Source of the DNA: Escherichia coli
GTDB lineage: Bacteria; Pseudomonadota; Gammaproteobacteria; Enterobacterales; Enterobacteriaceae
Assembly (NCBI RefSeq): GCF_050920415.1
Contig: NZ_CP169309.1
Reading direction: 5' to 3' (one strand)
Length of the DNA: 64,000 nucleotides
Shown: in pieces, positions 1-64,000 of the stretch
Numbering within the stretch: position 1 is the stretch's first letter
Layout of the letters: every line of letters starts with the position of its first letter
Made by a program: the position numbers and the translations under genes
Notes under the pieces: generated by a model
Told to the model about the DNA's origin: nothing
Database searches by the model: none
Seen by the model: the letters and a program-made list of their open reading frames with translations, nothing else

Positions 1-558
1 AAAGACCTCCCGGTGCATCTGTATGAATCCATGGGGCAAATGCAGGCAAAAATTCCGACTGAAGTGTTGATCACTGACCGGAGAGAGTATGAGCTGGCGG
101 AAGAAGGCTTTATCACACTGACCATGCGTAAAGGGTCTGATAATGCGTGCTTTTTCTCGGCCAACTCGGTGCAGAAACCCAAAAAATTCCCCAAAACCCC
201 CGAAGGCAAGGCTGCGGAGACCAACTATAAACTCGGCACCCAGCTGCCATACTTGTTTGTTATCAGTAGGTTAGCGCATTACATCAAGGTAATTCAGCGC
301 GAACAGCTTGGCTCATGGAAAGAACGCAGTGACCTGGAGCGTGAGCTGAACACCTGGATTCGCCAGTATGTTGCCGACCAGGAGAATCCGCCTGCCGAAG
401 TCCGCAGCCACCGGCCATTGCGTCAGGCAAAGATCGAGGTACTGGATGTGGATGGTGAGCCAGGCTGGTACCAGGTCGCGATATCTGTCAGACCGCATTT
501 TAAATACATGGGTGCCAGTTTCGACCTGAGCCTGGTCGGACGATTGGATAAGGAATAA
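1..558 (+). CDS. tssC: T6SS contractile sheath large subunit TssC (VipB), C-terminal part; 5' end lies upstream of the window
   Basis: Frame is open from base 1 to the stop at 558 with no true start in the window (the listed ORF begins at an internal GTG). C-terminal sequence ...GEPGWYQVAISVRPHFKYMGASFDLSLVGRL resembles TssC/VipB; tssE-tssF-tssG follow directly. Confidence 0.8.
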   Translation, partial: KDLPVHLYESMGQMQAKIPTEVLITDRREYELAEEGFITLTMRKGSDNACFFSANSVQKPKKFPKTPEGKAAETNYKLGTQLPYLFVISRLAHYIKVIQREQLGSWKERSDLERELNTWIRQYVADQENPPAEVRSHRPLRQAKIEVLDVDGEPGWYQVAISVRPHFKYMGASFDLSLVGRLDKE

Positions 559-562
559 TCCG

Positions 563-988
563 ATGCAAAGACGGGATTCAGGACCAACCGGCAGTCTTTT
601 TGAACGTATCCGTGAGGCGGCAAACCCACCTTCATACCAGAATCCAAAAGAAGCACTGATACGTTCCATCAGATGTAACCTGCGACAGGTCCTGAATACC
701 CGCGCCGGCAGCTGTTATGGCTCACCAGAGCTGGGGATCGGCGATCTGGATAATGTGGCCTCCATCTCCATGAATCTCAGGGATTCAACTGCGCAGAAAA
801 TCAGGCACTGCATTCTGCGTTATGAACCCCGTATCACTGAAGTCACTGTTATCGTCGTCGCACAGGATGAAAATGCACCGTTAGAGTTGCGTTTTCGGAT
901 TGTGGCTTGTGTTGATTTCAGCGAGGCCAGAGATGTACTTGAGTTTGACATCGTGCTGGACAGCCACCAGCAATACCGAGTGGAGTAA
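563..988 (+). CDS. tssE: T6SS baseplate protein TssE (gp25-like)
   Basis: 141 aa; N-terminal SLFERI...IRSIRCNLRQVLNTRAGS...PELGIGDL pattern typical of TssE; AAGGAA ribosome-binding site upstream; 4 bp after tssC stop. Confidence 0.88.
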   Translation: MQRRDSGPTGSLFERIREAANPPSYQNPKEALIRSIRCNLRQVLNTRAGSCYGSPELGIGDLDNVASISMNLRDSTAQKIRHCILRYEPRITEVTVIVVAQDENAPLELRFRIVACVDFSEARDVLEFDIVLDSHQQYRVE

Positions 989-993
989 ACGTC

Positions 994-2835
994 ATGCCCT
1001 TTGAGGAACGGTATTACCGCGAAGAGCTGGATTATCTGCGCCAGCTCGGCAAGCTGTTGTCCCAGGAAAAACCGCATCTGGCCCATTTTCTGGCCGAGAA
1101 AGAGGGCGATCCGGATGTGGAACGCCTGCTGGAAGCCTTTGCTTTTATGTCCGGCAGCCTGCGCCAGAAACTTGAAGATGAATTTCCAGAATTCACCCAT
1201 GGGTTGATCCGTATGCTGTGGGCCAACTATTTACGCCCAGTTCCGGCCATGACGGTTATTGCTTATGAACCCAAAGCCAGTCAGTTAAAAGTTCCTGTTC
1301 AGGTCTGTCGTAATGAGCTGATAAGTTCAGATACAACCCGTACAACCGTTTCGGGTCGAAAACCCCTGCCAGACGACAAAGATAAATCAGAGTTACTCCC
1401 AGCCTGCCATTTCACGCTAGCAAGGGATATCTGGCTGCAACCGCTGCGCATTCTCGATACCCGCAACTCCAGCAGCCTGAAAGAAGGCGTCATCGATATC
1501 AGTTTCACCGCAGATAACAAAGTCTCCCCCGCCATGCTTGACCTGAACAAAATCACATTCTGGTTGGGTAATGAAGACGATTATACCCGACACCAGCTTT
1601 ATCTGTGGTTTTGCGAATGCCTGATGGATGCGGAGCTGATTGCCGGAGAGCGCCACCTGCCGCTGCCGGATCTGTGGCTGGAAGCTGCGGGTTTTGACAA
1701 CCAGGATGCCCTGCTGCCGTGGCCGAAAAATGTCCACAGCGGCTACCGGGTACTCCAGGAGTATTTCTGCTATCCCGAAGCCTTCTTCTTTTTTCATCTG
1801 CGCGATGTTGCGCCGCTACCGGACGATTTCCCGGTGAGTGCGTTTACGCTGCGCCTGCACTTTAACCGCCCGTTACCTGCTGACATTAAACTACGCCAGG
1901 ATTCACTGCGTCTGCATTGTACGCCAGCCATTAACTTGTTTACGCATTACGCGGAACCCGTCAGGCCGGATGGTCGGATGGCGGAATACCCACTGCGCGC
2001 CAGCCATCGACACCCGGATGCTTATGACATTTTTCAGATAAGCACCGTCACCAGTAAAGCCAAAGTTTCAGGTACTGAATCCAGCCCTGGTAGCCAGGCG
2101 CGTGTCTGGCCCGAATTTGAAAGCTTCCAGCACCAGATGGAGTACAGCCGCCAGCGGGAAGTCGTCTACTGGCACCACCGGACTAAAACATCCCTGTTTC
2201 ACCGCGGGCTTGAACATTCCATCGCCTTTGTCCATGCTGACGGCAGCATACCGGACCGTTCACTGTTTAACGATGATGTGATCACCACGTCATTACTCTG
2301 TACCAACCGGATGCTTCCGGCCCGGCTGCATACTGGCGATATCTGCGTGGCCGTCAACAAAAATCCGGCAGTGGCCTCATTTCGTAATGTCACGCGCCCG
2401 ACACAGCCGCTCTGGCCAGTAACGGACGGCGACATGCACTGGTCGCTGATTTCCGCGATGAACCTGAACTACCTCTCGCTGCTGGACAGGGAGACACTGA
2501 TCCAGATCCTGCGGACCTTCGACCTGCCAGGCGCTCACCATCCGCAACGGGCCAGACTGTCACGCCAGAAACTGGATGCCATAGAAAAACTCGAAACCAA
2601 ACCTGTTGACAGGTTGTTTAAAGGCGTACCGGTTCGCGGGCTGGCGACCACGCTGTGGATACGTCCCGATCCGTTTATCTGCGAAGGTGAAATTTATCTT
2701 CTGGGTACCGTGCTCTCGCACTTTTTTGCCCTCTACGCCAGCATCAATTCGTATCACTGTCTGAAAATCATTAACACGGAAAGTCAGGAGTCCTGGGAAT
2801 GGCAGGAGAAAATGGGCCAGCACGCCCTGATATAG
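994..2835 (+). CDS. tssF: T6SS baseplate protein TssF (ImpG/VasA family)
   Basis: 613 aa, typical length; N-terminus MPFEERYYREELDYLRQLGKLL...HFLAEKEGDPDVERLLEAFAF matches the TssF family; GGAG upstream. Confidence 0.9.
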   Translation: MPFEERYYREELDYLRQLGKLLSQEKPHLAHFLAEKEGDPDVERLLEAFAFMSGSLRQKLEDEFPEFTHGLIRMLWANYLRPVPAMTVIAYEPKASQLKVPVQVCRNELISSDTTRTTVSGRKPLPDDKDKSELLPACHFTLARDIWLQPLRILDTRNSSSLKEGVIDISFTADNKVSPAMLDLNKITFWLGNEDDYTRHQLYLWFCECLMDAELIAGERHLPLPDLWLEAAGFDNQDALLPWPKNVHSGYRVLQEYFCYPEAFFFFHLRDVAPLPDDFPVSAFTLRLHFNRPLPADIKLRQDSLRLHCTPAINLFTHYAEPVRPDGRMAEYPLRASHRHPDAYDIFQISTVTSKAKVSGTESSPGSQARVWPEFESFQHQMEYSRQREVVYWHHRTKTSLFHRGLEHSIAFVHADGSIPDRSLFNDDVITTSLLCTNRMLPARLHTGDICVAVNKNPAVASFRNVTRPTQPLWPVTDGDMHWSLISAMNLNYLSLLDRETLIQILRTFDLPGAHHPQRARLSRQKLDAIEKLETKPVDRLFKGVPVRGLATTLWIRPDPFICEGEIYLLGTVLSHFFALYASINSYHCLKIINTESQESWEWQEKMGQHALI

Positions 2836-3848
2836 CGGCAAAACCGCCGTTACCGGCGGATGTGCGCAACTGCAATTTCTATGTGCTAATGGAGGCGCTG
2901 TACCGTCGGTATGGCACGCCGGGCCAGGACATTTCCCTGCGTACCGAGCCTGCCCGGGAGATCGTGCGTTTCAGCTCTGACGCCAGTATCGGTTTTCCGG
3001 GTACGGACCTGAGTGCGCTTTCCCGTAGCCAGAACGGACAGTATGTACTGCAAACCCGGTTCCTGGGTTTTTCCGGCAGCCAGTCGCCGCTACCAGGCTA
3101 TTATCTGGATCAGATGGCGCAGGAGTCCGCACAGAACGAAGACGGCCTGAAAGAATTTCTCGATCTATTCAGCCACCGCTGGACACAGTTTGCCTATCAT
3201 GCCTGGCGCAAATACCGCTACTACATCTGCTTTCGTAACGGCGGTACTGACACCTTTTCACAGCGCATGTACGCACTGGTCGGGCTGGGTAATCAGAGCG
3301 TGCGTGACAGGCTTGCCATTAACCACAGCAAAATGCTGGCCTACGCCGGAATTCTGGCAACACCAGGCCGCGCGCCGGAGGTTATCTGTAATCTGGTGTC
3401 GCACTGTTTTGATTTGCCGGATGTCACCATTGAACGCTGGCAACTGCGTAAAGTCGCCATTGATCCGGCACACCAGAACCGGCTGGGTGTACGTAATCCG
3501 AAAGGAAAAACGGCTGGACATATTCCGGGACGCTCCATACTCGGCGTTAATTTTACCCTCGGCGCACGGGTGCCGGATCGCAGCGGAAAATTCCTGTTGC
3601 AGATTGGCGGCCTGTCGCAGGAGCGTTATCTCTCATTTTTACCCGATGGCGAAAATCACCTGCCGCTGACCATGTTCCTTTCTTTTATTCTGCGCGACCA
3701 GTTTGCCTGGGATTTACGGCTGTGCCTGGCACCACAGCAGGCTAAAGGGATGCGCCTTGGCGATTCGGCCAGCTCCCGCCTCGGCAGAACCAGCTTTATT
3801 GGTCAGCCGAAAGTACCGCCCGCCATCACAATCCGAATCAGGGAATAA
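2799..3848 (+). CDS. tssG: T6SS baseplate protein TssG (ImpH/VasB family)
   Basis: 349 aa; follows tssF with a 37-nt overlap. Start codon uncertain (ATG 2799, or GTG near 2862). Confidence 0.85.
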   Translation: MAGENGPARPDIAAKPPLPADVRNCNFYVLMEALYRRYGTPGQDISLRTEPAREIVRFSSDASIGFPGTDLSALSRSQNGQYVLQTRFLGFSGSQSPLPGYYLDQMAQESAQNEDGLKEFLDLFSHRWTQFAYHAWRKYRYYICFRNGGTDTFSQRMYALVGLGNQSVRDRLAINHSKMLAYAGILATPGRAPEVICNLVSHCFDLPDVTIERWQLRKVAIDPAHQNRLGVRNPKGKTAGHIPGRSILGVNFTLGARVPDRSGKFLLQIGGLSQERYLSFLPDGENHLPLTMFLSFILRDQFAWDLRLCLAPQQAKGMRLGDSASSRLGRTSFIGQPKVPPAITIRIRE

Positions 3849-3852
3849 TTCT

Positions 3853-5145
3853 ATGGAACCACATATGGCTGAGGAAAAACAGCAATCCCGCCAGGCCTCA
3901 CTGACTTTACAGGTGATGAATGGCAACGAACTGGAAAGCGGACGTGCCGCAAAATGCCTGTTCAGCGAAAACGGCGGTGATATTGGCCATACGCCGGAAT
4001 GTCACTGGCAGGTACAGGACCGGGCGGGAAGCATTGCTGCGCGTGCCTGTACCGTTATCCGGCACGACGGAGCCTATTGCCTGCGGTGCCTGACGCCGGG
4101 ACTGATGATTAATCTGGCCCCGGTCTCTTCCGATGCGCTCATCCGCCTGCGCCAGGGGGATGAGATCCAGCTCGGCGCACTGGCGCTGAAAGTGTTTCTG
4201 CATGACGGTGCAGCTGTTACTTATGACGAGCGGATGGCGACCCCGGAAACGATTGTAATGAACCGCGACAGTCTGGCGGACACCCTGTTGACCACCGAGG
4301 GACAACCGGCGTATCCGGGAATGCCGTTCCAGCATCAGCTTGCCCCCACGGTGGCGCACGGTTTTTCCAGCGATCCGCTCCAGGCACTCCAGACGGAAAG
4401 CCTGATGGTGGCAGATGATCCGATCGCCCCACGCGTTTCCCGGCCCGTTGCCCCCGCCTCCGATCTGACAGGTGCAAACGGGATCAACACGCCGTTTATG
4501 GATCTGCCGCCCGGCAATGCCCGTCATGAGGACGGCGATGAATTTTCTGCCATGGCGCAGTACCACCTGGCCGTAACCCCGCTGCTGCGCGGTATGGAGT
4601 GTCCGCTGACGCTGCACAATTCTCAGGATGCGGATGAGTTTCTCGAAGAGGCCGGACGGGCGTTGCAGGCCGCCATTAAGGGATTGCTGAGTCTGCAACA
4701 ACAACAGAACAGCCTGTCGGATAAACACCTGCGTCCACTGGAAGACAACCCGTTGCGCCTTGATATGGACTATGCCACCGCGCTGAACGTCATGTTCGCC
4801 GAGGGTAAAAGCCCGGTACATCTCGCCGCACCTGCGGCCATCGCCGAAAGCCTGCGCAACATCCGGCATCATGAAGAGGCCAACCGGGCGGCGATTGTGG
4901 AAGCGTTGCGTGTCATGCTGGACGCCTTCTCGCCGGGCAACCTGATGCGCCGCTTTGCGCAATACCGCCGCAGCCATGAGCTGCGCCAGAAAATGGACAA
5001 CGCCTGGGCATGGCAGATGTACAGCAACTATTACGATGAACTGGCCTCCAGCCGACAGCAGGGATTTGAAATGCTGTTCAATGAAGTTTATGCCCAGGTC
5101 TATGACCGGGTGCTGCGCGAAAAACAGCGGGAGCCGGAAGCATGA
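3853..5145 (+). CDS. tagH: T6SS FHA-domain protein TagH/Fha
   Basis: The listed ORF (3703) starts inside tssG; the in-frame ATG at 3853 with upstream AGGGA gives 430 aa. N-terminal region (GRAAKCLF...HWQVQDRAGS...LRCLTPGLMINLAP...GDEIQLG) looks like an FHA domain, followed by a Pro/Ala-rich linker and a C-terminal TagH-type domain. Confidence 0.82.
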   Translation: MEPHMAEEKQQSRQASLTLQVMNGNELESGRAAKCLFSENGGDIGHTPECHWQVQDRAGSIAARACTVIRHDGAYCLRCLTPGLMINLAPVSSDALIRLRQGDEIQLGALALKVFLHDGAAVTYDERMATPETIVMNRDSLADTLLTTEGQPAYPGMPFQHQLAPTVAHGFSSDPLQALQTESLMVADDPIAPRVSRPVAPASDLTGANGINTPFMDLPPGNARHEDGDEFSAMAQYHLAVTPLLRGMECPLTLHNSQDADEFLEEAGRALQAAIKGLLSLQQQQNSLSDKHLRPLEDNPLRLDMDYATALNVMFAEGKSPVHLAAPAAIAESLRNIRHHEEANRAAIVEALRVMLDAFSPGNLMRRFAQYRRSHELRQKMDNAWAWQMYSNYYDELASSRQQGFEMLFNEVYAQVYDRVLREKQREPEA

Positions 5146-5666
5146 ACGGCAAAGCGTTTCTGGCCTGCGTTCTGATGAGCGTTGTGTTAACTGGCTGTGA
5201 AACAGCGAAAAAAATCAGCCAGGTGATCCGCAATCCGGATATTCAGGTCGGAAAGCTGATGGATCAGTCAACCGAGCTGACCGTCACGCTGCTGACCGAG
5301 CCGGACAGCAACCTGACGGCAGACGGTGAAGCCGCGCCGGTGGATGTGCAACTGGTTTATCTGAGTGATGACTCTAAATTCCAGGCCGCCGACTACGACC
5401 AGGTTGCCACCACCGCACTGCCCGACGTGCTGGGAAAAAACTATATCGATCATCAGGACTTCAACCTGTTGCCGGACACCGTAAAAACACTGCCGCCGAT
5501 CAAGCTGGATGAGAAAACCGGTTATATCGGTGTCATTGCCTATTTTTCAGACGACCAGGCCACAGAATGGAAACAAATTGAGCCGGTAGAAAGTATCGGC
5601 CACCACTATCGCCTGCTCGTGCATATCCGCGCCAGTGCGATTGAGATGAAAAAAGAGGAAAACTGA
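5142..5666 (+). CDS. tssJ: T6SS outer-membrane lipoprotein TssJ
   Basis: 174 aa; signal peptide with lipobox VLTGC; 4-nt ATGA overlap with tagH stop; position between fha and tssK. Confidence 0.88.
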   Translation: MNGKAFLACVLMSVVLTGCETAKKISQVIRNPDIQVGKLMDQSTELTVTLLTEPDSNLTADGEAAPVDVQLVYLSDDSKFQAADYDQVATTALPDVLGKNYIDHQDFNLLPDTVKTLPPIKLDEKTGYIGVIAYFSDDQATEWKQIEPVESIGHHYRLLVHIRASAIEMKKEEN

Positions 5667-5668
5667 CG

Positions 5669-7015
5669 ATGGCAACAATGAAAAACAAGGTGATCTGGCA
5701 GGAAGGGCTGTTTGCCCTGCCGCAGCATTTTCAGCAACAGCAGCGTCACTGCGAGTACCTGCTGACCCGTCGTCTGGATGCTCAGGGTGATTTTTTCTGG
5801 GGCTTTACGGAACTCTCCATCAATACCGAACTGCTTGCCCAGGGCAAAATCATGATTGACCGTGCGGCGGGCTGTATGCCTGACGGCACCGTATTCAGCA
5901 TTCCCGACCAGGATCTGCTGCCGGAACCTTTCCAGCCGGGAACCCTTTCATCGAAAGAGAGCCACAATATTTATCTGGCGCTGCCTGTAATCAGCGACGT
6001 GATCAATGAAATCCAGGGGTTGCACAGCGCCGGTCAGGGTACGGAGCGTTACCGCCTCACCCATACCCGCGTCCGTGATTTTCACACTGACGAAGGCGAC
6101 GAACAGCCGGTCGGTCTGGGGCAGTTGATCCCCAGGATAGTCAGCGGCGCAGATGATCTCAGCGCGATGGTGACCCTCCCCCTGTGCCGTATCCTCAATA
6201 AAAATGCTACCGGCGCACTGGTGCTGGACAACACCTTTATTCCCACCATTCAGGCCGTCCGTGTCAGCGGGTTGCTCGGGGCATTCTCCGGCGAGGTGCA
6301 GGGGCTACTTGCCACCCGCGCCGCCGACCTGGCCGGGCGCATCGGTTCGCCTGAACAGAGCGGGATCGCCGATGTGGCCGAATTTATGATGTTGCAGATG
6401 CTTAACCGCCATCAAATGCAGTTCACGCATCGTTCCCAACTGCACACGCTGCATCCGGAAGCCTTCTACCGGGATCTGGTGGGGCTGCTGGGAGAACTGA
6501 TGACCTTCACCGAAGGTAATCGCCTGCCCTGCACCGTGGAGCCGTATAATCACCGGGATCTTACCGCGACCTTCACCAGAACAGTAATTCCGGAACTGCG
6601 GCGCGCACTCAATACCGTGCTGGTACCGCGTGCGCAGAATCTGCCGCTGTTCTTTTCAGAGGGGACCTGGATCGCCACCATCAGCGATCCCACACTGTTG
6701 CAGTCCTGCAAGCTGGTACTGGCAGTGCGCGCCAGGATGCCCTACGACCAGGTGCAGCGCCAGTTCATCCAGCAGTCGAAAGTGGCCGCTACCGACAAAA
6801 TCCGCAGCGTGGTCAGCGTGCAGGTGCCGGGTATTCCGCTGCACACGCTTACCGCTGCGCCGCGTCAGTTGCCCTGGCATGAAGGTTATGTTTACTTCGA
6901 ACTGGAAAAAGGCACCCCAGCCTGGCAGGACGTGATAAAAGCGGGCGCGCTGGCGCTGCATATCTCCGGCACCTTCCCCGATCTGAACCTTCAGCTCTGG
7001 GCGATAAGGGGATAA
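5669..7015 (+). CDS. tssK: T6SS baseplate protein TssK (ImpJ/VasE family)
   Basis: 448 aa; N-terminal VIWQEGLFALPQHFQQQQRHCEYLL is the hallmark TssK motif. Confidence 0.92.
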   Translation: MATMKNKVIWQEGLFALPQHFQQQQRHCEYLLTRRLDAQGDFFWGFTELSINTELLAQGKIMIDRAAGCMPDGTVFSIPDQDLLPEPFQPGTLSSKESHNIYLALPVISDVINEIQGLHSAGQGTERYRLTHTRVRDFHTDEGDEQPVGLGQLIPRIVSGADDLSAMVTLPLCRILNKNATGALVLDNTFIPTIQAVRVSGLLGAFSGEVQGLLATRAADLAGRIGSPEQSGIADVAEFMMLQMLNRHQMQFTHRSQLHTLHPEAFYRDLVGLLGELMTFTEGNRLPCTVEPYNHRDLTATFTRTVIPELRRALNTVLVPRAQNLPLFFSEGTWIATISDPTLLQSCKLVLAVRARMPYDQVQRQFIQQSKVAATDKIRSVVSVQVPGIPLHTLTAAPRQLPWHEGYVYFELEKGTPAWQDVIKAGALALHISGTFPDLNLQLWAIRG

Positions 7016-7019
7016 GTGA

Positions 7020-7793
7020 ATGAGCGATATCAGCGATATGGGTGAACCGTCGGTTTTTCCCATGGAGCCGGAGAGCGGAACATCAGGACGTCAGTACCGT
7101 CTCGCCCTTCGCGGCAACAGCCTGAACCCAATGATTGACGCCGCCACGCCGTTGCTCGGCATGGTGATGCGTCTGTCCACCATGAACAGCCAGGCCATGC
7201 CGGAACACCTGTTTGCCCAGGTGGTAACCGATGTCCAGGCTGTGGAGCAACTACTCCAGGAGCAGGGTTACGAGCCGGGCGTCATTGTTTCGTTCCGCTA
7301 CATTCTCTGCACATTTATAGACGAAGCGGCGCTAGGCAACGGCTGGTCCAACAAAAACGAATGGATTAAACAGTCACTGCTGGTTCATTTCCATAACGAA
7401 GCCTGGGGCGGTGAGAAAGTGTTTATCCTGCTCGAACGCCTGATCCGCGAGCCGGTACGTTACCAGGATCTGCTGGAGTTTTTATACATCTGTTTTTCGC
7501 TCGGCTTTCGCGGGCGCTACAAGGTTGCCATTCAGCAACAGGATGAATTTGAGCGGATCTACCAGCGCCTGCACCATGCCCTGCACAAACTGCGCGGTGA
7601 CGCGCCATTTTCGCTGCTTCACCAGAAGAACAACATACAGGGCGGGCGTTATCAGTTAATCCGGCGGCTGACCATCAGGCATGTAATGTGCGGCGGTCTT
7701 GTTGTGCTGGCCGTATTTTATCTGTTTTATCTGCTGCGTCTGGACAGCCAGACACAGGATATTCTGCATCAGCTCAATAAATTACTCCGATAA
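7020..7793 (+). CDS. tssL: T6SS membrane complex protein TssL (DotU/IcmH-like), no peptidoglycan-binding extension
   Basis: 257 aa; DotU-like core (YICFSLGFRGRY) and one C-terminal transmembrane segment (VMCGGLVVLAVFYLFYLL); no OmpA-like tail. Confidence 0.88.
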   Translation: MSDISDMGEPSVFPMEPESGTSGRQYRLALRGNSLNPMIDAATPLLGMVMRLSTMNSQAMPEHLFAQVVTDVQAVEQLLQEQGYEPGVIVSFRYILCTFIDEAALGNGWSNKNEWIKQSLLVHFHNEAWGGEKVFILLERLIREPVRYQDLLEFLYICFSLGFRGRYKVAIQQQDEFERIYQRLHHALHKLRGDAPFSLLHQKNNIQGGRYQLIRRLTIRHVMCGGLVVLAVFYLFYLLRLDSQTQDILHQLNKLLR

Positions 7794-7802
7794 GGACATC
7801 TT

Positions 7803-34090: not shown

Positions 34091-34172
34091 TAACATCCAT
34101 TTCATTGACGGCTTTGACCGTTTCAGGCATTCGAAATGCCACGACTAACTTAATGACGATAATAAATAATCA

Positions 34173-35204
34173 ATGATAAAACTTTCGAATATCACCAAAG
34201 TGTTCCACCAGGGCACCCGCACCATCCAGGCGTTGAACAACGTCAGCCTGCATGTGCCAGCTGGACAAATTTATGGCGTTATCGGTGCCTCAGGCGCGGG
34301 TAAAAGTACGCTTATCCGTTGTGTAAACCTGCTGGAGCGCCCAACCGAGGGTAGCGTGCTGGTCGATGGTCAGGAACTGACCACGCTGTCAGAATCCGAG
34401 TTGACCAAAGCTCGCCGCCAGATTGGTATGATTTTCCAGCATTTTAACCTGCTCTCTTCGCGCACTGTTTTTGGCAACGTGGCACTGCCGCTGGAGCTGG
34501 ACAACACGCCGAAAGACGAGATTAAACGTCGCGTGACAGAATTACTGTCATTGGTTGGTCTTGGCGATAAGCATGATAGTTACCCGTCTAACCTTTCCGG
34601 TGGGCAGAAACAACGTGTGGCGATTGCCCGTGCGTTAGCCAGCAATCCCAAAGTATTGCTGTGTGATGAGGCCACCAGCGCGCTGGACCCGGCAACAACA
34701 CGTTCTATTCTCGAACTGCTGAAAGACATCAATCGTCGTCTGGGTTTGACGATTCTGTTGATCACCCACGAAATGGACGTTGTGAAGCGCATTTGTGATT
34801 GCGTGGCGGTGATCAGTAATGGCGAGTTGATCGAGCAGGACACGGTAAGTGAAGTGTTCTCGCATCCGAAAACGCCGCTAGCGCAGAAGTTTATTCAGTC
34901 GACCCTGCATCTGGATATCCCGGAAGACTATCAGGAACGACTGCAAGCGGAACCATTCGCTGACTGCGTGCCGATGCTGCGTCTGGAGTTTACCGGTCAA
35001 TCGGTCGATGCCCCGCTTCTTTCTGAAACCGCGCGTCGTTTCAACGTCAATAACAACATTATTAGCGCGCAGATGGATTACGCCGGTGGCGTTAAGTTCG
35101 GCATCATGCTGACTGAAATGCACGGCACACAACAAGATACGCAAGCCGCCATTGCCTGGCTGCAGGAACACCATGTAAAAGTAGAGGTACTGGGTTATGT
35201 CTGA
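34173..35204 (+). CDS. metN: D-methionine ABC transporter, ATP-binding protein
   Basis: 343 aa; Walker [13 protein letters not shown] signature LSGGQKQR; recognised MetN. Confidence 0.96.
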
Positions 35205-35850
35205 GCCGATGATGTGGCTGCTGGTTCGTGGCGTATGGGAAACGCTGGCAATGACCTTCGTATCCGGTTTTTTTGGTTTTGTGATTGGTCTGCCGGTTGG
35301 CGTCCTGCTTTATGTCACGCGTCCGGGGCAAATTATTGCTAACGCGAAGCTGTATCGTACCGTTTCTGCGATTGTGAACATTTTCCGATCCATCCCGTTC
35401 ATTATCTTGCTGGTATGGATGATTCCGTTTACTCGCGTTATTGTCGGTACATCGATTGGTTTGCAGGCAGCGATTGTTCCGCTGACAGTTGGTGCAGCAC
35501 CGTTTATTGCCCGTATGGTCGAGAACGCTCTGCTGGAGATCCCAACCGGGTTAATTGAAGCTTCCCGCGCAATGGGTGCTACGCCGATGCAGATCGTGCG
35601 CAAAGTGCTGTTACCGGAGGCGTTGCCAGGTCTGGTGAATGCAGCAACTATCACCCTGATTACTCTGGTCGGTTATTCCGCAATGGGTGGCGCAGTCGGT
35701 GCCGGTGGTTTAGGTCAGATTGGCTATCAGTATGGCTACATCGGCTACAACGCGACGGTGATGAATACGGTACTGGTATTGCTGGTCATTCTGGTTTATT
35801 TAATTCAGTTCGCAGGCGACCGCATCGTCCGGGCTGTCACTCGCAAGTAA
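35197..35850 (+). CDS. metI: D-methionine ABC transporter, permease
   Basis: 217 aa, polytopic membrane protein; overlaps metN by 8 nt. Confidence 0.95.
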
Positions 35851-35889
35851 CGTTCAACACAACATAAATAATTGAAGAAGGAATAAGGT

Positions 35890-36705
35890 ATGGCGTTCAA
35901 ATTCAAAACCTTTGCGGCAGTGGGAGCCCTGATTGGATCACTGGCACTGGTAGGCTGCGGTCAGGATGAAAAAGATCCAAACCACATTAAAGTCGGCGTG
36001 ATTGTTGGTGCCGAACAGCAGGTTGCAGAAGTCGCGCAGAAAGTCGCGAAAGACAAATATGGCCTGGACGTTGAGCTGGTAACCTTCAACGACTATGTTC
36101 TGCCAAACGAAGCATTGAGCAAAGGCGATATCGACGCCAACGCCTTCCAGCATAAACCGTACCTTGATCAGCAACTGAAAGATCGTGGCTACAAACTGGT
36201 CGCAGTAGGCAACACTTTTGTTTATCCGATTGCTGGTTACTCCAAGAAAATCAAATCACTGGATGAACTGCAGGATGGTTCGCAGGTTGCCGTGCCAAAC
36301 GACCCAACTAACCTTGGTCGTTCACTGCTGCTGCTGCAAAAAGTGGGCTTGATCAAACTGAAAGATGGCGTTGGCCTGTTGCCAACAGTTCTTGATGTTG
36401 TTGAGAACCCAAAAAACCTGAAAATTGTTGAGCTGGAAGCACCGCAGCTGCCGCGCTCTCTGGACGATGCGCAAATCGCTCTGGCGGTTATCAACACCAC
36501 CTATGCCAGCCAGATTGGCCTGACTCCGGCGAAAGACGGTATCTTTGTCGAAGATAAAGAGTCTCCGTACGTAAACCTGATCGTGACGCGTGAAGATAAT
36601 AAAGACGCAGAGAACGTGAAGAAATTCGTCCAGGCTTATCAGTCTGACGAAGTTTACGAAGCAGCGAACAAAGTGTTTAACGGTGGCGCTGTTAAAGGCT
36701 GGTAA
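35890..36705 (+). CDS. metQ: D-methionine ABC transporter, substrate-binding lipoprotein
   Basis: 271 aa; lipobox LVGCGQ; NlpA-family sequence. Confidence 0.95.
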   Translation: MAFKFKTFAAVGALIGSLALVGCGQDEKDPNHIKVGVIVGAEQQVAEVAQKVAKDKYGLDVELVTFNDYVLPNEALSKGDIDANAFQHKPYLDQQLKDRGYKLVAVGNTFVYPIAGYSKKIKSLDELQDGSQVAVPNDPTNLGRSLLLLQKVGLIKLKDGVGLLPTVLDVVENPKNLKIVELEAPQLPRSLDDAQIALAVINTTYASQIGLTPAKDGIFVEDKESPYVNLIVTREDNKDAENVKKFVQAYQSDEVYEAANKVFNGGAVKGW

Positions 36706-36822
36706 TTTTTAGGCTGTTTCCACAATTTGTAATATCATTCAGGACGGGCGCTTGCCCGTCTTGTCATTTTTACAAGCTCCTGATTCAATATTGACGTTTT
36801 GATCATACATTGAGGAAATACT

Positions 36823-37227
36823 ATGCGTGCTTTACCGATCTGTTTAGTAGCACTCATGCTAAGCGGCTGTTCCATGTTAAGCAGATCCCCTGTCGAACCC
36901 GTTCAAAGCACTGCACCCCAGCCGAAAGCGGAGCCTGCAAAACCGAAAGCACCGCGCGCCGCGCCGGTCCGAATTTATACCAATGCAGAAGAATTAGTCG
37001 GCAAACCATTCCGCGATCTCGGTGAAGTCAGTGGCGATTCTTGCCAGGCCTCTAATCAGGACTCTCCGCCGAGCATTCCAACCGCGCGTAAGCGGATGCA
37101 AATCAATGCCTCTAAAATGAAAGCCAATGCGGTATTACTGCATAGCTGCGAAGTTACCAGCGGTACGCCAGGCTGCTATCGTCAGGCTGTATGTATCGGT
37201 TCTGCGCTTAACATTACGGCGAAATGA
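36823..37227 (+). CDS. rcsF: Outer-membrane lipoprotein RcsF (Rcs phosphorelay sensor)
   Basis: 134 aa; lipobox LSGCS, Pro/Lys-rich linker, 4 conserved Cys; recognised RcsF. Confidence 0.95.
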   Translation: MRALPICLVALMLSGCSMLSRSPVEPVQSTAPQPKAEPAKPKAPRAAPVRIYTNAEELVGKPFRDLGEVSGDSCQASNQDSPPSIPTARKRMQINASKMKANAVLLHSCEVTSGTPGCYRQAVCIGSALNITAK

Positions 37228-37931
37228 GCAGTTTCCAGTTCGAGCAAATAGGCGTTATTCGCTCGCCCTATAAAGAAAAATTCGCCGTTCCGCGCCAGCC
37301 AGGTCTGGTAAAAAGCGCCAACGGTGAACTGCATCTCATTGCTCCCTACAACCAGGCCGACGCCGTACGCGGCCTGGAGGCGTTCAGCCATTTATGGATA
37401 CTTTTCGTCTTTCATCAAACGATGGAAGGCGGCTGGCGCCCAACTGTGCGTCCGCCTCGTCTTGGTGGTAATGCCAGAATGGGCGTTTTCGCCACACGCT
37501 CTACTTTCCGTCCTAATCCGATTGGTATGTCGCTGGTAGAGCTGAAAGAGGTTGTTTGCCATAAAGACAGCGTGATTCTGAAGCTTGGCAGTCTGGATCT
37601 GGTCGATGGGACGCCAGTGGTGGATATCAAACCGTATCTCCCCTTTGCCGAATCGCTTCCCGATGCCAGCGCCAGCTATGCGCAAAGTGCACCAGCGGCA
37701 GAGATGGCGGTGAGTTTTACCTTAGAGGTCGAAAAGCAGCTTTTGACACTGGAGAAGCGATATCCGCAGTTAACGCTGTTTATCCGCGAAGTACTGGCGC
37801 AGGACCCGCGTCCAGCCTATCGTAAAGGTGAGGATACGGGCAAAACCTATGCCGTCTGGCTGCATAATTTTAACGTTCGCTGGCGCGTCACCGACGCTGG
37901 TTTTGAAGTCTTTGCGCTGGAACCGCGTTAA
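37224..37931 (+). CDS. trmO: tRNA (adenine37-N6)-methyltransferase TrmO (YaeB/TsaA)
   Basis: 235 aa; overlaps rcsF stop by 4 nt; recognised YaeB sequence. Confidence 0.92.
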   Translation: MSSFQFEQIGVIRSPYKEKFAVPRQPGLVKSANGELHLIAPYNQADAVRGLEAFSHLWILFVFHQTMEGGWRPTVRPPRLGGNARMGVFATRSTFRPNPIGMSLVELKEVVCHKDSVILKLGSLDLVDGTPVVDIKPYLPFAESLPDASASYAQSAPAAEMAVSFTLEVEKQLLTLEKRYPQLTLFIREVLAQDPRPAYRKGEDTGKTYAVWLHNFNVRWRVTDAGFEVFALEPR

Positions 37932-38041
37932 ATTCGCGCCCTTCTCTTTTGACATTTCTTTTGCACTGGTAAACTAAATCACTTTTTTTGTCCCAGGCTC
38001 GCCTTGAGCCTGCTCTACCTTCCAACTGGAACCGTAACAAC

Positions 38042-39760
38042 ATGCGTACTAGCCAATACCTGCTCTCCACTCTTAAGGAGACACCTGCCGACGCCGAGGT
38101 GATCAGCCATCAGCTGATGTTGCGCGCCGGGATGATCCGCAAGCTGGCCTCCGGGTTATACACCTGGCTGCCGACCGGCGTGCGCGTTCTGAAAAAAGTC
38201 GAAAACATCGTGCGTGAAGAGATGAACAACGCCGGTGCGATCGAGGTGTTAATGCCGGTGGTTCAGCCATCTGAACTGTGGCAAGAGAGTGGTCGTTGGG
38301 AACAGTATGGCCCGGAATTGCTGCGTATTGCTGACCGTGGTGACCGTCCGTTCGTACTTGGCCCAACTCATGAAGAAGTGATTACCGACCTGATTCGTAA
38401 CGAGCTGAGCTCTTACAAACAGCTGCCGCTGAACTTCTATCAGATCCAGACCAAGTTCCGTGATGAAGTGCGCCCGCGTTTCGGCGTCATGCGTTCCCGC
38501 GAATTCCTGATGAAAGATGCTTACTCTTTCCATACCTCTCAGGAATCCCTGCAGGAAACCTACGATGCAATGTATGCGGCCTACAGCAAAATCTTCAGCC
38601 GCATGGGGCTGGATTTCCGCGCCGTACAGGCCGATACCGGTTCTATCGGCGGCAGCGCCTCTCACGAATTCCAGGTGCTGGCGCAGAGCGGTGAAGACGA
38701 TGTGGTCTTCTCCGACACCTCTGACTATGCAGCGAACATTGAGCTGGCAGAAGCTATCGCGCCGAAAGAACCGCGCGCTGCTGCTACCCAGGAAATGACG
38801 CTGGTTGATACGCCGAACGCGAAAACCATCGCTGAACTGGTAGAACAATTCAATCTGCCGATTGAAAAAACGGTTAAGACTCTGCTGGTTAAAGCCGTTG
38901 AAGGCAGTAGCTTCCCGCTGGTTGCGCTGCTGGTTCGCGGTGACCACGAGCTGAACGAAGTTAAAGCTGAGAAACTGCCGCAGGTTGCAAGCCCGCTGAC
39001 TTTCGCGACTGAAGAAGAAATTCGTGCCGTGGTTAAAGCCGGTCCGGGTTCACTGGGTCCGGTAAACATGCCGATTCCGGTAGTAATTGACCGTACTGTT
39101 GCGGCGATGAGTGATTTTGCTGCTGGTGCTAACATCGATGGCAAACACTACTTCGGTATCAACTGGGATCGCGATGTCGCAACCCCGGTAGTTGCGGATA
39201 TCCGTAACGTAGTGGCTGGCGATCCAAGCCCGGATGGACAGGGTACGCTGCTGATCAAACGTGGTATCGAAGTCGGTCACATCTTCCAGCTGGGTACTAA
39301 GTACTCCGAAGCACTTAAAGCCTCCGTTCAGGGTGAAGATGGCCGTAATCAGATCCTGACTATGGGTTGCTACGGTATCGGCGTAACGCGCGTAGTAGCT
39401 GCGGCAATTGAGCAGAACTACGACGAACGCGGCATCGTATGGCCTGACGCTATCGCACCTTTCCAGGTGGCGATTCTGCCGATGAACATGCACAAATCCT
39501 TCCGCGTACAGGAGCTGGCTGAGAAACTGTATAGCGAACTGCGCGCACAGGGTATCGAAGTGCTGCTGGATGACCGCAAAGAACGTCCGGGCGTGATGTT
39601 TGCTGATATGGAACTGATCGGTATTCCGCACACTATCGTGTTGGGCGACCGTAACCTCGACAACGACGATATCGAATACAAATACCGTCGTAACGGTGAG
39701 AAACAGTTAATTAAGACCGGTGACATCGTCGATTATCTGGTGAAACAGATTAAAGGCTGA
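38042..39760 (+). CDS. proS: Prolyl-tRNA synthetase
   Basis: 572 aa from the ATG at 38042 ([20 protein letters not shown]...); the listed ORF is extended upstream in frame. Confidence 0.97.
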
Positions 39761-39765
39761 TGCCA

Positions 39766-39797
39766 GAAAGGGTCCTGAATTTCAGGACCCTTTTTTA
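39766..39797 (+). terminator. Rho-independent terminator of proS
   Basis: AAGGGTCCTGAATTTCAGGACCCTTTTTT: 12-bp stem followed by a T-run. Confidence 0.85.
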
Positions 39798-39812
39798 CAT
39801 GGATTGTATAAA

Positions 39813-40637
39813 ATGGATAAACCAAAGGCGCACTGGTGCCTGCTTCTCCCCTGCTTTCTTTCACTTTCGGCCTGTACCGTTGACATCAGCCAGCCAGACT
39901 CATCAGCCACAGCGGTAGATGCCGCGGCAAAAACATGGGCAGTCAAATTCCAGCATCAAAGCTCTTTCACCGAACAATCAATAAAAGAAATAACAGAACC
40001 TGATCTCAAACCCGGCGATTTACTGTTCTCCTCAAGCCTTGGGGTAACCTCATTTGGTATCCGCGTCTTCAGCACTTCCTCTGTGAGCCACGTTGCAATC
40101 TTTTTGGGAGATAATAACGTTGCAGAAGCGACAGGAGATGGCGTCCAGATTGTTTCCCTTAAAAAAGCGATGAAGCATAGTGATAAGCTTTTCGTCTTAC
40201 GAGTTCCGGATCTTACCCCGCAACAAGCCACAGAAATTACCGCGTTTGCCAATAAAATCAAAGATAGCGGTTATAACTATCGCGGCATTGTCGAATTTAT
40301 TCCATTTATGGTGACTCGCCAGATGTGCTCACTGAATCCGTTCTCCGAGGATTTTCGCCAACAGTGCGTCAGCGGCCTGGCGAAAGCGCAGTTAAGCAGT
40401 GTGAGCGAAGGAGACAAAAAGTCGTGGTTTTGTTCGGAATTTGTCACTGATGCATTTGCCAAAGCCGGACATCCGCTTACGCTGGCACAGTCTGGCTGGA
40501 TTAGCCCTGCCGATCTGATGCATATGCGTACTGGCGATGTCTCTGCGTTTAAGCCAGAAACGCAGTTAGAGTATGTCGGGCACTTGAAGCCAGGGATTTA
40601 TATTAAAGCGAGTCGCTTTGTTGGTCTGACTCGGTGA
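39813..40637 (+). CDS. yaeF: Lipoprotein YaeF (YaeF/YiiX-family permuted papain-like fold)
   Basis: 274 aa from the ATG at 39813; lipobox LSLSAC; synteny between proS and nlpE. Confidence 0.88.
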   Translation: MDKPKAHWCLLLPCFLSLSACTVDISQPDSSATAVDAAAKTWAVKFQHQSSFTEQSIKEITEPDLKPGDLLFSSSLGVTSFGIRVFSTSSVSHVAIFLGDNNVAEATGDGVQIVSLKKAMKHSDKLFVLRVPDLTPQQATEITAFANKIKDSGYNYRGIVEFIPFMVTRQMCSLNPFSEDFRQQCVSGLAKAQLSSVSEGDKKSWFCSEFVTDAFAKAGHPLTLAQSGWISPADLMHMRTGDVSAFKPETQLEYVGHLKPGIYIKASRFVGLTR

Positions 40638-40666
40638 TAAAAGCCGGAGAATGCTCCGGCATTCAA

Positions 40667-41377
40667 TTACTGCCCCAAACTACTGCAATCCTGGTTTGGG
40701 TAAAATTTACCTGCCGTATCGGGCGCTAATACTTTGGTTGGCGCACCGTTATCCGGATTAGTCTCAAGCGTAAAGTGACCTTCTACTGACAGTAACACCG
40801 GTTTTTCACTGTTACCGCGCGCAGCCAGGTAGCTACGCTCCAGCTCTGCATTATTCGCTACCATGAAACGTTTTCCGGTCGCACAATCAGTAAAGGTTGC
40901 CGCATCAGCCATATAAAAATACATGCCGCGTAGAGTCATCGGCGTCACTGGCAGGCTGGATTTTGCCGGTTCCAGTGTATAGTTGAACTGCGATTCGATC
41001 GGATTGCCTTCACGATCGAGCATCTCCAACGCATCTCCTTTCGCCCGATAATATGACTTTTCACCTTTACTGTCGGTTAATACCAGTTTGTCAGCGGTTC
41101 GCGCCCATGTACCGTAGGAGGCGAAAGAGAAAGGTTCTTCACGAGCCCCCAGATAACGCTCATTCATCACCCAGGTTCCATCTTTTTCGAGGAACAGAGA
41201 GGTTTCGATACCTTCGCAATCAGCACACGGCAGCACGCCGCGCCAGCTTTGCGGCATCGGCTTCAGTTCAGCGGCCTGCGCCGGAGAAAGCGTATCGACT
41301 TCGGCTCGATTATTACATCCCATCAGAGTAAAGAGGCTGATTACAGCCATCGCTGTCACTATCGCTTTTTTCACCAT
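40667..41377 (-). CDS. nlpE: Outer-membrane lipoprotein NlpE (CutF), Cpx pathway sensor
   Basis: 236 aa; lipobox LMGCN; CXXC motif (CADCEG); recognised NlpE. Confidence 0.95.
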   Translation of the reverse strand: MVKKAIVTAMAVISLFTLMGCNNRAEVDTLSPAQAAELKPMPQSWRGVLPCADCEGIETSLFLEKDGTWVMNERYLGAREEPFSFASYGTWARTADKLVLTDSKGEKSYYRAKGDALEMLDREGNPIESQFNYTLEPAKSSLPVTPMTLRGMYFYMADAATFTDCATGKRFMVANNAELERSYLAARGNSEKPVLLSVEGHFTLETNPDNGAPTKVLAPDTAGKFYPNQDCSSLGQ

Positions 41378-41390
41378 CCATTCCTTCTTT

Positions 41391-41813
41391 TTATTCCCGA
41401 CCGCCGCGCACTTTGCCGCGCAACGCCTTCACGCTTGATTTTTGTGCTTTCGATACCAGCCTGCGCTCTTTTGATGCGCGGGTAGGTCGTGTCGGTCGTC
41501 GGGCTTTTTGTTCTGTTGTTAATTCTTTAATCACTGCCACCAACCGTGCCAGCGCCGCTTCGCGGTTCAGTTCCTGGCTACGGTATTCCTGTGCCTTGAT
41601 GACTATCACTCCATCGCTGCTAATCAGATGATGGCTGGCAGCGAGCAGGCGCTCTTTGTAATACTCTGGCAGGCTGGACGCTCGAATGTCAAAACGCAGA
41701 TGAATAGCCGTTGAGGTCTTATTAACATGCTGTCCGCCCGCGCCCTGTGCACGAATAGCAGTGATCTCAAACTCGCCATTGGGGATAGCAACATGTCGGG
41801 AAATCACAATCAT
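41391..41813 (-). CDS. arfB: Peptidyl-tRNA hydrolase ArfB (YaeJ), ribosome rescue factor
   Basis: 140 aa; GGQ motif ([10 protein letters not shown]); basic C-terminal tail. Confidence 0.95.
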
Positions 41814-42355
41814 GAAGGTTGTTGCCAGACGGTTAAGTTCACTTCCAGATTATTCTTGTCATCCGATAACCAGATCACGCCATCCTGAATCGTTGCCTGC
41901 AGCGTCATGGTACGATCGGCAAAGGCGCTCACTTTTGCCAGTTGCTCGTCGTCCAGATACCAGACGGAAAGATTGGCAAACTGCGCACATTTACTCTGAT
42001 TTTGCTGCCACCAGATTTGCGCCGCCCGACTATTATAGGCAAACAGCGCCACTTCTGCGGCCTGGGTGCAGGCTTTCTTAATCCGCCGCTCATCCGGCAA
42101 TCCCAGTTCAATCCACAAATCAATGCCCAGATGATCATTACGCAGCCACGCTTCCGGCTCATCATCGGCACACAAACCTCGGGTAAATTGCAGACGTTCA
42201 TCAGCATATTTCAGCCACGCCAGCAGGCGCAGCATCATGCGCTCCTGGGTTTCTGAAGGATGGCGCGCCAGCGTCAGAGAGGCATCGAGAAACTGGTTGC
42301 GGTCGAGATCGGCCACATTAACCGTCGCTTTATAAATTGTCGCTTTAAGCGCCAT
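41810..42355 (-). CDS. yaeQ: Conserved protein YaeQ
   Basis: 181 aa; overlaps arfB by 4 nt; recognised YaeQ sequence. Confidence 0.92.
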
Positions 42356-42520
42356 AAGAAAACTCCTTTCGAATCAGGAGGCCATTGTAACGGAATACGT
42401 GCAGTTGCGACGCTGATATTGCAGAAATGAGTGTGGTATAGTCACCTTGCGAAACAGAGTTTATCTTCGTAGGCTTAGACTTGCATCCACGGTTAAGTCA
42501 GAGTGCTGACAGGAGGGCAT

Positions 42521-42721
42521 GTGGAAAAATATTGTGAGTTAATACGCAAGCGGTACGCGGAAATCGCCAGCGGAGACTTAGGATACGTTCCGGACGCGCT
42601 GGGCTGCGTTTTGAAAGTGCTGAATGAAATGGCTGCCGACGATGCCCTTTCTGAGGCTGTCAGGGAAAAAGCAGCATACGCTGCGGCAAACTTACTGGTG
42701 AGCGATTATGTCAATGAATGA
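42521..42721 (+). CDS. yaeP: UPF0253 small protein YaeP
   Basis: 66 aa from GTG 42521 ([24 protein letters not shown]...); AGGAGG at 42511-42516; the listed ORF is extended upstream. Confidence 0.85.
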
Positions 42722-42968
42722 TACGTATCAACCAATCAATTGTGATGATTACGATAATCTTGAGCTCGCCTGCCAGCATCATTTAATGCTGACACTTGAG
42801 CTGAAAGATGGCGAAAAATTGCAGGCGAAGGCCAGCGATTTAGTCTCCCGCAAAAATGTGGAGTATCTGGTCGTCGAGGCCGCTGGTACAACCCGCGAAC
42901 TGCGTCTGGATAAAATTACCAGCTTTAGCCACCCGGAAATCGGTACGGTGGTGGTGAGCGAGTCCTGA
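42714..42968 (+). CDS. rof: Rho-binding antiterminator Rof (YaeO)
   Basis: 84 aa from ATG 42714 ([23 protein letters not shown]...); overlaps the yaeP stop. Confidence 0.92.
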
Positions 42969-42974
42969 TTGACT

Positions 42975-43012
42975 TTCGCCGGATGCGACGTTTGATGCGT
43001 CTTATCCGGCTT
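42975..43012. repeat. REP (repetitive extragenic palindromic) element
   Basis: GCCGGATGCGACG...CGTCTTATCCGGC imperfect palindrome typical of enterobacterial REP units, between convergent rof and tilS. Confidence 0.8.
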
Positions 43013-43020
43013 TCACTTAA

Positions 43021-44316
43021 CTAAGCGTTTCGCCGCCAGACAAAACTTACGCCATTCTCACCTTCAGCCACACCTTCTTGCGTCACAAATACCTCTGCCG
43101 CTGCAATCAGCGTTTCGCCATAAAACAGCAGTGGCGTGGTGTCACGCAACCACGGCGGTACGCCCAGTTCCTGCCAGATTTTCTTTAACTTACGCCCACC
43201 ATTGCGCCCGACAATATGCAGCAATCCTGGCGCTTTGAAACGCACGCTGACCGCTTCGTCTGCACGCGGAGGGCGAATATCGCCTCCCGCAGTAAGCTGT
43301 ACACTTCCCAGCGCCGCCGGTAATTCCAGCGGTTGTAACCACGTCTGCCACGGCACAATGGTTTCGCTTTGCCCAGTGACGGATTTAATCCACCACAGTT
43401 GCGATTGATAGCGGCGGATTTCAAACGCCCCCAAACGTAAACAGGGGGAAGCATCTTCTCGCGCCAGCGCCACTTCCTGCCAGATCCTCACCAACGCGTC
43501 GCGGGAAGGCATCGGTGCATTCTGCCCTGCAAGCCAGCGGCGAATAATCGCCGCGCGACGGGCATCACTCATCGCCAGCATTGGCGCAATCTGCAGCGTT
43601 CCCTGCGGCGTTTGACAGTGTGCTAAATCATCCACCAGCAGTTCATCCAACAGGCTCTCTTGCTCAGCACAAAGTGCGGCGCTGCGGGCCGTTGCTTCGG
43701 CAAAATGCGGCCAACGCTGCTGCAATAACGGCACAACGCGCAGGCGCAGGAAGTTACGATCGTATGAGTCGTCCTGATTACTTTCGTCTTCAATCCAACG
43801 TAAACCATGCGCCAACGCCCACTGCTCCAGTTCTCCCCGCGTGCGGGCGAGCAACGGGCGGATAAGCCGCGTTCCGGCAAACTCCGAGATTTCCGCCATA
43901 GCCGAAAGCCCTGCAGGACCGCTACCGCGTTTTAGCGCCAGCAGAAACGTTTCACATTGATCGTCGAGATGTTGCGCTGTAACCAGCACTTCACCAGGTA
44001 ACAGGGTACGAGCAAATGCCTGATAACGTGCCTGCCGCGCCTGGGCCTCAATACCTAGCCCCTCTTGCGCAAGTTGCACACGCTCAACCACCAGCGGCAC
44101 CTGCCACTGCTGGCAGATATTTTCACAATGTTTCACCCAAGCATCAGCGTTGGCACTTAAACCGTGATGCACATGAATAGCGCGCAGGATGACGCTCGGA
44201 TTTTCCGTCCGCCACTGCACCAACTGATGCAGCAGAACGGTGGAGTCAAGCCCGCCGCTAAAGGCCACCAGAATCTGGCGTGAGATGAGAAGTTGTCTAT
44301 TGAGAGTGAGTGTCAT
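43021..44316 (-). CDS. tilS: tRNA(Ile)-lysidine synthetase
   Basis: 431 aa; PP-loop motif SGGLDS near the N-terminus; recognised TilS/MesJ. Confidence 0.95.
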
Positions 44317-44380
44317 GATGGTGCGATTTTACAGTAGCAATGCCCGGCACGTTACCGGGCAAATATGGCGATGACAAGCC

Positions 44381-44770
44381 TTACTGCTCATACAGTTCCA
44401 ACGGCAGTCCGTCCGGATCGTTAAAGAATGTGAAGCGCTTTTGCGTGTAGGGATCGACACGTATGGCTTCACATTTCACGTTATGGCTTTCAAGGTGCGC
44501 CACTGCCGCATCGATATCATCAACGCTAAAAGCCAGATGACGCAGGCCGCAAGCTTCCGGTCGGCTGGGGCGCTCCGGCGGGAACGGAAATGAGAAAAGC
44601 TCAATCACATATTGCCCATTAAGCGCCAAATCCCCTTTCCACGAATCGCGCGCTTCGCGATAGACTTCGCTTTGCAGCGTGAAACCGAGAATATCGCAGT
44701 AGAAAGCTTTGCTCACCGCATAATCCGTCGCAATAATCGCAATATGATGAACCTGTTTTAAACCCAGCAT
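44381..44770 (-). CDS. yaeR: VOC/glyoxalase-family protein YaeR
   Basis: 129 aa from the MLGLKQVHHIAII start (the listed ORF adds 9 codons upstream). Confidence 0.9.
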   Translation of the reverse strand: MLGLKQVHHIAIIATDYAVSKAFYCDILGFTLQSEVYREARDSWKGDLALNGQYVIELFSFPFPPERPSRPEACGLRHLAFSVDDIDAAVAHLESHNVKCEAIRVDPYTQKRFTFFNDPDGLPLELYEQ

Positions 44771-44826
44771 AACGTCTCCTTTATTTGTTAACAGCACGTT
44801 ACTCGCCCGGAAGCCGCTCTGGCAAG

Positions 44827-46968
44827 TTATCCCGCCATTTTTAGGACTCGTACGCGGTAAACGCCATCTCCGTCCTGTTTCGCGCCGTGAATATCCGTTT
44901 CAAAGCCGGGGTAATGTTGCCCTACGGAACAAAGCATCAGTAGAAAATCGAGTACTGTGCGGCTCTCTTTGGTCAGCATTTCTCCAGGCATCAACAGCGG
45001 TACGCCCGGTGGATAAGGCAGGATCATATTTGCCGATACTCTACCGACCAGTTGTTCCAGCGCAATGGTTTCTACTTCACCTTTAATCTGCCGTTGCCAT
45101 GCCTGATGTGGCGTCATGATCATCTCCGGCAAAGTATCAAATGCCCGCAACATCAAACCGGGAAGATCGTGTTTACGAATCAGCTTATGTATCCCTTGCG
45201 CGAGATCCTGAATACGCATATTGCGATAAAAATCGGGATCTTCTGCATAGAGATCGGGCAGCATATTTTTGATCCGCAGGTTGAGATCGTAAGAGCGCTT
45301 AAATTCCGTCAACCCACGCAATAATCCCATTGCTTTGGTTTTATCGATGCCAATACTAAAGAGAAACAGCAGGTTATAAGGGCCGGTTTTCTCTACTACG
45401 ATCCCACGTTCGTCGAGGAATTTTGCCACCAGCGCCGCAGGGATCCCCTCATCGCTCATATTGCCCTGCTCGTCCATCCCCGGTGTCAAAATAGTGACTT
45501 TAACCGGATCGAGAAACATATGATCGGCATCCGCATCGTTAAAGCCGTGCCACTGTTCGCCAGGCGCAACGGGCCAGCATTCGGCTTCATCCACCTGCGG
45601 CGGTTGCCAGATATCGAAAAACCAGCCGTCAGACTCTTCCCGCAGCCGCTGGACCTCTTTGCGAAAATGCAGCGCTCGTTCTACTGAACGGTTAATCAGC
45701 CGTTTGCCCGGATTACCACGCAGCATCGCCGCCGCTGTCTCAACCGAAGCAACAATGGGATAACTGGGCGAAGTGGTGGTATGCATCATAAAGGCTTCAT
45801 TAAACGCCTCTTCGTCGTACTCACCTTTAATGTGGATCAGTGATGCCTGCGACAACGCCGCCAGCATTTTGTGGGTCGATTGCGTTTCGAAGAAAACTTT
45901 TCCTGCCACCCGATCGCCACTCATACCACTTTTGCCCTGATAGATCGGATGAAAATGAGTATACGGGACCCAGGCGGAATCGAAGTGGATCGAGGGGACA
46001 TCCAGCGTCTGTTTGATCCAGTCGGTGTTGTAGAGCAAGCCATCATAGGTGGAGTTGGTGATCACCGCATGAACCGGCCATTGTGCCTGCGTGGTAGCAG
46101 CGACTTTCTCTTCGATACTGTCGCGGGTAAATTCTCGTCGCGGGATCCCGCCCAGAATCCCCAACGCATTACGTGTTGGTTTTAGCCAGACCGGCACGAC
46201 ATCGTTCATCATCAACAGATGCGCCAGCGATTTATGACAATTGCGGTCAATTAACAGCGTACTGCCGGATGGCGCGGCGTACATACCCACAATTTTGTTC
46301 GACGTCGATGTTCCGTTGGTGACGATATAACTCTGTTCCGCGCCGAAAGTCCGTGAGATGTATTCTTCCGCTTCCAGATGTGGCCCGGTGTGGTCGAGCA
46401 ACGAACCTAGCTCGGTTACCGAAATAGAGACGTCCGCCTTGAGGGTATTCCCGCCGAAAAAATCATAAAACAGACAGCCTACCGGGCTTTTCTGATACGC
46501 GGTGCCGCCCATATGCCCCGGCGTACAAAAGGTGTACTTCCGCTCTTTGACATAAGTAAACAAGGCTTTAGTGAATGGCGGGGTAATGTTATCGAGATAT
46601 TCGTTGGTGTACTGACGCATACGAATGGCGATATCTTCTGCCTGCCCCAGCGCATATTCAAAGAACCAGAGCGCCATCCGCATATCCTGCACGCTGACAT
46701 CCATCGTCGAGTGAGTATTGATGAAGGCATAAAGCGGGAGATATTCATTAAGTTGATTGATATCGCTACATAAATCGAGACTGTATTCATCCCAGTCAAA
46801 AATCACGCCGCATATTCGTGGGTTGTGTTCGATAAATTTCAGCAAATCAACGCTGTTTTGTGGCCAGATAATCTGAAAACCTTGCGCCACCAGCGCCGAC
46901 TCCAGTTCTTTGATGGGCTCATCTTTATAAAAGACGCCATGCGGTCCCATAATGGCAATGATATTCAT
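44827..46968 (-). CDS. ldcC: Lysine decarboxylase, constitutive
   Basis: 713 aa; recognised LdcC sequence (MNIIAIMGPHGVFYKDEPIKELESAL...). Confidence 0.95.
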   Translation of the reverse strand: MNIIAIMGPHGVFYKDEPIKELESALVAQGFQIIWPQNSVDLLKFIEHNPRICGVIFDWDEYSLDLCSDINQLNEYLPLYAFINTHSTMDVSVQDMRMALWFFEYALGQAEDIAIRMRQYTNEYLDNITPPFTKALFTYVKERKYTFCTPGHMGGTAYQKSPVGCLFYDFFGGNTLKADVSISVTELGSLLDHTGPHLEAEEYISRTFGAEQSYIVTNGTSTSNKIVGMYAAPSGSTLLIDRNCHKSLAHLLMMNDVVPVWLKPTRNALGILGGIPRREFTRDSIEEKVAATTQAQWPVHAVITNSTYDGLLYNTDWIKQTLDVPSIHFDSAWVPYTHFHPIYQGKSGMSGDRVAGKVFFETQSTHKMLAALSQASLIHIKGEYDEEAFNEAFMMHTTTSPSYPIVASVETAAAMLRGNPGKRLINRSVERALHFRKEVQRLREESDGWFFDIWQPPQVDEAECWPVAPGEQWHGFNDADADHMFLDPVKVTILTPGMDEQGNMSDEGIPAALVAKFLDERGIVVEKTGPYNLLFLFSIGIDKTKAMGLLRGLTEFKRSYDLNLRIKNMLPDLYAEDPDFYRNMRIQDLAQGIHKLIRKHDLPGLMLRAFDTLPEMIMTPHQAWQRQIKGEVETIALEQLVGRVSANMILPYPPGVPLLMPGEMLTKESRTVLDFLLMLCSVGQHYPGFETDIHGAKQDGDGVYRVRVLKMAG

Positions 46969-47019
46969 GTGTTCCTCCTGGAAAATCCTTCCTTAATCAT
47001 AGCCCGCTCAAACCATGGC

Positions 47020-47052
47020 GATAAAAAAGGGCCACCGAAGTGACCCTTTTCA
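47020..47052 (-). terminator. Rho-independent terminator downstream of accA
   Basis: AAAAAAGGGCCACCGAAGTGACCCTTTT: hairpin flanked by A- and T-runs between accA and ldcC. Confidence 0.7.
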
Positions 47053-47065
47053 GAACATTTGCTGA

Positions 47066-48025
47066 TTACGCGTAGCCGTAGCTCATCAGGCGCTGATAAC
47101 GACGATTTTTTAAATCTTCAGTGCTTAACACGTCGAGATCGGCCAGATCCGCCAGCAGCTGCGCTTTCAGAGACGCCGCCATCGCTTCCGGGTTACGGTG
47201 AGCACCGCCCAGCGGTTCCGGGATGATGGAGTCAATCAGTTTCAGTTCTTTCAAACGCGGAGCGATGATCCCCATCGCTTCAGCCGCCAGCGGTGCTTTG
47301 TCGGCGCTCTTCCACAGAATGGACGCGCAACCTTCCGGCGAAATAACGGAATAGGTGCTGTATTGCAACATATTCACTTTATCGCCCACGCCAATCGCCA
47401 GTGCGCCGCCAGAACCACCTTCACCGATAACGGTACAAATAGTCGGTACGCTAAGGCGAGACATTTCACGCAGGTTGCGTGCAATGGCTTCAGACTGACC
47501 GCGCTCTTCTGCGCCCACGCCCGGATAAGCCCCCGGGGTGTCGATAAAGGTGATGATTGGCATCTTAAAGCGTTCAGCCATTTGCATCAGACGCAGTGCT
47601 TTGCGGTAACCTTCTGGCGCTGGCATACCAAAGTTACGGCGAATTTTTTCTTTGGTTTCACGACCTTTTTGATGACCAATGATCATCACCGGACGACCAT
47701 CGAGACGGGCGATACCCCCGACGATAGCTTTATCGTCTGCATACGCGCGGTCGCCAGCCAGTTCGTCAAATTCATCAAAGGCCAGGCGAACGTAATCCAG
47801 GGTATAAGGACGCTGTGGATGGCGTGCCAGTTGCGCAATCTGCCATGCACCGAGATCGGCGAAGATTTTACGCGTCAGTTCTACGCTCTTTTCACGCAGA
47901 CGATGCACTTCTTCATCGATATTAATATCCAGTTTCTCATCCTGGCGGCTAACCGCAGTCAGAGAATCGATTTTCGCTTCCAGCTCTGCAATCGGCTGTT
48001 CAAAATCAAGGAAATTCAGACTCAT
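47066..48025 (-). CDS. accA: Acetyl-CoA carboxylase carboxyltransferase alpha subunit
   Basis: 319 aa; recognised AccA sequence. Confidence 0.97.
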
Positions 48026-48037
48026 AGTATTCCTGTA

Positions 48038-51000
48038 TTAGTCAAACTCCAGTTCCACCTGCTCCGAACCAATGAGGCCACGGAGATCGTTTAATAAACG
48101 ATCGCTCGGAGAGACACGCCACGTCGCGCCAAAACGCAACCGCGCGCGTGCATCCGCCCTCTGATAGTAGAGATGTACTGGAATTGTCCCAGAGCGGTGG
48201 GGTTCCAGAGACTGACGGAGTCGGTTTAAAAGCTGGTCATCAATTTGCCTGTCCGTCAGCGAGATAGCAAGCCCGCGAGCATATTTTTCCCGGGCTTCGT
48301 CAATATCCATCACTTCGCGAGCGGTCATTTTAAGCCCACCGCTGAAGTCATCAAAGCTGACCTGTCCGCTGACGATAAGTATGCGGTCTTTTTCCAGCAA
48401 TTGCTGGTATTTATCCAGGGCGTCAGTAAACAACATCACTTCCAGCCGCCCGGAACGGTCATCCAGCGTGCAGATACCGATACGATTGCCGCGCTTGGTG
48501 ACCATAACCCGCGCAGCAACAACGAGCCCCGCAGCCGTGGTGACTTTACCACGTTCTGTCGGGTGCATGTCTTTCAGCCTTACGCCTCCGACATAACGCT
48601 CAATCTCTTTTAAATACTGGTTGATAGGGTGTCCCGTCAGGTACAGACCTAACGTTTCACGTTCCCCATCTAACACCACCTGCTCCGGCCACGGTTGGCA
48701 ACTGGCGTAGGATTGTTCAATTTGTTCCGGCTCTTCTGCCAGCACGCCGAACATATCGGCCTGACCGATGGCTTCTGCTTTCGCGTGTTGATCAGCCGCC
48801 TTTAACGCATCGCCCAGCGAGTTCATCAGCGCCGCGCGGTGTGGCCCAAGACGGTCAAACGCCCCGGACATAATCAGTTTTTCCAGCACTCGCCGGTTTA
48901 ACTTTTTGGTGTCTGTACGGGCGCAGAGATCAAACAATTCACGGAAATAGCCGCCTTTATTACGGGCTTCAATGATCGCCTCAATCGGACCTTCACCTAC
49001 CCCTTTGATCGCGCCAATACCATACACGATTTCGCCGTCGTCGTTGACGTGGAAATGGTAAAGACCGGAGTTTATATCTGGTGGCAGGATTTTCAGCCCC
49101 ATCCGCCAGCACTCATCCACCAGGCCCACCACCTTCTCGGTGTTGTCCATATCGGCGGTCATTACTGCCGCCATAAACTCCGCCGGATAGTGCGCTTTCA
49201 GCCATAACGTTTGATATGAAACCAAAGCATAGGCCGCAGAGTGCGATTTGTTAAATCCGTACCCAGCGAATTTCTCCACCAGGTCGAAGATTTTCATCGC
49301 CAGTTCGGCGTTGATCCCGTTCTTTTCTGCGCCTTCAGCAAATACAGAACGCTGCTTGGCCATCTCTTCCGGCTTTTTCTTACCCATCGCACGACGCAGC
49401 ATATCCGCGCCACCGAGGGTATAACCAGAAAGCACCTGGGCAATCTGCATGACCTGTTCCTGATACAGGATGATGCCGTAGGTTGGCTCCAGTACCGGTT
49501 TCAGGCTTTCATGCTGCCACTGCACATCCGGATAGGAGATCTCTTCGCGACCATGTTTACGGTCGATAAAGTTATCCACCATCCCTGATTGCAACGGACC
49601 AGGGCGGAACAATGCCACCAGTGCGATCATATCTTCGAAGCAGTCAGGTTGCAGACGCTTGATCAGGTCCTTCATGCCGCGCGATTCAAGCTGGAATACC
49701 GCAGTGGTTTCCGAGCGTTGCAGCATGTCGAAACTTTTCTTGTCATCCAGCGGGATCGCGGCGATATCCAGCGGCGGCTCGCCATTCTTCGCCCGCCGCT
49801 TGTTGATCATCTCCAGCGCCCAGTTGATGATGGTGAGCGTACGCAAACCAAGGAAGTCGAACTTCACCAGCCCGGCGTATTCAACGTCGCTTTTATCAAA
49901 CTGGGTAACCGGATGTTTGCCCTCTTCATCGCAATAAAGCGGCGCAAAATCGGTAATTTTGGTCGGCGCGATAACCACCCCACCGGCGTGCTTACCAGCG
50001 TTACGGGTGACCCCTTCCAGTTTGCGCGCCATGTCGATCAGCGCCTTAACTTCTTCGTCCGCTTCGTAGATTTCCGGCAGTTGCGGCTCGGCTTCAAACG
50101 CTTTCGCCAGCGTCATCCCCGGATCGGGCGGGATCAGTTTCGAGATACGATCGACAAAGCCGTACGGATGCCCCAGCACGCGGCCTACGTCGCGGATCAC
50201 CGCTTTTGCCGCCATTGTACCGAAGGTGATGATCTGCGATACCGCATCACGGCCGTACATATCTGCCACGTGTTCGATAACCTGGTCGCGTTTTTCCATA
50301 CAGAAGTCAACGTCGAAGTCAGGCATGGAGACACGTTCCGGGTTAAGGAAACGTTCGAACAGCAGGTCAAACTCCAGCGGATCGAGGTCGGTGATTTTTA
50401 ACGCGTAAGCCACCAGTGACCCTGCACCAGAACCACGGCCTGGCCCTACCGGTACGCCGTTATCTTTCGACCACTGGATAAATTCCATAACGATGAGGAA
50501 GTAACCCGGGAAGCCCATCTGGTTGATAACCTGAAGTTCAGTATCCAGACGCTCGTCATACTCCGGGCGACGCTTAAGACGTTCTTCCTCGTCAGGGAAT
50601 AAAAATGCCAGACGCTCTTCCAGGCCTTCTTTTGCACGCTTGACCAGATAATCTTCGGTGCTCATGTCCCCGGTCGGGAACTGCGGCAGGAAGTATTCAC
50701 CCAGACGCACAGTCACGTTACAGCGTTTGGCGATCTCAACAGTGTTGGCAAGGGCTTCGGGGATGTCGGCAAACAGCTCGCACATCTCCTCTTCGCTGCG
50801 CATATATTGCTGCGGCGAATAATTACGCGGGCGTTTGGGATCGTCGAGAGTAAAGCCGTCATGGATCGCGACGCGGATTTCGTGCGCGTCAAAGTCGCTG
50901 CTGTCGATAAAGCGCACGTCATTGGTCGCCACGACGGGCAAACCGCGCGCTTCCGCCAGTTCCACTGCCGCGTGCAGATAACTTTCTTCGTCCGGCCTGC

Positions 51001-51520
51001 CGGTTCGGATCAGTTCGAGAAAATAGCGATCCGGGAAGTGCTCTTCATAAAACGCAACGCACTCATCTACCAGCGCGCTGTTACCACGCAAAAGACTGCG
51101 CCCGACGTCGCCCATGCGCCCGCCGGAAAGGAGGATCAGCCCTTCGTTTAATTCGATAAGCCAGTCGCGATCGATGATAGGCCCGGCGGCACCGTACCCG
51201 CGCTGATACGCTTTTGAGATCAGCAACGTCAGATTCTGATAGCCGATATTGTTCGCCGCCAGCACCGTCAGGTGGGTTAACTCATCACCCAGCAGGTCGC
51301 ACTGGACATTAAAATCTGCCCCGACGATGGGCTTAATCCCTGCGCCATGTCCCGCTCCGTAGAACTTCACCAGACCGCAAAGGTTGGTGAAATCGGTGAT
51401 CGCCAGTGCTGGCATACCCAACGCCGCCGCCTTTTTTACCAGCGGTGCGGTTTTGGCCAGGCCATCGATCATCGAGTAGTCGCTGTGCACCCGCAGGTGT
51501 ACGAAACGTGGTTCAGACAT
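48038..51520 (-). CDS. dnaE: DNA polymerase III alpha subunit
   Basis: 1160 aa; PHP domain at the N-terminus; recognised DnaE. Confidence 0.97.
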
Positions 51521-51556
51521 CTTCAGATTCCGGTTTACTTAATCTCGACACAAGAA

Positions 51557-52153
51557 TCAGGACGCAAGTCCCAGTGCGCGTTTGACAGGCCCAAAGCTGC
51601 GACGATGATGTTCAGTCGCGCCATATTCAGCCAGTTTTTCCAGATGAAAAGCGGTTGGATACCCTTTGTGCTGGGCAAAACCATATTGCGGGAAAACAAT
51701 ATCCAGCGCCGCCATTTCAGCGTCGCGCGTCACTTTCGCCAGGATAGACGCAGCACTGATTTCCGGTACGCGGCTATCGCCTTTCACCACTGCCATCGAA
51801 GGCATCGGTAATTTTGGGCAGCGGTTACCATCAATCAACACATATTCCGGCGCAATATGCAGCCCCGCGACGGCGCGCTGCATCGCCAGCATGGTCGCGT
51901 GTAAAATATTCAGTTCGTCGATTTCGTGGGGTTCCGCGCGGCCCAGACTCCAGCTTAACGCTTTCTCTTTGATCTCTTCACAGAGCGCCAGACGGCGTTT
52001 TTCGCTCAGCTTTTTGGAATCATTCAGCCCGGCAATCGGGCGCGTCGGGTCAAGGATTACAGCAGCGGTAACCACCGCGCCAACCAACGGCCCGCGTCCA
52101 ACTTCATCCACACCCGCAACCAGCTGCGTGTGTGGATAAACAAATTCGATCAT
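51557..52153 (-). CDS. rnhB: Ribonuclease HII
   Basis: 198 aa; recognised RnhB sequence. Confidence 0.96.
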
Positions 52154-53298
52154 TGTGCTAACTCCAGAACGGCTTGTGCCGCCTGCTCATCGGCATTGCA
52201 GCGGATCTGCTGATGCAGCTCGCGGAAGGTGTCGTGCATCGCGTGGCTGGTTTTCCCGTTCGCCAACAGCGGTAACAGCGCCGCAGCCAGTTTTTGCGGC
52301 TCACACTCTTCCTGCAATAACTCTTTGACTAACTCTCTGCCCGCCAGCAAATTTGGCAGCGAGACATACTCGGTTTTCACCAGCCTCTTCGCCAGCCAGA
52401 AGGTAAAAGGCTTCATGCGATATCCCACCACCATCGGGCATTTCGCCAGCATGCACTCCAGGGCTGCCGTACCCGACGCCAGTAGCGCCGCATCACTGGC
52501 GACCATCGCCTCACGGCCCATTCCATCCAGCAGATGAACCGACAGGTCTGGCGCAACTTCAGCTTTGATACGCTCAAACTGCTCGCGGCGTTTGGCATTC
52601 ACCAGCGGCACCACGATCTCGAGATCGGGATACGTCTGACGCAAAAGCTGGGCCGTTTTCAGGAAATCGGCACTCAGCATCTCCACTTCCGCACCACGAC
52701 TTCCCGGCAGCAACGCAAGACAGTGAGCATCGTGAGGGATCCCCAGCACATCACGGGCGGCATTTTTATCTGGATCTAACGGCATGGCATCAGCCATGGT
52801 GTGACCGATAAAACGGCACGGCACGTTGTATTTGTCATAAAACGCTTTTTCGAAAGGCAGAAATGCGAGCACCAGATCGGTGGCTCTGCCTATTTTGAAA
52901 ACGCGTTTCTGTCGCCACGCCCAGACGGACGGACTGACGTAATGAATGGTTTTGATACCCTGCTTTTTAAGATTACCTTCGAGGGTAATATTGAAGTCAG
53001 GTGCATCAATGCCGACAAAAACATCTGGCTTCAGTTCGCCAAAACGCTTTGTCAGATCGGCACGAATATGCAGTAAGCGACGCAGACGACCGAGCACTTC
53101 AACAATGCCCATCACCGCCAACTCTTCCATTTCGTACCAGGCTTCGCAGCCTTCGGCCTGCATTCGTGGCCCGGCAACGCCAACAAAGCGGGCGTTGGGC
53201 ACTCGTTCTTTCAGAGCACGGATTAAACCGGCCCCCAGGATATCGCCGGAGGTTTCTCCGGCGACCAGGGCAATCGTTAATGGACGCTGTTCAGTCAT
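52150..53298 (-). CDS. lpxB: Lipid-A-disaccharide synthase
   Basis: 382 aa; overlaps rnhB by 4 nt; recognised LpxB. Confidence 0.96.
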
Positions 53299-54086
53299 TA
53301 ACGAATCAGACCGCGCGTTGAGCGTGCAAAGAAATCGGTAAAGGCTTTTACTTCCGGATATGTTTCCGCCAGTTCGGCAATTTCCGGTTTCACTTCATCG
53401 AGCGTTTTACCGCTGCGATAAATCAGCTTATACGCATTGCGGATAGCGGTAATCGCCTCACGGCTGAATCCGCGGCGCTTCAGCCCTTCGATGTTGACAC
53501 CGAACGGCGTTGCGTGGTTACCCTGCGCAATGACATAAGGAGGGACGTCCTGCGCCACACCGGAACAGCCGCCAACCATCACGTGCGCACCAATGATGCA
53601 GAACTGATGGACTGCGGTCATGCCGCCGATGATCGCGAAGTCGTCTACCGATACATGACCCGCCAGCGTTGCGTTGTTGGCGAGGATGCAGCGGTTACCT
53701 ACCGTACAATCGTGCGCAATGTGCGCGTTGATCATCAGTAAGTTGTCGCTGCCCACCTTCGTCAATCCACCGCCCTGGACTGTGCCACGATGAATGGTGA
53801 CGCTTTCGCGAATGCGGTTACGATCGCCGATTTCCACACGGGTCGGTTCGCCAGCATATTTAAGATCCTGGTTGACTTCGCCGATGGAGGCGAACTGATA
53901 AATCTCATTGTCGCGGCCAATTTTAGTATGACCATTCACAACAACGTGAGATTTCAGTACGGTACCCTCACCAATTTCGACATGGGGTCCAACGATACAA
54001 AAAGGACCAATGTGAGCGTTGGCGGCAATCGATGCGCCCTCTTCCACAATGGCGGTTGGATGCACAAAGGCGGATTTATCAATCAC
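53298..54086 (-). CDS. lpxA: UDP-N-acetylglucosamine O-acyltransferase
   Basis: 262 aa; hexapeptide-repeat protein; recognised LpxA. Confidence 0.96.
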
Positions 54087-54089
54087 GTA

Positions 54090-54545
54090 TCAGGCCTCCC
54101 GGCTACGAGCACACATCATCGTTGCTTCGCAAACTACTTTACCGTCGACCAGAGCAACCCCTTTAAAACGGGTCAGGCCGCGGCGCGTTTTTTCGAAAGT
54201 GACTTCCATGATCATTTGATCGCCAGGCACGACCGGGCGCTTGAAGCGCGCTTCGTCAATACCAGCGAAATAGTACAGCTCACCCGGTTCCAGTTTTCCT
54301 ACGCTTTTAAACGCCAGAATACCTGTTGCCTGTGCCATTGCTTCCAGAATAAGCACACCCGGGAAAATCGGTTTTCCAGGGAAATGGCCCTGGAAGAATG
54401 GCTCATTGACAGAGACATTTTTTACTGCGCGCAGAAAACGACCTTCTTCAAAATCCAGCACGCGATCCACCAGTAAGAACGGGAAACGGTGCGGCAGAAG
54501 TTCTAAAATCTCTTCAATCTGCAGAGTATGAGTGTTAGTAGTCAA
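54090..54545 (-). CDS. fabZ: 3-hydroxyacyl-ACP dehydratase FabZ
   Basis: 151 aa with a TTG start (complement of CAA at 54543-54545), giving [23 protein letters not shown]...; the listed ORF is extended to an upstream ATG. Confidence 0.93.
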
Positions 54546-54649
54546 GATACTCTTCCTGTCAAAATATAAGAAACGACAATAATAACACGGCCTGCCGCAA
54601 TCGTAAGAATGAGACAGGCCGTAAAGTTTGGCGAACAAAAGATGGAACG

Positions 54650-55675
54650 TTAGTCTTGTTGATTAACCTTGCGCTCAAGCGATTTCAAACGCTTGCTCAT
54701 GTCATCAATGTTCATCACCAGTGCAGCGGTTTTGCGCCAGACTTTGTTGGGTTGCAGCGGAATGCCTGAGGAATAGACGCCTGGTTCAGTGATGGGACGC
54801 ATCACCATACCCATGCCCGTAACCGTCACTTTGTCGCATATTTCCATATGCCCGTTGATTACGCTGGCTCCGCCGATCATGCAGTAACGACCAATTTTCA
54901 GGCTTCCCGCCATAATGACGCCACCGGCAACCGCCGTATTGTCACCAATCACGACGTTATGTGCAATCTGGCACTGGTTATCAATGATCACACCATTGCC
55001 AATAACAGTGTCATCCAGCGCGCCGCGATCGATGGTAGTACATGCGCCGATCTCCACGCGATCGCCAATAATTACGCGACCAATCTGCGGGATCTTCACC
55101 CAGTTACCCCGATCGTTGGCATAACCAAAGCCGTCTGCGCCTACCACTGTTCCAGACTGGATCAGGCAATTCTGACCGATCTGGATCTCATGGTAAATGG
55201 TTACGTTCGCCCAGAGACGCGAACCTGCACCTATTTTGCTGTTTTTACCTACGAAGCAACCGGCACCGATAATCACGTTATCGCCCAGTTCAACGCCGGA
55301 CTCAATCACCGCGTTAGCGCCAATCGATACGTTGTTACCCAGCTTCGCCGTCGCGTCAATCACTGCACTGGGTGCAATGTTCTGCGCAGGCTGCGGCGTG
55401 GTATCTAAAATTTGCGCCATGCGCGCGTAAGTCAGGTAGGGGTTCTTCACTACCAGCGCGGCACTTTTCGCGAAAGGAAGATCGTCCTGGGTCATGACAA
55501 CCGCGGACGCCTGGCACAAGCCTAAATGCTCACGGTATTTTGGGTTAACCATGAACGTGATGTGACCTGTTTGTGCAGATTGCATGGACGCAACGCCGGT
55601 GATGACGATATCGCCATCACCGTGTAGTTCTGCATCCAACTGCTGCGCTAAATCAGCCAGTCGAATTGAAGGCAT
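54650..55675 (-). CDS. lpxD: UDP-3-O-(3-hydroxymyristoyl)glucosamine N-acyltransferase
   Basis: 341 aa; hexapeptide repeats; recognised LpxD. Confidence 0.96.
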
Positions 55676-55678
55676 TAC

Positions 55679-56164
55679 TTATTTAACCTGTTTCAGTACG
55701 TCAGCAGTGATGTCTTTTACATCGCTGCTGTTGTAAGCAACGGCGTTTGCATCAACAACCAGATCGATATCCTGGCTGTTGGCAACGGATTTCACAGCAG
55801 TCTGGATACGAGTAACCAGTTTGCCGCGTTCTTCGTTGGAACGACGAGCGCGATCCTGCTCAAAAGCCTGCGCTTTCTGAGCAAAAGTCTGGCGCTGAGC
55901 CATCACGTCTTTTTCCAGTTTGGTACGATCGCTGCCCGCTTTCATGGACTGCAGCTTTTTCATTTTAGCCTGCAGATCGGTTTCCATACGCTGCAGTTCG
56001 CTGGCACGGCCTTTGAACTCATTTTCCAGCGTGTTAGAAACACCGGTTTTCTGCGCTACCTGCTGGAACAGGCTGCCCATATTGACGATTGCAATTTTGT
56101 CAGCCGCCTGAGCAGAAGTTGCCAGTGCTAAACCGAGACCTGCAGCTAATAACCACTTTTTCAC
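55679..56164 (-). CDS. skp: Periplasmic chaperone Skp (OmpH)
   Basis: 161 aa; signal peptide; recognised Skp sequence. Confidence 0.96.
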
Positions 56165-56285
56165 AATAAACTCCTTACCATCCCATTTGCACCGGAGGGT
56201 GCAGTTCTTTGCGTGGCCCGGCGATCTTATATTGATCGCCTAAAGTCATCGCTACACTACCACTACATTCCTTTGTGGAGAACAC

Positions 56286-58736
<2,451 letters not shown>

Positions 58737-58747
58737 CTAACTAACTC

Positions 58748-60100
58748 TCATAACCGAGAGAAATCATTGAAAAGTGCAAGCCCCATTAACAGCACCAGCA
58801 AAATCGAGCCAATGCGATAACAAAAGTCTTGAACCCGCTCGGATACCGGTCCGCCCTTGATCTTTTCGATCGCAAGGAACAGCAGATGCCCCCCGTCAAG
58901 TACGGGCAACGGAAACAGGTTAATTATCCCTAAGTTCACGCTAATGAGCGCAAGAAACGGCAGGTAATAAACAACCCCGAGTTCCGCTGTCATCCCAGCC
59001 CCCTTGGCGATAGAGATCGGCCCACTGAGGTTGTTCAGTTTCACATCACCGGTGATCAATTTTCCCAGCATACTGACCGTCAGCTTCATCAGCTGCCACG
59101 TTTTGTCCGTGGCTTCGACGATAGCGTTGAACGGCCCATACTGGCGTACAACTTTATACTCATCTGGCAAAGGAATGACTTTCGGCTCAATACCGACAAA
59201 ACCAATCGCTTTACCATTACCCGGTTTACTCTCCGGGATTAATGTCAAAGACAAGGGACTCCCCTGTCTTTCGATTTCTAACGCTAAGGATTTACCCGGG
59301 TTATCCCGGACAAGCATCACAAAGGTCACCCACTGCGTTAAGGGCTGACCATCGACTTTAACGATCCTGTCGCCTGCTTGCAAACCTGCCTTGCTTGCGG
59401 CCGAGTTTGGCTGCACATTTTCCAGTACAGGTTCAATTTGCGGGCCACGAGGACGAATCCCCAGCGAAGATACCGGATCTTCTTTATCAGGCTCAAACGC
59501 CCAGTGACGTAAATCGAGCTTTACATCCCGTCGTTGGTCGCTGCCAAATGGCGCTACCGTAATGGTGGTGCTTTCATCGCCAATTTTATCGACCAACTGC
59601 AAACGCACGGCATCCCAATCAGGCGTTTCGATACCATCTACGGCTTTTAGTTCCGTACCTGGTGCAATTTGTGCTTCCGCAGCTATCGAATTGGCTGCTA
59701 TTTCGCCAACCACCGGACGTACGCCAGGCACACCAATAATAAAAACCAGCCAGTAGGCAAAGATAGCAAAAATGAAGTTTGCAACCGGACCTGCGGCAAT
59801 AATCGCCGCACGTTGGCCGACAGATTTATTATTGAAGGCATGGTGGCGGAGTTCCGGAACAACCGGTTCTGCGCGCTCATCCAGCATTTTGACATAACCG
59901 CCCAACGGGATCAGGGCGATGACATATTCGGTGCCTAGCTTATCAGTTCGGCGCCAGAGCGCCTTGCCAAAACCTATTGAGAAACGCTCAACGCGAACAC
60001 CACAACGCCGGGCAACCCAGAAATGACCAAATTCATGCACGGTGATAAGTACACCCAGTGCAACGATGAACGAAGCCAAATCCCAGAGAAAACTCAGCAT
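58748..60100 (-). CDS. rseP: Regulator of sigma-E protease RseP (site-2 protease)
   Basis: 450 aa from the [13 protein letters not shown] start; zinc-metalloprotease motif HEFGH. Confidence 0.95.
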
Positions 60101-60111
60101 ATTACCTTCCG

Positions 60112-60969
60112 TTAAAGCGTCCTGAATACCAGTAACAACAAGCAAGCAAAGACCGGTACCGCAGCCGTCAGACTATCAATACGATCTAAAATACCACCGT
60201 GTCCTGGAATTAAATGACCGCTGTCCTTAATTCCTGCTTCACGCTTAAACATACTCTCGGTCAGATCGCCGAGCACTGAGGCTAACGCTGCGACAATAGA
60301 GCAAATGAGTAAGGTGACGGGAGCGACGTCGAGATTCGCCCACATGCCATAACCCCATGAGATTACCGCTGCAGTCGCGAGTCCACCGATAAAGCCTTGC
60401 CAGGTTTTACCCGGAGAAACCTTCGGTGCCAGCTTATGTTTACCAAACAATTTGCCAAACATATATGCGCCAGAGTCAGCGCCCCATACCAGGATCATGA
60501 CATAGAGCAGCCATATTGCGCCACTGTAATGATTCTCGTCGTAGTGCCAGGCCCGTAACGCCAGCATGCCCCAGAAGAAGGGAACAATGGTTAGCACGCC
60601 AAAAATAATGCGCAATGTTTTAGAGTTACGCCAGATTGCTGCGGAACCTGGGTAAAACAGCACCAGCAATAGCGCGACAATCCACCAACCCAGCGAAGCC
60701 CAAAGTGAGATTTCAACCAGCGGTTGATGAATATTTCGGTGATATTCCGGCAACAGAAAAAGCATCAGCGCCAACAATAACCCACATAACACCGCCAACC
60801 ATACTCGCTGCGAGCGAGTGGTAAAACCGCTAAGCTGTCCCCATTCCCACGCTGCCAGCATGCAGACCACCAGCGTTACAATGGCGAACCCCACCGGCGG
60901 CAACAGAAACAACGCCGCGATGACGACGGGTATTAACACAAAAGCAGATATCAGGCGATACTTCAGCAA
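60112..60969 (-). CDS. cdsA: Phosphatidate cytidylyltransferase (CDP-diglyceride synthase)
   Basis: 285 aa polytopic membrane protein; recognised CdsA. Confidence 0.95.
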
Positions 60970-60981
60970 AAGCGACCCCCA

Positions 60982-61743
60982 TCAGGCTGTTTCATCACCG
61001 GGCTCGGTGCCGCCGAAACGACGCTCTCGATTAGCAAAGGCATTTAACGCCCCTTCAAAGTCTTGTTCATCGAAATCGGGCCAGAGAACATCTGTAAAGT
61101 AAAGTTCGGCATAGGCAATTTGCCAAAGCAAAAAGTTACTAATGCGATGCTCCCCCCCAGTCCTAATTACTAAATCTACAGGGGCCAGTTCATGCATACA
61201 GACATGCTGGTTTAGCATCTCTTCATCTATCTGATCTGGTTGCAGGTTTCCTTGCTGCACCTTTTCAGCCAGTTGCCTGACTCCCTGGACTATATCCCAA
61301 CGTCCACCGTAGTTCGCCGCAATATTCAGCGTTAGACCGGTATTTCCGGCTGTTAGCGCTTCCGATTTACGAATACGTTCTTGCAAACGCGAGTTAAAGC
61401 GACTGGTATCGCCAATAATACGCAGACGTACGTTATGTCGGTGCAGGCTTTTTACTTCGCTATCGAGCGCCCAAACAAACAGTTCCATTAACGCACTGAC
61501 TTCCTGCGCTGGTCGGTTCCAGTTTTCACTACTAAAGGCATACAGCGTTAACGCCTCAATACCGTTGTTGGCCGCAAAAGAGACAGCCCGGCGGACGGAT
61601 TTTGCCCCGGCTTTATGCCCAAAGGCACGAATCTTCCCTTGCTTTTTTGCCCAGCGACCATTGCCGTCCATAATGATCGCAACATGACGACAGCCATGTA
61701 CTGGCAATTTTTCGCTAAGTGGTTGAGTAGCAGACAACATCAC
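60982..61743 (-). CDS. uppS: Undecaprenyl-diphosphate synthase
   Basis: 253 aa; motif HVAIIMDGNGRWA; recognised UppS/IspU. Confidence 0.96.
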   Translation of the reverse strand: MMLSATQPLSEKLPVHGCRHVAIIMDGNGRWAKKQGKIRAFGHKAGAKSVRRAVSFAANNGIEALTLYAFSSENWNRPAQEVSALMELFVWALDSEVKSLHRHNVRLRIIGDTSRFNSRLQERIRKSEALTAGNTGLTLNIAANYGGRWDIVQGVRQLAEKVQQGNLQPDQIDEEMLNQHVCMHELAPVDLVIRTGGEHRISNFLLWQIAYAELYFTDVLWPDFDEQDFEGALNAFANRERRFGGTEPGDETA

Positions 61744-61796
61744 GCGTTTCTTATTCCCTGACAGGGTTTACGGTACTCAGGAATACTGAAGCCTAT

Positions 61797-61828
61797 ACAA
61801 AAAAAAGCCGTGTAAAACCACGGCATAC
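61797..61828 (-). terminator. Rho-independent terminator downstream of dxr
   Basis: Minus strand GCCGTGGTTTTACACGGCTTTTTTTT: hairpin plus T-run in the dxr-uppS spacer. Confidence 0.75.
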
Positions 61829-61928
61829 CTGACCTTATAAAGCCAACTACTTATGGTCAGATGGCGCAGACTATATCACTGAAGCCCTACGCTAACAAAT
61901 AGCACGACTCTCTGTAGCCGGATTATCC

Positions 61929-63125
61929 TCAGCTTGCGAGACGCGTCACCTCTTTTCTGGCGACTTCACGCGCGTTCGTATCAACAGATAACACATCGTC
62001 CACGCATTGTGGTTCGCGCATATCCATTTTTTCCAGTACGGATAAATTCAACGCGGCGATATCCGTAAAGCGGATTTGTTGCGCAAGAAAGGCTGCAACG
62101 GTGATTTCGTTTGCGGCATTCAATGCAGTCGTCGCAGCCTGGCCTTGTTCGAACGCGTCCATTGCCAGTTTAAGGCATGGATAGCGATCATAATCCGGTG
62201 CGGCAAATGTCAACGCACTGAGTTTGCAAAAATCGAGCGGCTTCACACCAGAGTTCACGCGATTCGGCCAGGCCATGGTGTGGGCAATTGGCGTACGCAT
62301 ATCCGGTTCACCCAACTGCGCCAGAACGCTGCCGTCCTGGTAGCGCACCATTGAGTGAATCACTGACTGCGGGTGAATCAGCACTTCCATCTGGCTGGCA
62401 CTGGCGTTAAACAACCAACGCGCTTCAATGTATTCCAGACCTTTGTTCATCATGGTAGCCGAATCGACAGAAATTTTACGCCCCATCGACCAGTTCGGAT
62501 GACGGCAGGCTTGATCCGGCGTCATTATTGCCAAATCGCGCAATGGCGTCTCACGGAAAGGGCCACCAGACCCGGTAAGTAAAATGGACACCACGCCATT
62601 TTGCTCAAGGTCAGCGTATCCCAGATTATGCTGGATAGGTTGCGGTAAACTCTGAAAAATGGCGTTATGTTCGCTATCGACCGGTAACAATTGCGCTTTG
62701 CTCTGCTTTACGGCGTCCATAAACAGACGTCCGCAGGTAACCAGTGATTCTTTATTGGCCAGCAAAATGGTTTTACCCGCGCGGATCGCAGCAAGCGTAG
62801 GTAACAGCCCAGCAGCGCCAACAATGGCTGCCATCACCTGATCAACATCCTCAAGCGCTGCCATATCGCAAGCGGCTTGTTGCCCACTTAAGACTTCGGT
62901 GCGGCTACCCTGTTGCTGTAGCATCGTTTTAAGAAGTTTCGCACTCGCTTCATCGTCCATTACGGCATAGCGGGGAGAGAATTCCAGGCACTGCTCTACC
63001 ATGCGAGTGACATTTTTGCCTGCCACCAGCGCAACTACGCGGAAGTGTTCGGGATTATGGCGCACCACGTCCAGCGTGCTGCAACCAATCGAGCCGGTCG
63101 AGCCCAGAATGGTGAGTTGCTTCAT
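61929..63125 (-). CDS. dxr: 1-deoxy-D-xylulose 5-phosphate reductoisomerase
   Basis: 398 aa; N-terminal NADPH-binding motif ILGSTGSIG; recognised Dxr/IspC. Confidence 0.96.
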
Positions 63126-63155
63126 GAAACATCCAGAGTTGAGACAGAGTAAAAA

Positions 63156-63205
63156 GCAAAACGCCGCCAGCCGATCCGCAAGGATCTACTGAGCGGCGTT
63201 TTTTG
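63156..63205 (-). terminator. Putative terminator downstream of frr
   Basis: Inverted repeat AACGCCGC...GCGGCGTT with flanking T-runs on both strands, in the 92-bp frr-dxr spacer. Confidence 0.55.
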
Positions 63206-63217
63206 TCGTTCAAGAAA

Positions 63218-63775
63218 TCAGAACTGCATCAGTTCTGCTTCTTTGTCTGCCAGCGCCGCTTCAATTTTCTTGATTGCAGCATCAGTCAGTTTCTGTACAT
63301 CGTCCTGAGAACGGCGATCGTCGTCTTCGCTGATCTCTTTATCTTTCAACAGTGCTTTCACTTTGTCGTTCGCGTCACGACGCACGTTGCGTACTGCAAC
63401 ACGCGCTTGCTCTGCTTCACCACGAACGATTTTGGTCAGATCTTTACGACGTTCTTCCGTCAGCGGCGGCAGCGGAACACGGATGTCGCTACCCGCAGAG
63501 TTCGGGTTCAGGCCAAGATCGGACGCCATAATCGCTTTTTCAACGGCCGGAGACATTGAACGATCAAACACGTTGATTTTCAGAGTACGGGAATCTTCTA
63601 CCGTTACGCTTGCCAGCTGACGCAGCGGCGTCGGCGTGCCGTAATATTCCACGACAATGCCATCCAGCAGGCTGGGAGAAGCACGACCCGTGCGTATTTT
63701 GCTGATTTGGGTTTTGAACGCTTCTACGCATTTGTCCATGCGTACTTCAGCATCTTTTCTGATATCGCTAATCAC
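63218..63775 (-). CDS. frr: Ribosome recycling factor
   Basis: 185 aa; recognised Frr sequence ([21 protein letters not shown]...). Confidence 0.97.
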
Positions 63776-64000
63776 GTTACGAATCCTTGAAAACTTGTCT
63801 CAGTCAGACCAGACAGTCACACACAGTGGAAGTGTGCTAAGTATAGCCCTGATTAAACATATTACGGGTAATCGTCTGGATTATTAGGCTATTTTATTTG
63901 CCATTTTGGCCCCGGGCAGTGCTCGCCATCCTCACGTACTTGTGTACGCTCCGGTTGCTGCGCGCTGGCCGTGACCAAACTGCCTGCAACAATAACGCCT

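Follow-up and report, generated by a model that had tools for sequence, protein, structure and literature searches.

The short TssL of an Escherichia coli T6SS-2 island belongs to the Vibrio cholerae-type subtype without a peptidoglycan-binding domain

The TssL protein encoded by the T6SS cluster studied here is a standard representative of the V. cholerae-like subtype, in which a cytoplasmic DotU domain is followed by a single membrane anchor at the C terminus and by a short conserved tail. Equally short TssL proteins that carry no peptidoglycan-binding domain are found among its homologues and in distantly related clusters, and this absence is thus a fixed trait of the whole subtype rather than a loss or an oddity here. 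The cluster lies in a 64,000-nucleotide stretch of E. coli chromosome (the window), where it forms an ordinary Vibrio-like E. coli T6SS-2 island at aspV. There is no reason to flag the locus as anomalous.

That T6SS clusters of the V. cholerae type lack such a domain is already known from the literature, where the same question about them has been raised. Exceptions without a peptidoglycan-binding domain that have been named are V. cholerae, called a 'notable exception', and E. tarda (PMC8253398). Nguyen et al. (2021) ask how these exceptions work and speculate about a role for proteins similar to OmpA or Pal whose genes lie elsewhere (PMC8253398). The initial annotation of the window reasoned that the cluster must use a different solution, such as a protein encoded elsewhere or the recruitment of a housekeeping enzyme. 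This interpretation is partly supported, overstated and already in print. It is not specific to the window, because it is valid for the whole V. cholerae-type subtype. It also merges two problems, which are anchoring to the wall by peptidoglycan-binding domains and passage through the wall with the help of lytic enzymes.

The TssL protein and its gene

TssL had been described as a protein of 257 amino acids that ends shortly after its transmembrane helix, and its reading frame bears this out (Table 1). DotU (PF09850) is the sole family found in a Pfam scan of the protein. The match extends over amino acids 37-237 and covers profile positions 1-202 of 205 (E = 4.1e-58; 196.8 bits against a cut-off of 27). 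The NCBIfam model TIGR03349 for DotU/TssL is matched with 215 bits against a cut-off of 90, which places the protein in this family. A hydropathy scan finds one hydrophobic segment, near the C terminus of the 257 residues, as in C-tail-anchored proteins.

Long-form TssL proteins carry a C-terminal periplasmic OmpA_C-like domain. In the Pfam scan, PF00691 gives no match to this TssL at E ≤ 0.1. There is also no space for such a domain, since it takes about 100-120 amino acids and 17 residues follow the transmembrane helix. The clpV gene starts 10 nt past the tssL stop codon, and no lost domain can therefore reside downstream of tssL.

Table 1. Features of the T6SS cluster and its surroundings. 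Positions are those of the window; the prefix L001 marks upstream sequence from the identical genome.
Feature	Position	Strand	Evidence or remark
tagH, FHA-domain accessory protein	3865..5145	+	PF00498 + PF20232; TIGR03354, E 8e-127
tssJ, outer-membrane lipoprotein of the membrane complex	5142..5666	+	PF12790; TIGR03352; lipobox LTGC
tssK, baseplate subunit	5669..7015	+	PF05936, E 2e-134
tssL, short, C-tail-anchored, V. cholerae VasF type	7020..7793	+	ORF, 257 aa; DotU PF09850; TIGR03349
Stretch of tssL under the DotU family profile (aa 37-237), cytoplasmic domain reaching into the transmembrane helix	7128..7730	+	Pfam
Predicted single transmembrane helix of TssL, about aa 221-240	7680..7739	+	Kyte-Doolittle scan, peak 2.16 at 221-239
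Predicted periplasmic tail of TssL, 17 residues, LDSQTQDILHQLNKLLR	7740..7790	+	Motif Q[TS]QD[IV]LxQLNxLL; no room for any peptidoglycan-binding domain
tssH/clpV	7803..10535	+	AAA_2, AAA_lid_9, ClpB_D2-small
vasI/tagO, exported accessory protein, IalB-like beta domain	10532..11275	+	
tssM (PGAP start 12832), three TM-like segments, large periplasmic domain	12742..16269	+	IcmF-related_N, IcmF-related, IcmF_helical, IcmF_C; TM scan
tagA, ImpA_N + TM + VasL domain	16278..17639	+	PF06812 + PF12486; TM-like segment 236-254
tRNA-Asp (aspV), insertion site and edge of the T6SS island	19593..19669	-	ARAGORN; annotation of identical genome
mltD, housekeeping lytic transglycosylase	22645..24003	+	SLT PF01464, E 2e-32; LysM PF01476 x2, E 2.5e-32; annotation
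PG_binding_1 + Peptidase_M23 protein, without signal peptide	L001 1228-1989	-	NZ_CP169399.1, roughly 13-14 kb before the window begins
Small protein with signal peptide, next after the M23 protein	L001 744-1208	-	

The tail that follows the transmembrane helix is highly conserved. In an alignment of 33 non-redundant TssL homologues, V. cholerae included, its conservation is 0.69-0.75, compared with 0.57-0.60 for the helix, and its motif is kept from E. coli to Vibrio. Because the tail is more conserved than the helix, the alignment suggests that it makes a specific contact with a partner in the periplasm or at the membrane surface.

The automated annotation of an identical genome differs from this description in two respects. 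First, PGAP places the start of tssL at ATG 7038, which yields a protein of 251 amino acids. The ATG at 7020, preceded by a Shine-Dalgarno-like AAGGGG with a 6-nt spacer, has the better ribosome-binding site, and the resulting protein has the same length as V. cholerae VasF. Second, PGAP names the product 'type IVB secretion system protein IcmH/DotU', because the NCBIfam model NF038228 also passes its cut-off with TssL (121 bits against 50). Type IVB proteins of this name are part of Dot/Icm systems. The genomic setting of tssL is a T6SS cluster, and the label is therefore a naming artefact.

Wall-binding domains in the cluster and its island

The genes of the cluster are all on the plus strand, in the order tssC (cut by the window start), tssE, tssF, tssG, tagH, tssJ, tssK, tssL, clpV, vasI, tssA, tssM, tagA and hcp. 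The contiguous run of tssJ, tssK, tssL, clpV, vasI, tssA and tssM assigns TssL to a T6SS. The order is Vas-like, with tagH (FHA), vasI/tagO and tagA (VasL) as in distant VasI-bearing clusters, and thus of the V. cholerae type. E. coli clusters organized in the V. cholerae manner, including the FHA gene, are named T6SS-2 (PMC10711316; PMC7216683). The TagA class includes V. cholerae VCA0121 (PMC6745524).

Positions 5000-12000 of the window have a match of 100% identity in the E. coli chromosome NZ_CP169399.1. This 7-kb stretch, which includes tssL, has matches in 2922 of 5426 complete E. coli genomes; in 2619 of these, the match covers 80% or more of the stretch. Past aspV, the core genes dnaQ, rnhA, yafS, gloB, mltD and others are found, together with an rRNA operon and the metNIQ-to-frr region. 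A patch of 39% GC between hcp and the tRNA-Asp gene contains a gene on the minus strand for a lipoprotein of 261 amino acids (18478-19263; lipobox LLAGC), which corresponds to yafT of K-12. Its product matches no Pfam family; an orphan immunity protein is one possibility, cargo unrelated to the T6SS another.

No OmpA/MotB-like domain had been seen in TssL or in other genes of the window, and a Pfam scan of its approximately 53 genes confirms that PF00691 is absent. Within the window, there is accordingly no TagL that could assist TssL. The domain annotation that had been proposed as a check of TssL and of the periplasmic part of TssM returns DotU alone for the former and IcmF-family domains alone, with no peptidoglycan-binding domain, for the latter. 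Other T6SSs that face the same general problem of their own wall have TagX (an Acinetobacter L,D-endopeptidase), TagV (a Serratia SH3b lipoprotein), TagP, TagN or TagW, or in EAEC MltE (PMC5061870; PMC7614798; PMC10433429). Pfam and NCBIfam searches find no wall-acting domains of these types in the cluster proteins.

Two housekeeping wall enzymes in the window had been overlooked in the initial annotation. These are MltD, which combines an SLT domain with two LysM domains, and YaeF (39804-40637; C92/NlpC_P60 in Pfam). Both are located outside the island. The mltD gene is a core-genome gene 3 kb past the tRNA-Asp edge, and its position beside aspV is ancestral synteny and no evidence of a link to T6SS. 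Any encoded peptidoglycan-binding domain had been named as an argument against a domain-less cluster. The LysM domains of MltD literally provide one in the window, but not in the cluster. Because mltD is a core gene outside the island, the point about the T6SS cluster is unchanged.

The window start cuts the cluster inside tssC, and part of the island is located beyond it. A TagL-like or other wall-binding gene might therefore be sought there, or in a second T6SS cluster of the genome. To cover the island, about 46 kb upstream of the window start were followed in the identical genome NZ_CP169399.1 to the far island edge, where the core genes yafV, ivy, fadE and others adjoin. This part contains tssB, hcp, several vgrG and PAAR genes, effector and immunity genes, Tae4, Tle1, IS elements and a group II intron. 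Its annotation, supplemented by Pfam searches of the unnamed genes, reveals no OmpA-family domain. A search of flanking DNA for OmpA-domain or LysM/transglycosylase genes associated with the cluster had also been proposed. These 46 kb contain none of the former; of the latter, the window has MltD, a core-genome gene outside the island.

The only peptidoglycan-binding domain among the unnamed upstream genes searched with Pfam is a PG_binding_1 domain on a Peptidase_M23 protein encoded next to a PAAR gene. This protein and the small exported protein that follows it are likely a wall-degrading T6SS effector and its immunity protein. Also encoded in the vicinity are a Tle1 lipase, accompanied by DUF3304 genes, and a Tae4 amidase pair. 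The M23/PG_binding_1 protein, the Tae4 amidase and the Tle1 lipase were each rejected as structural anchors, since all are toxins. A wall-binding gene outside the window can thus be rejected for the island. Distant relatives of the cluster likewise have no such gene, and we regard this explanation as a whole as very improbable.

Mobile elements crowd the vgrG/effector part of the upstream sequence (L001 6904-8132; L002 17111-20934 and 27172-29136). Among them are IS2, remnants of ISAs1, the reverse transcriptase of a group II intron and an IS21-family element whose istA is frameshifted. This part of the island also has a truncated vgrG-like gene. Approximately 50-60 kb upstream is a lateral-flagellar (Flag-2-like) set with fliF, fliE, fliP/Q/R, flhB, flhA and a sigma-54 interaction protein (L002 1-8834).

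Relatives of TssL and of the cluster

The closest relative of TssL with a solved structure is V. cholerae VasF (VCA0115, PDB 4v3i; E = 5e-57, residues 23-256 aligned to 24-257). Both proteins are 257 amino acids long, and in both the DotU domain precedes one C-terminal transmembrane helix and a short, conserved tail that ends in ...QLNxxL. Their clusters share the order tagH-tssJ-tssK-tssL-clpV-...-vasI-tssA-tssM-tagA. The E. coli and Vibrio proteins have diverged in sequence: the related TssL of Vibrio maritimus is 32% identical to the E. coli protein in a tblastn search. VasF is needed for Hcp secretion and killing in V. cholerae (PMC3166118).

The best 120 homologues of TssL are 58-97% identical to it and are mostly about 245-275 amino acids long. 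The genera represented are Escherichia, Enterobacter, Citrobacter, Salmonella, Hafnia, Yersinia, Photorhabdus, Xenorhabdus and Serratia. None of the 120 contains PF00691, and the few of unusual length are fragments or chimeric gene calls. More distant contexts were reached through five VasI homologues that are 27-43% identical to the E. coli protein, using the available sequence up to 10 kb on each side. All five have the gene order of the E. coli cluster and a TssL that consists of DotU only. This TssL has 256-262 amino acids in four contexts; in the fifth, frameshifts split its gene over a length of about 790 nt. The sequence available around the five VasI homologues contains no OmpA-domain gene.

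Other TssL lineages compare differently. In a tblastn search against plasmids, they mostly match the cytoplasmic domain alone, and many are annotated as 'TssL, long form'. Evolved or long-form TssL proteins, which join DotU to an OmpA_C-like domain, occur in Salmonella T6SS and as TssL1 of the P. aeruginosa H1 system (PMC10433429). Their cytoplasmic DotU domain and transmembrane helix are homologous to those of the protein studied here, which covers positions 34-266 of the 438 positions in the long-form profile NF005444 (E = 4e-53). The whole periplasmic wall-binding extension of the long form is missing, its place being taken by the 17 residues after the helix.

A short TssL is also known from the Sci-1 (T6SS-1) system of EAEC, likewise a C-tail-anchored protein from E. 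coli (PMC3426401). The Sci-1 protein is distant from the TssL studied here (3u66, E = 0.0025), which reaches 67 bits against a cut-off of 180 with NF038239 (T6SS_TssL_short), the model for the EAEC type. By these sequence comparisons, the two share the short architecture but belong to different lineages. EAEC Sci-1 has in addition TagL, an essential polytopic protein of the inner membrane that binds TssL and carries an OmpA-like wall-binding domain (PMC8253398). There is no counterpart of TagL here.

The membrane complex and the wall

Experiments with V. cholerae bear directly on whether a T6SS of this subtype has to be attached to peptidoglycan. In spheroplasts produced with ampicillin, peptidoglycan staining is lost, yet sheath cycling, Hcp secretion, VgrG2 delivery and killing of E. 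coli are observed (Vettiger et al. 2017, PMC5511345). These data suggest that strong wall anchoring is dispensable in the subtype. The initial annotation was thus correct that the cluster lacks a peptidoglycan-binding domain, but a different solution is not a necessity. Passage through the wall is a separate matter. Lytic transglycosylases are 'an exception in T6SS clusters' according to a 2023 review (PMC10433429), and TssM of EAEC T6SS-1 has domesticated the housekeeping enzyme MltE (PMC10433429; PMC9251886). MltE and the lytic transglycosylase encoded in the window, MltD, are different enzymes.

From the V. cholerae experiments and the MltE precedent, we infer that the subtype probably operates without a dedicated wall anchor. 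The outer-membrane lipoprotein TssJ, TssM with its inner-membrane segments and large periplasmic domain, and TssL would together grip both membranes firmly enough to hold the machine. Passage through the wall during assembly would be left to local cutting by a housekeeping hydrolase, as in most T6SS clusters. Two observations count against this anchor-free mode. The wall-binding motif of TagL is essential in EAEC T6SS-1 (PMC8253398), and wall anchoring can therefore matter in E. coli too. In addition, the conserved TssL tail and the exported VasI indicate that contacts are made in the periplasm.

Such contacts could instead serve a wall-binding housekeeping protein from another locus (OmpA, Pal, YiaD, YfiB or a similar protein) that would anchor the TssJ-TssL-TssM complex in trans. 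The conserved periplasmic tail of TssL could provide its docking site, and this is the arrangement that Nguyen et al. consider for clusters without a peptidoglycan-binding domain (PMC8253398). In Acinetobacter, OmpA affects the frequency and positioning of T6SS assembly, although that study left it unsettled whether wall binding by OmpA is responsible (PMC9251886). The V. cholerae spheroplasts argue that an intact wall is not needed (PMC5511345), and no gene for a protein of this kind is linked to the cluster within the window. On balance, we consider anchoring in trans unlikely. Recruitment of a housekeeping protein, as the initial annotation proposed, agrees with published speculation and with the MltE precedent in EAEC, but nothing in the sequence favors a particular substitute.

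The periplasmic contacts might also be made by parts that the cluster itself encodes and that brace the machine without a recognizable wall-binding domain. This role could fall to VasI/TagO, to the VasL domain of TagA or to the TssL tail, whose conservation would fit it. A model of the C-terminal part of TagA (amino acids 230-453, comprising the transmembrane segment and VasL), predicted from an alignment of 20 sequences, had a pLDDT of 45.7, too low to be of use. VasI has an N terminus typical of a Sec signal peptide and accompanies the short TssL in every context examined, including the five distant clusters. Its predicted fold resembles IalB and, more weakly, 8z5n_A from the LPHT ring of the Vibrio flagellum. 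This chain is probably MotY, to judge from its name and from its length of 270 amino acids. The match presumably concerns the N-terminal docking domain of MotY rather than its OmpA-like domain, because no other OmpA-like structure scored with VasI. No known wall-binding fold was found for VasI in this comparison.

The genetics of V. cholerae can be read in favor of a brace. Deletion of vasI leaves secretion of Hcp and VgrG intact and abolishes or reduces killing (PMC3166118); the function of VasI is given as unknown in PMC6653060. Overall, we hold bracing by any of the cluster-encoded parts to be doubtful. Its most specific form, in which VasI/TagO, possibly docked on the 17-residue TssL tail, replaces the wall-binding domain in the V. 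cholerae-type subtype as a non-canonical brace, is a long shot. If it were correct, the membrane complex would be linked through VasI to the outer membrane or to the wall, which would account for V. cholerae vasI mutants that secrete Hcp and VgrG without killing.

The idea that tssL is a truncated or frameshifted remnant of a gene that once had a wall-binding extension, which the fit to the first part of NF005444 and the frequency of long forms with an OmpA domain in other lineages might suggest, has a negligible probability and was rejected, because the length and the C-terminal sequence are conserved to the last residues among homologues from E. coli to Vibrio, clpV follows closely, and both Hcp secretion and killing depend on VasF, which has this architecture too (PMC3166118).

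Beyond the anchor-free mode favored here, the locus raises modest questions for T6SS specialists, namely what VasI/TagO does, the conserved tail of TssL and the housekeeping hydrolase that serves T6SS-2. The tail motif is one of two small new observations. The other is that the E. coli cluster has no vasH gene for a sigma-54 activator between clpV and vasI, which overlap by 4 nt (10532-10535, from the start of vasI to the end of clpV). Of the five distant clusters with VasI, four (L004-L007) carry vasH at this location, and one (L003) does not. The absence of vasH is a regulatory rather than a structural difference, and it means that the E. coli cluster must be regulated in another way than the vasH-bearing clusters.
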